Source: Histomonas meleagridis 2922-C6/04-290x (Eukaryota; Protista; Parabasalia). From it: a stretch of 64,000 nt of DNA. Below are positions 1 through 64,000 of this stretch, piece by piece. A program made the position numbers and the translations under genes. The notes beneath the pieces are model-generated. The model did not search any database. It worked only from the letters and a program-made list of their open reading frames with translations, and was not told the DNA's origin. Within the stretch, counting starts at the first letter, position 1. Each line of letters starts with the position of its first letter. The stretch covers positions 1-64,000 of the forward strand of contig JAANOX010000232.1 of the NCBI GenBank assembly GCA_020184695.1. Reading direction: 5' to 3'.

Positions 1-26
1 TTTTTCAAAAACTTTACACAGATATC

Positions 27-1276
27 ATGAACAACTATAAAAAGATACGTGCACCAGGAAGATTTTCAAAGATAACTCCTAGCAAAAGTCTCTACACGCA
101 CAGGAAAAGAGACTATATCATAAAGAGATATCACAAAATATAAAGCAAACGCAACTGAATCTCAAATCACTTGCAGAAATGGACAATCCCTAATATTATA
201 AAATACATTGAATCTTATGGGGATAATCCACCAATAATTATTATCTGTGTACATAGGATCTGCAGATGGAAACGATTTAGATAAATAAAAATTAAAAGTT
301 TTCCTGGTGTAATTTCCAGAAGACAAAGTTTTATATTATTTCATTCAAATTGTGGAGTGCAGTGAAAATATCTTCTATGATCGAAAAATTATTCATCGTG
401 ATATAAAACCACAAAATATTTTTATTACAAAAGATGATATTATCAAACTTGGTGATTTTGGTTCAGCAAAGTCATATGAAAACTAATTTTTAGAAAGATG
501 CTGAAGGAACCGACTATTATATATGGCACCTGAAATCATTCATTACGAGAAATACGATTTTAAAGTAGACATATGGTCTGCTTGGTTTGCGTTCTCTGTG
601 GAAAATGTGTATCACCATCCCTTACCCAGGTGAAAGAGAGGGAATGGTTGACGCTATTAAAAGGAAGCCCGAACGTATTCCTCCTGAATATAGTAAAGAC
701 TTACAAAATCTAATTAACAAAATGTTATCAATGAGTCCGAATTCTCGTCTGGTCAACGACGAAATTCTTTCCACGCCATTTATTCTTAAAAAGATTCATG
801 AGCTTATTGTAATAAGACCTTCTTGTCTTCATCAAAATCCCATAAAAGTAAAATTAGTTTTACTTGGATTAAAAAAAGGGAAATCACGGATTTTAGAAGG
901 TCTTACAAATTATTGTTGTGAATCCCATTTAGGGAATATGAAAATCTTTTTAAGAGAACAAAATGTCGAGTTAACGGTTTTGGACACCCCATTTAACGAT
1001 AACTACGGTTTTGCAAGTCACGTTTTCTATCGTTGCGCTAATATATTTCTTATTTGTTTTTCTCCCAATAGTCGTAAAACATATGAAGATGCCATAGAAT
1101 GTTATAATAATATCAAAGTGTTTCGGAATGACGGAATTATTTGTTTATGTGGCGATGATAGTAATGTTTCATTAGTGAGGGTTTTTCATTCAATGATACA
1201 TTTTGAGAGCACCTTAAAATTGATTGCTATTTTGAAACATTTTTGGATAGTAGCATTAATGTATGATGCTGAATGA
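27..1276 (+). pseudogene. Disrupted NEK-like Ser/Thr kinase fused to a degenerate Ras/Rho-like small GTPase domain
   Basis: MNNYKKIR start at 27. [28 protein letters not shown] at 391-474 is followed by a stop at 484-486. YMAPE and KVDIWS lie in shifted frames. ORF 587-1276 gives the kinase C-lobe (YSKDLQNLINKML) then KLVLLG..GKS / VLDT / FLICFS GTPase-like motifs. Confidence 0.75.
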
Positions 1277-2046
1277 AAGTGTTGTTATATGGCTGAATAA
1301 AATGAAGAACTTTCAAACATTGTTACCCGGACTCGATATAAATTCATTTGACAAAACAAAAAATGGCTGTACATTTACATAAAATTGTTTTATTTTTAAT
1401 TTTTTTTTATTGATAAATCGCTGAATAGAAAATAAAGTATATTAAATAAACATGTTTTACATCTTCGCAATGTTGTTTGTTATACTCTTAGTTTTATAAT
1501 TTCATAACTATTTCTCAATGTGTTAATTAGAAAACTTCTTTTTGTTTGCGGAGCAAAGTGAAGCAAATAACGCGAAGCGCATTCTTATAGAAAATAAAGA
1601 ATATTCTAGATGCAATTTTTTTTCATTGTAATTTCGAAATTTTATAATTATATAGCTTCATCAGCTTTTTTATTCAGATTGATGATAAATTTAAAAAAAA
1701 AAATGTTATGAGATTTAATGTCATAAGAAAAGAGCTCTTCCACACAAACCACAAAAACAAGAATTTTCCCAGAATAACCGCAATATCGAAAAAACGTATT
1801 TTAACGTACTAATTCCAAAATATATTATGTATAAAAAAGCATACACATCAGGATACACAAATGTTGATATAATTGGAAATGAAGACCTGTTCCCAAACGA
1901 AGGATATGACTTTCCACCTCGTCGAGCACCAAGAAAATTACTAAGCACGAAAAATTCACCATTATTTCCATTAAATTCCAAAAATCAATTCAAAAATCAC
2001 AACCCATCGCATCCCCACACCACCACATCGATATGTAGATCCAGTT

Positions 2047-3012
2047 ATGACAAATTTAAGAGGAAATCAATCTCAACGAATACGCCAAGCCGTTATGACC
2101 ACTCGGAAAAATCAAATCAAATATGCACAAGAGAAGCGACGTTATGAAGATGAACTTCAAGAACAAGAAGAAGAAATTCAACTTGAGCAATTCAAACTCT
2201 CCAAACAAAAAGAAGAAAAAGAGCGCCTAAAGACTATCAAAAAGAAAAAAGAACTCGAAGCCACTTATAAGCAACAACTTGCTGATGTTGCTGCACGTAA
2301 AAAGCGAGAACGCGATGAAGAGATTGCATATGAAAATGAACTTAAGAAACAAGATATCGAACTCCAAAAGCAAGAAAACATTCGACAAGAGAAACTTCGA
2401 CAACTTGCCAAAGAGCGCCGGGAAGAATTCATCAAGAAGAACGAAGAGTTACTAATGCGCAAAGAGCGACGAATTGAAGAAGATCTCGAATACGAGAAAA
2501 AGATCCAAAAAGAAAACGCGGAAATGCAGCAGCGTCAAGAAGAGCGACGTAAGGAAGATGAAAGACGTCGATATATGCGCACAGAGATACGAAATCGATT
2601 CATCGAAGCGCAGACGAAAGAACTTGCAAAGAAAACGCAACGCGAAGAACGAATTTTAGACGCCGCTGAATCGGCAGCACTAAAAGCACAAGAGGAACGA
2701 ATTGCAGCGATGCAAACAGCGAAAGAAAACTTGGAAAAGGAAAGACACGACTATTGGCTGATGTTACAAAGGGAAAAAACAGCGCGAAGGAAAACAAGGC
2801 CGAAGAAACCATATCCATATCACAATGATAATGGTTACGATGAAGAGAAACATAAACAAATGCAAAGGAAAATGGAAGAAGACAAAATTAGGCAGTTCCA
2901 GTTGAAGCAAATAGAGGAAAGAAAACAAAGGGAAAAGAAAGAGATAGAAGAGGATAGAGAATTGGATAAGAAAATGTTACAGTGCAGTATATTTAATGAA
3001 GAAGAATGGTGA
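2047..3012 (+). CDS. E/K/R/Q-rich coiled-coil protein, trichohyalin-plectin-homology (TPH; CFAP45/CFAP53/MNS1-like) type
   Basis: 321-aa continuous charged coiled coil. A possible N-terminal extension from ATG 1827 would need a frameshift near 1975-1995. Confidence 0.6.
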   Translation: MTNLRGNQSQRIRQAVMTTRKNQIKYAQEKRRYEDELQEQEEEIQLEQFKLSKQKEEKERLKTIKKKKELEATYKQQLADVAARKKRERDEEIAYENELKKQDIELQKQENIRQEKLRQLAKERREEFIKKNEELLMRKERRIEEDLEYEKKIQKENAEMQQRQEERRKEDERRRYMRTEIRNRFIEAQTKELAKKTQREERILDAAESAALKAQEERIAAMQTAKENLEKERHDYWLMLQREKTARRKTRPKKPYPYHNDNGYDEEKHKQMQRKMEEDKIRQFQLKQIEERKQREKKEIEEDRELDKKMLQCSIFNEEEW

Positions 3013-3122
3013 AAAATTATAAATTATATAAAATTTTAAAATTATGGAATTTGTTGTTTGTTATTGTTTAAACTCATAAATTGTTCTATATGTCTGAACT
3101 AATGAACATTTAAGCTTTAATT

Positions 3123-3127
3123 TCATT
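3123..3127 (+). promoter_or_regulatory. Trichomonad-type initiator (Inr) TCATT upstream of the array protein gene; repeated in each unit
   Basis: tttTCATTttttaattATG, 13 nt before the ATG; matches the known TCA(T/C)(T/A) Inr consensus. Confidence 0.55.
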
Positions 3128-3135
3128 TTTTAATT

Positions 3136-3789
3136 ATGTTTGGTTATTTTACTGATCCATTTTATGATCCATTCGAATATAGACCAATAAGGATTTATCA
3201 TCCATTTAATGCGATGAATAGATACTTTAATAATCTTGAACATCGTTTAAATTCCTTATTTGCTGATGCATTTGATGAAGAATTTAATAATATGATTGAA
3301 CAAGATAAACCTAAAGAAGAGAAAGAACAAAAAGGAACAAAAAAAGAAGAAAAAAACCTAAAGAAGAAACACAACAAAAAGATTGTTAAAAAAAGAATGA
3401 AAAATTATATTCCACAAAATTATTATAGAACTTATTCATCACAAAGATACTTTAATGGTAATGAAAAAAATTCGAAGAAATGCGTGAACAAGCTAATGAT
3501 GTTCATAAAACATATATTTCTAAAATTAAAAGAATGGGTAATCGTAGGGTTCAAGAAGATAAAGGTGAAGATAAAGAAGGTAAGAAAAACAACTAAAGAA
3601 ACTTGGCATAATGTTGGTGAAGATGAAATTGATGCATTTGAAAATGAATGGTCTTTAAGACGTGGTATTGAAGCTATTGGTAGTAAAAATGAAGAAAAAC
3701 CTGCAATTAAATCAGAAAATACAGAGAAAAAAGAAGAACCTAAAGAAGAAACTAAGGAAGAACCTAAAGAAACAAAAGAACAACAATAA
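3136..3789 (+). CDS. Myeloid leukemia factor (MLF)-like protein, array copy 1 (local compensating frameshifts)
   Basis: Consensus across copies is YYRTYSSQRY..EEIREQTNDGDKTYISKIKRIGNRWVQVDEVVDKEGKKTTKETWHNVGEDEIDAFENEW. This resembles the MLF C-terminal core (..I.DR....TG...Q...NL.E.E..AF..EW). The N-terminus is DPF-rich. Confidence 0.6.
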   Translation: MFGYFTDPFYDPFEYRPIRIYHPFNAMNRYFNNLEHRLNSLFADAFDEEFNNMIEQDKPKEEKEQKGTKKEEKNLKKKHNKKIVKKRMKNYIPQNYYRTYSSQRYFNGNEKNSKKCVNKLMMFIKHIFLKLKEWVIVGFKKIKVKIKKVRKTTKETWHNVGEDEIDAFENEWSLRRGIEAIGSKNEEKPAIKSENTEKKEEPKEETKEEPKETKEQQ

Positions 3790-3961
3790 AAATATTAAAT
3801 AAAAATATAAATTAATTAAATTTTATATTCTTTTTTTAAAATTAAATTAATAAATCATTAATAAATAAATCATTAATAAATAAATCATTATCAAGTTAAA
3901 TTATTAATTTTTTATTAATTAATTATTCAAAATATAATTTTATATTAATGTAAAAATAAAT

Positions 3962-3967
3962 AAAAAA
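3962..3967 (-). terminator. Pol III oligo-T terminator (T6) after 5S rRNA; also at 5160-5165 and 6358-6363
   Basis: A6 on the + strand immediately abuts the 5S 3' end in all three copies. Confidence 0.8.
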
Positions 3968-4085
3968 GGAAGCAGCACCATACGTTCCCAGGAAGTCTCC
4001 CAGCCTAGTACTGATATGGCCCGCGATTGCTTAATTTCCAGGTTCGAAATGGAGCTGGATGTATCCAATCGGGTATGGCCGCTTC
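3968..4085 (-). rRNA. 5S: 5S rRNA copy 1
   Basis: 118 nt, GAAGCGGCCATACC...TTAAGC...AGTACTAGGCTGGGAGACTTCCTGGGAA...GGTGCTGCTTCC. Helix I pairs GAAGCGGC with GCTGCTTC; box A/box C-like internal elements and a T6 terminator are present. Confidence 0.96.
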
Positions 4086-4332
4086 AATAATATGTTTTAT
4101 TATACATTCTTAATACTTAATATTTATTAATTAAAATTTTATTTAAATGACATTGGGGGGTCTTTTTTATCATCACTTTCATTTTTCTTCTAATATAAAC
4201 CATACAAAAGTCAACGATACATATTTTTTAAAAGTTATTTGATCGGTTATTTAATTCCTGAAAAATTCAATTAATGTGGTGATTTAAATTCTGAACTAAT
4301 GAACATTTAAGCTTTAATTTCATTTTTTAATT

Positions 4333-4984
4333 ATGTTTGGTTATTTTACTGATCCATTTTATGATCCATTCGAATATAGACCAATAAGGATTTATCATCC
4401 ATTTAATGCGATGAATAGATACTTTAATAATCTTGAACATCGTTTAAATTCCTTATTTGCTGATGCATTTGATGAAGAATTTAATAATATGATTGAACAA
4501 GATAAACCTAAAGAAGAGAAAGAACAAAAGGAACAAAAAGAGAAGAAAAAAACCTAAAGAAGAAACACAACAAAAAGATTGTTAAAAAAAGAATGAAAAA
4601 TTATATTCCACAAAAGTTATTATAGAACTTATTCATCACAAAGATACTTTAATGGTAATGAAAAATTCGAAGAAATTCGTGAACAAACTAATGATGGTGA
4701 TAAAACATATATTTCTAAAATTAAAAGAATTGGTAATCGTTGGGTTCAAGTAGATGAAGTTGTAGATAAAGAAGGTAAGAAAACAACTAAAGAAACTTGG
4801 CATAATGTTGGTGAAGATGAAATTGATGCATTTGAAAATGAATGGTCTTTAAGACGTGGTATTGAAGCTATTGGTAGTAAAAATGAAGAAAAACCTGCAA
4901 TTAAATCAGAAAATACAGAGAAAAAAGAAGAACCTAAAGAAGAAACTAAGGAAGAACCTAAAGAAACAAAAAGAACAACAATAA
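4333..4984 (+). CDS. MLF-like protein, array copy 2 (frameshifted in A-runs: assembly error or pseudogene)
   Basis: Near-identical to copy 1; reading frame broken near 4545-4600. Confidence 0.55.
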
Positions 4985-5165
4985 AAATATTAAATAAAAA
5001 TATAAATTAATTAAATTTTATATTCTTTTTTTTTTAAAATTAAATTAATAAATCATTAATAAATAAATCATTAATAAATAAATCATTATCAAGTTAAATT
5101 ATTAATTTTTTATTAATTAATTATTCAAAATATAATTTTATATTAATGTAAAAATAAATAAAAAA

Positions 5166-5283
5166 GGAAGCAGCACCATACGTTCCCAGGAAGTCTCCCA
5201 GCCTAGTACTGATATGGCCCGCGATTGCTTAATTTCCAGGTTCGAAATGGAGCTGGATGTATCCAATCGGGTATGGCCGCTTC
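5166..5283 (-). rRNA. 5S: 5S rRNA copy 2
   Basis: Identical to copy 1. Confidence 0.96.
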
Positions 5284-5531
5284 AATAATATGTTTTATTA
5301 TACATTCTTAATACTTAATATTTATTAATTAAAATTTTATTTAAATGACATTGGGGGGTCTTTTTTATCATCACTTTCATTTTTCTTCTAATATAAACCA
5401 TACAAAAGTCAACGATACATATTTTTTAAAAGTTATTTGATCGGTTATTTAATTCCTGAAAAATTTCAATTAATGTGGTGATTTAAATTCTGAACTAATG
5501 AACATTTAAGCTTTAATTTCATTTTTTAATT

Positions 5532-6185
5532 ATGTTTGGTTATTTTACTGATCCATTTTATGATCCATTCGAATATAGACCAATAAGGATTTATCATCCA
5601 TTTAATGCGATGAATAGATACTTTAATAATCTTGAACATCGTTTAAATTCCTTATTTGCTGATGCATTTGATGAAGAATTTAATAATATGATTGAACAAG
5701 ATAAACCTAAAGAAGAGAAAGAACAAAAGGAACACAAAAAGAAGAAAAAAACCTAAAGAAGAAACACAACAAAAGTTTGTTAAAAAAAGAATGAAAAATT
5801 ATATTCCACAAAAATTATTATAGAACTTATTCATCACAAAGATACTTTAATGGTAATGAAAAAAATTCGAAGAAATTCGTGAACAAACTAATGATGGTGA
5901 TAAAAACATATATTTCTAAAATTAAAAGAATTGGTAATCGTTGGGTTCAAGTAGATGAAGTTGTAGATAAAGAAGGTAAGAAAACAACTAAAGAAACTTG
6001 GCATAATGTTGGTGAAGATGAAATTGATGCATTTGAAAATGAATGGTCTTTAAGACGTGGTATTGAAGCTATTGGTAGTAAAAATGAAGAAAAACCTGCA
6101 ATTAAATCAGAAAATACAGAGAAAAAAGAAGAACCTAAAGAAGAAACTAAGGAAGAACCTAAAGAAACAAAAAGAACAACAATAA
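5532..6185 (+). CDS. MLF-like protein, array copy 3 (frameshifted in A-runs)
   Basis: Near-identical to the other copies; split into ORFs 5532-5756 and 5879-6211. Confidence 0.55.
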
Positions 6186-6363
6186 AAATATTAAATAAAA
6201 ATATAAATTAATTAAATTTTATATTCTTTTTTTAAAATTAAATTAATAAATCATTAATAAATAAATCATTAATAAATAAATCATTATCAAGTTAAATTAT
6301 TAATTTTTTATTAATTAATTATTCAAAATATAATTTTATATTAATGTAAAAATAAATAAAAAA

Positions 6364-6481
6364 GGAAGCAGCACCATACGTTCCCAGGAAGTCTCCCAGC
6401 CTAGTACTGATATGGCCCGCGATTGCTTAATTTCCAGGTTCGAAATGGAGCTGGATGTATCCAATCGGGTATGGCCGCTTC
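6364..6481 (-). rRNA. 5S: 5S rRNA copy 3
   Basis: Identical to copy 1. Confidence 0.96.
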
Positions 6482-6730
6482 AATAATATGTTTTATTATA
6501 CATTCTTAATACTTAATATTTATTAATTAAAAATTTTATTTAAACGACATTGGGGGGTCATTTTTCTCATCACTTTCAATTTTCTTCTCATATAAACCAT
6601 ACAAAAGTCAACGATACATATTTTTTTAAAAGTTATTTGATCGGTTATTTAATTCCTGAAAAATTCAATTAATGTGGTGATTTAAATTCTGAACTAATGA
6701 ACATTTAAGCTTTAATTTCATTTTTTAATT

Positions 6731-7376
6731 ATGTTTGGTTATTTTACTGATCCATTTTATGATCCATTCGAATATAGACCAATAAGGATTTATCATCCAT
6801 TTAATGCGATGAATAGATACTTTAATAATCTTGAACATCGTTTAAATTCCTTATTTGCTGATGCATTTGATGAAGAATTTAATAATATGATTGAACAAGA
6901 TAAACCTAAAGAAGAGAAAGAACAAAAGGAAAAAAAAGAAGAAAAAAACCTAAAGAAGAAACACAACAAAAGATCGCTAAAAAGAATGAAAATTATATTC
7001 CACAAAAATTATTATAGAACTTATTCATCACAAAGATACTTTAATGGGAATGAAAAATTCGAAGAAATTCGTGAACAAACTAATGATGGTGATAAAACAT
7101 ATATTTCTAAAATTAAAAGAATTGGTAATCGTTGGGTTCAAGTAGATGAAGTTGTAGATAAAGAAGGTAAGAAAACAACTAAAGAAACTTGGCATAATGT
7201 TGGTGAAGATGAAAATTGATGCATTTGAAAATGAATGGTCTTTAAGACGTGGTATTGAAGCTATTGGTAGTAAAAATGAAGAAAAACCTGCAATTAAATC
7301 AGAAAATACAGAGAAAAAAGAAGAACCTAAAGAAGAAACTAAGGAAGAACCTAAAGAAACAAAAGAACAACAATAA
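6731..7376 (+). CDS. MLF-like protein, array copy 4 (extra A near 7212-7216 shifts the frame)
   Basis: ORF 6731-7219 plus a 3' part ending EQQ-TAA at 7376. Confidence 0.55.
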
Positions 7377-7882
7377 AAATATTAAATAAAAATATAAATT
7401 AATTAAATTTTATATTCTTTTTTTAAAATTAAATTAATAAATCATTAATAAATAAATCATTAATTTCAAATATTTTTATAAATCAAATCAAAATGCAAAT
7501 CATATATATATATATTCTCAATCTATGTCTTCATAAACAATATTATTATTACACCAACTAATGAATATAAAATAATAAATACCATCAATCAATTTTAAAT
7601 ATTTTTAATTCAATGTTGTAAAAAATAAACCACAGAAAAAGTCGGACGACGGTTAAAAGTGACACGTGGCACTGAAAAACTCAATCAACCAAATAAGTAA
7701 TCAAAGATTTGATAACATATTTCTGTCTGAGTACGTTAAGGGTGTAGTCCGACCAGATATGCATCTTTTAATTTTTCAAATAATGTTTCTTTTTTTTTCT
7801 TGTTTAAAATCTTTTTTTATTTTCCATAGCAAAATTTATATGTTTCTATTTATTCAAAAAATAACAAACAACAAATACTGTT

Positions 7883-10639
7883 TTATCCTTGTGAAACAGT
7901 GGGCAAAAATGGTTTTATTGGTGCTCTTTTAGGGTTCCATCCCAATGGTATAATTTTCTTCTGCACCAAAGAAGCGCTTTTTGGTAAAATAATTTTAGGC
8001 GCTCTCATAGACTTAGCGGACAGCAGCGGCGGCGGCGTTTGCCTTGGCAAGTTTAGAGCAAATCCACCACCAACGTAATGTAAATCTTTTAAGATGTTCT
8101 TTGTGTTATTTATTGCTGATGTGCTTGCTCTAATATTGTCAACTTTCTTTTTGGCTTCATTATATTCAGATTTCTCGTCAAGAATTAAAGATCTCATTAA
8201 ATCGATTTGTTCCTTTTGGTCATTTACTGTACCTTTTCTTTCGTTTAATTTATTCTCGTATGAATGGAGTTGTGATATTTTATGTTGAAGAATTTTGTTC
8301 CAATATTTATATTCTTCTTTAATATCATTATTATATCCTTTCAACACATGCTTCGATAAAGAATCGTTCTTTAGTTTTAACCTTTCTTCTAAAATTTTTA
8401 ATCTTTGAATTGAATTAATTTGAGTCATAATTCGATCTCTTAATTTAATACTTGTTTGAATTAAACGATATAATTCAGGATCTGAGCCTTCTAATAAACG
8501 CCATGGGTGAACATTCATTGGTCTATCCATTTCTTCTTGAATTGCTTTTCCCTTACATTGTTCCATCAAAATCGACTTCTGAATTCTGACTTTTTCAAAG
8601 CAAAGTTCTTTGAAATGTTTTGAATGATTCTGTAGTTTATTTCTTTCATTCAGTTCATATTCAATTTTTTCTTTGAGGTTTTGAATTACTTCAATTTGTT
8701 TTTTGTATTTTGACGCGCCGATTAATATTAGACCGTTTAAAGTATCTATTTTCGATTTGACAACAGAAATCTCTTTCATTTTTTTAGATATTTCTATGTT
8801 GAGATTAGTGTGAATGAACTCCAAATCTTTTTTAATTTGTTTTTGTTTCACTAAATCAATTTCAGCTTGCTTAATTAAGTATAAATTTCGTTGAATTTTG
8901 TTACGTTGTTCAGTAGTTTGATCGTCGAATTCTTTTGTTTTAATTTCGATTTCTTTTTTATTTTTTACTGTTTTTGTTATTAATTTATTAATTTTCTTTC
9001 TATTCATTCTTTCTTCTTTATACATTTTATCTTTTTCTAAAATTGTATTTTTTAAACTTTTTATATTATTTTCTAATTGTATATTATATTCATTTAATTT
9101 ATTGTTTTCCGAAATTGTAGTTTCAAGTTGTCTTTTACATATATCTCTATTGTTTTGCATTGTTTCTAGTATAACATTTTGATGATTAATTTGGGATTTT
9201 AAATTTGTTAAATTTAAATTCAATTCATCGATTTGTTGTTCTTTAATTTTTACTTCTTCAATTATTTGTTTGTGATTCGAAATTATATTTACAGTATTTG
9301 TTTGATAATTTTCGATTTCAGTGTTTATTTTATTTATTAAATTCTTATCATCAATTTCTTTTTTTTCGAATTTCGCAATTTCATTTGTAACTACTAATGA
9401 TTGTAATTCAGTTGTTTTTGTTTCTTTTGTTTCTTCGACTTTTTTCGTTGAGATTTTATTGTTTTCATATCGATTTAAATCAATTTCACGTTTTAGTGAT
9501 GAGTTTTGTAATTCTTTCGAATGTTTATTCGATTTTAATATATGTATTTCATTTTGTTTTGTTGAAAGTTCATTTCTCTTTTGGGATTTTTCATTTATTA
9601 TTTTTTCATGTAATTTCTTTTCGTTTATTAAATCTTGCTTTTGCTTTTTAATGTTTTCATTTTCTTCTTTAAGTTTTTGCTGAAAATTTTCTTTTTCTTT
9701 TTTCTTTTGATTTATTATATCATTTATTTCGTTTATTTCTTCTAGTTTTTGATCATTTTCTTTCGCTTTGTCTTCTTTAATTATTTGTATTGTTTTCTTG
9801 TTTTGTAAATTAAATTCTTTTTCATCAATTAAAGCTTTTTGATAATTTTCATCTTCGTTTAATATCGACTTTATTTCATAAAGTTTCTCTTTTTGTTCTT
9901 TAATCTTTTGTTTATTATCATCAAATGTTTTTAATAAATCCGAATTCTCGTTTTTTAGATTTAACAATGTTTGATATGTTTCATTTGTTTCTTTGGAAAT
10001 TTCAATGTTTTTATTTTGCTCTTTTTCAAGCTCACTAATTAACTGTTGGTTTTCTAAAGTTAATGAATTTGTGTTTTCTAAGATTTGAGCTTTAGATTGT
10101 ATGTTTTTTGTGACTTCATTTGTTAAAGATTTAATTTGTATTGATTGTGTCTCAGTTTCTTTCTTAAGAGATGTAACAGAATCTTGGATTTCTTGAAGTG
10201 TTAAATCTGATTGTTGTTGTTTACCTTCGTCAATACTTCTTGCAAGTGAATTGATTTCTTGTTTTAATCCTTCAATTACCTCATTAGTTTTTTCTTCTCG
10301 TTCTTGAGAAGCTTCTACTAATTTCCATGCTTTTTCAAATTCGAAACGTAAATTTATTAATGTTTTTTGGTCATCTTTTGATAAATTCATAATTGTGTTT
10401 ACTTTATTAGCATTAGCTAAAATTTCACTGTTTAAAGCCTTACATTTTTCAACCAATATCGCATTTTTTTCATGTGATTTAAGAAGTTCTGAATGAAGTT
10501 TTTCATATTCTTCTCTAAATTTTTCCAATGATTTATCAGTCATTAAATCTTGAACGACCTTATGAAATTCTTTTTCCATATCATTGGGATCAGTTGAATC
10601 ATTTGTATCATCATTATCATCCAATTTATTTTTTTTCAT
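7883..10639 (-). CDS. CFAP58: Cilia- and flagella-associated protein 58-like coiled-coil protein
   Basis: MEKEFHKVVQDLMTDKSLEKFREEYEKLH and RPMNVHPWRLLEGSDP match the conserved N- and C-terminal blocks of CFAP58/CCDC147. Confidence 0.85.
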   Translation of the reverse strand: MKKNKLDDNDDTNDSTDPNDMEKEFHKVVQDLMTDKSLEKFREEYEKLHSELLKSHEKNAILVEKCKALNSEILANANKVNTIMNLSKDDQKTLINLRFEFEKAWKLVEASQEREEKTNEVIEGLKQEINSLARSIDEGKQQQSDLTLQEIQDSVTSLKKETETQSIQIKSLTNEVTKNIQSKAQILENTNSLTLENQQLISELEKEQNKNIEISKETNETYQTLLNLKNENSDLLKTFDDNKQKIKEQKEKLYEIKSILNEDENYQKALIDEKEFNLQNKKTIQIIKEDKAKENDQKLEEINEINDIINQKKKEKENFQQKLKEENENIKKQKQDLINEKKLHEKIINEKSQKRNELSTKQNEIHILKSNKHSKELQNSSLKREIDLNRYENNKISTKKVEETKETKTTELQSLVVTNEIAKFEKKEIDDKNLINKINTEIENYQTNTVNIISNHKQIIEEVKIKEQQIDELNLNLTNLKSQINHQNVILETMQNNRDICKRQLETTISENNKLNEYNIQLENNIKSLKNTILEKDKMYKEERMNRKKINKLITKTVKNKKEIEIKTKEFDDQTTEQRNKIQRNLYLIKQAEIDLVKQKQIKKDLEFIHTNLNIEISKKMKEISVVKSKIDTLNGLILIGASKYKKQIEVIQNLKEKIEYELNERNKLQNHSKHFKELCFEKVRIQKSILMEQCKGKAIQEEMDRPMNVHPWRLLEGSDPELYRLIQTSIKLRDRIMTQINSIQRLKILEERLKLKNDSLSKHVLKGYNNDIKEEYKYWNKILQHKISQLHSYENKLNERKGTVNDQKEQIDLMRSLILDEKSEYNEAKKKVDNIRASTSAINNTKNILKDLHYVGGGFALNLPRQTPPPLLSAKSMRAPKIILPKSASLVQKKIIPLGWNPKRAPIKPFLPTVSQG

Positions 10640-10814
10640 GAATACATTCTATCGAAAAAAACGTTATTTTAGTAAAACTGGTTGTAAAAAATTAGCAGCA
10701 CTTTTCGATCGGTTTTAATAGAATCGCGTTCAAAAAGTGAAACCGAATAAAAACCGCCGATTTTAGTGGTTTATTTGAAAATAAACGGCGCAGTTTTTGG
10801 CGCTAAATTCTTTG

Positions 10815-11840
10815 ATGAGTGATCTTGCGTCATTCTCGGGTTGGACCTTAACTCCAACAAATCCAGACACAAAGACAAACATACCGAATTCTCCTTACTA
10901 TAGATTACCGAGTCCAAACATGGAAACACCAGCTCCAATCAATGAAAATGAATCTCATTCACCATCTTTATCAATATCAGTACTTCCTGTTCCTTTCCCT
11001 ATAGAAACACCTAAAGTATCAAAAACGGGAAATTCTTCCCTTTTAGATACTCCTGAACCAAAAAAGACAAAATCACCAACAACTCCAGGAAAGCTTTCTC
11101 CAATACAACAAAAACTTTATAATGAGTTTCGAAAAAAGGCAATTCAACTTACACCTTCACCAAATAAAAATCCAATAAATGTTGAAAACGAATTCCACCA
11201 AACTTCAACTGTTGAAGAAGAAGAAATACCAGAAGTAGATTTGTCATCTGCTTTAGAAGGAGATAAAGTTAATATGAATCCAAATCGAATGTTTGACTTT
11301 TCTAAATGTGAAAATGATTACACTGATTTCCATGCGTTTTCTCCAAGGATTTCTCGTCTTTCAGGCAACTTAACATTTTTAAATGATACTTTTCAACCAA
11401 TACAAAATTCCATTCCAGAAGTTCATGAAGAAGAGCCTAACTTTGAAAACATACCTTCAGTTACTTCCCCTCGTGAAACATCACCAAGACTAAAACGTAT
11501 ACCAAGGATTTATAGTGAAGAAAATGAAATTGATGAAATACCTTTACCAATTAGAAAAAAGAAAATGAAGCTTCATGAACCCAAAGATATTTTGTCATCA
11601 ATTGAAGCGCCCAAACCAAAACGAAAACATCCTAAATTAAGGATAGAACCATTGACAAGAATCGAGATAACCGTTCAAAACCGTCCGCACAGATATGAGA
11701 TATTAAACGGTCGAATCACTATTAATGAAAACGGTCGCATTTGGACCGCCTCAAAAGGTGACAGCTTGATGTTTAACGTCGGAAGCAATTTAGTATTAGA
11801 AAATGATACTAACGAAGTCACTGAACTTGTACATATTTAA
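10815..11840 (+). CDS. Ser/Pro-rich disordered protein with a C-terminal cupin-like domain
   Basis: First ATG at 10815; many SP/TP sites. The C-terminus YEILNGRITINENG..ASKGDSLMFNVG..LENDTNEVTELVHI fits a cupin beta-barrel pattern. Confidence 0.65.
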   Translation: MSDLASFSGWTLTPTNPDTKTNIPNSPYYRLPSPNMETPAPINENESHSPSLSISVLPVPFPIETPKVSKTGNSSLLDTPEPKKTKSPTTPGKLSPIQQKLYNEFRKKAIQLTPSPNKNPINVENEFHQTSTVEEEEIPEVDLSSALEGDKVNMNPNRMFDFSKCENDYTDFHAFSPRISRLSGNLTFLNDTFQPIQNSIPEVHEEEPNFENIPSVTSPRETSPRLKRIPRIYSEENEIDEIPLPIRKKKMKLHEPKDILSSIEAPKPKRKHPKLRIEPLTRIEITVQNRPHRYEILNGRITINENGRIWTASKGDSLMFNVGSNLVLENDTNEVTELVHI

Positions 11841-11864
11841 ACATTTTTATAATATAATTTTTTA

Positions 11865-14800
11865 TTAAATCGTAACAAAACAAGCAAGTGACCTCTGAAT
11901 CCAATGATCAAAGTTTTGCTTTGGAGAAGGAATATATAAACTCATTAAATAATTCGGTAATCCAATAGCTCCAGAGCCTCTATTTTGTGTTCTATATAAA
12001 GGACATTCATATAAAACAGCAACCTCAGATTTTTTCATTGGTTGATCACTTGGTAATAAATGTATAACGGGTAATACCGAAATTAATTCACGTTGTCCAC
12101 ATTCTGTTAAAGAATTTGAGGTTATATCCCATTTACCTCCTTCCATATATAAGCCTTCAATATAAACTCCATCTTCTGGGGCACCCGAAATTCGGAAGCC
12201 GTTATCATACTGCGTCACTTTTGTCGTCCAATGTAAAGTATCGAAAGGCACTGAATGTTTTCTGGCGTAAACCTGTAAAATTGCGGTTAGGAATTCTTCT
12301 GGATGAAAGAAAGCTCCTAACTTAAAGACAAATGGTTGTCCAAACTTAATCCATTGATCTAAGAAATCAATTCGTAGCTTTAGGTCCTTCAAGTAATCCT
12401 TTAAATTCAAAATCGAAGGAAAAGAATTATTTAACCATAAATCTGGTACTTTATTTGCTAATAATTTTTTCGAAAATGACTCTAATTCTTCATCAATGAC
12501 AATTAGACCTTTTAATCCATTCTTTAGTTTAATTAATGAATTTTTAATAATTTCCAATAAATTATTATATAATAAAATTTCATGATTCAAAACTGTATTT
12601 AATATTTCCGAAAGGTCGAATCTTTTAGTGAAGCTATGAACATTAAATAAGTTTGGAATATCATTCAATAATTCATCAATAAAATCTAATTGAAATTCAC
12701 CTTTAGATAATTTATTATTCGAATTAGAGATTAAAATTGGATGTATTTCTATCAGTGAGTTAAATATTAATGAAACGTTATTTTTGGATATAATTGTTGA
12801 AGCATTTAAGCCTAACCCGACATCTTCAGGCTTTGTATTTTTAGGCCATTTATTTAATACATCTAAAGTATCAGCTAAGTTATTATTAAAATTGGGGATT
12901 TGATAATTTTTCTGTAAGTTAATTTTTTCTTTGTTAAAGTATCGTCTCAAAAGTGACATCAATAAAATCCTATCGAATCTATCGGTAACTCTGCCTCCGT
13001 AAATCAGTTCACCTATGACGTACGTTAAGGCCTCGTAAGGAATTTCACTGTTCACTTCATTTAAGAAAGTTTTAATAAGTTTTTTGGATATATTAAAATC
13101 ACTTGGGTTAAACTCATAAGAAATATTCCAACCTAAAGTCCCAAATTGTAATCTTTCCAAGACAATTGAATGGAATATTGATAATTGGAATATCAACATT
13201 TTTTCTGTAATATTTAATTCATTATTATATTCATCCACATTAAAACTATTATAATTTCTTAACATATTCTTATTTAAGCCTTTAGGAATTTCATAAATTA
13301 ATTTATTACTTTGATATAAAATTCCAATTGGGAAATCTTTAGAAGACATAGTTACTAAACATAAACGAAATCTTTGATGAACTTTATCTATTTCTAAATT
13401 ATTTATAATGTTTTCAAGTTGTGGCATCCAAGAAAGTGATAAATGACAATTTTGTAATATAACCCAAAAACCTCTTTCAGAAGAATCTTTAATTAACTCT
13501 TCAGCTCCTTTTCCTCTACCTCTACCTAAAGAATAAGTTTTTATATATCTTTCAAGACTTAAAGTTGTAGCGACATTAATAATTTCTTGTAATGGATCAA
13601 TTCCAGGTGTAATAATAAAGATAATTGGTGATAAAGGAGAAGATTCTTTAAATATCTTTAATAAATTTAATGATGGCGAAGAAACAAATTCATCTCCAAG
13701 TGTAATACTAATGAATTTACGTAATCCTTCTTGAATTCGATATGAATGGAATACTCTTAAAATTAATAACTTTTGGAATTCATTTAATTCTAATGAATAA
13801 GGAATATCGAAATTTTCAGGTTTATTCGTAATTAAATATTTTTTCCATTTTGTTTCGTTTTGTTTAATTTCATTAATTATATTTGAAAATATTGGATTTA
13901 CATTAGTTAACGTTAACAACAACAACCAAATGTCATTAGGTAACCAATCAAATGAATTCTTTATTGGGTTTTTAGGTTGATTTGGTGATAATAAGAATGA
14001 AAGTTCTTTATAAGTAATCTTTTGTTTACTTAATAATAATCGAATAGTCATTAAAGTTGTAAATAATAATTTATGTTTAGAGAATAATGAGTTCGAAATG
14101 TTTTGATAAAATTGTTTCGATATTGAATTATTAATCTTTTCAATTAATTGTTGATGATTATTCGGATGTTCACTTTGTATTATTGACGTCTTAAAGATAT
14201 TTATAAACCATTTTAATGAGAATTGATACATTGGATCAATAATCGAAAAATCGGAAGCACAAAAATATAAAATTGATGAATGAAATGCAACTGAATGAAA
14301 CTTTTCTTTGAATATATTAATTTGTTTTTCTGTTTCAATTGAGTCTTTCATTTGTTGAGATATTAAATTCGAAGTTTTTTGTGCATCTGTTAATGTATTA
14401 ATAGCGTTATTATCTTCAAGTATATCTTCATTCGAATTAGATACTATTTGTAATATATCTTCTTCAACTTTTTCAAGCTTTTTCATATTTTCAACATTCG
14501 AATTCATTAATTGAATTCTTTTATGATCTAAATCTTCTTGTTCTACTTCGATTAAATTATTTAATAATAAATCTATTAATCCTTCTTGTGTAGTTGTAAA
14601 ATCGATTAAACAAACTTTCGAACAAATTTCAGGTGAATATTGAGGATTTGGATATTTTGTTGATAAATATAATTTAAACTTTTCCGAATAATTTATTAAT
14701 TCGCCTCCAATTTGTATCTTTTTAGTTCCATCTATAAAAATAACTTCATGTGATAATATTGGTTCTATTAAAGGATCTAATTTTAATCCGACATTTTCAA

Positions 14801-17800
14801 TTAATACTTCTAAACCATTATTTAAACAATTTTTAATTTGTTGTAAGAAATCATTTTGATTAAACTGTAAAATAACTAATGATTTATTCTTAATATTACG
14901 CAACCATTTTGTTCCATTTAATTGTGGATCGATTAATAAAGGAAATGAATTTGTGTTTTCAATGATTAATGCATTTTCGATTGATCGTGAATCATTATAT
15001 AAACCTTTATTAATCCAATCTCTAATTATTGGTTCATTTCCTAAGATTTGTTGTATAGAAAAGTTATCATTAAAATTAATATTTTCTAAGTTTAAGAATT
15101 CTTTCCATTTTTTAATCAAGTTTAATCGATAATTAGGTGAATAAGAACCTAAATAAGTTAAACAACTTGATATTAATAAACTATTACCTAAATGATAATC
15201 TGTTAACTTTAATAAGTTTTCAGAACATTCTTTCATGCGTTTAGTTTCACCACTTAATCCATTAATGATTTTTTCTGCTCGATTTAATTTGATTTGTGTA
15301 TTTTCTACACTTTTAGCTAAATCTTGTTCATTTTGTTTCTCTTTTTCAACATGATTTATTAAATTATTTAATTGTTCTTCAATCGAATTTAAATGATCTC
15401 TTTTTTCTTTTAAGTTTTCTTCAGTGATTTTTAACTTTTTTATTGATTCATCAGCTTCTTTCTTTAATGGTAATATATCTTGATATATAAACCAATAATC
15501 ATAAGTAGCACAAACCCATTTATATAAATTAGCAACTGCTTGATAACCATTTTGAACTGCTTGAAGTTTTTCATTTCTTTGTTGTTGATTAGCTCCAACA
15601 TATTTCTTTAATTTAACTATAGTTTGTTTAGTCAAATTTTCGACTTGAAAGTTTTTAATGTTTTTAATAAATTGTACATCATTTAATAAAACTAAAGTTT
15701 CTGGCCAATAATCATCGATTTTAACTCCTGGAATATTACTTTCTATTTTCTTAGGTTGTCTACCAAATATAATACAAATAGCTTCAAAAGTTTCTTTTAA
15801 CACTGGATGAATTTGTTTAAGTTGTTTAATATTAACTAATGATTCTTTATCAATACTATCGACTGCATTTTGTGCTGATTCTAAAATAGGTTGAGCTTCT
15901 AATAATTTATTTTGTGCAATATCATTAATTTCTTTAGCTTTTAATTGTTCATTCTCTGCTATTAAACTTTGTTCTTTAACTTCTTCTCGTGTTTTACTTA
16001 CTTCTAATTGTTTGTTTTGTAAATCTTCTAACATAACTTTGACTTCTTCTCTTTTCTTTTTTAATGTAGGTATATCTTTATCAAGTTTTAATCGTAATTC
16101 TTCTACTTGTTTCTTAGTAAATTGTATCTTTTCAACTGCTGTTGAATATTTAATATATTTCTTCTCAGTAATTTCTTTTTGTTTTTCATATTGGTTCTTA
16201 AATTCGGATATTAATTCAAAGAATCTTGAAGGTGTACAAGGAGTAAAACGATTAGTTTCATTATAATATTTTGTTGAAATTTCTTCAACAGATTTATGAA
16301 TTTTTACACAAATATTAATAATTTTATTTAAATCATTAAAATTGTTTTTAATTAATAAAGTATTACCAATACTTTTTAATGCATTATTCGACCATGGCAT
16401 ATACCAATCAATAATAGTTTCATTCCGAATAGGTCTAAATGATAACATTGAGTTTTTATATACTTTTGAATAAGGTGAAAATATTAAAATGATATGTAAA
16501 TTCTTAATAATTCGTTTCTTAAATAAATCCCAAGGTTCTTCATCAAAACTAATTTCTTTTTGGATAATATTCGAACGAATTTGTTGTATTTCATCTTGTT
16601 CAAATAAATTTATAATTTCACCTTGTGTTAATAAAATAGATATATCAGAAAGTTGATAATTATTAATAATTTGTGAATCAGATATAACAAAACCTGTTGG
16701 AATATCATCTTGTCCACATTGTATCATTAATTTCTTTAAATCATCATGCCATTCATTAAAATTATAACCTTTAGTAATTTGTATTTCGAATTGTTCTAAT
16801 CCCATAATAAATAATGATAGATTTGTTAATGATTTCCTTCCACTAGATTTAATACCAATTAATAAACAATGTCCATTATCCATTGATAAAATCCTTAATA
16901 AAGATAATAAATGTTGTATTGATTCTTTAAATAAAACGATGTCTAATTTCTTTAATGAAGTTTTATTATATTCTTCTAATTTTTCATTACATTTTGTGAC
17001 GAAATTATCAAATGTTTCATTAACTTCTTTATAATCATTATCAAAGTTATAATATAAAACATTTTCTTTTTCGAAATTAAGTTTAAAATATTTATATGTT
17101 AACTTATTAATTGTAGTTTTAAACCATTCTCTATCTTCTTTATTATTAAATCGATCATGAAATTCTTTTTGCATTTCATGATACCATAATTTAACAAATG
17201 AATTATCACTATTAATATTATTTGGTTTAACCATTAAAATCCCTTTTAATACACGTATTAAATTCCTTAATGAAAATATATAATGTAATTTAGTAGGAAT
17301 AGGTAATAAAGTTTTTACACATTTTTCATAAAATTCAACATTAGCTAATACTATTGAATTAATTGTATCTTTAATATAACTTGGATAATTAATTAATTTC
17401 AAATTATATAATGTTTTCAATATATATATTAATGAATTAGTTTTATATTTAGGAATATGTATAAAATAAAAATGTTTAAGTAATCTTTCCGAAATATTAT
17501 ATAAACCACCTTCAAAATTACCCATAGCACTTAAAAAAGTTACATTTTTTATATGTTGGAATTCTAATGTTTTAGTATCATAAAATCCATTAATTTCTAT
17601 AAGTTGTCTTATTAATTCTAATGGTGGTTGAGAACCAAATATTTCGGGTTTAATCGAGTTCAAATTATCTAAAAATAATATTAATTGTTGATTAGTACTT
17701 AATGGACTTAAAACATTATTTTTACGTCGATGTAAAAATGAAATTATATTTTGTAATAATTCGGATGATTTAATACATGAAGTTAAATTTAATGATTTAT

Positions 17801-20800
17801 AATCAAATTTTTCTTTATTAGTTAATAATGTATTCATAATAGTATTAATTATTAAAGTTTTCGATGTTTCAGGTCCTTGTAAAATTATATTTTTATTATT
17901 AGATACAAACAATCGTGTTAAATATAATATTGATGCTGTTTCATTTGTAGGTATATATTGTTGTTCTATAGGATAATTCTCTGTTAAATTAATTCCTTGA
18001 TTAGATTCACACCAAAGTTCCCAATTCAGTTTCGTTAAATTAGGATAATAATCATATACAGTATTCTTTAAAGGTATTTTTGTATTAGAATTTAATTTTT
18101 GCATTAAATCCCTTAAAAACTTATCAAATAAATCACGTGAATTATCCGACAATACTGAACCAAAACTCCAAATCATAGAAAAGATAAATATCATTTCAAA
18201 CATTAATTCTTTATCATTATTTAATTCTTCGATATCATTATTATTATTAAAAGGTGAAACATATAAATTTAAATCTTCATTATTATTATTATTATTAATA
18301 TCAGATCTTGCAGTATTAATTTTATTATCATTCAATAATAAATTAGAATAACAATCAATAATACGTAATATATTTTGTACATAAAACATTGGGTTTTTAC
18401 CAATTATTGGTATTGCATCAACTTCAACAAATTTTATTAATGAATCCATATATTGATCCATTAATTTCGAAATTAAATTACTAATTTCTTCATTACAAAA
18501 TGTATTTTTCCAAGATTCAATCAAAGCTTTCCAAGTTAATGAAGAAGTATCGAAATAAATCATTCCACAACGTGAAACAGTAGCAGGAGAAGCCTGATTT
18601 AAATTATCGACTTCAAACATTAATTTAATTTTATTCCCTAAAGAAATTCTTTCATTATTTGATAAACATAAAACTTTATTATCATCTAAAAGAGAATTCA
18701 TCGTTTCGATCCATAATGAATCGACAGGTCCATCAATTATAATCCATTTATATTCATTATTTTCATTTAATGAACTTTCCCTAATAATTTTAGATAAAAT
18801 TCCATCAGTCCAATTATTAGTTATCGGATCATATAAACCATAAAGTTCTTGAATAGTTATAGATTTAGGATTTAATATATTAATATTTATTGGTAAAATG
18901 TTTTCATTAACTTTCGAATATTCATTTAACGCAATTTGTAAACATTTCCAACAAGTAGTTTTACCAGATAATGAACCACCGATAAACATTAATCCATGTC
19001 TAACTAAAGTAGTTTCAAGAATTTCATTACATTTGATAGAATAAATTGGTAATAATTTCCGATTTAATTGATTAAATGCTATTTCTAAATATTTCATTAA
19101 ATCTTCATTAATGTTTTTATTAGAATTAATTTCAGGGAATATATCATGAATTATATTATCAAATAATAATATATCATTCGAAATTAATCGTGGCTTAATA
19201 CAATCAATAATACTTTCAACTAATATTAATGATTCATTTAATTCTAAGTTCTTTCGTTTAGATTTACTTGCAGTTTCTAAAATAGCTTTCATAACTCTTA
19301 ATCCCCAATCATAATGATTAATATTACTTAATTGTGTTCTACATAATTCAAACAAAGAAACTAATTTAATTGATAACTTTGTTGCTTCATTAAACCCACC
19401 AGAAAATAATAAAATTTCGGCAATGAATTGGAAATCTGGTATCATCATAGCTATAGGTCTAAATAAAGACTTTAAATTATCCGGTAATTCTGTTCTACCT
19501 GCATAACCAGGATTCATTGTAATACAGATAGCATAATTTGGATTTAATTTTAATGTACGTTGATCTAAGACAAATGTTTCTGAATTAGCATTAATAGAAT
19601 CTTGAATTATACGAATTTGTTGTGCTATTACTGATAATACTTCTATATTAATACGATTAAATTCATCAAAACAACTCCATGAACCTGATGTAATTAAACC
19701 AGCAAAAAATTGTGACATTTGTTCTGGTGTTACATCTTCACTACAATTATATACTATACAAGGTCGACCTAAAGCTTTAGCACAATCTTTAATAGTTTCC
19801 GTCTTACCTGTACCTGCAGGACCTGAAGGTGCTCCACCTAAGTTTTGTTTAAATGCTGATAATAATGTTTGATAACATCTATCTGTTAATGGTGTAATTA
19901 CTAAACGTGTAGAATTACCTATATATTCATATGAATATTCAAAGATATTATTAATAGATTTTATTATTACTGTTTCATTCTCCCAATAATAACGTAATTG
20001 TTGATTCCATTTAAAGTTATCAATATCAGATACTTCTTCTTTAATTAAATTGATAATTATATCACGATTATGTACTTCTAATATTAATAAACAAGAAATA
20101 ATTTGACGAATTGAAGGTGTCAAATTATTTTGTCTAATTAAAGAAGTTAAATTTTCTAAATTATTTATAAATTTGTTTTGTAATACTTTTAAATTTCGTA
20201 ATTTTTTATTTTCTAATGCATTAGTTACTTGTTGAGTCCATAAAATTTGATTAACTATTAATATAACTTGTGAAGGGAATTTAGATATATATTGTTCACG
20301 TTTAACTTTATTACTAATTGATAATAACTTTTTAATTAAATCTTTTATAGTAATTTTCATTTCATCTTCAAATAAATTTAACCAATCTTCGATTTCGATT
20401 GTATTAATATTTATATCATTATTTAATTTTATTGATTCTAAACCATTATCATTAATATGTGTAATATTTAAATCTTCATCAATTAAAACAGTAGCTATAT
20501 ATTCAAATAACTTTTGTATTGATTTTTGTATTATATTAACTTCTTTACTATGTGATAATATATTAATTAATTCATCATTCGATAAAAAGAAGAAACGTGG
20601 GAATGAAATTCGTTTTGTTTCGAGATAAATGTTTAATCCTTTAATAATTGATTCTAATAATTTATTACATTGTACTAAATCTTCATATAAATGTTCTTTA
20701 TGCATTACATTTAAAAACTCCGGATGTATATGTGTCGAATTCATTATTACGGTCCATATTTTATCAATAGTATTCCAATCACGTGATTCTTTATAAAGTT

Positions 20801-23800
20801 TTTGTTGAATTGTTGTTCCATCAAATATAGGTTGTAAATATAACCAATTTTTTTGGACTTCAATCCAAACTTCAATTATTAAATGACATTTACGTAAGAA
20901 TTCTAATTTTTCTAATGACCGATTTTTTACATGTTTAACATAAGGAGAAGTTAATAAGTTTTGTATCGATGTAATTTGATCATCAATTAATGATAAAATT
21001 TCATCGATTTCAATAAGTATAAATTTATTTGTATCTGTTTTATATTCGATTGTTTGGAATTTACAAGATTGTAATTCAATATCCATTTGATCTAAACTTG
21101 ATTCGATATTATATTCTTGTGTAGCTATAGTTGTAACTTCAAATATTTGTTGTGACCATTGATCCAAATTTAAATTTAAGAAATCTTTTAATGTAAAATC
21201 TAATGATGGTTGAATCTTAAATCCAACAATTTTAGATATAATTTCCCAATGTTGAGTTTTAATTCCTGGATGTCTTAACTTAGATATTAAAGGAATTTTA
21301 AGTTTAAATTCATTAATTTGTTCACTTAAAGGTTTTAATACTTTTTCTATTAGATTTGGATGTTGAACCAAATCTTTTTTAAGTTTTAATATTTGTTTAT
21401 TAGCTTGAATTAAGAAATTATTTATAATGTCTGGTTTTATTTGAGGAAATGGTTGATCTAACCATTGCGTATTATTATTTAACCAATCACTAGCAAGTTT
21501 CCATAAAGAAAATATACCAGAAAAATCTTGAATAATTTTAGTTAATATTCGACAAGAAAATTGTTCATAATTAAATATTTTCTCATGTGAATTAATACGT
21601 TCTTGTTGTTTCTTTAATTCTAATAACCTTTGATATATTTGTTGTGCTTGATCTATAGCATCAATTGTCATTTCTAAATCTTGATATTTAGATACAAATG
21701 TTGGTATTAATTGAGATACATCTAAAGTATCTGTTTCAAGTTTACGTTGATCTGTTCTTAAATCTCTAATCATTTTAATACGTTCTACTTGTAACATTCT
21801 ATCAGTTTCATCAATCATTAATGATAATTTATATGGCATTTGTAATGTTTTATATTTTTGTTCACATTCTTCATCAGTAATTTCGAATTTATATTCTTCT
21901 AAAAATGTTAATCTTTCGATGATTTGATTAAGTTTAATCGATCTTTCATTCATAGTTTCTAATACATTATTCATGAATTCTTTTAATGTGACTAATTCTT
22001 CTGGTGTTTGAGGTATAACTTTAAATTTGTTTTGAATGTTTTCAAATTCATTTTGTAATTCTTTTAACCCATTAATTCCAAATGTTTTTAATCGTGTTAA
22101 TAAACAAAATATTAAGGACTTACATTGATTAATTAATGATTGTTGAAATGTATTACAATCTAATTCGAAAATATTAATTTTATATTTTAATAATATTTCA
22201 TGTTGTGCTATATCAAGTAATTTACAAAATTCATTTAATTGTGTTCGATAATCTTCTAAATTACGTTTTCCTTCAGGATCAAATTCTTGTGCAAAATTTT
22301 CCGGATTTAATAACATCGTTGGTTCAATATATTGATATTTATTTATAAAATCATTTAAATCTTTAAATAACTTTTGGAATATTTCCGATAAAATATTTTT
22401 ATGATCATCAATAATATCTTTACAATCATCAAATGATATATTTAAAGGTTCTATTTCTATTATTGTTGATCCGATAGTACTTAATTGATTAGTTGAAGTT
22501 TCTAATTGTAAAAATAAACCAATAATTTGATCATGAAAACTATTTAATGTTGGTGAGAATTGTAATTTATTATCATTAAATATTAATTTTATTGAAAATT
22601 GTGGATTTAACATATTATTATTCTCCAAAAATTTTTCAAAAAAACTATTAAATTGAGTTACCGTATTTGTTATTAATAAAAGTAATACATTATGTAACAT
22701 TCGTGTAGCTAAATATTTCATTTTTGTGATTTTAATTTTCTCTTTATTATGATTAAAATCATATTCTTCATTAATAACTTTTGTAATTATCGAATCAACA
22801 TTATCTTGGATCGAAATTTTAAAATCATTTTTCGATTCTTCTAATTTCCGATATTGTTTTAACATGAAAGTTTCCAAATTTAATATCTCATTATTAAATC
22901 CAGGAGTTAAAAACGTGACATTTTCTACACCTTGAAATATATTCCATATTATCATAATACCATTTAAGATATTTACATTAGCCATTAAAAGTTCCGATGA
23001 AATTTTTTTTAATAATGCATTAAAATCATCAGGTTCATGTTCAATTAAACCTGAATTAGGAATTTTTTCAGGTTTTTTAATGATTTCTAAAAATGATTCT
23101 CGATCAGGTATTAATGGATTTAATTTTAATTCATATTCAAACTGTAATTGATTATTCATTCGCTTAAAATTATATTGGATTTCTTCCATTAATGAATCAA
23201 TTGTCTTTTGATCTTCTTCATTAATATTAATGTTCATTAAGTTAATAATATCTGTAATATCATCTTTAGATAGTTCTGGAAGATTTTCTATTGACATTTG
23301 TTGGATTCGATTATCAAATCGAATTTGTGATTCATATTCTTTACATGATTTTTTAGCAGATTCAATACGCTTTTGAAATAATGTTTCATCTTCGATAGCA
23401 AAACGTAAGTTAAATCGCGAAACTTTTTTTCGTTTTTTTGTCGAATCCCATTCAATTACAAATAATTTGGTTTCGGGATCATAACTTAAGACTGTACATT
23501 TGGCCCAATAATGATTACCATTGATCTCTTGATATTGAGAATATGCTGATGGATTTTCTAGAAGTTTTTCAATGGGATATTGTTCGAATGTTGAATCATC
23601 AAAATATTCTAATGGCATAAATGTGGAAGTTGATTCTTCTGTTTCTAATTTCTCCATTGGTGGGAGTTCTTTTGTGGTTTGACGAAATGTTGATTTAAGG
23701 ATTGAATCTAAATCAGTTGTAACTGTACCTGTTGGAAAATTAGTTCGTGGATTTTCAGTGGCTGTGGTACGTGGGCTTTTGATTTTATATACTGGACGAA

Positions 23801-24104
23801 TGGTTTTAGTACGTGGTGGTGATGGTGGAATTAAATCTTGAACTGGATGACTCATTCGAGTTTTTTGATCTGGTGAAAGTGGAACATTAGGGAAACCTTG
23901 TACTCTTTTGGACGTTTTTGAATGTGTACCTGAAATTGTATTAATTGGATTTATTTCTGATAAATTCCATTCACCAATTTTTGGAATTTTTATTGTTTCA
24001 TCAGGTAAAATTTTGCCCATTCGTTTTTTTAATGTTCTTTCTTTTTGGATTTGTTGTTCATGTGATAATAATCTTGTTTTTGCTTTGCTAAATCGATCAG
24101 TCAT
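11865..24104 (-). CDS. DNAH1: Axonemal inner-arm dynein heavy chain, DNAH1-like
   Basis: 4079-aa ORF. N-terminal FMPLEYFDD..W..C.VL.YD..F...W block typical of DNAH1. AAA1 GPAGTGKT and CFDEFNRI, AAA2 GGSLSGKT, stalk/MTBD, and C-terminal YECPLYRT..R are present. Confidence 0.9.
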   Translation of the reverse strand: MTDRFSKAKTRLLSHEQQIQKERTLKKRMGKILPDETIKIPKIGEWNLSEINPINTISGTHSKTSKRVQGFPNVPLSPDQKTRMSHPVQDLIPPSPPRTKTIRPVYKIKSPRTTATENPRTNFPTGTVTTDLDSILKSTFRQTTKELPPMEKLETEESTSTFMPLEYFDDSTFEQYPIEKLLENPSAYSQYQEINGNHYWAKCTVLSYDPETKLFVIEWDSTKKRKKVSRFNLRFAIEDETLFQKRIESAKKSCKEYESQIRFDNRIQQMSIENLPELSKDDITDIINLMNININEEDQKTIDSLMEEIQYNFKRMNNQLQFEYELKLNPLIPDRESFLEIIKKPEKIPNSGLIEHEPDDFNALLKKISSELLMANVNILNGIMIIWNIFQGVENVTFLTPGFNNEILNLETFMLKQYRKLEESKNDFKISIQDNVDSIITKVINEEYDFNHNKEKIKITKMKYLATRMLHNVLLLLITNTVTQFNSFFEKFLENNNMLNPQFSIKLIFNDNKLQFSPTLNSFHDQIIGLFLQLETSTNQLSTIGSTIIEIEPLNISFDDCKDIIDDHKNILSEIFQKLFKDLNDFINKYQYIEPTMLLNPENFAQEFDPEGKRNLEDYRTQLNEFCKLLDIAQHEILLKYKINIFELDCNTFQQSLINQCKSLIFCLLTRLKTFGINGLKELQNEFENIQNKFKVIPQTPEELVTLKEFMNNVLETMNERSIKLNQIIERLTFLEEYKFEITDEECEQKYKTLQMPYKLSLMIDETDRMLQVERIKMIRDLRTDQRKLETDTLDVSQLIPTFVSKYQDLEMTIDAIDQAQQIYQRLLELKKQQERINSHEKIFNYEQFSCRILTKIIQDFSGIFSLWKLASDWLNNNTQWLDQPFPQIKPDIINNFLIQANKQILKLKKDLVQHPNLIEKVLKPLSEQINEFKLKIPLISKLRHPGIKTQHWEIISKIVGFKIQPSLDFTLKDFLNLNLDQWSQQIFEVTTIATQEYNIESSLDQMDIELQSCKFQTIEYKTDTNKFILIEIDEILSLIDDQITSIQNLLTSPYVKHVKNRSLEKLEFLRKCHLIIEVWIEVQKNWLYLQPIFDGTTIQQKLYKESRDWNTIDKIWTVIMNSTHIHPEFLNVMHKEHLYEDLVQCNKLLESIIKGLNIYLETKRISFPRFFFLSNDELINILSHSKEVNIIQKSIQKLFEYIATVLIDEDLNITHINDNGLESIKLNNDININTIEIEDWLNLFEDEMKITIKDLIKKLLSISNKVKREQYISKFPSQVILIVNQILWTQQVTNALENKKLRNLKVLQNKFINNLENLTSLIRQNNLTPSIRQIISCLLILEVHNRDIIINLIKEEVSDIDNFKWNQQLRYYWENETVIIKSINNIFEYSYEYIGNSTRLVITPLTDRCYQTLLSAFKQNLGGAPSGPAGTGKTETIKDCAKALGRPCIVYNCSEDVTPEQMSQFFAGLITSGSWSCFDEFNRINIEVLSVIAQQIRIIQDSINANSETFVLDQRTLKLNPNYAICITMNPGYAGRTELPDNLKSLFRPIAMMIPDFQFIAEILLFSGGFNEATKLSIKLVSLFELCRTQLSNINHYDWGLRVMKAILETASKSKRKNLELNESLILVESIIDCIKPRLISNDILLFDNIIHDIFPEINSNKNINEDLMKYLEIAFNQLNRKLLPIYSIKCNEILETTLVRHGLMFIGGSLSGKTTCWKCLQIALNEYSKVNENILPININILNPKSITIQELYGLYDPITNNWTDGILSKIIRESSLNENNEYKWIIIDGPVDSLWIETMNSLLDDNKVLCLSNNERISLGNKIKLMFEVDNLNQASPATVSRCGMIYFDTSSLTWKALIESWKNTFCNEEISNLISKLMDQYMDSLIKFVEVDAIPIIGKNPMFYVQNILRIIDCYSNLLLNDNKINTARSDINNNNNNEDLNLYVSPFNNNNDIEELNNDKELMFEMIFIFSMIWSFGSVLSDNSRDLFDKFLRDLMQKLNSNTKIPLKNTVYDYYPNLTKLNWELWCESNQGINLTENYPIEQQYIPTNETASILYLTRLFVSNNKNIILQGPETSKTLIINTIMNTLLTNKEKFDYKSLNLTSCIKSSELLQNIISFLHRRKNNVLSPLSTNQQLILFLDNLNSIKPEIFGSQPPLELIRQLIEINGFYDTKTLEFQHIKNVTFLSAMGNFEGGLYNISERLLKHFYFIHIPKYKTNSLIYILKTLYNLKLINYPSYIKDTINSIVLANVEFYEKCVKTLLPIPTKLHYIFSLRNLIRVLKGILMVKPNNINSDNSFVKLWYHEMQKEFHDRFNNKEDREWFKTTINKLTYKYFKLNFEKENVLYYNFDNDYKEVNETFDNFVTKCNEKLEEYNKTSLKKLDIVLFKESIQHLLSLLRILSMDNGHCLLIGIKSSGRKSLTNLSLFIMGLEQFEIQITKGYNFNEWHDDLKKLMIQCGQDDIPTGFVISDSQIINNYQLSDISILLTQGEIINLFEQDEIQQIRSNIIQKEISFDEEPWDLFKKRIIKNLHIILIFSPYSKVYKNSMLSFRPIRNETIIDWYMPWSNNALKSIGNTLLIKNNFNDLNKIINICVKIHKSVEEISTKYYNETNRFTPCTPSRFFELISEFKNQYEKQKEITEKKYIKYSTAVEKIQFTKKQVEELRLKLDKDIPTLKKKREEVKVMLEDLQNKQLEVSKTREEVKEQSLIAENEQLKAKEINDIAQNKLLEAQPILESAQNAVDSIDKESLVNIKQLKQIHPVLKETFEAICIIFGRQPKKIESNIPGVKIDDYWPETLVLLNDVQFIKNIKNFQVENLTKQTIVKLKKYVGANQQQRNEKLQAVQNGYQAVANLYKWVCATYDYWFIYQDILPLKKEADESIKKLKITEENLKEKRDHLNSIEEQLNNLINHVEKEKQNEQDLAKSVENTQIKLNRAEKIINGLSGETKRMKECSENLLKLTDYHLGNSLLISSCLTYLGSYSPNYRLNLIKKWKEFLNLENINFNDNFSIQQILGNEPIIRDWINKGLYNDSRSIENALIIENTNSFPLLIDPQLNGTKWLRNIKNKSLVILQFNQNDFLQQIKNCLNNGLEVLIENVGLKLDPLIEPILSHEVIFIDGTKKIQIGGELINYSEKFKLYLSTKYPNPQYSPEICSKVCLIDFTTTQEGLIDLLLNNLIEVEQEDLDHKRIQLMNSNVENMKKLEKVEEDILQIVSNSNEDILEDNNAINTLTDAQKTSNLISQQMKDSIETEKQINIFKEKFHSVAFHSSILYFCASDFSIIDPMYQFSLKWFINIFKTSIIQSEHPNNHQQLIEKINNSISKQFYQNISNSLFSKHKLLFTTLMTIRLLLSKQKITYKELSFLLSPNQPKNPIKNSFDWLPNDIWLLLLTLTNVNPIFSNIINEIKQNETKWKKYLITNKPENFDIPYSLELNEFQKLLILRVFHSYRIQEGLRKFISITLGDEFVSSPSLNLLKIFKESSPLSPIIFIITPGIDPLQEIINVATTLSLERYIKTYSLGRGRGKGAEELIKDSSERGFWVILQNCHLSLSWMPQLENIINNLEIDKVHQRFRLCLVTMSSKDFPIGILYQSNKLIYEIPKGLNKNMLRNYNSFNVDEYNNELNITEKMLIFQLSIFHSIVLERLQFGTLGWNISYEFNPSDFNISKKLIKTFLNEVNSEIPYEALTYVIGELIYGGRVTDRFDRILLMSLLRRYFNKEKINLQKNYQIPNFNNNLADTLDVLNKWPKNTKPEDVGLGLNASTIISKNNVSLIFNSLIEIHPILISNSNNKLSKGEFQLDFIDELLNDIPNLFNVHSFTKRFDLSEILNTVLNHEILLYNNLLEIIKNSLIKLKNGLKGLIVIDEELESFSKKLLANKVPDLWLNNSFPSILNLKDYLKDLKLRIDFLDQWIKFGQPFVFKLGAFFHPEEFLTAILQVYARKHSVPFDTLHWTTKVTQYDNGFRISGAPEDGVYIEGLYMEGGKWDITSNSLTECGQRELISVLPVIHLLPSDQPMKKSEVAVLYECPLYRTQNRGSGAIGLPNYLMSLYIPSPKQNFDHWIQRSLACFVTI

Positions 24105-24121
24105 CCAAAATAAAACGTGTT

Positions 24122-24129
24122 AACCGTTT
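24122..24129 (+). promoter_or_regulatory. Trichomonad M3-like core promoter motif AACCGTTT in the 83-bp dynein/membrane-protein divergent spacer
   Basis: Matches DRCSGYTD; the motif is short, so a chance match is possible. Confidence 0.4.
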
Positions 24130-24187
24130 TCATTCAAAATATTTTCACACATCTGTTAAAATTTTTGACTAAAATTTTCCTAAGTAA

Positions 24188-24841
24188 ATGAGTATAAGCT
24201 CATTTAATGCATGTATTAAAGATAATAGTTATCCATTAGAAGGCATGCGAGAAAAAGATGTTGTTAATTATTTTACAAAAATTTTTGAACCATATTCATC
24301 TATTTTAGAACAGATTCAATGTGCATTATATCTTCATAATATTCCTTTATATTGTGTATTGCTTTTATTTGCGTCATTATTTATACTTACATTTGCGCTA
24401 ATTGTTAAATCCAATTTTCCAACAACATTATTTATTTTTATGATTTATCCACTTGGTTGCCTATTAAACAAAATCTTTTTCTCAAGTCTTTTTAATTCAC
24501 TTTGTATTGATCCACCAGTTTTACCAGAAAATGCACCAAATCGAATTCGAACAATTCGCGAAATAGTTACCTTAATATGGAAGCCAATGTTATTTGCATG
24601 GCGAATAGTTTTCTTTAGTTACAGAGTATTTATACAACCTAATATTATTGACATAGCTTTATTTATTATTAGTGTGATTTTTATCGGTTTTGTTCTTTGT
24701 TTATTTGATGGGATTATATTTCTTATTCTAATTGCTGCAAGTTTATTGTTTTTCCCACCATTGCTTACGCGCTCATGGGTTTATTCATTTCTTAATGCTC
24801 ATCTTGGAAATCCTATTCCTGAACATAATAGTGATGAGTAA
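24188..24841 (+). CDS. Integral membrane protein with two long hydrophobic hairpins (reticulon-like topology)
   Basis: 217-aa ORF with hydrophobic stretches at about aa 52-100 and 140-195. Confidence 0.6.
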   Translation: MSISSFNACIKDNSYPLEGMREKDVVNYFTKIFEPYSSILEQIQCALYLHNIPLYCVLLLFASLFILTFALIVKSNFPTTLFIFMIYPLGCLLNKIFFSSLFNSLCIDPPVLPENAPNRIRTIREIVTLIWKPMLFAWRIVFFSYRVFIQPNIIDIALFIISVIFIGFVLCLFDGIIFLILIAASLLFFPPLLTRSWVYSFLNAHLGNPIPEHNSDE

Positions 24842-24953
24842 TGTAATAAAAAGTTTTTTTGTTTTTCATTTTATTAAAATTTTGAAGTATCAATTTTTGA
24901 ATGATAATTTAATAATCTGATTATTTCACTGCGGTGAGATGCAAGTTTTGATG

Positions 24954-26224
24954 TTATTTTTTCTGATTAAGTAATTTAATTATTACTTTGTTACCATTTA
25001 ATGATGCACAGTCAAGTGCTGTCCAAAATAATTTAAATAATTTCCAAATATTATTTTGAAATATGAAATGTATTAAATGATTATTAAATGAAATGAATAA
25101 ATATTAAATAAAACAATTAATTATTCTGATGATTAATATCAATTTCATTTTGTTCAAGAAGTAATTGAACAATTTTTATATAACCATTTATAGATGCATA
25201 CATTAGCGCTGTATAAAATGATTTAAATAATTTCCAAACATTATTTTGAAATTTTAAATAATTAAAATAAATTTTAAATAGAGCAAAAAAATATCTTTAG
25301 CATTAATATCAATTCCTTCTTGTTCAAGAAGTAATTTAACGATTTTTGTATGACCATTTGAAGATGCCCATAAAAGTGCTGTATCAAATAATTTAAATAA
25401 TATCCAAACATTATTTTGAAATATAAAGTTATTAAAATTTATTTTATCTTTAGCATTAATATCAATTCCATATTGTTCTATTATATATTTCATAAGTTCA
25501 ATATTACCTGAGCATGAAGCCGAAACTAAAATATCTTTTGGAAGTTGATATTCTTTTAGAAAATATTTCATAAGATATAAATTCCCAATTTTTACTGACC
25601 TATTAATAATTGAATCATTAATTTTCATTCCATTCTTTATTAAAAATGAAAAAATTTCATAATTATGGAATAAGATACATTTCTTCCCTAATTTTTCTAA
25701 ATTCTCGATTTCTTCAATTTTATTTTCATAAAGATATTTAAAGATATCATTTCGATGAAACATAATTGCAGCTTCATATGCTCCTTCAAAAGATGAATGA
25801 TTTTGTTCGCATAAATGAATGATTTCTTCATTTCCACCTGCAACTGCATATTTACCTGCGTTATTTACATTTGCACCATTCATAAGTAAATATTTAAAAC
25901 ATTTAATAGATCCAAAAAATGCTGCATAAGCAATTAATGTAACATAATGGTTAATAAATGAACATCTTTCATAAAGTGATGGTTCAATATAAAATCCAAA
26001 ATTTCATCATAATTATTCATTTTTATTTCAAAAAATATGTATATAATTTGACTAATAATTGTACTGAAAGATATCATGTGAGTATCGTCAAATATATTAA
26101 TTATTGATTTTACTGATTGAGAAATATTTTCCTTAATAGGGTTAAAAAGTATATTTTTTGCCATAGTGAGTAGTTCATATTCATTCTTACATTGATTTGT
26201 TGTTTTTTCATTAATTTTTTGCAT
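24954..26224 (-). pseudogene. DUF3447-ankyrin locus A: internally deleted head plus ankyrin repeats separated by 63, 80 and 100 nt spacers
   Basis: IEPSLYERCSFINH..YAAFFGSIKCFKYLLMNG is out of frame with the N-terminal ORF 25934-26224. Repeats are TALLWASSNGH, TALMYASINGY and TALDCASLNGN. Confidence 0.8.
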
Positions 26225-26364
26225 GTATTGTCAGTGACCAAATACCAAAAAAAAAATCCAATAAAACCACAAATAAACAGAAATTATTCCCAAAGATTGC
26301 ATTTTATCAAGTAACTTAAACATAAATCAAAAACAAATAACAATATTTATACATAAAAACAATT

Positions 26365-29300
26365 TTACCACAATGGTGTCCATCCTTGGTACAAATATGA
26401 CAAGTTATAAATATCTGTTGCAGATACAATTAAATCATCGACTTGATCCGATATTGTTTCATATTCAGATCCCTTAATCTTATTCATCAATTCGTTCATT
26501 GCTTCATTCATGTCAATAACTTTTTCATCAACTTTTGAATTTACTTCGCGAAGCGGTTCCTTTAGAAAAATCTCAAGAACCGCCATAATTGAATGCCGAT
26601 GTAAACGTACCATTTTTAACGTCTCCTCGCATGTGCTTCTAAATTCGCCTTCGATTCCATTCGGCCCAAATGCCCTTACCATCATTCGTGTTAACCTGAA
26701 TGGAACTAACTCTGTAAACAAAACCCTATTTTTCGCTATTTCAAAACAATCTGAAAAATCAATATGAATTATGCTGCCACTATCTCTATGTATCATCAAA
26801 TTATTTGGATGCCTGTCACCTAAACCAAGGATATAACCAATTATTGACATCAATGCATTACTTTGAGTAAATCGTATTGAACGAAATGCCCATTTGTAAG
26901 AACTTAATGATGTCAACCAAATCACTTCTCTTAGATCTATATCAGGTATCATTTGGATGAGGTCCAAATATAGCTCATTTCTTTGTATTGGTCGGAGGCT
27001 GTTTATATTAAATCCTATTGTTGCTTTTGATGTTGTTGAAAAGGTTTTTTGTTGAAAGAAGGTTTGCATCACTTCTTGCTCTTGTGACACAGGAATATTT
27101 TTCTTTTGTCTATAATTAGATATTAAAGAATACATTGTATCTGCTCCATCAACAAACTGTATTAAACCACAATCTTTTGAAAGAGGGTTAATTGAGTATC
27201 TGAATATTTTTAATCCAACCGAATGACTTTCATCATGAAATCCATGTGACAAATGTTGGTTGATTAACCCAAAGAATTGCATTATCCTTTGGTCAAGCCG
27301 TACGTCCACGCGTCCTTTGAGCAGTGATCTATGTTTACTTCCATCATTTCCAAAAATAACAATTAGTCTTGGCCTTTGTTTTGAATGATATATCTCAATG
27401 TTAGGATCAAAGAACTTAATTTCTACAACTGGTTGATCTGAGTCAGGGTCATAAGTTCCTGGAACAGCAATACATGAATCTCTTAGTAAAGCCAAGTCCA
27501 GAGAAATTGAATGCATGAAGAGGACGTTAATTCCGCTCAAATATCTTGAAATTTCTGAATGCAACTTTTTGAGATGTGTTTGAACAGAATTTTGAATTTC
27601 TTCATTTGAACCCATTTTTTCTCTTTTTAAATCTATTTCCTTTAATTGTTTTCTAATCATTTTAATTTGTCTGTTGTCATCTTCTCTTTTTTCCAAAGCT
27701 AATGCTTTCTGAATTGCATTATCAAACTTATCTTTCATGAATTCTTTACCTTTACTTAAAGCATTAATTGCGTCTGAAATATAATCATACCAAATTTCTA
27801 AAGTAGAACAAGAACATAATTGTAATCCATTTGAAATTATCTCTGCCTGACTCATAGCCTCATTATTAATCTTTTTGAATTGATTTCTTATAGCTAATGT
27901 TACTTTGTTTGGTGTTTTTTCGAATAATAAAGGGAATAGAAGTACATGATAATGTTGTGGCAAAAGTTTTTGGATTAAATGAACAGCAAACTCAGATGCG
28001 TTTGTTTTTGGAACTAATAATTGGGTGAATAATTGTGGGATAATTGATAAGAACATTGTATCATCCAATAAGTCAAGTTTAGTTTTGATTTTATCGAATG
28101 AATCCTTATCAAGATTAACAGAAAAGAAGATCGATATCATTTGTATCAAATCAGAAAAACATGAGTCAGGTCTCATCTCAATACATTTAAGGAATCCTTG
28201 CATCGCTGATGTAGCATGCGCTATAACTATTTGTTCAATGTTTTCTGGTTTGTTTGGGCTTTCTAATGAACGTTTAGCAGCAGAATACATAATAGAACAT
28301 GCCCATGCCCATCGATGCCATGATTTATAATAATGAACACCAGTTTTTAATGATGTTTCAAGTAAAGATATTGTTTCTTTCAAAACTTGCCCTATTCTTG
28401 AGGTAGTAAATGCATTTTCTAATTTCCAATTAGCTACAGTATAATACATTTTACACTTTAATTCTGGTTTTTTGTCAATTTCTTTGGTATTGATTAAATA
28501 TTTTTTTAATTTTTTAATTATTTCATTGTTTATATCTAAATTATAATTTGACATATTAAATTCCTCATTGAGTGTGACAAGCTTTTGATTGAGGTTTGTG
28601 CAAAAATATTTTATCTTACATTTTTCATTAATATTCTCCATATAATAACTTAATTTCAGGATTTCTTGGATTGAATATATGCAATATTGAGATATTATAT
28701 TTTCATGATTAATTCCTTGCAAATAACGCTCCATTTTAATAATCGATTCTTTTATATTTGTACAATAATCAGATACTTCGTTTGCCTTATTTTCCATTAT
28801 ATAGTAATCTAATTTATCGATTAATTCTTTCTTTATCATTTCATAATAAACTATTATATTGATTTTTTTTTTTTTCTTTATATTATTTTCTTGATTTATC
28901 ATTTCACAATTTTTTGATGTTTCTTTTTCTTGATTTTCCTTTACATAATTATTTAATTGTTCAATTATTTTAGCTTTTAGCATTATATAATCTTCAGGGG
29001 TTTTGAATTCTTCAGTGTTTTTGAATTTTTCTTGATTTTCTAGTATATAACTATCTATTTGTTTAATTAATTCTTCTTGATTTTCTAGTATAAAACAATT
29101 TATTTGTTGAATTATTTCTTCTTTTAGTTTTGCACAATATTTTGATATATCAGTTTCTTGATTTTCCTTTACATAATTATTTAATTGTTCAATTATTTTA
29201 TCTTTTAGCATTATACAATATTCAGATTTTTTGAATTTTTCTTGATTTTCTGGTTTATAACTATCTATTTGCTTAGATAATTCTTCTTGAAACTCCTCTA

Positions 29301-32300
29301 CATAATTATTTGGTTGATTAATTATTTCTTCTTGATAATCCTCTACATAATGGTTTGTTTGTTTAATTATTTCTTCTTTTAGTTTTGCACAATATTTTGA
29401 TATATCAGTTTCTTGATTTGTTTGTTTAATTATTCCTTTTAAAGATTCATAATAATTTAATTTTTTGGAATCTTCTTGATTTTTTTTATACAAATCCAAT
29501 TTTTGAATGATTACTTTATTTATCATTTCACAATATGGTGTTTGAATTTTTCCTTTATCTTTCTGTATATAACTATTTAATTCTTCAATTATTTCATCTT
29601 TTAGCATTATACAATATTTAGATTTTTTGAATTTTTCTTGATTTTCTGGTTTATAACTATCTATTTGCTTAGATAATTCTTCTTGAAACTCCTCTACATA
29701 ATTATTTGGTTGATTAATTATTTCTTCTTGATAATCCTCTACATAATGGTTTGTTTGTTTAATTATTTCTTCTTTTAGTTTTGCACAATATTTTGATATA
29801 TCAGTTTCTTGATTTGTTTGTTTAATTATTAATTCTTTTAGCATTTCACAATATTCTGATTTTTCAATTTTTTCTTGTTTTTCCTCTATATAACTATTTA
29901 ATTGTTGAATTATTTCATCTTTTATTTTTTCATAATAACATATTTCAATTTCTTGATTTTCCTTTATATACTCATTTAATTGTTTAATTATTAATTCTTT
30001 TAGCATTTCACAATATTCTGATATTTCATTTTCTTGATTTGTTCCTTCTTTTAAAAATTTATTTTCTTGTGTAAAAAAGTCTAATTTATTAATTATTAAT
30101 TGATTTATCATCTTAAGATATAACGTTTTTCTTATTTCTTCTTGATTTATATGTTTATAATAATCTAATTTGTTAAATATTAAATGATTTATCATTTCGT
30201 AATAATCTGATACTTTCATTTTTCTATCATTTTTCTCTTTATAACTAATTAACATAGCCGTAATTTCGTTTTGTATCATTTTACATTTTTTTAATATTTC
30301 ATCTTTATTATCATTGATATCATTATCTAATTTGTTTATATCTTGATTTATCATTTTACATATTTTTAATATTTTATTTTTATTATCATTGATATCATTA
30401 TCTAATTTGTTTATATCTTGATTTATCTTTTCACAATTTTCTAATATTTCATCTTGATTTGTTGTTTCATAATTTTTCTTTAATTCTTTTTGAATATCAT
30501 TCATTATTTTAATTATTTTATTTTTTACATTTTCATATTTTATTATCTTAATTTTTGTTTTAGTTTTATTAATGTAGTCATTTAAATCTTTCATTATTTT
30601 TGTTGTTATCTTTTTACAGGTTGATAATTCTTGAAAATTTTTTTCATAATATATTATTTGTTCATCTAAATATTTCATTAATTCTTGTTTTATATTTTCA
30701 CATTCTTTTTTTGTTTTATAATTTATTTTATTCTTTATTATATTTTCCGATTCATTAATGAATTCTTTTATTGAAATGCATTTATCTAACATATCTTTTA
30801 TTGTTTGGGTAGGGTCAGTTATATTGGTTTCTTTTGATTTTTCATCTTTCTTATAATTCAAATTTTTATCATTAAATTCATCAAATATATTAATGTAATT
30901 TTTAATATTATTGCAATATATTAATACAAATTCTTCACCTTTATTATTTTTTGAATATTCACCTAATTTTTCAAATACATTATCTAACATTTCTTTATAA
31001 TTATTTATTAAATTTTCTTGATGTTTCTTATGGAAAATTTCAGTTGATAATTTAATTTTTTCTCTAAGCATAAAAGAATTTTCAAATATTATTAAATCTT
31101 CAGTTTGATCTTCTATAGCATCATTTGAATTTTCGATTTCTTTTATAATATCATTGCAATATTCCAATATTAATTTTTTACCTTCATTTTTTTCTTTACT
31201 TTCATTTATTATACCAAATAATTTCTTTATCATTTTATCATAATTATCTGCTTTAATTCCTTCTTGAATTTTATGTAATGTTTTTCTTATTTCATTTGTT
31301 AAATTATCATAAAAATTATTTGACAAATTTTTAATTTCTTTAATTTTATATAAATAATAATCTGATTTATTTAGTATATCATTGCGCATATTTTTATAAT
31401 TATTTAATGGAATAACATTGTTTATTTCTGATAAATAAGTTTTAAAATTTTCACTTGTGTCTTGGTTTTGCTCTAAATATTCTTTTAATTCATAAATTGT
31501 TTCTATTTTTTGATTTTGAAGCCATAAAGATTTAAAATGAAGAAATTTGATTTCATTTGGCCATTCACTTTTGTCAGATCCAAATATATATAATACAGTT
31601 GATGAAAAAACACTAAACTTTTCTTGATTTAATGAAAATTTTAACATCTTTAAAATTGATGGTAATAATTCATTTTTCAAATCATCAAAAAAAAGTTTTG
31701 AAGAAAGAATTTGATAATATACCGAAAAATTCTTTTGACAATTTTGTATTTTTTTTCCCCAAGTTAATAATATATCTTTCTGTTGATTTGGATTTTTCAT
31801 ATAATTTTTTATTTCTGAGATTTCTTCTAGGTTTTGTGCTTTTACAAATATTTTATATAGTGCAGTTCTATCAGCCACATCATGTGATAATATTATTTTT
31901 GAACTTTTAGCTAAAAAATCGAATCCTTTATCAATAGTTTTAGATACATCATCAAATTTTCCTTGTTGAATTTGATAAATAGCTTTTAAAGTTAATACTT
32001 TAATATTTTCTGGACAAATATTTAAATAATTTTCAAATTTTTCATTCTCTTTTTTATATAAATAAGCAGTTGCAATTAATGGCGCTGTTTTTTTCTTTAA
32101 ATTTTCTGGAAGTTGATTAAATTCATCAATTCTTTCCTGTGATATCATTTCATCGAATTTATTAAGATGCCTTAAACAGCTTATAATCTTATGATAAAAA
32201 TTATACTTATTTACTTCATTTTTTTGTTCTTCAAATTTCTTAATTGCAGTTTGCCATTCACCAATTTGTTTATACCATTCACCACTATTTTCATAATTCA

Positions 32301-35300
32301 AATTTTTATTTCCTGTAATAATCTTTAATGTTCCCTTAGCAGTATTTATGAATCCGAAAGAAGAAGAAAGTCGAATAAATGTTTCGATTGCTTCGATATT
32401 TCCTGGGCTTTCTACAAACCATCTTTGTGCAAAATAAAACTCTTTTCCGTATTCAAAAATTCGTTCACATGCTTGACAAAATACTTGTCGTGAAATTTCA
32501 ACTTTAATTCCATTTATCTCTAAAAACTCAAAAAGATTAATTAATGATAATCGTATTCTTTTTGGAACAATATCATCTATAATTGGATTTGCAAATAAGG
32601 CCCAAATTTTTTCAATTTGTTGAGCTTTATTTTGTTTTACTAGTTCTTCAAATACTGATAAAAAAGCAGGATAAAATATTTTTTCGGCAAGTTGATTATT
32701 TTTTTCACAGAAAAAACTGCATAAGGCAATATAATTAGATGGACTATTTGTAATGATTGTTATCATTAGTTTTTGATACCAAATCTTCCAATTATATTTT
32801 GTTTTTATTTGACTTGAATCAAGGACTTTCAATAAATTATCTATATTTATATTTCTTTTAACTTTTTTGTTGACAAATTCATTTGTTTGATTAAAATTTT
32901 TCTTTTCAACAAATGAAAACATATCATATGTTAATGGCGGATTTGTGTTTAATATTTCCGAAAAATTTTCATTTGAAATCAAAATTTCTTTAATTTGATT
33001 GGAATAATAAGAAAATTGCTTTCCAGTACTTATCATTAAAGAATATAAAACTTGTAATGTATATTTTCTTATATTAATATCTTTAATTTGCAAACAATAA
33101 ACAATCGTTTGGATCCCAAATGATATAAAATCATTAAATTCACCTTGTTGAATTAAATATTGTAATGTTTCTAATAATTCAATACGAATAGTTTTATTAA
33201 TATTATTATACATTAAAATTTTACAAATTATTGGAATTACAAGAATATTAAAACGTGAGACGATATTTCGTAATGAAATAATACAATTTCTTATTTTTTT
33301 AATTACTTTTATATTATTAGTTTTAGAATAATCTAATAAAAAATTAGTTAATATAACTAACCATTGATCATAAATCGAGTTTTTCTCATATTTTAAAAAT
33401 GGTGCCAATGCAGAAATTAAACCCAAAACTTTAAAATCATTAGAATTTAATTTTGATTGAACAAGATCGATTAACTTTTGTAAATAACTTTGTGTCCATA
33501 ACTTTGGTGATCTTAAACAAATTAAATTTATAATTTTTATTAGTTTTGAAGAATTCTCTTTTTGAACTTTATCTAAAAGTATATTCATGAAATCATCAAA
33601 ATAATTTTTTCCATATTTAAGATTTTTATCATAAAAAAATTCAGATAATGTTCTTAAAGCTTCAAAATGTAAATGTTTTAATGTGTTATCTGAAACTACA
33701 GACATCAAAGTTTTATATGCATAACCCATATAATAAGAGTTATCATTTTTTTGTAATATTTCTAGTTCATTATATTCATTATCTAAATTAGAAAAAGGTA
33801 AATCAAGAGCACCCAAAAAACCAATTAGTTTTAAAATAACAACATTTAATTTTTTAGAATTATATTTAGACATCAATGTAACTAAAGAAGAAAATAAATG
33901 TTGATAATCAACTCTTGGAATTAAACCTTTATTAGATAATATAATATTTAATATTTTAACAATTGAATATTTTATTTCAACGTTTAATTGTTGATTTAAT
34001 AACCAAACAAAGAAATTTATAAATTGTTGTAAATGAGTTCCCAAAAAATTAATATCTTTTAACGCTATATATTCTATTGTTTTCATTATATATAATGAAA
34101 TGTTTTCGTTATATTTCTGTTCAAAATAATTATTTTTATCATTATTCATTTTACTTGTTGACATTTTCGATAATTGTCGTAATGCAATGTCACAAAATGT
34201 TGGACAATAAATTGGTAAAATCTTTCCAGCTGCTTTAAATAATGTTGGAAATATTTTAATTAGCTCCGATTTGAACATTTCAGAATTTTGTGAATCTAAA
34301 AGATATAAAGAATTTATTAATAAATCTTGAATAATTGGTAAAATATTAAATGGATCAAATTTAGCAATTTTTCCTAACAAAAATATAGCTTTATTTTTAA
34401 TAGTAATTGATGAATCATTAGCTAACATACATAATTTAGAAAAATTCGTTTCTTCTGTTAAATATTTATAACAATTTTTATTAAATGCATCAAGAGATAA
34501 TTCTCTAACATTTATATCAGGATCAGATAAAGCTAAACGAAAAATACTCAGAAATATTTGATTAACATATTGACTATTTTCATATGATATTTGAGCTAAT
34601 AAAGCTGCAGGTACATAAGCTCGAATATTTGGATTTTCATGTGCTAATAAAGCACTTAATTGAGATGTTAAATTTTCCGAATTTAATGATGAACAACGTG
34701 ATAAAAATATTAATAAATATTGATTTTTAAATGTTCTTTCTAATAAATATTTCTTTTCAATAAATATTTGCTTAAAATCATCCCAAAAAAATGAATATTT
34801 TTTAAAAAAATTCGGCATTACTTCATTAAATTCATATGTTATTTCTAATTTTTTTAAAATCGATTTAACTGTTTCCTTTTTATCATTTTCGATGTTATCA
34901 AGATTAAATTTCTTTGAAATCTCTTGTAAAAGAATAAACCCATTCCTCAACGCTGTATGACTTGATTTATTCGATAATAAAATCGATAATATATTTAATA
35001 ACTCATTTAAATCAACGAATTTTTCTGGAAACTTTTTAAATAAAAAAATGAATGATTTCGGTAAAAGCTCATTTAAAACTGGCTCTCCAATACCGTTAAA
35101 TAGTGCTTGTTTTGAATTATCAAAATATTTATTAAGAAAATGTTCTTTATTATATTCTGATAATCGAATTAAATTCGCTAATGATTCGCATCTTAGTTGA
35201 TAATGTCGTAAATTATCATTAAAATATTCCATTAATTTTAAGACTAATTCATTATTTAGTTGATATGAATATTCAAGTAATGATAAAACAATTAAAAATG

Positions 35301-35952
35301 CGCCTCTTTTCTTTTGTAAAAGATTTTTTTCTGTTTCTGTATATAATTTACAGACAATTGAGCGTTGTGAATTTTGAAAATCAAATTTACGAAATACCAA
35401 AACAAGTGTTTCATAACCAACGTTTTGGACTGGAGTATATTGATGATATAAAGCAAGAGAAACAGCATGAATGAATTGGTTAATAGATAAAAATATGGAA
35501 TTAACATAATATTTGGCTAAAAAATATAAAAAGAAAACTTGTTCTAAAGGGTTTTTGGAATTTTGAAATGTCTCAGAACAAGAAATTAATATTTTATCAA
35601 TTGGAGCATTTTGATTTTTAAGAAGCTTAACATAAACAAAAGATATAAAAATTTTAATGTGAATTTCTTTTTTTGGTTGCAAGTTTAATAGAATTTTTTC
35701 ATATTCTTCATATTTTTCATATATTTTCATATACACAAAAATCATAATACTTAGCCTTTCGCACTTTTCTGCTTCTTTGATTATTTTTTTAGGATGAATG
35801 TTTTTAATTTTTTTATCGATTTTTGATTTAATGTAATCATATGATAAATTGGATAACTCTTCGTTTTTTTGCTTTTTTAATTTTTTCGCCTTGAGAACAA
35901 TATCAAAGAATCCTTGAGGTAATTCACTTCCAAATGTTCGCAATGGATTCAT
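26365..35952 (-). CDS. TOR: TOR-like PIKK atypical kinase (HEAT repeats, FAT with large insertion, FRB-like, kinase, FATC)
   Basis: SKQRPR, LLKG..D.RLDQRIMQ, ILGLGDRHPNNLMI, HIDFSDCFE, VPFRLTRMM and C-terminal GWTPLW. First ATG (MNPLRTF) is at 35952; the ORF-track start at 36039 is GTG. Confidence 0.88.
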   Translation of the reverse strand: MNPLRTFGSELPQGFFDIVLKAKKLKKQKNEELSNLSYDYIKSKIDKKIKNIHPKKIIKEAEKCERLSIMIFVYMKIYEKYEEYEKILLNLQPKKEIHIKIFISFVYVKLLKNQNAPIDKILISCSETFQNSKNPLEQVFFLYFLAKYYVNSIFLSINQFIHAVSLALYHQYTPVQNVGYETLVLVFRKFDFQNSQRSIVCKLYTETEKNLLQKKRGAFLIVLSLLEYSYQLNNELVLKLMEYFNDNLRHYQLRCESLANLIRLSEYNKEHFLNKYFDNSKQALFNGIGEPVLNELLPKSFIFLFKKFPEKFVDLNELLNILSILLSNKSSHTALRNGFILLQEISKKFNLDNIENDKKETVKSILKKLEITYEFNEVMPNFFKKYSFFWDDFKQIFIEKKYLLERTFKNQYLLIFLSRCSSLNSENLTSQLSALLAHENPNIRAYVPAALLAQISYENSQYVNQIFLSIFRLALSDPDINVRELSLDAFNKNCYKYLTEETNFSKLCMLANDSSITIKNKAIFLLGKIAKFDPFNILPIIQDLLINSLYLLDSQNSEMFKSELIKIFPTLFKAAGKILPIYCPTFCDIALRQLSKMSTSKMNNDKNNYFEQKYNENISLYIMKTIEYIALKDINFLGTHLQQFINFFVWLLNQQLNVEIKYSIVKILNIILSNKGLIPRVDYQHLFSSLVTLMSKYNSKKLNVVILKLIGFLGALDLPFSNLDNEYNELEILQKNDNSYYMGYAYKTLMSVVSDNTLKHLHFEALRTLSEFFYDKNLKYGKNYFDDFMNILLDKVQKENSSKLIKIINLICLRSPKLWTQSYLQKLIDLVQSKLNSNDFKVLGLISALAPFLKYEKNSIYDQWLVILTNFLLDYSKTNNIKVIKKIRNCIISLRNIVSRFNILVIPIICKILMYNNINKTIRIELLETLQYLIQQGEFNDFISFGIQTIVYCLQIKDINIRKYTLQVLYSLMISTGKQFSYYSNQIKEILISNENFSEILNTNPPLTYDMFSFVEKKNFNQTNEFVNKKVKRNINIDNLLKVLDSSQIKTKYNWKIWYQKLMITIITNSPSNYIALCSFFCEKNNQLAEKIFYPAFLSVFEELVKQNKAQQIEKIWALFANPIIDDIVPKRIRLSLINLFEFLEINGIKVEISRQVFCQACERIFEYGKEFYFAQRWFVESPGNIEAIETFIRLSSSFGFINTAKGTLKIITGNKNLNYENSGEWYKQIGEWQTAIKKFEEQKNEVNKYNFYHKIISCLRHLNKFDEMISQERIDEFNQLPENLKKKTAPLIATAYLYKKENEKFENYLNICPENIKVLTLKAIYQIQQGKFDDVSKTIDKGFDFLAKSSKIILSHDVADRTALYKIFVKAQNLEEISEIKNYMKNPNQQKDILLTWGKKIQNCQKNFSVYYQILSSKLFFDDLKNELLPSILKMLKFSLNQEKFSVFSSTVLYIFGSDKSEWPNEIKFLHFKSLWLQNQKIETIYELKEYLEQNQDTSENFKTYLSEINNVIPLNNYKNMRNDILNKSDYYLYKIKEIKNLSNNFYDNLTNEIRKTLHKIQEGIKADNYDKMIKKLFGIINESKEKNEGKKLILEYCNDIIKEIENSNDAIEDQTEDLIIFENSFMLREKIKLSTEIFHKKHQENLINNYKEMLDNVFEKLGEYSKNNKGEEFVLIYCNNIKNYINIFDEFNDKNLNYKKDEKSKETNITDPTQTIKDMLDKCISIKEFINESENIIKNKINYKTKKECENIKQELMKYLDEQIIYYEKNFQELSTCKKITTKIMKDLNDYINKTKTKIKIIKYENVKNKIIKIMNDIQKELKKNYETTNQDEILENCEKINQDINKLDNDINDNKNKILKICKMINQDINKLDNDINDNKDEILKKCKMIQNEITAMLISYKEKNDRKMKVSDYYEMINHLIFNKLDYYKHINQEEIRKTLYLKMINQLIINKLDFFTQENKFLKEGTNQENEISEYCEMLKELIIKQLNEYIKENQEIEICYYEKIKDEIIQQLNSYIEEKQEKIEKSEYCEMLKELIIKQTNQETDISKYCAKLKEEIIKQTNHYVEDYQEEIINQPNNYVEEFQEELSKQIDSYKPENQEKFKKSKYCIMLKDEIIEELNSYIQKDKGKIQTPYCEMINKVIIQKLDLYKKNQEDSKKLNYYESLKGIIKQTNQETDISKYCAKLKEEIIKQTNHYVEDYQEEIINQPNNYVEEFQEELSKQIDSYKPENQEKFKKSEYCIMLKDKIIEQLNNYVKENQETDISKYCAKLKEEIIQQINCFILENQEELIKQIDSYILENQEKFKNTEEFKTPEDYIMLKAKIIEQLNNYVKENQEKETSKNCEMINQENNIKKKKKINIIVYYEMIKKELIDKLDYYIMENKANEVSDYCTNIKESIIKMERYLQGINHENIISQYCIYSIQEILKLSYYMENINEKCKIKYFCTNLNQKLVTLNEEFNMSNYNLDINNEIIKKLKKYLINTKEIDKKPELKCKMYYTVANWKLENAFTTSRIGQVLKETISLLETSLKTGVHYYKSWHRWAWACSIMYSAAKRSLESPNKPENIEQIVIAHATSAMQGFLKCIEMRPDSCFSDLIQMISIFFSVNLDKDSFDKIKTKLDLLDDTMFLSIIPQLFTQLLVPKTNASEFAVHLIQKLLPQHYHVLLFPLLFEKTPNKVTLAIRNQFKKINNEAMSQAEIISNGLQLCSCSTLEIWYDYISDAINALSKGKEFMKDKFDNAIQKALALEKREDDNRQIKMIRKQLKEIDLKREKMGSNEEIQNSVQTHLKKLHSEISRYLSGINVLFMHSISLDLALLRDSCIAVPGTYDPDSDQPVVEIKFFDPNIEIYHSKQRPRLIVIFGNDGSKHRSLLKGRVDVRLDQRIMQFFGLINQHLSHGFHDESHSVGLKIFRYSINPLSKDCGLIQFVDGADTMYSLISNYRQKKNIPVSQEQEVMQTFFQQKTFSTTSKATIGFNINSLRPIQRNELYLDLIQMIPDIDLREVIWLTSLSSYKWAFRSIRFTQSNALMSIIGYILGLGDRHPNNLMIHRDSGSIIHIDFSDCFEIAKNRVLFTELVPFRLTRMMVRAFGPNGIEGEFRSTCEETLKMVRLHRHSIMAVLEIFLKEPLREVNSKVDEKVIDMNEAMNELMNKIKGSEYETISDQVDDLIVSATDIYNLSYLYQGWTPLW
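28500..31480 (-). repeat. In-frame ~1000-aa degenerate helical-repeat expansion inside the TOR FAT domain
   Basis: Recurring YCxMLKxxIIxQLNxY..ENQE units. ETDISKYCAKLKEEII occurs three times with periods of 255 and 396 nt. A 75-nt tandem CKMINQDINKLDNDINDNK lies near 30285-30430. Confidence 0.85.
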
Positions 35953-36312
35953 AGAGGAAAGGTTAAGTGAAGTGAGTCTTACACGCCTTCTTATTTTTGA
36001 ATACTTTACATTCACGATACGATTTACAACCTGAAACACAAAAACAAAAATACCTCATTAAATCAAGATAGTTCATCGTATTTTAATCTATATTTCTCAT
36101 TACCAAACCATTTAATTAATATTCAAAAAAAGTAAATTTCAAAAACTTATTTCCAAAATTGATTTTATTCGTTAAACTAAAAAATAAAAAAAAGAACTTG
36201 ACCACGCAAAATTTTGGTACACAAATTTACAATTGTTTATTTTGCAATTACAATCGTTAAGAATACGTTTATAAAATTTAACGTTTGCATCTCCAAACCC
36301 AAAAATTCTTTT

Positions 36313-37233
36313 ATGAAACCTAGTTCTGATAACTTGCTGGGTGCGGAATTCATGGATAACAATTCCATCCTCACTTTTACAGAACGTCAAATTTATTACA
36401 CAGAAATCCAACCAACAAGAATTTTGGGAAAAATCACAGGAGGACCTTTCGTTCTTGCTACCACTTCTAAACATTTTATATTTGCTGTTGTTCAAACCGA
36501 AACAGCACCATTTATGGATAACTTTGTTCTTGTATATCAACTTGGAAGTGGAGTTTTTTTAAATTCACTTGAGTTTAATTCCCGTATTCTAAAATTACTT
36601 TGTCAACAAAATCTTCTTTATGTATCTCTTCCTAACACAATTGAAGTGATTAACACTGGAAATTTTCATCGAATTGCAACCATTGAAAGGATTAATCAAA
36701 ATGGCATGATCTCTGCAACAAATAAATTTCTTTGTTATCCAGACGATTCTATTCCAGGTACTATTACAATTCTTTCTGTACCTGGATATTCCACAATAAA
36801 ACAAATATCATGTCATCAAGATCCAATTATTACTTTTTCGTTGTCAGATGATAGTTCATTCTTAACCACAGCCAGTAAGAAAGGAACAATCATACGTAAA
36901 TTTGATATAAAAACTGGTAAAAAGATTATCGAAATGCGAAGAGGATTTCGTAACTCGACAGTTACATCTGTTTTCTCTGACGAAAACTATACAATTGCTT
37001 GTAGTCCAACTACGTTGCATATATTTATAAACGAGCAACATATAACAGTTCCATTAACATCACATCCATTGGATTGCAGAGTAATTGATGACACAATTGC
37101 ATTAGTAACAAATGATTCATTGCTTTCGTTCTTTAAAGTCGATTTATCAACAAATACTGCCCAATTAATTACACAGAAAAAATTGATTTTTGCTGCTCCA
37201 AGGCGATTTAAACAAAAAAGAATATCAATTTAA
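36313..37233 (+). CDS. ATG18: PROPPIN/ATG18-WIPI family WD40 protein
   Basis: CHQDPI..SLS.DSSFLTTASKKGTIIRKF...IEMRRG corresponds to the (A)H..TAS.KGT.IR.F..(F/L)RRG signature. The start could be 36313 or 36352. Confidence 0.8.
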   Translation: MKPSSDNLLGAEFMDNNSILTFTERQIYYTEIQPTRILGKITGGPFVLATTSKHFIFAVVQTETAPFMDNFVLVYQLGSGVFLNSLEFNSRILKLLCQQNLLYVSLPNTIEVINTGNFHRIATIERINQNGMISATNKFLCYPDDSIPGTITILSVPGYSTIKQISCHQDPIITFSLSDDSSFLTTASKKGTIIRKFDIKTGKKIIEMRRGFRNSTVTSVFSDENYTIACSPTTLHIFINEQHITVPLTSHPLDCRVIDDTIALVTNDSLLSFFKVDLSTNTAQLITQKKLIFAAPRRFKQKRISI

Positions 37234-37326
37234 TAAATTGTTTCTAATTTAATTGATGTGTTTTTTTTTCTGTCTGAACAAAATTTTGTGATGTGACGTG
37301 ACATAAATTTAAACGTACAAAAGAAA

Positions 37327-38136
37327 ATGTTTTCAGGAAATTTATCTACAAAGTTTTTATTAATTTTCGGTTTCATAATATTTCCAATTTTGATCAATAT
37401 TTCATACATATTCTTTATTGCATTTGGTTGGAATTCAAACTTAACAATTTGTATTATTGTAATAATTTGGTATTATATTTGCGGACTCGTATCATATGTT
37501 GCTTTCAGAATGAGTACAGGAATTTGGCAAACATACTCGGAAAGTGGTTTCGGTGGGATTTTTCTGAATTTATTGATTGTGATTTTTTATCCAATTTATT
37601 TCTTAATAATGGTTCCTTTTACTGTATATCATGTATATAAATGTATGGGATCACCAAGAAGAGTATGGCAAAGAATATTTGAACATTCATTTATGAATCT
37701 TGAAAGTCTTCATTTAGGTGATTCTACTTATTGTACACTCATTGGGAGGTATGTTTACATTGGAATTCCATTTGCTTTATTTGCATTAATATATCTTATT
37801 CTTGTTTTTATTTTCTTCCCAATTTACTATGTGTTTTTTTCACCCTTTGGTTTAGGGCCAGTTGGAGTTACGATATTTCATTCGCTGCCAAAGCACTCAG
37901 ATTTCAGTGAATATTTTCAAGAGTTCATTCAAAACTCATTATTTTCTTCTCTGGTTATATATGTTTTTATTTACGGTTTTGGAGGAGTTTTATATGCAGT
38001 AATTTATCTTGTCGTCGTTACTACTGTTCAATGGCAAATGATGCTTTTGTTTGTTCTATGCATACTTTATATCATTCTATTTATTGTTCCTGTTTTAACG
38101 AAGCTTTGCTGCAGATCTGCAAAGCAATATGTATAG
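37327..38136 (+). CDS. Polytopic membrane protein of unknown family
   Basis: 269-aa ORF with about six hydrophobic segments. Confidence 0.6.
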   Translation: MFSGNLSTKFLLIFGFIIFPILINISYIFFIAFGWNSNLTICIIVIIWYYICGLVSYVAFRMSTGIWQTYSESGFGGIFLNLLIVIFYPIYFLIMVPFTVYHVYKCMGSPRRVWQRIFEHSFMNLESLHLGDSTYCTLIGRYVYIGIPFALFALIYLILVFIFFPIYYVFFSPFGLGPVGVTIFHSLPKHSDFSEYFQEFIQNSLFSSLVIYVFIYGFGGVLYAVIYLVVVTTVQWQMMLLFVLCILYIILFIVPVLTKLCCRSAKQYV

Positions 38137-38355
38137 CCAATGTCAACATTATTTATTTCGTTATGTTATAATAAAAATAGATTTATATACATATTTCTTT
38201 CTGTTTAAATTTCTTTTCGAAAAAAATAACATTTTGTTGTAAACACCGAAATCGCTCATCATTCTTTGTTTTACTATTAACTCCAAATAATGGGAAAGTA
38301 TCAAATAAAGTCCCTCTCACCTCATGTTTTTATTATTTTCTTATGTTTTTTCTTA

Positions 38356-38876
38356 TTATTTTTTTAACATTTTTTTCCTTATTTTCAATTTAACTGTTAA
38401 TGACGCGAAAATTCCTTCTTCATATGTGAGCACAGCTCTGAATCCCATCAGAGAGCATAACAGTCGCTCGAAGTTCTTTTTCTTCGCATTTAATTTCAGG
38501 AAATTACCTCCTTCATTTTATCAAATTTCCGAAATACATCATCTGGATTTATGTTTGGAGAATTAAGTCTACACTCTACACAAACCATTTTCATTCTTTT
38601 CCAAAATTCAGTTACATCTGGATTCTCTTTGTTATCTGTTCTTCTTTGTTCACCTAATTGTTTGGAGTTATCATGAAAAACAACGAGTTCACAATCATCA
38701 TCAAATGGTCTTATATCTGTTTTTAAAGAAACCTTACCGTTACCTTTAAACTTCGGTCCATTTTCATCAAAGAATTCCGAATAAGGTTGACCAACTACTT
38801 GATCGATAGTATGATCCAAATATTTAACAATTTCTTGGTTAGCTAGATACAATAATACTATCAGAACCTCGAACAA
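38356..38876 (-). pseudogene. Frameshifted hypothetical gene lacking an ATG, ~95 bp from the MITE
   Basis: ORF 38496-38876 starts at TTG. A second open frame GGNFLKLNAKKK..KMLKK-stop continues to 38356. Confidence 0.4.
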
Positions 38877-38970
38877 AAAAGGAATTGGGAGGTCACCTTT
38901 GATTCCATTAAACTTCTAACAGTATAAAATACTTGTATAACAATAAATCAATTTTGATAATGGATTTTTG

Positions 38971-39030
38971 TAAGGATCTCTTCACCAAAAAAATTTAAAA
39001 ATCGGTCGGGAACTCGGGGAAATCATGCAA

Positions 39031-39097
<67 letters not shown>

Positions 39098-39242
39098 AGG
39101 CATGTGATTTTTTTTGGAAACTATCATGAAACTCGAAGTGAATTAAAAATTTTTTTCATTCTATTTAAAACATTCCCGGGAAGAAAAATTAAAGTTCGGG
39201 AGGGAAATTTTCCTACTAGTGATTTTCGGGAAGAGATCCTTA
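38971..39242. mobile_element. 272-bp MITE (hAT-like) with terminal inverted repeats and 8-bp target-site duplication
   Basis: Left end TAAGGATCTCTTC (38971-38983); right end GAAGAGATCCTTA (39230-39242). GATTTTTG flanks both sides (38963-38970 and 39243-39250). Confidence 0.88.
39034..39090. repeat. (TA)28 microsatellite inside the MITE
   Basis: Uninterrupted TA run. Confidence 0.95.
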
Positions 39243-39348
39243 GATTTTTGTGTCTGATTTATCGAGTTTGAGACAATCCACAGTTTAATTCTCACTATAA
39301 CAAAAAATTAATTTATAAAAATATTTATATACTTTATCATTTCTTCTG

Positions 39349-40620
39349 CTATAGTTTTCCAATCAAGCTGAGTGCAGCAGAATGTTTTTCTTTTAGAATT
39401 TTATTTTTTTTTTCTTTTTCATTCTTCAGTTGCATTTCCAGAATTTCGACTTTTCTGTTCAGTTCTTCATTTTCTTTTAATGTTATTTCTGTTTTCTGTT
39501 GGAATTTCTCATTTAAATTTAATGCATCGATTACAATTTTTCGATTCTTTTCATATTTTGCTTTTAGTTGTTGAATTTTTTGTTTATCATTTGAATGTTT
39601 TGAGTTTTTAAGTGTTTCAATTTGTTGTTGAAGTTCATATATTTGTTTAGATTTGGAAGAATTATCTCTAAGTAACGATTGTATCATTGTTTCTTGTGTT
39701 GGTGCAGTTGAAAGTGTTCAACTTTATTTTTTAATGTTTCATTTTCGTTTCCAATTATTTCGCTTTGTTGCATGTTAAATTTTTAATTATTACTTTTTGT
39801 TCATTATATTTATCAACAATTAAACGAAATTGATTTAAATCATTTTGTTGATTTTTAATTATTTGATTTAAATGTTTAATTTCTTCTATTTGAAGAATTT
39901 TTTCGTTTTTCGTTTTGTTATTATTTTGTGGTTGTTTATTAGATTTAATCCATTTACGTAGTTCAATGATTTCAATGTTTTGTTTCTTGTTTTCTTTTTT
40001 TAGTACATTAATCAATTTTTGTTGTAGATTTATTTTGGTTTCATTTCTTTAATTTGATTTTGTAATTTCGTGATTTCGTTTTCATCAGAAATTTGTTCTT
40101 TTTCTGCTTTATCATAACTTTCGATTTGTTTCTTCAATGATAAAATTATTTTTCCTTCTTTGATGATTTTATTGTTTAAATGTTCCTCTGTTTTATCTTT
40201 TTCGGTTAATATCTTTTTAAGATTTGAAATATGGATTTGATTATTATTAACTTCTTCTTTTTCTTTTTCAATTGTTTGAATTTTGTTTTATTTTTCTTTT
40301 TCAAGTTTGATTATGTTGTTTTCGAATTTTTGAGTTATTTCTTTGATTTCATTTTGCGATTCTGTTTTCTGTTTGTTGAGTAATTCTTCGAGTCTTTTGA
40401 TTTCTTCTTCTTTTTCATTAATTATTTGGCCAACATTTTCGACTATTAAATTTAATTCATTTTGAAGTTTATCAGATTTTGTTTTGTTATTGTTTTGTAA
40501 TTTTTCTAGTTTATTTGTATAATAATAAACTTTTTCATTCTGCATTTTGTATTTTTCTAATTTCAGCTTCTTTTTCTTTTTGAATTTTGATATTTCTTTT
40601 TCATTTCAGACTTACGATAG
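39349..40620 (-). pseudogene. Fragmented coiled-coil protein gene
   Basis: Consecutive same-strand E/K/Q/N-rich ORFs 40288-40545, 39755-40015 and 39349-39687 separated by frameshifts or stops. Confidence 0.6.
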
Positions 40621-41221
40621 TTTTTTCTGTGGAGAACAGTTTCTTGGTATTTAAATTGCCTATCGTTTGTTCGAAGATTTTACATTCAGTAAAAAATTTT
40701 TATTCTATGATCATATAAAATTATTTGAAAGAAAAAAAGCCTCAAAATCTTCTATGAAGCTTGCAAAAAACGTTTAGCACTTGATTTTGAAGTTGTTGTA
40801 AATCAATTTCAAAAATACTAAAATAATATATAATTAGCAAATTAATATCATAAAAATAATCAAAATCATATGTTTGATAAAAAAATTCGAATCTATGAAA
40901 TTCAAAAATATTATATATGTAAATAATGCTTTTTATATATACTTTTATGAATAAAATAATAAAATCATAAATTTTACTTGATGGGAGTAATGTTGGAAAT
41001 TAAGTGTTATCAAAAATTTACAGACATATGAAGGAACGGTATACTCTATAATAATTTATAATGACCAAAAAATCCAAAAAATTCTATTATTAAAATCACA
41101 ACTAAAATATATATAATAATTTTTTATTCTCTAAGCATATCAATACATTTTTGAGTTATTTGAAATATTTGTATTATCTTTATTTGTTCATAAATTTTCT
41201 CTTGCACTTTAATCATTTGTG

Positions 41222-42610
41222 TTATTTCCTTTTAACCATCAAAGGCTTTGGGAAATATAAATCCAAAAAGTCACTTATTTTCGATTTCATATCAGGTTCC
41301 GCCATAAATGTTATTGAGTTTATCAATTCGAAGACGTCATCTTTTAATGAATTCACAAAATCTTCGTAAATTTGTTTGAATTGTAACCAATTTCCTTTCA
41401 TTGCTCTTTCCCAAAAGTCATCAATTTTCGGAAGTATGTTTTGACAATTTGGGTTTAATTGTAAATCTTTATAAAACCTCAAAGATAACTTTGCAATTTT
41501 TTTATTATGTTCGATGAAGATATTTCGATCATTAATTTTTCTTGAAAGTAAAATCTCAAGAAGAAGAGAAACATCTTCAGTTTCGACTTTATCGAACATA
41601 AAATCATATTTTATAAGGTTTGTTAACAAGAAATTTATATTAATTTGAGTGAAACGTATTAATATCATTAACGAAGTTAAAGAATGATAAATTAAACGTT
41701 CGTCATTATTAAAAGAATTAATATTTCTATATAAAAGTTGCGTAACGCTTTTTATTTGCATTTGACATGGTGGGAAGAAATAAAACCGAATTCTATTTTG
41801 GCTCTTTAAGTATTGAATTTTTTGTTTATTATTAAAGTTATATGGAGAATGTGAATAAGAATAAGAAATGAGTATAAGTAAATAAGCGATTATTGGTATG
41901 TTATTATTATCATCAAGATTTATATTCGTTAAAACATAATCAAAGAAATCATAATTTAAAATTCTAATTAAAGGAATTTGGAAATTAATATAAAGAATCA
42001 ATTTCGCAATCAATTCAACAATTTTATACATTTTTACATTCATTTGATAATGAAAAAGTGATATATATAAAGGTTATAATCCACTGTTTGAACAATACAA
42101 ACTTTTTGGTATTTTTCGTCTTCATTACGCTTCCCCCAATCATATAGATGTGAAATTTTAAGAATCGATGAAGAAAATTTGTATGAAGTAGGCATCATGT
42201 GTGCGCCACCAGGCATGATTTGCCAACGAAATAATGTCTTATCACTTACAGTGTATAAAAATTCGTATGAGGATTTGATTATATTTACATCTGTTTGAAT
42301 AAGTTCTGAGTTAGAAAACAGTGGACTGCCATCACCGGTGTTCGAGAAGAGGTGAACTTTTCCTGAAAATGATAACGTAGCAAAATAAAATGTTTCTATG
42401 TTTGGTCTACATGTTTTCCCCGAAGTTACAGATACTATTTCATCGCCTTCTAAGTCTACTGGATGTTCAAGTTGTTGTATGCTGATAGTGACATATTATC
42501 TTTGTAAAGTTAATTAGTAATAAGTTCATTACAATGCCAAACAGAAGATTTGTTCTACTGGCATAATGAAATTATACCCTTGGCCTTCATTCGGGAAATT
42601 GGCCGGTATT
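41222..42610 (-). pseudogene. Disrupted hypothetical gene (beta-rich N-terminal part, helical C-terminal ORF 41222-42043)
   Basis: An open stretch of ~150 codons without a start (IQQLEHPVDLEGDEIV..YHFFIIK*) at about 42040-42490 overlaps the start of the 273-aa ORF in another frame. Confidence 0.45.
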
Positions 42611-42919
42611 ATGAGTAAAATAATTTTTTTTTACATTAATGTTGCTATGAATTTTAATTACTTTGTATTTTGTAGATAATTTCACTAAATTTTGTTTTTA
42701 ATCAAATAAAAAAATCTATAATGAATCAAAAATTTTATTATTGACGCTTTTTAAGAATATATTCCAATAAAATCATTTCATAATATATATTAATATTGTT
42801 TTATTTGTAAAGAGTATTGCTACATTACAATTTTGCACCTTTTTCGTGAAGCATGTTAAATATTTTTTTAAAACATTTTGAATGTACTAACATTTGCTCT
42901 ACACGCGAAAGTATTGTTT

Positions 42920-43968
42920 GAAATGTTTGAAATAATTTCCAAATATTATTTTGAAATTCTATATTATTATAATAAATTATAAATAAAACAAATAAATATC
43001 TTTAGCATTAATATCAATTCCTTTTTGTTCAAGAAGTAATTTAACTATTTCTGTACGACCATTTTCAGATGCCCAAATAAGTGCTGTCCAAAATAATTTA
43101 AATAATTTCCAAATTTTATATCGAAACACGAGATCATTAAAACAAACATCATATCAAATAAATAAATATCTTTAGAATTAATATCAATTCCTTCTTGTTC
43201 AAGAAGTAATTTAACTATTTCTGTATGACCATATTCAGATGCTAAAATAAGTGCTGTATCAAATACTTTAAATGATTTCCAAATCTTATTTTGAAACATA
43301 AAATTAATAAAATATGTTTTAAATAAAGCAAATTAATATTTTGATCATTAATATTAAATATTTTTAGATCAAGTAGTAATTTAACAATATCCTCATAACC
43401 ATTTTTAGATGCACACATAAAAAATGTATTAAATATTTTAAATAATTTCCATATATTATATTAAAACTTTCAATAATAGAAATAAACTTTAAATAAAATG
43501 TCCAAATATTTCTAGTATTAAGATCAACTCCTTGTTCCAAAACATATTTAACAAGTTCAATATTTCCTGATTTCAAAGCAAATTTTAAAATATTATTTGG
43601 AATTGAATTATTTAGGAGAAAATGTTTAACAAGATATAAATTACCAATTTTTGCTGCTTCATTGATTGTGGATTCTTTAATTTTCAATCCTTTCCCAAGT
43701 AAATATAAAAAAATTTCAGAATTTCCGTTATTGATACATATGTCTCCCAAATCATTAATATCCTTTTGTTTCATTTTTCTAAATAAATTAAATTGCTAAT
43801 GAATAAATTGTATGTATATGGGAAATTTATATCAAATAGTTCTATTACTATGTCGATTGCATTTTCAAGATTATCTTGGGTTAAATTAAAAATCGTGTGT
43901 TCAAGTTTGGACATTATCTCTATGGAATAACATTTGGAATTAGCGCCATCGGGATTGCTGCTATTCAT
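42920..43968 (-). pseudogene. DUF3447-ankyrin locus B: head with large internal deletion, ankyrin repeats at an exact 170-nt period
   Basis: ORF 43771-43968 (family N-terminus) joins ORF 43364-43774 out of frame. Repeats TFFMCASKNGY, TALILASEYGH and TALIWASENGR follow three 80-nt spacers. Confidence 0.8.
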
Positions 43969-44289
43969 ATTGCAAAACTTAGTTCTTTAACGATCGTTTT
44001 CAACTTAAAAATTATTTATATTACAAAAAAGTGATTATTAAATGAAAATAAAACTTTATGTCATGCTTTAAACTTCCAAGGTTACTATCACAGTTATTAA
44101 TAAAGAAATGCAACTCAGAATGAAAATCACAACAGTCATATGATGTTAATTTTATTCAACCAAATTAAAGATGAGTATGTATATTGATTTTTTTACTATT
44201 CCCAAAAAAGTCAAATCACTTAGTAGAATTGACTATAATTTGTTGCTTGTGCAGATGGTATTTGTTCATTGGTTTGATAATTATTTGTA

Positions 44290-44875
44290 TTAACATTTGA
44301 TGTCATCTGGTTGTGAAGAAACTTGTTCCGTTTCATCTGGTGGGAAACCATAGTCTGTAAGTATTAAGTAAACTAATAGCATCGCATGAGTAAATATTAA
44401 ATAAGGCAATATGGTAGCATTATTTGAATTAGCTTCAAATCAACCTGGCACACTCTTTTTCTTGTAATAATCTGAATTGTAAAATTTAGAACAATCAGTA
44501 GGATTTGGTTTTAATGATAGAAACAGCATGTAGAACAATAACAGGAATGCTGAAAAAAGTAGTCATGTAAACAAATATTTTGAAAACCTTTTTATGAGAA
44601 CAGCATAAGAAAATCATTAAAGCGATTAATGCAAAGAAAAGTTCTACCGAGACCAGACATATCAAAGAAATAGCGTAAGCATCTAAGTATAGATCATAAT
44701 CGTAATATTCAGACTTTTCATGATAAGAAATATAAAAATAAGGTTCTGTGGCAACCCATTTAGCTGTTATAAGGATTGACCACAATAATCCACCAAAGTA
44801 AAGAAGAGCAAGAAGTATAGTGATGAGATTTCTTTAGTACACTTGTAAGTAATATCTTTTTTGAACATTTAGCAT
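44290..44875 (-). pseudogene. Frameshifted small multi-pass membrane protein gene
   Basis: Hydrophobic segments (LITILLALLYFGGLLWSILI; AISLICLVSVELFFALIALMIFLCC; ILPYLIFTHAMLLVYLIL) are spread over different frames. Confidence 0.4.
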
Positions 44876-45071
44876 TGCTGTAATTCATTAATGTACTACG
44901 AAAAATATATGTAAAATTTGGATAATAATGGAAATTAATGTTATGCAATTTAATTCTTTATACTTACAAATGCTTAATGAATTTGTAACTTCAAATATTT
45001 AATATCAATAAAAAAAAAAATAAATTTATTAACTAAAAATTACAATTTTACTTATAGACACATTAATTTAC

Positions 45072-46592
45072 TTAGTAATGTGAGTCCGCCTGTTTCATCA
45101 ATGATTCCCTCACCAGCCGAATCTTCCGTGACATTTTCATCGTTTCGCTGCATGTCAGCCTGCTGCTTTTTGCGTTTTTTATTCTATTCTCGACGCTGTT
45201 CAAAACCTTTTGCAAAGTCAAATGCGCAAATCTCATTAATTCGTATTGCGACGACGGCTTTACGACTTCGAAATTGTTTTGCATTTCTTTGTCCAAGTCT
45301 TTGACTTGCTGATATCGAAGTGAGAACATATGAACTTGCGACCACTTTAAGTTTTCGAATCCTTTAATGATTTGGTTAATCAAATTTGTTGCTTCTTGTT
45401 CGTATTCGTCTTCTGGGATACTTAAGTCTAAGACCATATTATCTTTTAACGATTTGATCAAATCATCTTTTTGTTCAATGTAACTTCGGACTGTTAGTTG
45501 GTACCGTGTAAATGGGTCGTGGTAGTGTTCGAAAAAACTTGGGTTAATTCCATCGCCGATCTTTTTGTATGGGTCATCTTCTTCTTTATATGCATCACAA
45601 CTATACATCGTCTTTGGATGGGTACTCCATGGCTTTAAGCACATCCAACAGAATTCATGTCGGCATTTCTTACATAACATTTGGTTACAGCCACCGGTTT
45701 TTTCGATGATGGCATTACAATTTGGACATTTCTTACAATTCTCACCTAAGAGTCGTTGCTCCATGAGATCTTTGTTGGACAGTAGCATCCACCGTTCCTT
45801 CTCTCGACATGTAGCTGGGGCATGTGACGCTTCTTTGCAAATGGCGCAAAAGTCATAACCGCAGGCGCACGTTAAGACGTTGCAGATGTTTTTGCAGTGA
45901 AGTATGTTGATAGGGCGGGAGCAGCGCGGATTTGGGCAGTTCGTAAGGGTGTCAGCAAGACATACTTGCTCATTCATAATAATCTTTAGGAGACTTTGCT
46001 GAGCTTCTTTTCCACATAAAAATTCAACGGAATTTGGTGGAAGAAGACATTTACACCCTTCCATTTGACACGGAATTTGTGATTGGGAACTACTGATTTT
46101 GGCTTTAATATGGGCTCGCCAACAATCAACACAAAATAAATGACAACAACGAAGTTGATACATATCTTTGGCTGGATAATCGCAATAACAGATCTCACAT
46201 GTAAAGATCTGTTCGGGATCAGTAGTTTTAGGATTGGATAATGAAGGATCTTTGGATAAATCACTTTGTTTAAGACCAATTTGAGCAATAATTGATTTAA
46301 ATAGAGGATCTGAAAAACTTTCATAAAATGAGTGCACATTCCATTTTAACTTTTGAAGAATCATGTAAGCAACATATTGATGAATCCCAAATTCACTTGA
46401 TATTTTTCGGCATTCTTGCATAATGGATTCATATATGTCATCTTCGGTGCAATCTGAGAAAAAAGGTTTGGGCTGAAAAGAATTTTTCTCCTTTTGAGGT
46501 GTAAGCTGAATTGAAACGAAAAGTTCACTTGCATCACCCGGCTCACTAAGGCACCCATACTCATCGAACTCTTCGAGTTCGTAATCCTCCAT
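45072..46592 (-). CDS. Ariadne-family RBR E3 ubiquitin ligase
   Basis: Acidic N-terminus, RING1 (CEICY..CCHLFCVDCW), IBR (CPNPRC..CACGYDFCAICKEASHAPATC), RING2 (CPNC..IEKTGGCNQMLC..C..EFCWMCL). Confidence 0.9.
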   Translation of the reverse strand: MEDYELEEFDEYGCLSEPGDASELFVSIQLTPQKEKNSFQPKPFFSDCTEDDIYESIMQECRKISSEFGIHQYVAYMILQKLKWNVHSFYESFSDPLFKSIIAQIGLKQSDLSKDPSLSNPKTTDPEQIFTCEICYCDYPAKDMYQLRCCHLFCVDCWRAHIKAKISSSQSQIPCQMEGCKCLLPPNSVEFLCGKEAQQSLLKIIMNEQVCLADTLTNCPNPRCSRPINILHCKNICNVLTCACGYDFCAICKEASHAPATCREKERWMLLSNKDLMEQRLLGENCKKCPNCNAIIEKTGGCNQMLCKKCRHEFCWMCLKPWSTHPKTMYSCDAYKEEDDPYKKIGDGINPSFFEHYHDPFTRYQLTVRSYIEQKDDLIKSLKDNMVLDLSIPEDEYEQEATNLINQIIKGFENLKWSQVHMFSLRYQQVKDLDKEMQNNFEVVKPSSQYELMRFAHLTLQKVLNSVENRIKNAKSSRLTCSETMKMSRKIRLVRESLMKQADSHY

Positions 46593-46774
46593 TAAATTAT
46601 ATATACTAGTACTTGAATAAGATGGATTTATTGTTGCTTCTAAAATGGGGCACCCCGTTTCGATTAACGTTATTTGTTTTACTGTATCGTTGTTATTTAC
46701 ACCATTTAAAATTTGGTTTTCTGTTGTTTACTTGATCAGGTTGTGGTTGATTAGTTTACTTATTTTTACCTATC

Positions 46775-47347
46775 ATGCCACCCCCTGATTTCCAATTCAA
46801 AGTCTGTTTATTAGGAGCTGTAGCGGTAGGGAAAACGGCAATTGCAAACAAACTTCAATTCGGCGTTTTTGAAGAAGATTACCAGCCAACAATTGGTGCT
46901 GGATATATTCCTTATCGTACAAAATGTAATGGAAAAGAAGTAGAATTGCAAATATGGGACACAGCAGGGATGGAACGTTATAAAACTTTAGGCTCAATTT
47001 ATTATCGAGATGCTCATGCAGCTATTTTAGTATATGATCAAACAAGTCTTCAATCTTCAGATGCACTAAAAACATGGCTATCATCTTTTAAAAACACAGT
47101 CAAAAATCCTTGCGTTATATTTGTTGCAGCTAATAAGAATGATCTACCAAATAAACTTGTTCCAAACGAAAACATCAGAGCATGGTGTCAAGAGAATTCC
47201 TTTGGATTTTTCATTACATCTGCCAAAACAGGTGACGGTGTACAAGATATGTTCAATACACTTGCAGATAAGCTCATGGAAGCCAATCCTGTGATGTCAA
47301 CAGGAAACCATCTTCAACAACAGGAAGAACAGTCAGGGTGCTGCTAA
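46775..47347 (+). CDS. Rab-family small GTPase
   Basis: GAVAVGKT, WDTAGMERY, NKND, TSAK and a C-terminal CC prenylation motif. Confidence 0.92.
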   Translation: MPPPDFQFKVCLLGAVAVGKTAIANKLQFGVFEEDYQPTIGAGYIPYRTKCNGKEVELQIWDTAGMERYKTLGSIYYRDAHAAILVYDQTSLQSSDALKTWLSSFKNTVKNPCVIFVAANKNDLPNKLVPNENIRAWCQENSFGFFITSAKTGDGVQDMFNTLADKLMEANPVMSTGNHLQQQEEQSGCC

Positions 47348-47699
47348 TTTTACTATATAAATAAATTTTTAAGTAATTTAAATCAACCATTCTTTTTGCT
47401 TTTGAGGATTTGCTTTTGTTTTTTGGATATTATTAACAAATGTTTTCCATTTTAATGTGTATAAGTTATAATTCTATTAAGACATTATCTCAAATAATCA
47501 TATGATGGAATTTTGTTGAAATAACTAAAAGGATATCTCTTTGAATGTAAAATTACTATTATATAGTTACTATAAATTTCCACATGAAATTTTTAAGAAA
47601 GGTAATAATAATTTAAATTTCCGTATAACCTTAATCAAGAAAAATATTTAAAATTTTCTTTATTAATCAAACAAAATATGTTAATTTATCATAAAATCA

Positions 47700-48605
47700 T
47701 CAGCGATTAAACTTTGGAATTTTTGTTTCATTAAGTTTCGCCTCGATTTTAGCTTTCACAGGAATCATCTGACTTCCAAAGAACTTCTCTAGCACGAACC
47801 AAGCTATAATGAAAAGAGGTACCGCTGTTGCGATATAAGATGTGAACCCATTAAGAAATGAGTACCAATCACTTTTATCAACATAATATTTCACATATGG
47901 AACACGCATGGAAAAATGCAGCTCAAAAAGTTCGCTGTTGCCAAATGTCCATATTTCATTGCGAAGTTTGAAAAATGGCGATCCGCTAATAAGTGGATAT
48001 GACGAGTTAAGTGGAATTGTCATATCTTGTGTAAAATCAATGTAATCATCAGAGAGAATAACCTCTGTTCCTTTGAAACTGATTGGCTTTTCTTGTGTAA
48101 ATGATAACGAACCAATTATGTTAAGACTAGTAGCTGCTAAAACAGTGGAAGAGTTAACAGAAATTGATGTGTTAAACGTTTTCCCGATATCATTAAACCG
48201 AGTTTCGAGTTTAAGATTCAATTTTGCTGATGTGATGGTTTCATCTAATGTTTTTGGAAAATAAGCAGATATTTTTATAATTCTGTCATTGCCTTTTCTT
48301 GGGTATTGAATAATTGGAATTCTTGTAGATTCCGTAATTGAACTTAGATCTGAATCCACAGTAAATGTTAAAGGTGTTGAAATTGTTGGGCCTGTTAGTT
48401 CAAATCTCATTTGGGGAAGAGCATTAACAATTGGCCTCTCTGCTCTTCGTTCGAATTGAGGGAAAAAATTAAAAGTCCAAACATTAAAAAAATAAGGCAA
48501 CAAAATTGCAACAAGATAAACAATTAACGTAAAGAAAGAAGCGCATGAAAATACGTTTGCTGAATAAGTAATTGGTACTTTACCAACTTTGTATACAGGT
48601 CCCAT
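47700..48605 (-). CDS. TMEM231: Ciliary transition-zone protein TMEM231-like
   Basis: N-terminal YSA...ASFF.L......LP...W......E.P.V and C-terminal F...RVP....Y.......F..YI hydrophobic segment; 301 aa. Confidence 0.7.
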   Translation of the reverse strand: MGPVYKVGKVPITYSANVFSCASFFTLIVYLVAILLPYFFNVWTFNFFPQFERRAERPIVNALPQMRFELTGPTISTPLTFTVDSDLSSITESTRIPIIQYPRKGNDRIIKISAYFPKTLDETITSAKLNLKLETRFNDIGKTFNTSISVNSSTVLAATSLNIIGSLSFTQEKPISFKGTEVILSDDYIDFTQDMTIPLNSSYPLISGSPFFKLRNEIWTFGNSELFELHFSMRVPYVKYYVDKSDWYSFLNGFTSYIATAVPLFIIAWFVLEKFFGSQMIPVKAKIEAKLNETKIPKFNR

Positions 48606-48676
48606 TTAAAAAAAACGAATTTTATATTTGACAAACTTTGTCTGGCAAAAACAATTAAAAGTGTCAATAAAGTGTT

Positions 48677-49480
48677 TTACTTCTTTTTGCCTGCCTTCTT
48701 AGCGGCCTTCTTGAGTGCCTTTCTCCATGGCTTAGTCATCTTCTTATAATCCTTTTCTGACATTCCAGCAGGACGAGCTGGCATTGGACCTAATCCTGGA
48801 ACATTAACACCTGGGGCTGGTGCGACATATCCTGGTGGTGGAGCAGCATAGCCTTGTGGAGGTGGTGCAGCGTATCCTTGTGGTGGAGGAGCAGCGTATC
48901 CTTGTGGTGGTGGTGCTGCGTATCCCTGTGGTGGTGGTGCAGCATAACCTTGTGGTGGTGGTGCTGCATAGCCTGGTTGAGGTGCATATCCTGGTGGTGG
49001 AGGAGCATAGCCTTGTGGTGGTGGCGCATAGCCTGGTGGAGGTGCAGCATATCCTTGTTGAGGTGGATAACCTGGCTGTCCCATTGGTACGTTCTGGAAT
49101 GCTGGTGCACCAGTTGGAGAAAGATGTAATATAAGATGAATACGTCCTCCCTTCTTAACATGATGTGCTGGGATCATGTTATACCATTGATCGATAACTT
49201 GGCCAGGTGGAAGTGAGCAAAGTTGGACTTCAAGTGATGCCATGTCATCATCTTTAATGAGATCCTTATCTCTCATCAAAATCTTGAGTGCAGCGTTTGA
49301 TGGGTTTGGAATGTTGAAGTGGAAATCTTCGTTCCAAACTGGTTTAAGAGAATTTTCAATAACTCTTGTTTTGCGTGTATCATTAGAACTGGTAACGCTG
49401 ATAACACAGTATGGGTCTGATTTGCTGATATCCATCTTTGCGATATCAAGCGCCTCAAGAACTCTTACGTGGAGTTGCAT
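48677..49480 (-). CDS. C2-domain protein with (G)YAAPPPQ proline-rich repeats and a basic C-terminus
   Basis: LHVRVLEALDI..MD..SDPYC....TRV....PVWNEDFHF C2 motif; 24-nt repeat units at about 48830-49080. Confidence 0.88.
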   Translation of the reverse strand: MQLHVRVLEALDIAKMDISKSDPYCVISVTSSNDTRKTRVIENSLKPVWNEDFHFNIPNPSNAALKILMRDKDLIKDDDMASLEVQLCSLPPGQVIDQWYNMIPAHHVKKGGRIHLILHLSPTGAPAFQNVPMGQPGYPPQQGYAAPPPGYAPPPQGYAPPPPGYAPQPGYAAPPPQGYAAPPPQGYAAPPPQGYAAPPPQGYAAPPPQGYAAPPPGYVAPAPGVNVPGLGPMPARPAGMSEKDYKKMTKPWRKALKKAAKKAGKKK

Positions 49481-50279
49481 TGTTGTTTGTGAACCAAAAG
49501 AACCGCCTGTTTTCCGTTCTTTGTGAACTTTGAACGGTTTTCAATTCATAAAAATTTGACTCCTTTGAAAAACTGGGTGTTAAGGAGACTGAAAAATTAT
49601 GTAAACTATACAAAACAATTATCCGCTCAGTAACCGCGAATTTTGAGATAAGTCAGGAAAGTCCCCGTTAGGGGCATTATCTGAAAAAGTTTGGATTGGG
49701 TCGTTTTTAATCGTTTGACTCCAAAACTGGTTTCGGTTAAAATCCTTGCGAATCGGAATTTCTTATAAATTAAAAAAATATGAGCAAAATTAATTTGAAA
49801 AATTTTTAGATTTAGAAATATGACCAAATTAGAATCATCCATTGTGATCTCATGATTTGAATTTTTTTTTCATTTTAATTAAAAGCAAAAATAATTCCAT
49901 GGAATAAATTTTTTTATTAAATATTAAAAAATCTCCTTAAAAGCATATTATACCCTCTTTTCCATATCATAATAAATCTGAAGTCAAGCATTTTCCAATT
50001 TCCATTCTTTAGATATAATTATATCTAAATGAGTTAAACATCACTAAATACTTTGTAAAATTTCAACTTTAATTTTTCACAAATTCAAGAATTAGTAGCT
50101 GAATATTATCATTAACTCTTATCAACCTGATTATTTGATTTCAACTTACCAAATATATATAATCTGATCGTAATCAATATTTCAGTTTAACATCCAGTAC
50201 AATATATAACAAATGGTATGTAAAATTAGCATAAACAATCTTCGTGTTCTCATTCATACAGTTTTGATTCAATAGAAAA

Positions 50280-50436
50280 AACTTTTTTTCCAAGAATGAT
50301 TGGGAAATATAGAAACAAATTGATTCAAAAAAATCCAAAAGAAATTGCAAAAATACATCGGAATGTTGAAAAAGAAAAATTTCAAGAGATATCATTCAAG
50401 CAAATTTTAATCAAAGAATTGAACTATTATCATTAT
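50280..50436 (+). pseudogene. Fifth DUF3447-family remnant (plus strand), abutting an Hsp70 fragment
   Basis: KNDWEI*KQ / LIQKNPKEIAKIHRNVEKEKFQEIS aligns with SKNDWELHKQLIKEGVNPNEISKIIRNDEIEKLQEIS of loci C and D. Confidence 0.55.
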
Positions 50437-51178
50437 GGAAGATGTGCTGGCGGAATGAAGACAGTGCTAATTCCACGTAACACAACAATTTAAATTAAGA
50501 AGTCAAATGTGTTCACAACATTCTCAGATAATCAGCCCGCAGTTACAAGCAAAGTTTATAAAGGAGAACGTTCGCGAACATGCCACAACAAATTACTCGG
50601 CACATATGATTTAACAGGTATTCCGCCAGCACCACGCTGCGTACCACAGATTAAAGTTACATTCGATGTTAACGCAGATGGTATTATGAATGTTTCAGCA
50701 CAAAATAAGTCGACAGGTAACGTGAATAATATCACGATTAAGAATGTGAAAGGACGTCTTTCGCATTGTTTATTGATAAAATTGTTGCAGATGCAGAAAA
50801 GTATAAAGCACAAGATGAAGAAGTACGAAAGAAAATCGAAGCGAAGAACGCGCTCGAAGGATACTGCTTTAGCGTACGCAACTCATTAAATCAAGAACAG
50901 TTCGCTAACGCATTGTCACAATAAGATAAGGACACATTCAACAAGGAAATCAATGACACGCTCGCATTAATCGAGTCTAACCAAGACGTAGACGCGATAC
51001 AATCAAAGCTAGGCAGAAAGAACTCGAAGGCAAACTAATGCCAATTATGCAAGCAGCTTATCAACATGCAGCAGGCGGCGCACAAGGCGGAATGCCATGC
51101 GCGAACATGCAAGGAGGAAATGGACCATCAGCAAATAGTGGACATTCATCAGGTCCACGTGTTGAAGAAGTCGATTAA
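50437..51178 (+). pseudogene. HSP70: 5'-truncated cytosolic Hsp70 fragment (substrate-binding domain to EEVD)
   Basis: [41 protein letters not shown] and terminal GPRVEEVD*. It contains stops and frameshifts and has no ATPase domain. Confidence 0.9.
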
Positions 51179-51659
51179 ATGAATAAATGTAATATAATTA
51201 ATGAATAAGTTTGAAATATTCTTTATTTTATTCAGAATATGAACAAATTCGTTTTTATCATCAAATTTTGTTATCTTGGATTTACTAAGGATCAAAAACA
51301 TTAAATGTGTTAGCAAACATATGTTTATCATTGCCATTTGCTAATTAAATGACAAAAATGTAAATACATTGAATATACATAAGATTGTAATATTCAATTG
51401 ATTATTCTAATTATTTGTTAAAACCTATATTATACAAAATTTCATGAAAGTTTTGCTGCATTGTTGCTATAACTTGGACTATATTTTTATAGATATAATT
51501 GTGGTTTACATAAATTTTTTTGAATTTGTAATAAAAAAAATTAAAAATTTATTATTTATTTATTTACTTAATTTTTTTTACTTCTTCTTTCGACCACAAT
51601 TTTTCTTTTGTGGTTTTGTTTGCTTAACATTGTCTGGTTTATTTAATTTCTTTAATATT

Positions 51660-52544
51660 GCTTTTTGAAAAATGAATAAATTGTATATCTAATTGGATAA
51701 AATAAACATCTTTTTCATCAACTTCAATTCCCTCTTGTTCAAGAAGTAATTTTACAATTTCATTATGTCTTGCCTTAGATGCTATCAAAAGTGCTGTTTC
51801 ATATAATATAAATAAATACCTAATATTAAATTTAAACATTATATAAATCAAAGTAAACAATAAATAAACTAAATTCAATATTCCTTGCATTAATATCGAT
51901 ATCTTTTCTTTCAAGAAGTTTTTTAACTACGTCAATATGAGTTCCTCCACAAGCATACATAAGTGGTGTAAACAATATTATATATAAATTTTAAATATTT
52001 TGAAAAAACAATGAATTATAAAAATAAGTATGATGTATAATTTATAAATATTTTTTTTATTTACGTTCACATTTTCATGATTAAGTATCAAATTAACAAT
52101 TTCAAAGTTATCTGATTTAATCGCCATAGATAAAGGGGGATCAAATATTTTCAAGAAATTCCAAACAAAGCAATAAAACAAATTGATGATCATGATCATT
52201 AACATCAATTCCATCATATTCTAGGAGTAATTTTGCAACTTCGTTATGCTTATTTTTAATTGCTAATGTAAGTGCAGTCCCTAATAATGATTTAAAACAC
52301 GAAATTATCTCAAAAAATATTTTCTAGATTAACATTAATTCCTTTTTGTTTCAGAAGAATTTTAACAATATCAATGTGACCATTTTCTGCTGCAATCATT
52401 AGTGGTGTCTGAAGTGATTTAAGTAAACATTATAAGCCAATAATATAAAAAAACATTATTTAATGATTTTTGTATTTTATCTTGTTTTAATAATAATTCA
52501 AATATTTCAGTATAACCATATTTTGCTGCTATCATGATCGGTGT
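51660..52544 (-). other. Locus C tail: six intact ankyrin-repeat segments separated by frame-breaking spacers
   Basis: TPIMIAAKYGY, TPLMIAAENGH, TALTLAIKNKH, PPLSMAIKSDN, TPLMYACGGTH, TALLIASKARH; preceding spacers are 63, 46, 40, 49, 80 and 82 nt. Confidence 0.85.
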
Positions 52545-52580
52545 ATAATCAAATTATATATACAAAAACTAAATATTTTT

Positions 52581-53798
52581 TTAAAACATAAAATCATATA
52601 TTAAAATATCTTTCGTGGTTAGATGAATATTTTTTTGTTCAAGAACATATTTAACAAGTTCAATATTTCCTGATTTTACTGAAGCATTTAAAATTTTCAT
52701 TGGATTGCTTTTGTTTTCGAAAAAATATTTTACAAAATATGTATTTCCATGTTTTGCAAATTCGCACATGAAAAAATCATCAATTTTCTTTTTATTTGAT
52801 GATAAAATAGAGAAAAGTTCGAAATCATTGTTTCGGATACACATCATTTTGTACAGCTCTTCTTTTTTCTTAAATATTTTATTCTGATTTTCAATTAAAT
52901 AATTAAATATATCATACTTATGAAATTCAATTGCTATTTCAAATTCATCTGGATAAAAATTTTGAAATAATGAATGCTTTTGTTCACATAAATGAATTAT
53001 CTCTAAGTTTCCACCTGCAATTGCATATTTACCTGCGTTATTCACATTTGCACCATTCATAAGTAAATATTTAAAACATTTAACTGATCCAAAAAATGCT
53101 GCATAATCAATTAATCTAACAAAATGGTTAATAAATGAAAATCGTTCATAAAGTGATGGCTCAATTGTTTGGTTAAAATCAAAATTATTTTGTGATGATA
53201 TTTCTTGAAGTTTTTCGATTTCATCATTTCGAATTATTTTTGAGATTTCATTTGGATTAACTCCTTCTTTAATTAATTGTTTATGAAGTTCCCAATCATT
53301 CTTTGACAATTTATCAAAGTCTTTAAAGAATTTTTCTTGAATAAAATACCAGTTATCATTATCATCACATTGATAATCTTGAATCTTATCAATTTCTGTT
53401 TTGTCTTTATAATGAATAAAATATAAACTTTGTATATTTCGAACAAAATTGGTGTCAATTAAATCATATTCAAGAAGTTTTTCAAGAAAATAATATGATT
53501 CTTGACTTTTTTGTTCAAGAAGATATTGACTTAAAATATCAAATATTTTAAAATTATTTTCTTCGAATTTTTCAATAAATTTCAAATATGAAATATATAT
53601 ATTCGGTTCTCCTTTCATCGATTTAAAAGCTGAATATATTAACATACAAATAACTAAATCGAAAGAATATGGAAAATCTTTATCAAATAAATCTTTTGTT
53701 TCTTGAACTTGTTTTTCAATATTTGAATCATTTAATTCAAAAATTATATTTTCAAGTTGATGAGGAAGTATTTTATCGAATGATTTGTTGGAATTCAT
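52581..53798 (-). CDS. DUF3447-ankyrin protein, locus C (405-aa ORF ending inside the first spacer)
   Basis: IEPSLYERFSFINHFVRLIDYAAFFGSVKCFKYLLMNG..KYAIAGGNLEIIHLCEQ, as in the trichomonad DUF3447/ankyrin family. Confidence 0.8.
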   Translation of the reverse strand: MNSNKSFDKILPHQLENIIFELNDSNIEKQVQETKDLFDKDFPYSFDLVICMLIYSAFKSMKGEPNIYISYLKFIEKFEENNFKIFDILSQYLLEQKSQESYYFLEKLLEYDLIDTNFVRNIQSLYFIHYKDKTEIDKIQDYQCDDNDNWYFIQEKFFKDFDKLSKNDWELHKQLIKEGVNPNEISKIIRNDEIEKLQEISSQNNFDFNQTIEPSLYERFSFINHFVRLIDYAAFFGSVKCFKYLLMNGANVNNAGKYAIAGGNLEIIHLCEQKHSLFQNFYPDEFEIAIEFHKYDIFNYLIENQNKIFKKKEELYKMMCIRNNDFELFSILSSNKKKIDDFFMCEFAKHGNTYFVKYFFENKSNPMKILNASVKSGNIELVKYVLEQKNIHLTTKDILIYDFMF

Positions 53799-55124
53799 TC
53801 GTTTGTGGACTACGGTTACAAAATTGTATGCTTTATATCAAATTTGACTACAAACAAATATAAAAAAGTGTTAAATAATAAATCGATCCACTTCAAAATG
53901 GTTTTCTTATTCAAACATCATTACGAAACTTTTTATAACATAATAACTTGAAACAATTCCTTCTGTTTCCATGCACAATATTTGTTATTAACAAGAAAAA
54001 ATATTATTCTTAAAATTAGATGAATAGAACTTATGGATAACTAATAAAAATAAAAAACAGTTAAATATTTATTTATATATTAGGATTTGTAAAAATGTAA
54101 TAGAACGATTTTTTCATCTTATTTTATTATAAAATTTAATTATCTGTCATATTTTATCAAAAATCTGAATATTCCAATAAATAAAAAGTACATCATATGG
54201 AAGATATATTGTTTCTTTTTAATCGTAAGTATTGCATTCAACCACCGAGATTTCTTGGGAAAAAATAAATTTCCGGGGAGACCGTTTATACCGCATCCTT
54301 GAAAAAAGAGAATAATAAGATAAGAAAAAAATTATGAGAAGAGAAAAAGAAAAAAATTGATAAAAAATGAATCAAATCATGATATGGAAGCTTGCTGGTT
54401 GACGTGATATAGTAAAAAATGGCCAGCGCGAAGGACAAGAAAGAAAAAGTGCATGAGTAAATCATTTAATCTGAAACTTTTCCTAATAATAAAGTTTTCA
54501 ATATTGAATGACGATACATGTAAAGAATAAACATCAGAAAAAATAACCGAAATTTCCTAGGAAAAACTGGGAGCCGCTCCGATAGATAAAATTGAACGAT
54601 TATTTTTGAAAAGAAATAACGGTTAGAGTGTCAACCTTCTGCTTTGTCATATATTAATATATAAATGTTTTGTTGACAAAATTATTTATCAAAATAATGC
54701 ATATATATATACATATATATACACATTTATGATTAATATTATTGCAATAGTGATAATTATGGTAACAAATATAATTAACCTCATTTTGTATTTGGAATAT
54801 ATTTATTACGTGAAAATATGAATATTTTTTGGTATAAAATCAAAATATTTTGATACAAAAGTCATAAATTTTTCTTGGACCTTAATTTTTCATTAAAAAT
54901 AAAAATGCAAATATAATGTGTTATATTTTATTCATGATTAGTTGACATCATAAATATATACCTCAGAACAATCTATTTTTTTAAATAACGTAAGATTATT
55001 TCTTTGCCACTTCTATGCCCATTTACTTCTTTTCTTTTGTGATTTTGATTGTTTACTATTATTCGGATCATTATTGAATCTATTCATTATTGATATATGA
55101 TATTTTAATAAATTTCATTTCTAA

Positions 55125-55973
55125 TTATATAAAATAAACATCTTTTTCATCAACTTCTATTCCCTCTTGTTCAAGAAGTAAATTTACAATTTCATGATGA
55201 CACATCCTTGATGCAATCATAAGTGCTGTTTCATATAATATAAATCTATACCTAATATCAAATTTAAACATAAAATAAATTAAAGTAAACATGAAATCAA
55301 CAAATTTCAATATTTCTTGCATTAATATCGATATTTTTTCTTTCAAGAAGCTTTTTAACTATGTCAATATTAGTTCCACAAGCAAACATAAGTGGTGTAA
55401 ACAATATTTTATATAAATTTCAATTAGTCTTGTAAAACATAAACATCATATTAAATTAAAAAATAGTTTTTGCATTTACATCAAAACCTTCATGATCAAG
55501 TATTAAATTAACAATTTCAAGGTTACCAGAATCACATGCAATAGAAAAAGGAGTTTCATTTTATTTAAGGAAATTTCATAAAAGGAAATAAAACAACAAA
55601 ACATTAAAAATTATAGAATTGCTAGCATTAACATCAATTCCATCACATTCAAGAAGAAATTTTGCAACTTCGTTATGCTTATTTTTAATTGCTAATGTAA
55701 GTGCAGTCCCTAATAATGATTTAAAACACGAAATTATCTCAAAAAATATTTTCTAGATTAACATTAATTCCTTTTTGTTTCAGAAGAATTTTAACAATAT
55801 CAATGTGACCATTTTCTGCTGCAATCATTAGTGGTGTCTGAAGTGATTTAAGTAAACATTATAAGCCAATAATATAAAAAAACATTATTTAATGATTTTT
55901 GTATTTTATCTTGTTTTAATAATAATTCAAATATTTCAGTATAACCATATTTTGCTGCTATCATAATCGGTGT
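55125..55973 (-). other. Locus D tail: six intact ankyrin-repeat segments separated by frame-breaking spacers
   Basis: TPIM.., TPLM.., TALT.., TPFSIACDSGN, TPLMFACG, TALMIASRMCH; preceding spacers are 46, 46, 40, 63, 66 and 82 nt. Confidence 0.85.
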
Positions 55974-55992
55974 AAGTTTTTCAAATCTTTTT

Positions 55993-57216
55993 TTAAAACA
56001 TTAAATCATATATTAAAATGTCTTTCGTGGTTAGTTGAACATTTTTTTGTTCAAGAACATATTTAACAAGTTCAATATTTCCTGATTTTACTGAAGCATT
56101 TAAAATTTTCATTGGATTGCTTTTGTTTTCGAAAAAATATTTTACAAAATATGTATTTCCATGTTTTGCAAATTCACATATTAAATTTACAGGAATCTTT
56201 TTAGATGATGATAAAATAGAGAAAAGTTCGAAATTATTGTTTTGGATACACATCATTTTGTACAGCTCTTCATTTTTCTTAAATATTTTTTTCTTGTTTT
56301 CATAATAATAATTAAAAACATCATACTTATGAAATTCAATTGCTGTTTCAAATTCATTTTGAAATAATACATGATTTTGTTCACATAAATGAATTATCTC
56401 TAAGTTTCCACCTGCAATTGCATATTTGCCTGTGGTTATTACATTTGCACCATTCATAAGTAAATATTTAAAACATTTAATTGATCCAAAGAATGCTGCA
56501 TAATCAATTAATCTAACATAATGGTTAATAAATGAAAATCGTTCATAAAGTGATGGTTCAATTGTTTGGTTAAAATTGAAATTTGTTTGTGATGATATTT
56601 CTTGAAGTTTTTCGATTTCATCATTTCGAATGATTTTTGAGATTTCATTTGGATTAACTCCTTCTTTAATTAATTGTTTATGAAGTTCCCAATCATTCTT
56701 TGATAGTTTATCAAAATCTTTGTAGAATGCTTGAAATGGATCATCATCATAATCATAATCATCGGTTTGACTTTCTTCATACTTCTGATAATTATCAATC
56801 TTCTTATCAATTTCTGTTTTGTCTTTATAATGAATAAAATATAAGCTTTGTATATTTCGAACAAAATTGGTGTCAATTAAATCATATTCAAGAAGTTTTT
56901 CAAGAAAATAATATGATTCTTGACTTTTTTGTTCAAGAAGATATTGACTTAAAATATCAAATATTTTAAAATTATTTTCTTCGAATTTTTCAATAAATTT
57001 CAAATATGAAATATATATATTCGGTTCTCCTTTCATCGATTTAAAAGCTGAATATATTAACATACAAATAACTAAATCGAAAGAATATGGAAAATCTTTA
57101 TCAAATAAATCTTTTGTTTCTTGAACTTGTTTTTCAATATTTGAATCATTTAATTCAAAAATTATATTTTCAAGTTGATGAGGAAGTATTTTATCGAATG
57201 ATTTGTTGGAATTCAT
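55993..57216 (-). CDS. DUF3447-ankyrin protein, locus D (tandem paralog of C)
   Basis: First ~138 aa identical to locus C. The ATG equivalent to that of C is at 57216; an in-frame upstream ATG exists at 57288. Confidence 0.8.
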   Translation of the reverse strand: MNSNKSFDKILPHQLENIIFELNDSNIEKQVQETKDLFDKDFPYSFDLVICMLIYSAFKSMKGEPNIYISYLKFIEKFEENNFKIFDILSQYLLEQKSQESYYFLEKLLEYDLIDTNFVRNIQSLYFIHYKDKTEIDKKIDNYQKYEESQTDDYDYDDDPFQAFYKDFDKLSKNDWELHKQLIKEGVNPNEISKIIRNDEIEKLQEISSQTNFNFNQTIEPSLYERFSFINHYVRLIDYAAFFGSIKCFKYLLMNGANVITTGKYAIAGGNLEIIHLCEQNHVLFQNEFETAIEFHKYDVFNYYYENKKKIFKKNEELYKMMCIQNNNFELFSILSSSKKIPVNLICEFAKHGNTYFVKYFFENKSNPMKILNASVKSGNIELVKYVLEQKNVQLTTKDILIYDLMF

Positions 57217-57399
57217 TTGCTTGTGGTCTGTTTTATAAATGATTAAAAACAACAGAAAAAGATCATATTCACAACTTTTTAAATGCACCCAAAATTGTAT
57301 ACTTTATATCGAAAATATAAACGTGCATCATTCCCATTCAAATCCTTTTAAGGTAATCAGTCGCGTGTGATTTTTGAAGCAATAACATCCTTAAAAATC

Positions 57400-58840
57400 A
57401 TCAGAGAATGATGAACAAGCTACAACGAGAAATCATGATATTGCAATTCTGATTGAAGAAACTGCAAAAAATTGTTATGTTCCTGAAGTTGAATCTCGAG
57501 ATCGTACGATTTCATATTTACATTTTTGTATATCAAATCATTACCAGAAGAATCCAACAATATTTGAAAGGGATTCAGTATTGGAAATGATTGAGGTGGG
57601 GAGTGTTATATATTCATATCACCAACTTGTTTATACAAAAGAAAAATCAGACTTTAATGGTGTGCGTGTTGTTGCCAAATGTGAAAAGAAAAGATGGTAG
57701 TTCCAACAGTTGACTAATTCAAGAAAATTCAAAATGATGAACAGCCAGAAGGTATTTACTGGAAATGGAAGAATCTGAAGCTGCTACAAAGTGGAATGCA
57801 CAAGTTGGATGAAAACAACTAACTCAGCTGAGTTTTGTGAGTTTAAATTGGCATTGATATAGTTTTGTTTTGATGAAACAATGATTATTGATTGCGTAAC
57901 CCATAAAATTCAATTTCTGTTTAATATATACCTTATAATAATATTATTGATTTTACATATTAACATAATATATGCATTTCGACAATTCTTAAGTTATGAA
58001 AATTATTTGCCTTCATTTTGTGATTTTACATTGGATATGATATAATCGATTATATCATTTCTTAGTTAATGATTCAAATTGTGTTATTGCACTTGTAACC
58101 ATACTCGATGACAAAGAAGATCCATGGAGCATCTTAAGAGGCATTAAGCCAATAAAAGAGCATCCACAATTTCAGTAACAGGGAGTGAATGGAACAATGC
58201 ATTTGTTGTCAGCCGCCGCTCAATTGATTTTCAATGAAATGATATATCAAAAATTTTCGCTTTTGGATTCACTTGCCACAATGACATCATCACTTCGCCA
58301 ACTCCGAAATAGTGTATATAATGCTGCTACAATTAATTACACAATTGAAAACCCATTAACAGATCATTTCTTAAAGTCCTTCTCTAAGACTCATAGACAT
58401 TAACAGAATTAGTTAAAGAAAATTCACCATGATGAAAAGTTTAATAATCGCTGCTACATTCACATCCAATAACATCTTAGTATCAGGAAAGAAAACACGT
58501 TGATGAATTCGCATGATCTGTCATCAACTTACCATCGTATGCGGTATCGATCATAGCGTAACATTAGCTTTTGTTACTCCATTCTCGAACAAAGGAAATC
58601 AATATCAGCTAAGACTGGATACCAATTAGTATTCAGATGCCAAGGAACTGAAGAAGAAAAAGCACGCAGATGCTTCGCTGGAATTAGGAAGTTCATTGAA
58701 CTTAAGGATATCATACAAACTGAAAAGGTATCAAATTGGGAAGGCGCTAAGATGGACATCGCATCTATTGGCGGAATACCATTTGAATTCAGATGTTCAT
58801 TTGGCGAAGGAAACGCTTTTGCTAGTGAAATGCAATAAAG
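57400..58840. pseudogene. Unidentified, decayed coding remnants
   Basis: GC-richer, codon-like patches at about 57400-57850 (+), 58050-58400 and 58557-58838 (+, ~93 open codons: KTGYQLVFRCQGTEEEKARRCFAGIRKF..GGIPFEFRCSFGEG). Confidence 0.3.
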
Positions 58841-59266
58841 AAAAGATAATTTTGCTATTGCGTTCTCCAGGCTTTTGTTAAAATTACAAAAGCCCATGAA
58901 ACTTTCTGTTAGGATTCAAAAAAAGAAAAAAACATCGAATTATTACACTAGGTGTTGAAAGTCAGAATTCATAACTAAAAAACAATTACAAATGATTAAT
59001 TGAAAGCTGCTTTGAATTTATAAAGATGTTCTAGCACTTGTTAGATGATTCACATTACTTTAGTTGATATTATATATTAAGATAATTAGTTAATCATAAT
59101 GTACACAAGTGGTTTTATTTTTGCCTATAAACAGTGGTGAAGGCGCTTTTTTATCTAAAATTTCCAAAATTTTCACCTGGCCAATAGTTGTTGAGGTTAT
59201 TTGGCAGTTTTTTCAGAGCAGCAAAACTTTTTGAGTCAAAATCTAGACCAATTTCCATTTGGATAA

Positions 59267-60613
59267 ATGTCTTCTAAACAAATCAGATGGCTTCGCCAAC
59301 AGATGCAAAAAGGAAAGAAAAAGCAAGAAGAAAATATAGATGATATTGATCCAATCGATGTTGATTCTCCGAATGTAGATTTTTCCGTTTTCAAAAATGA
59401 GGAAGAGGATATGGCAGAACCACCAGCACCTGTTGCTGCTCCACCTCCACCTGCACCAAAGCGACAAAATAAAAAAAAGAAGAAGGATGATAACTTTGAT
59501 GAAGAAAGCGAGTATTCAGCTTTACTTCAAATTGCATCCGAAAACAAAAAACGCGAAGCAGAAGCGAACGCTGCTAAATCAGATTCCAATGAATTTGACA
59601 TGCGTTCACTTAATTTTATATCAGAGCTCAAAACTATCATTGGAGCCACTACATTTGATGCCTGCCTTAAGCTACCCAAATCTGCTTCAGACATCAGATT
59701 TATATCCAAACTTAAGAAATGGCCGAATCGCATTCCACAATTTTATCATCTTGAGCCTCAAAATAATGATTTCCTCGTTCAACTAACTGAATATGGGGAA
59801 CAACAAACTTCCGTATATACAGCGCTTTCTAGGATCAACGACGCGCAAGGCTTGCTTCAGCTCGCATTAAGTTCACCGTTTTCTCCGCCACTTTTGCCTA
59901 TCGTCTGTCAGACGAAACTTTTTGATAGGGACTTTGAGTATGCAACAGAAATCGCTCTGCGCGGTCTCTACATTCTCCAACAGAGCCTCCCACAGACGTT
60001 TGTCCCTGGCAAATCAAAACTTCTTCCATCAAATGGCCGGGATCAGTTTCTCGACTTAATTGCATTTATTGCCAGATTTGCTTTCCGTAGAAGTTGCTTC
60101 AAATCTTCTCTTTCTTTGTGGAAGTTTGGCCTTATGATTACAGATGACGACCCAAGAAATTTCCTTCTTCTATCTGCAATTCCTGCTTTATATGCAGGCG
60201 ACCAGAAGTTTATTCAAGATATGCTTGACTCAGATATCAAGTGGAGAGGTATTCCAATCCGATTTATACCTGATTATGGAATCGTCAATGCATTATTGAA
60301 ATTGCCAAATGACATTACAGCACTTGCGAACGAAATGGCAAAGTGGCCGTTCTTCTTTGAAGACGTAGGAATGACAACAGAGTTTGTTCCAACTCAATTC
60401 TTATCAACACTCGGATCTGCAATGAGAAGAAGAATTGCAAAATTCCTCGAGAACCCAGAGCTGGAATCTGTGCTCGAAACAGCTGCAACAATTGCAATCG
60501 ATTTGGATATGAAAAATAAAATTGAAGTCGAATTGCAACATTGGAATAACGTACAAACAGATGACGTCGAAGCTGCAGACTTTGTCGAAGAATTTGTTAT
60601 GCCAACAGGCTGA
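59267..60613 (+). CDS. TCF25: Ribosome quality-control factor TCF25/Rqc1-like
   Basis: MSSKQIRWLRQQ start (cf. MSSRALRRL), acidic/basic N-terminus, and a FRRSCFKSSLSLWKFGL..DDDP..FLL block. Confidence 0.7.
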   Translation: MSSKQIRWLRQQMQKGKKKQEENIDDIDPIDVDSPNVDFSVFKNEEEDMAEPPAPVAAPPPPAPKRQNKKKKKDDNFDEESEYSALLQIASENKKREAEANAAKSDSNEFDMRSLNFISELKTIIGATTFDACLKLPKSASDIRFISKLKKWPNRIPQFYHLEPQNNDFLVQLTEYGEQQTSVYTALSRINDAQGLLQLALSSPFSPPLLPIVCQTKLFDRDFEYATEIALRGLYILQQSLPQTFVPGKSKLLPSNGRDQFLDLIAFIARFAFRRSCFKSSLSLWKFGLMITDDDPRNFLLLSAIPALYAGDQKFIQDMLDSDIKWRGIPIRFIPDYGIVNALLKLPNDITALANEMAKWPFFFEDVGMTTEFVPTQFLSTLGSAMRRRIAKFLENPELESVLETAATIAIDLDMKNKIEVELQHWNNVQTDDVEAADFVEEFVMPTG

Positions 60614-60986
60614 GTTGTGGATATTCAATAAAGTTTTATAGAATTCATCGAATATTTTTTTTTAGTTCTAAGAAACTATTTGCTTGAAATATCAAACGTT
60701 TGGAATTAGTTGTTGCATAGCATTTGAATTTGCAATTACGTTTATTGATTTGCATCCCATCATGAGATATTTTTAAAGCCAAATATGAAATAAAAGATCA
60801 CAGTAATCCTTCTTAATGAGAAATAAATAGGAAATATGAAAATAAATAGTAATCTGTATGAATATATCATGAAATAATTACTTAATTATTTTAACAGTTT
60901 ATCACAAGAGAAAAAAGTAAAAACAAATGAATTTTCCTAATGCATTTGTGTAAACCTTATTTTATTGATATTGTAATGAAATGAAA

Positions 60987-61235
60987 TTATTGCATAACGT
61001 AGCGTTTTAATGCTTCTTTAACATTACCTTCGGTGCTTTGGATCAATTCTATTGCAGCTGCTCTGGTTAAATGAGTTGCGTTCATAAACATTGTTAAATC
61101 TGAGCTTTTAATTACAATTTCTGGTTTCTTCTCTTCTGTGTCTTCTTGGAGTGACTTAATAGCATCAGCTGCTCGCACGTCAGTCTCAAGATGATCATTA
61201 TTAATTAAGGAAGCTTGATGTACTTGAACAGACAT
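60987..61235 (-). CDS. HYPK: HYPK-like protein (C-terminal UBA-like domain)
   Basis: IVIKSSDLTMFMNATHLTRAAAIELIQSTEGNVKEAL resembles the HYPK C-terminus; likely start MSVQ at 61235. Confidence 0.65.
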   Translation of the reverse strand: MSVQVHQASLINNDHLETDVRAADAIKSLQEDTEEKKPEIVIKSSDLTMFMNATHLTRAAAIELIQSTEGNVKEALKRYVMQ

Positions 61236-61301
61236 TAAACTGGTCCAAAAGGAAAGCGCACGTTTAATTGCATAACCAAATTTCATTTCACATGTCAAAA
61301 A

Positions 61302-63041
61302 ATGAATAACCAAGAGATTCCATCTCATTATTTTTTAATTTTAATCGATAACACTGCTTTAATGAATCGTACTGATTCAAATGGTTTTCCGTATGTGTCG
61401 TTCGGGAAATCTGTAATTCAAATTCTTCAATTATTTAATGAAGCAAGAGGGCAATCAACAGGAAAATATAAATGCGCTATCTACTATTGTTTTAGCGATG
61501 ATAATGGTAAGCCTGCGTTTCGGCAAACACCAGGAAATCGCGACTATCAGAACATTAAAATTTCGCCTATTGGTAATTTCAATGATACTGTTAAGGAAGG
61601 TTTATTCTCGTTTAATCGCATTCGATATGAGCTTTTAAAGCGAGACACAACTGATTCCTTTTACCAACAGAAAGCTAAAACGCCCACTTTTTTAGTGTTA
61701 TTTTTCAGCAATTTCGATACTCTTGATCCCTCTTTCTATCAAGAAACATTTATTAATGAATATGCATTTCGTCCTGATGAATATATTTTATTTTTTCATA
61801 TATGTGGTCAAGATCAAACATCAAAAATTGCCAGAAAATATCATGAAGCTATGTCAAATCTTGACATAGAAATTATCCCTACGACTCATGCTTACCATAA
61901 TTATCTCACTGTTGTTAATCAATCACCTTCTCGTCCACCAATTTTCCATTTCATCATTGATAACGGTTACCAATTAATCAAATGCTCACTTTCAACACAA
62001 TCATCAACATATTGGCCTCTTCCATATGATTATCATACTGATGGTTCTGTTTTTGCTTGTAATTCTATACCTTTATACAAACTTCAACCAGCTTCTTCTC
62101 ACATCGATACAAAAACACTGAAATTCGACGGTTATTACATCAAATTAAGTGCACCGATAGAAATAGGCGAATACGTTCTATCGTTCTCTAATTCACCAAC
62201 GTCACTTTTTGCCATTTTAACCGTAAACGATAAACATGTTGCAGAACTTAAAGTTCTTCCTTATAACTTTCCAGAACTTTTAGACACTCTTCCTACTCCA
62301 GCACGTAGTGACTTAGATAAATATCTTGGAAAACTTCCACTTGACTATATTGGTTATGTTACTAAATATTTTCAAGAATGTCATTTCTCATATAATGAAG
62401 ACTTCGATAAACAAAAAAATATTGTCAAAGAGCAACGAGCCAAAGAGAAAGTTGATTTATACAAACTTCATCGACAACAAATTTCAGAGTATTTATTACT
62501 TCCACAACTTGATCATAAAAAGATTAGCACGCCAACGTTGTCAACCATCTTTTCGGAAATTCCGAAAGTTCATAATTATGAAACCCTTACTCCAAAACGT
62601 ACATTTATTAAACTTAATAGTGATACATTTGATGATATTGGGTTCGTATCATTAGAAATGGTACGCTCGAAAGTTAAACCACCGACTATCTATAGCAAAA
62701 TCAGTTCTTCTGTAACTGATGAATTTCTTAATTCTTTACTTCCGAAAGAAGAGGAAGAAGAAAAGCGCGTAGAAATCGAGACAAAGATCGAGCGACAAAT
62801 CGAGGCCATATCTGACGGATTAAAGGTGGAAACAGATGAAAGCGATAGCATTTCAATGTTAGAAGATTTGTTAATATTATTACGAGAAAGGTGTATAAAC
62901 GAATTAGAAATGAACTTAAGAAGACTGGAAACGAATAATGAATTATATGATTTCATAAAACAGTTCTTGCTGAAGGCAATCGATAGATTCCAATTAGAAA
63001 GTGTACTTCCTGAAAAATTTGTAGAAGAGTTAAAACAATAA
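61302..63041 (+). CDS. INTS6: Integrator complex subunit 6-like vWA protein
   Basis: FLILIDNTALMN....GFPY..FGKS.I (vWA N-terminus), YWPLP, LKVLPYNFPELL and YL.KLP..Y match INTS6 blocks. Confidence 0.7.
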   Translation: MNNQEIPSHYFLILIDNTALMNRTDSNGFPYVSFGKSVIQILQLFNEARGQSTGKYKCAIYYCFSDDNGKPAFRQTPGNRDYQNIKISPIGNFNDTVKEGLFSFNRIRYELLKRDTTDSFYQQKAKTPTFLVLFFSNFDTLDPSFYQETFINEYAFRPDEYILFFHICGQDQTSKIARKYHEAMSNLDIEIIPTTHAYHNYLTVVNQSPSRPPIFHFIIDNGYQLIKCSLSTQSSTYWPLPYDYHTDGSVFACNSIPLYKLQPASSHIDTKTLKFDGYYIKLSAPIEIGEYVLSFSNSPTSLFAILTVNDKHVAELKVLPYNFPELLDTLPTPARSDLDKYLGKLPLDYIGYVTKYFQECHFSYNEDFDKQKNIVKEQRAKEKVDLYKLHRQQISEYLLLPQLDHKKISTPTLSTIFSEIPKVHNYETLTPKRTFIKLNSDTFDDIGFVSLEMVRSKVKPPTIYSKISSSVTDEFLNSLLPKEEEEEKRVEIETKIERQIEAISDGLKVETDESDSISMLEDLLILLRERCINELEMNLRRLETNNELYDFIKQFLLKAIDRFQLESVLPEKFVEELKQ

Positions 63042-63305
63042 ATAAAATTGTGTTTGTTTGCTCAAACTTGTTTTTAATGTAAAACCAAAAATGAACAAAT
63101 TTCAAATTCAAATTTGGAAAATTAATTTTTATAAAAATTATGATCTAACACTGTTGTGTACATTATGATTTTGCTATAAATGTTTTGTTGCTGTTTCATG
63201 TTGTTGCTTTAAACTGAAAATGCAAATTTATTCGGTATAAATTTGAATGGTTTACTTACATAATTGTGATGGAGGCATCAATTAGTTTGATGTGCTGACG
63301 AGAAT

Positions 63306-63971
63306 TTGTACCTCATGGAAACTGATGATAAAGCAGAGCCTCCGCGTCGTGGTTCAAGGACTAGACATAGTAATGAAATTAGGCATTCTAAAGCGAGTAT
63401 TTGGACACAAGAAGAGGATTTTCGACTTCTCTCGATTATGTCTGATCCTGCAATTTGTGGTAATAAATGGACTGAGATAGCTAAATTATTCCCGAATAAA
63501 TTACCAAAGCAAGTATCAGAAAGGTGGAGGAATGTTCTAAATCCAAAGATTCGAAAAGGAACATGGACACCAGAAGAAGATTCATTTATAATTCAATGGG
63601 TTAAAGAACAAGGAACTAAGAATTGGGAAAAATGCGCAGCACAAATTGGGAATCGGACAGGAAAACAATGTCGTGAGCGATGGGTAAATCAACTTAGTAA
63701 TTCAAACAGGAAATGGACATTTGAAGAAGACGAACAGCTTATTAAGCTGATGGAAACTTATGGGAAAAAATGGAAAGTTATTGCTGGTGAAATAGGTCGA
63801 AGTGAGAACCAAGTAAAGAATCGATGGCATTCAACACTAAGAAGAAGAATAGAGAGAACTCCGAATGTACATGAACCATTGATGGAATCTCCAAAAGGAA
63901 AAAAGAAACAGAGTTTGAATCCAAATGAAATTGTTGATGTGAAAAACTTAATGAATAATCATTCAAAGTGA
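63306..63971 (+). CDS. Three-repeat Myb transcription factor
   Basis: WTQEED..W..IA..KQ..ERW, WTPEED..W..KQCRERW and WTFEED..W..IA..R.EN..KNRW. Confidence 0.92.
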   Translation: MYLMETDDKAEPPRRGSRTRHSNEIRHSKASIWTQEEDFRLLSIMSDPAICGNKWTEIAKLFPNKLPKQVSERWRNVLNPKIRKGTWTPEEDSFIIQWVKEQGTKNWEKCAAQIGNRTGKQCRERWVNQLSNSNRKWTFEEDEQLIKLMETYGKKWKVIAGEIGRSENQVKNRWHSTLRRRIERTPNVHEPLMESPKGKKKQSLNPNEIVDVKNLMNNHSK

Positions 63972-64000
63972 GAACGCTTCAACAATAGTTTGAAATGCAT

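Follow-up and report, generated by a model that had tools for sequence, protein, structure and literature searches.

Tandem linkage of 5S rRNA genes and an MLF-like protein gene in the genome of Histomonas meleagridis

Organization of the array and state of its reading frames

The window analyzed here, positions 1 to 64,000 of contig JAANOX010000232.1 (C232), belongs to an assembly of 281 contigs and 43,133,364 bp from an attenuated strain of the poultry parasite Histomonas meleagridis. It contains a repeated unit of ~1.2 kb that joins a 5S rRNA gene to a gene encoding an MLF-like protein. Direct-repeat analysis and alignment resolve the segment 3093-7464 into 3.65 tandem units of ~1198 bp each (1197, 1199 and 1199 bp, then a partial fourth unit of 777 bp) that are 97-100% alike and hold three 5S genes on the reverse strand and four MLF-like gene copies, each of ~650 bp, on the forward strand (Table 1). 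Rfam matches and the repeat alignment confirm the layout put forward in the original prediction, with genes alternating on opposite strands and four protein genes placed around three identical 5S copies; the spacers, given there as ~178 and ~247 bp, measure 177 bp tail-to-tail and 246 bp head-to-head.

Table 1. Features of the 5S/MLF-like array in the window (MLF-like genes start at their ATG codon)
Feature	Position	Strand	Remarks
Array left edge, last 43 bp of head spacer	3093..3135	+	Copy 1: putative proximal promoter with a short 5′ leader
MLF-like gene copy 1	3136..3789	+	217 aa open; middle frame-shifted compared with intact P0001 (213 aa)
Tail-to-tail spacer	3790..3966		177 bp, AT-rich
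5S rRNA gene 1	3967..4086	-	RF00001, 88.3 bits, model positions 1-120; T6 on own strand
Head-to-head spacer	4087..4332		246 bp
MLF-like gene copy 2	4333..4984	+	First stop after 74 codons
5S rRNA gene 2	5165..5284	-	RF00001
MLF-like gene copy 3	5532..6185	+	Frame-broken at A-runs
5S rRNA gene 3	6363..6482	-	RF00001
MLF-like gene copy 4	6731..7376	+	162 aa open through conserved core
Partial tail spacer	7377..7464		Array end, without a fourth 5S gene

A covariance-model search with RF00001 (gathering score 38) returns exactly three full-length matches in the window, each of 88.3 bits, and the predicted six-T run directly follows all three. The Inr-like TCATT motif that had also been proposed lies 9-13 nt upstream of the ATG in the four gene copies, against none expected by chance; in the first copy it occupies 3123-3127, within a 43-bp segment whose sequence is identical in all four units. 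In the tail spacer, a 15-bp unit (AATAAATAAATCATT) is repeated about three times in tandem (3845-3890), and the last ~55 bp beside the 5S 3′ end are conserved across all unit types. The head spacer carries a conserved TATA-like box within ~35 bp of the 5S 5′ end, and ~140 bp on its gene side are kept between unit types and partly in a solo gene copy on contig C69. A scan for bacterial promoters and terminators shows nothing and is irrelevant to this locus.

The protein genes of the original prediction need correction in one respect: none of the four has an intact reading frame in the assembly. The breaks are 1-3-nt length differences in A-runs, and each of the 14 indel events that distinguish the window units falls in an A or T run. 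In copy 2 a single frame serves both the N- and the C-terminal part, while A-run length changes garble the middle, and in copy 4 a single extra A at ~7213 shifts the frame after the conserved core. The assembly was made from ONT data with Flye and polished with racon (PMC8529796). Genome-wide, 14 copies are linked to 5S, of which only those on C236 and C189 are intact, and intact full-length copies occur only outside multi-unit arrays. Internal deletions of 187 bp in C237_b and 118 bp in C278_a are real, and the 3′ part of C278_b is garbled; because of deletions of this size, part of the array complement must be regarded as truly degenerate. The assembly of the virulent sister strain encodes an intact 213-aa protein of the window's unit type (P0001, KAH0806826) and lists ten consecutively numbered models of the family (KAH0806826-835), several of them truncated (93-97 aa) and at least five with an intact middle region. 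Given this intact sister protein, the low dN/dS ratios between copies and the proteome listing described below, the frame breaks in the window probably arose in A-runs through errors of nanopore sequencing or of polishing.

Genome-wide linkage and divergence of the units

Rfam RF00001 identifies 17 full-length 5S genes on eight contigs, a count that applies to the genome as assembled, in which arrays may be collapsed. Three lie on C232, four each on C237 and C278, two on C189 and one each on C264, C236, C257 and C82. Sixteen of the 17 adjoin an MLF-like gene or fragment, always in the same relative orientation, and arrays similar to that of the window are present on C237, C278, C189 and C264. 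The sole 5S gene without an MLF-like neighbor, on C82, retains a ~58-bp piece of the tail spacer. A run of four to seven T directly follows every one of the 17. Since nearly all 5S genes are linked, this genome carries its 5S mainly in the composite unit, and the view of the window array as an orphan capture, raised in the original prediction as a possible refutation, is rejected. Seven partial 5S-like matches were considered as hidden 5S genes and dismissed, as they belong to a dispersed repeat. 5S genes are known to join other gene families, and the linkage is a real case of this.

Two unit types can be distinguished, type A on C232 and C264 and type B on C237, C278 and C236; the type-A protein is missing the Val of DPF-V-EYRP. 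Between them the 5S gene is 100% identical and the coding sequence ~92-97% identical, against ~75% for the gene-proximal head spacer and 71-77% for the tail spacer; the TCATT motif is retained in type-B units and in the C69 solo copy. Units are more alike within arrays than between them, the pattern of concerted evolution. The dN/dS ratio is 0.04 for the C-terminal part of the window gene against C236, 0.07-0.29 in other comparisons among expanded copies and 0.03-0.11 between expanded copies and C69, values indicating that the MLF-like coding sequence evolves under purifying selection. With the 5S gene identical across types whose tail spacers have drifted so far, and dN/dS well below 1, both parts of the unit are under selection.

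About 12 loci have no 5S but carry an MLF-like gene or fragments of it, with intact copies at two (C68, C69), and on C278 three MLF-like genes accompany four 5S genes, the inverse of the window. In the gene tree, the remaining Histomonas copies together form the sister group of C69, whose promoter region resembles the head spacer of the unit. The similarity of C68 begins just 21 bp upstream of the ATG, and solo copies were considered as retrocopies; this idea was dropped because C69 and C271 share at least 140 bp of promoter-side sequence with the unit. The closest metagenomic homologues are P0003, P0006 and P0011. A metagenome scan recovered 11 short contigs with homologues, nine of which, at 60-62% identity and with a human gut origin stated for one, are probably Dientamoeba-like. 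No 5S gene is present on any of the 11, which have short flanks and include one chimera carrying phage capsid genes (L037), and the Dientamoeba-like contigs thus offer weak evidence against linkage in that relative. Because C69 branches first and the Dientamoeba-like homologues lack 5S in their short flanks, the expansion looks lineage-specific, as originally proposed.

Kinship of the encoded protein

The assignment of the protein to the MLF family had been predicted and holds by profile comparison, not by direct Pfam score. Against PF10248 (MLF/Mlf1IP; gathering cut-off 34.5 bits), the C-terminal piece scores 15.9 bits (E 0.013) and intact copies 7.8-10.1 bits, while the C258 and C45 paralogues score 26.5-29.3 bits. 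As these direct hits are sub-threshold, membership is argued through relatives. The profile of the Histomonas clade (A4) aligns in hhalign with P0026 and P0028 over 182 columns (98.2% probability, E 4.6e-14), and both of these pass the Pfam cut-off, at 44.4 and 41.8 bits. The query reaches P0026 in phmmer with an E of 1.6e-10 in 5.8 billion sequences, PF10248 matches 11 of 27 relatives in the same profile region, and 29 of 30 named Atlas neighbors carry the domain. By this transitive route the protein belongs to the MLF lineage. Among PDB sequences, a profile search gave no useful match.

Like human MLF1/2, Drosophila MLF and Giardia MLF, the Histomonas protein spans ~200-220 aa, and it has in common with the family an N-terminal MF..F.DPF motif, an acidic/lysine-rich middle region of low complexity and a C-terminal core at profile positions ~87-173 (R-I-G-D/N...D-K-x-G...E-T...N-V/I...F...E-W). 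It differs from known MLF proteins in falling, taken alone, below the Pfam cut-off. MLF proteins are largely disordered, and we know of no multi-copy tandem organization of MLF genes elsewhere.

In GenBank/RefSeq the protein is named "cysteine protease". Pfam scans of intact copies find no peptidase domain, even at E up to 10, and since an Atlas cluster whose members carry PF10248 bears the same name, the label is a propagated misnomer. A re-analysis of shotgun proteome data (PMC9610433, Table S3) includes three family members, KAH0806826, KAH0806828 and KAH0806599, and so detects the protein of the family, through peptides that are not assignable to one particular gene copy.

Origin of the composite unit and its meaning

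We consider it likely that the unit consists of two independent transcription modules on opposite strands, co-amplified and both selected, and that the frame breaks in the window copies are errors. The 5S module would be transcribed by RNA polymerase III from an internal promoter, assisted by the TATA-like box ~10-28 nt upstream and ended by the T-run; the MLF-like module would be a complete gene of ~215 codons with its own initiator-type polymerase II promoter. A copy of a C69-type solo gene, together with ~140 bp of its own promoter, may have entered a 5S spacer, after which unequal exchange would have amplified the composite unit into short arrays and the unit would have spread to at least seven loci, with homogenization strong within arrays and weak between them. 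The linkage itself is probably a by-product of co-amplification, regulatory coupling being undemonstrated.

It could be held instead that 5S alone is maintained and that the array MLF-like copies are decaying passengers, the working genes being C69, C68 and perhaps single units such as C236. Twelve of the 14 linked copies are frame-broken in the assembly, the deletions in C237_b and C278_a and the garbled end of C278_b point the same way, and so does the confinement of intact full-length copies to places outside multi-unit arrays. Yet comparisons of linked copies across unit types give a dN/dS of 0.04-0.29, coding sequences are far better conserved than spacers, every window indel lies within a homopolymer, array copies in the sister assembly have an intact middle region and the proteome entries are array members, all of which makes general decay unlikely. 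Far less credible still is an assembly artefact, in which two separate repeats would have been joined chimerically or collapsed wrongly to give the interleaving. Arrays do lie close to contig ends (the start of C232, the end of C264) and C189 (1684 bp) consists solely of a unit, but the arrangement recurs on seven contigs in two diverged types, unique genes flank it at C236 and in the window, and the independent sister-strain assembly contains consecutive models of the same gene.

The proposal that the unit ties the dosage of an MLF-type proteostasis factor to 5S or ribosome output, for example through shared open chromatin or a shared divergent control region, draws on an arrangement and orientation that neither unit type nor any linked locus departs from, on selection acting on both modules and on the role of Giardia MLF homologues in proteotoxic stress responses, as described in two reports (PMC11527388, PMC10127389). 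Gene and 5S numbers are nevertheless unlocked, at 4:3 in the window, 3:4 on C278 and with the gene alone at the solo loci, and the 187- and 118-bp deletions affect the gene side. Within the head spacer, the half beside 5S evolves independently of the half beside the gene, a shared element is not seen, and 5S linkage to unrelated families is common and usually read as co-amplification (PMC3464664). The dosage claim is therefore not supported, and strict coupling is unproven because C69, a solo copy, branches first and about a dozen solo loci exist. We regard functional coupling as improbable, and hold equally doubtful its stronger form, a selected, co-regulated two-polymerase module in which the divergent head spacer or a chromatin state common to the arrays would make output of an MLF-type proteostasis co-factor scale with 5S and ribosome production, and array size would tune both.

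The arrangement resembles known linked 5S repeats, in which 5S and another gene share one tandem unit, evolve in concert within arrays and keep 5S invariant as spacers drift. The usual partners are classical high-copy tandem families; the Histomonas partner, in contrast, is a small protein family of cytosolic type with solo members besides the linked ones. Its arrays, scattered across at least seven loci, are short, with 1-4 units in this assembly and a ten-model run in that of the sister strain. Torres-Machorro et al. (2009, Curr Genet 55:199-210) reportedly described a 5S rDNA of Tritrichomonas foetus with a ubiquitin gene in its intergenic region. Compared with that system, H. meleagridis belongs to the same order (Tritrichomonadida) and likewise carries a polymerase II protein-coding gene in the 5S spacer, and differs in having an MLF-like gene in place of ubiquitin.

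The tandem copies of this ONT-based assembly probably carry homopolymer frame errors, which affects gene counts and strain comparisons. At the type-A locus, a run of ten models in the virulent assembly stands against four copies in the attenuated one, and array size appears to differ; a true difference in array size between virulent and attenuated strains would merit attention, and nothing here demonstrates one. Public annotation can be corrected for at least 16 "cysteine protease" models, which are MLF-like and without a peptidase domain; the label is misleading, and cysteine proteases are treated as virulence factors in H. meleagridis. The finding supplies the 5S rDNA organization of this parasite, whose genome paper nowhere mentions rRNA (PMC8529796). 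We found no description of a 5S-MLF linkage in the searchable literature, and it is apparently undescribed so far. It extends the set of genes linked to 5S by one new partner, in an organism that shares its order with T. foetus.

Organization of 5S rRNA genes in the array and across the genome

At Rfam gathering thresholds, three 5S rRNA genes were the sole matches in the whole 64-kb window, and repeat finding combined with a four-way alignment resolved positions 3093-7464 into 3.65 head-to-tail units of 1197, 1199, 1199 and 777 bp, each containing one MLF-like coding region. The tail spacer, from the stop codon of the MLF-like gene to the 3′ end of the 5S gene, measures 177 bp, and the head spacer, from the 5S 5′ end to the next MLF-like ATG, measures 246 bp (predicted: ~178 and ~247 bp). 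Every 5S gene in the window has a six-T run 3′ of it on its own strand, and TCATT lies 9-13 nt upstream of every MLF-like ATG. The 5S, unit, spacer, T-run and TCATT measurements therefore confirm the original prediction as an accurate description of the array, in which four plus-strand genes alternate with three minus-strand 5S genes. Initiator-driven promoters with a short leader are known in trichomonads, a pattern that the placement of TCATT would fit. Short repeats in the tail spacer may contain poly(A) signals.

Coordinates of array features, neighbouring reading frames and related loci (C, assembly contigs; L, fetched loci)
Feature	Location	Strand	Details
5S rRNA gene 1	3967-4086	minus	88.3 bits (cut-off 38), model positions 1-120
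5S rRNA gene 2	5165-5284	minus	88.3 bits (cut-off 38), model positions 1-120
5S rRNA gene 3	6363-6482	minus	88.3 bits (cut-off 38), model positions 1-120
MLF-like coding regions	starts 3136, 4333, 5532, 6731	plus	~650 bp, one per unit
15-bp unit AATAAATAAATCATT, type-A tail spacer	3845-3890, 5043-5088, 6241-6286, 7432-7464		~3 repeats
Neighbouring intact ORF	2047-3012	plus	321 aa, K/E-rich, coiled-coil-like
Neighbouring intact ORF	7883-10639	minus	918 aa, K/E-rich, coiled-coil-like
Intact MLF-like copy	C236		221 aa, 5S-linked
Intact MLF-like copy	C189		216 aa, 5S genes on both sides
Intact MLF-like copy	C68		222 aa, solo (no adjoining 5S)
Intact MLF-like copy	C69		220 aa, solo
MLF-like paralogue	C258, L031:2485-2964	minus	not 5S-linked
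MLF-like paralogue	C45, L032:2372-2866	minus	not 5S-linked
Dispersed repeat with 5S fragment	G000:C273:201798-202663 (L049)		at least 0.87 kb

The assembly comprises 281 contigs and 43,133,364 bases, the same figures as for the attenuated H. meleagridis strain in PMC8529796. Covariance-model and DNA searches of the whole assembly concordantly placed 17 full-length copies of 5S across eight contigs: C237 (4), C278 (4), C232, which holds the window (3), C189 (2), and one each on C264, C236, C257 and C82. We compared all 5S loci and all protein-matching loci by mapping five parts of one window unit onto each. An MLF-like gene copy or fragment adjoins the 5S gene, in constant relative orientation, at every 5S locus but C82, which has no coding remnant yet retains ~58 bp of the unit tail spacer. 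Linkage to the MLF-like gene is the rule for 5S in the H. meleagridis genome, and the predicted association, which a majority of unlinked 5S genes would have contradicted, extends well beyond the window. MLF-like genes or pieces without 5S occupy ~12 loci (C68, C69, C214, C17, C271, C270, C35, C130, C72, C145, C224, C26). These copy numbers are those of an assembly prone to collapse repeats; because C189 is a 1.7-kb contig consisting entirely of 5S-gene-5S and the unit on C264 runs off the contig end, true unit numbers are probably higher.

Part of the 5S sequence also occurs in a dispersed repeat with ~8 copies at 91-98% identity (C273, C233, C48, C21 twice, C205, C258 and C11). It contains a perfect 17-bp hairpin and a 66-nt stretch from 5S nt 36-102 at ~82% identity, antisense relative to the alignment. 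Rfam called no 5S gene in this repeat, which may be a transposable element with a captured 5S fragment.

Unit types and their origin

The units fall into two sequence types: type A on C232 and C264, with spacers 98-100% identical to one another, and type B on C237, C278, C236 and, judged from the head-spacer alignment, C189. Identity between types is 100% in the 5S gene, 92-97% in the MLF-like coding sequence and 71-77% in the tail spacer. In the head spacer it is about 75% over the ~140 bp nearest the MLF-like gene, and the ~100 bp nearest the 5S gene have no detectable match past the first ~35 nt. Aligning the sequences that flank each of the 17 5S genes reveals a TATA-like box conserved ~10-28 nt upstream and, downstream, a T4-T7 run with ~30 conserved nucleotides. 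The gene-proximal head spacer bears recognisable similarity to the upstream region of the solo copy on C69. Given these conserved flanks and the C69 similarity, the unit looks like two self-contained modules, a ~210-bp 5S module and a gene that carries a promoter of its own.

In a DNA tree (FastTree) rooted with Dientamoeba-like metagenomic homologues, a single topology with short branches, the Histomonas copies split first into C69 and a group of all the rest, within which every other solo copy or fragment nests among 5S-linked ones. The simplest origin, its order of events taken from that one topology, would be the duplication of a C69-like solo gene, with ~140 bp of promoter, into a 5S spacer; the composite unit would then have been amplified and dispersed, with later loss of the 5S gene from some dispersed pieces. 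MLF-like homologues with 60-62% identity occur on nine metagenome contigs (human gut is stated for one), on which we found no 5S gene. One of these, bearing a Dientamoeba-like homologue (L037:844-2450), runs on into phage-like capsid and head-tail genes and is probably a chimeric assembly with uninformative downstream context. Because of this contig and the short flanks throughout, an unlinked state in the Dientamoeba-like relative is weakly supported.

Identity and integrity of the linked protein

Membership of the MLF family, as originally predicted, stands on profile alignment and not on direct scoring. Against PF10248 (Mlf1IP; Pfam cut-off 34.5), the C-terminal piece reaches a sub-threshold 15.9 bits (E 0.013) and whole intact copies 7.8-10.1 bits. 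A word-based search returned 28 relatives, the nearest of them H. meleagridis proteins, among which the database proteins P0026 (44.4 bits) and P0028 (41.8 bits) exceed the cut-off, and 11 of 27 aligned family members match PF10248 over the same profile region. Profile alignment of 14 Histomonas-clade sequences with P0026/P0028 spans 182 columns and takes in the N-terminal MF..F.DPF motif (98.2% probability, E 4.6e-14); 29 of 30 named neighbours in a protein-language-model Atlas carry PF10248; and the C258 and C45 paralogues, which share 38-39% identity with the 5S-linked proteins, lie closer to PF10248 (26-29 bits). By this transitive sequence evidence, the 5S-linked protein is a divergent MLF-family member.

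At least 16 H. meleagridis models of the family are named "cysteine protease" in GenBank/RefSeq (KAH0806826-835, KAH0806599, KAH0801067, KAH0798314 and others; P0001, P0029-P0042). Pfam detects no peptidase domain in the MLF-like protein, which leaves the name unsupported. The error was apparently passed on between records, since the top Atlas cluster is named identically while its members, from other protists, carry PF10248.

None of the four window copies has an intact frame (ORFs of 217, 74, 74+110 and 162 codons), a point absent from the original prediction. Window units differ in length at 14 places, every one of them an A or T homopolymer. The assembly is a Flye build of Oxford Nanopore data that was polished by racon with Illumina reads, at a stated base accuracy of 99.79% (PMC8529796). 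KAH0806826 (P0001, 213 aa), from the virulent sister assembly, is the exact product of the window copies given in-frame A-run lengths. It opens a series of consecutive models of the family (to KAH0806835) on a single contig of 1.38 Mb; no fewer than five of these models have an intact middle region and differ solely by a C-terminal A-run shift. KAH0806826, KAH0806828 and KAH0806599 appear in a shotgun proteome re-analysis (PMC9610433, Table S3), with peptides not assignable to single copies. The window frameshifts are probably errors of assembly or polishing in the tandem array, a setting in which short-read mapping is ambiguous. The two neighbouring ORFs contain many A-runs in unbroken frames, indicating that polishing works in the unique sequence beside the array. 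Some copies have gaps (187 bp missing from C237_b, 118 bp from C278_a and 148 bp from C270), and not all are sound.

Among intact copies, dN/dS (Nei-Gojobori) is 0.07-0.24, and comparison with C69 gives 0.10-0.11. A window copy set against C236 yields 0.04 over the C-terminal 113 codons (6 synonymous, 1 non-synonymous difference). Few differences lie behind each estimate. Because of these low ratios, the sequences clearly point to purifying selection along the lineages separating 5S-linked copies.

Gene dosage and known 5S linkages

The original prediction proposed that the unit ties dosage of the MLF-like protein to 5S copy number. Two diverged unit types have kept this layout and each of its parts is under selection, so some benefit is conceivable, with high expression from many copies as a candidate, but strict coupling sits poorly with unequal gene:5S numbers (4:3 in the window, 3:4 on C278), with gene-only loci, two of them intact, and with head-spacer halves that evolve independently. 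We consider such functional coupling improbable; co-amplification explains the pattern without it.

Torres-Machorro et al. 2009 reportedly described a ubiquitin gene within T. foetus 5S spacers. Neither a 5S linkage to MLF genes nor the arrangement of 5S genes in Histomonas is mentioned in the literature covered by our searches, and the word rRNA is absent from the H. meleagridis genome paper (PMC8529796). It is well known that 5S genes can be linked to repeated genes of other kinds, among them 35S rDNA, histone, spliced-leader and snRNA genes (PMC3464664, with reference to Drouin and Moniz de Sa 1995), and the H. meleagridis unit is a new instance of this phenomenon rather than a new phenomenon.
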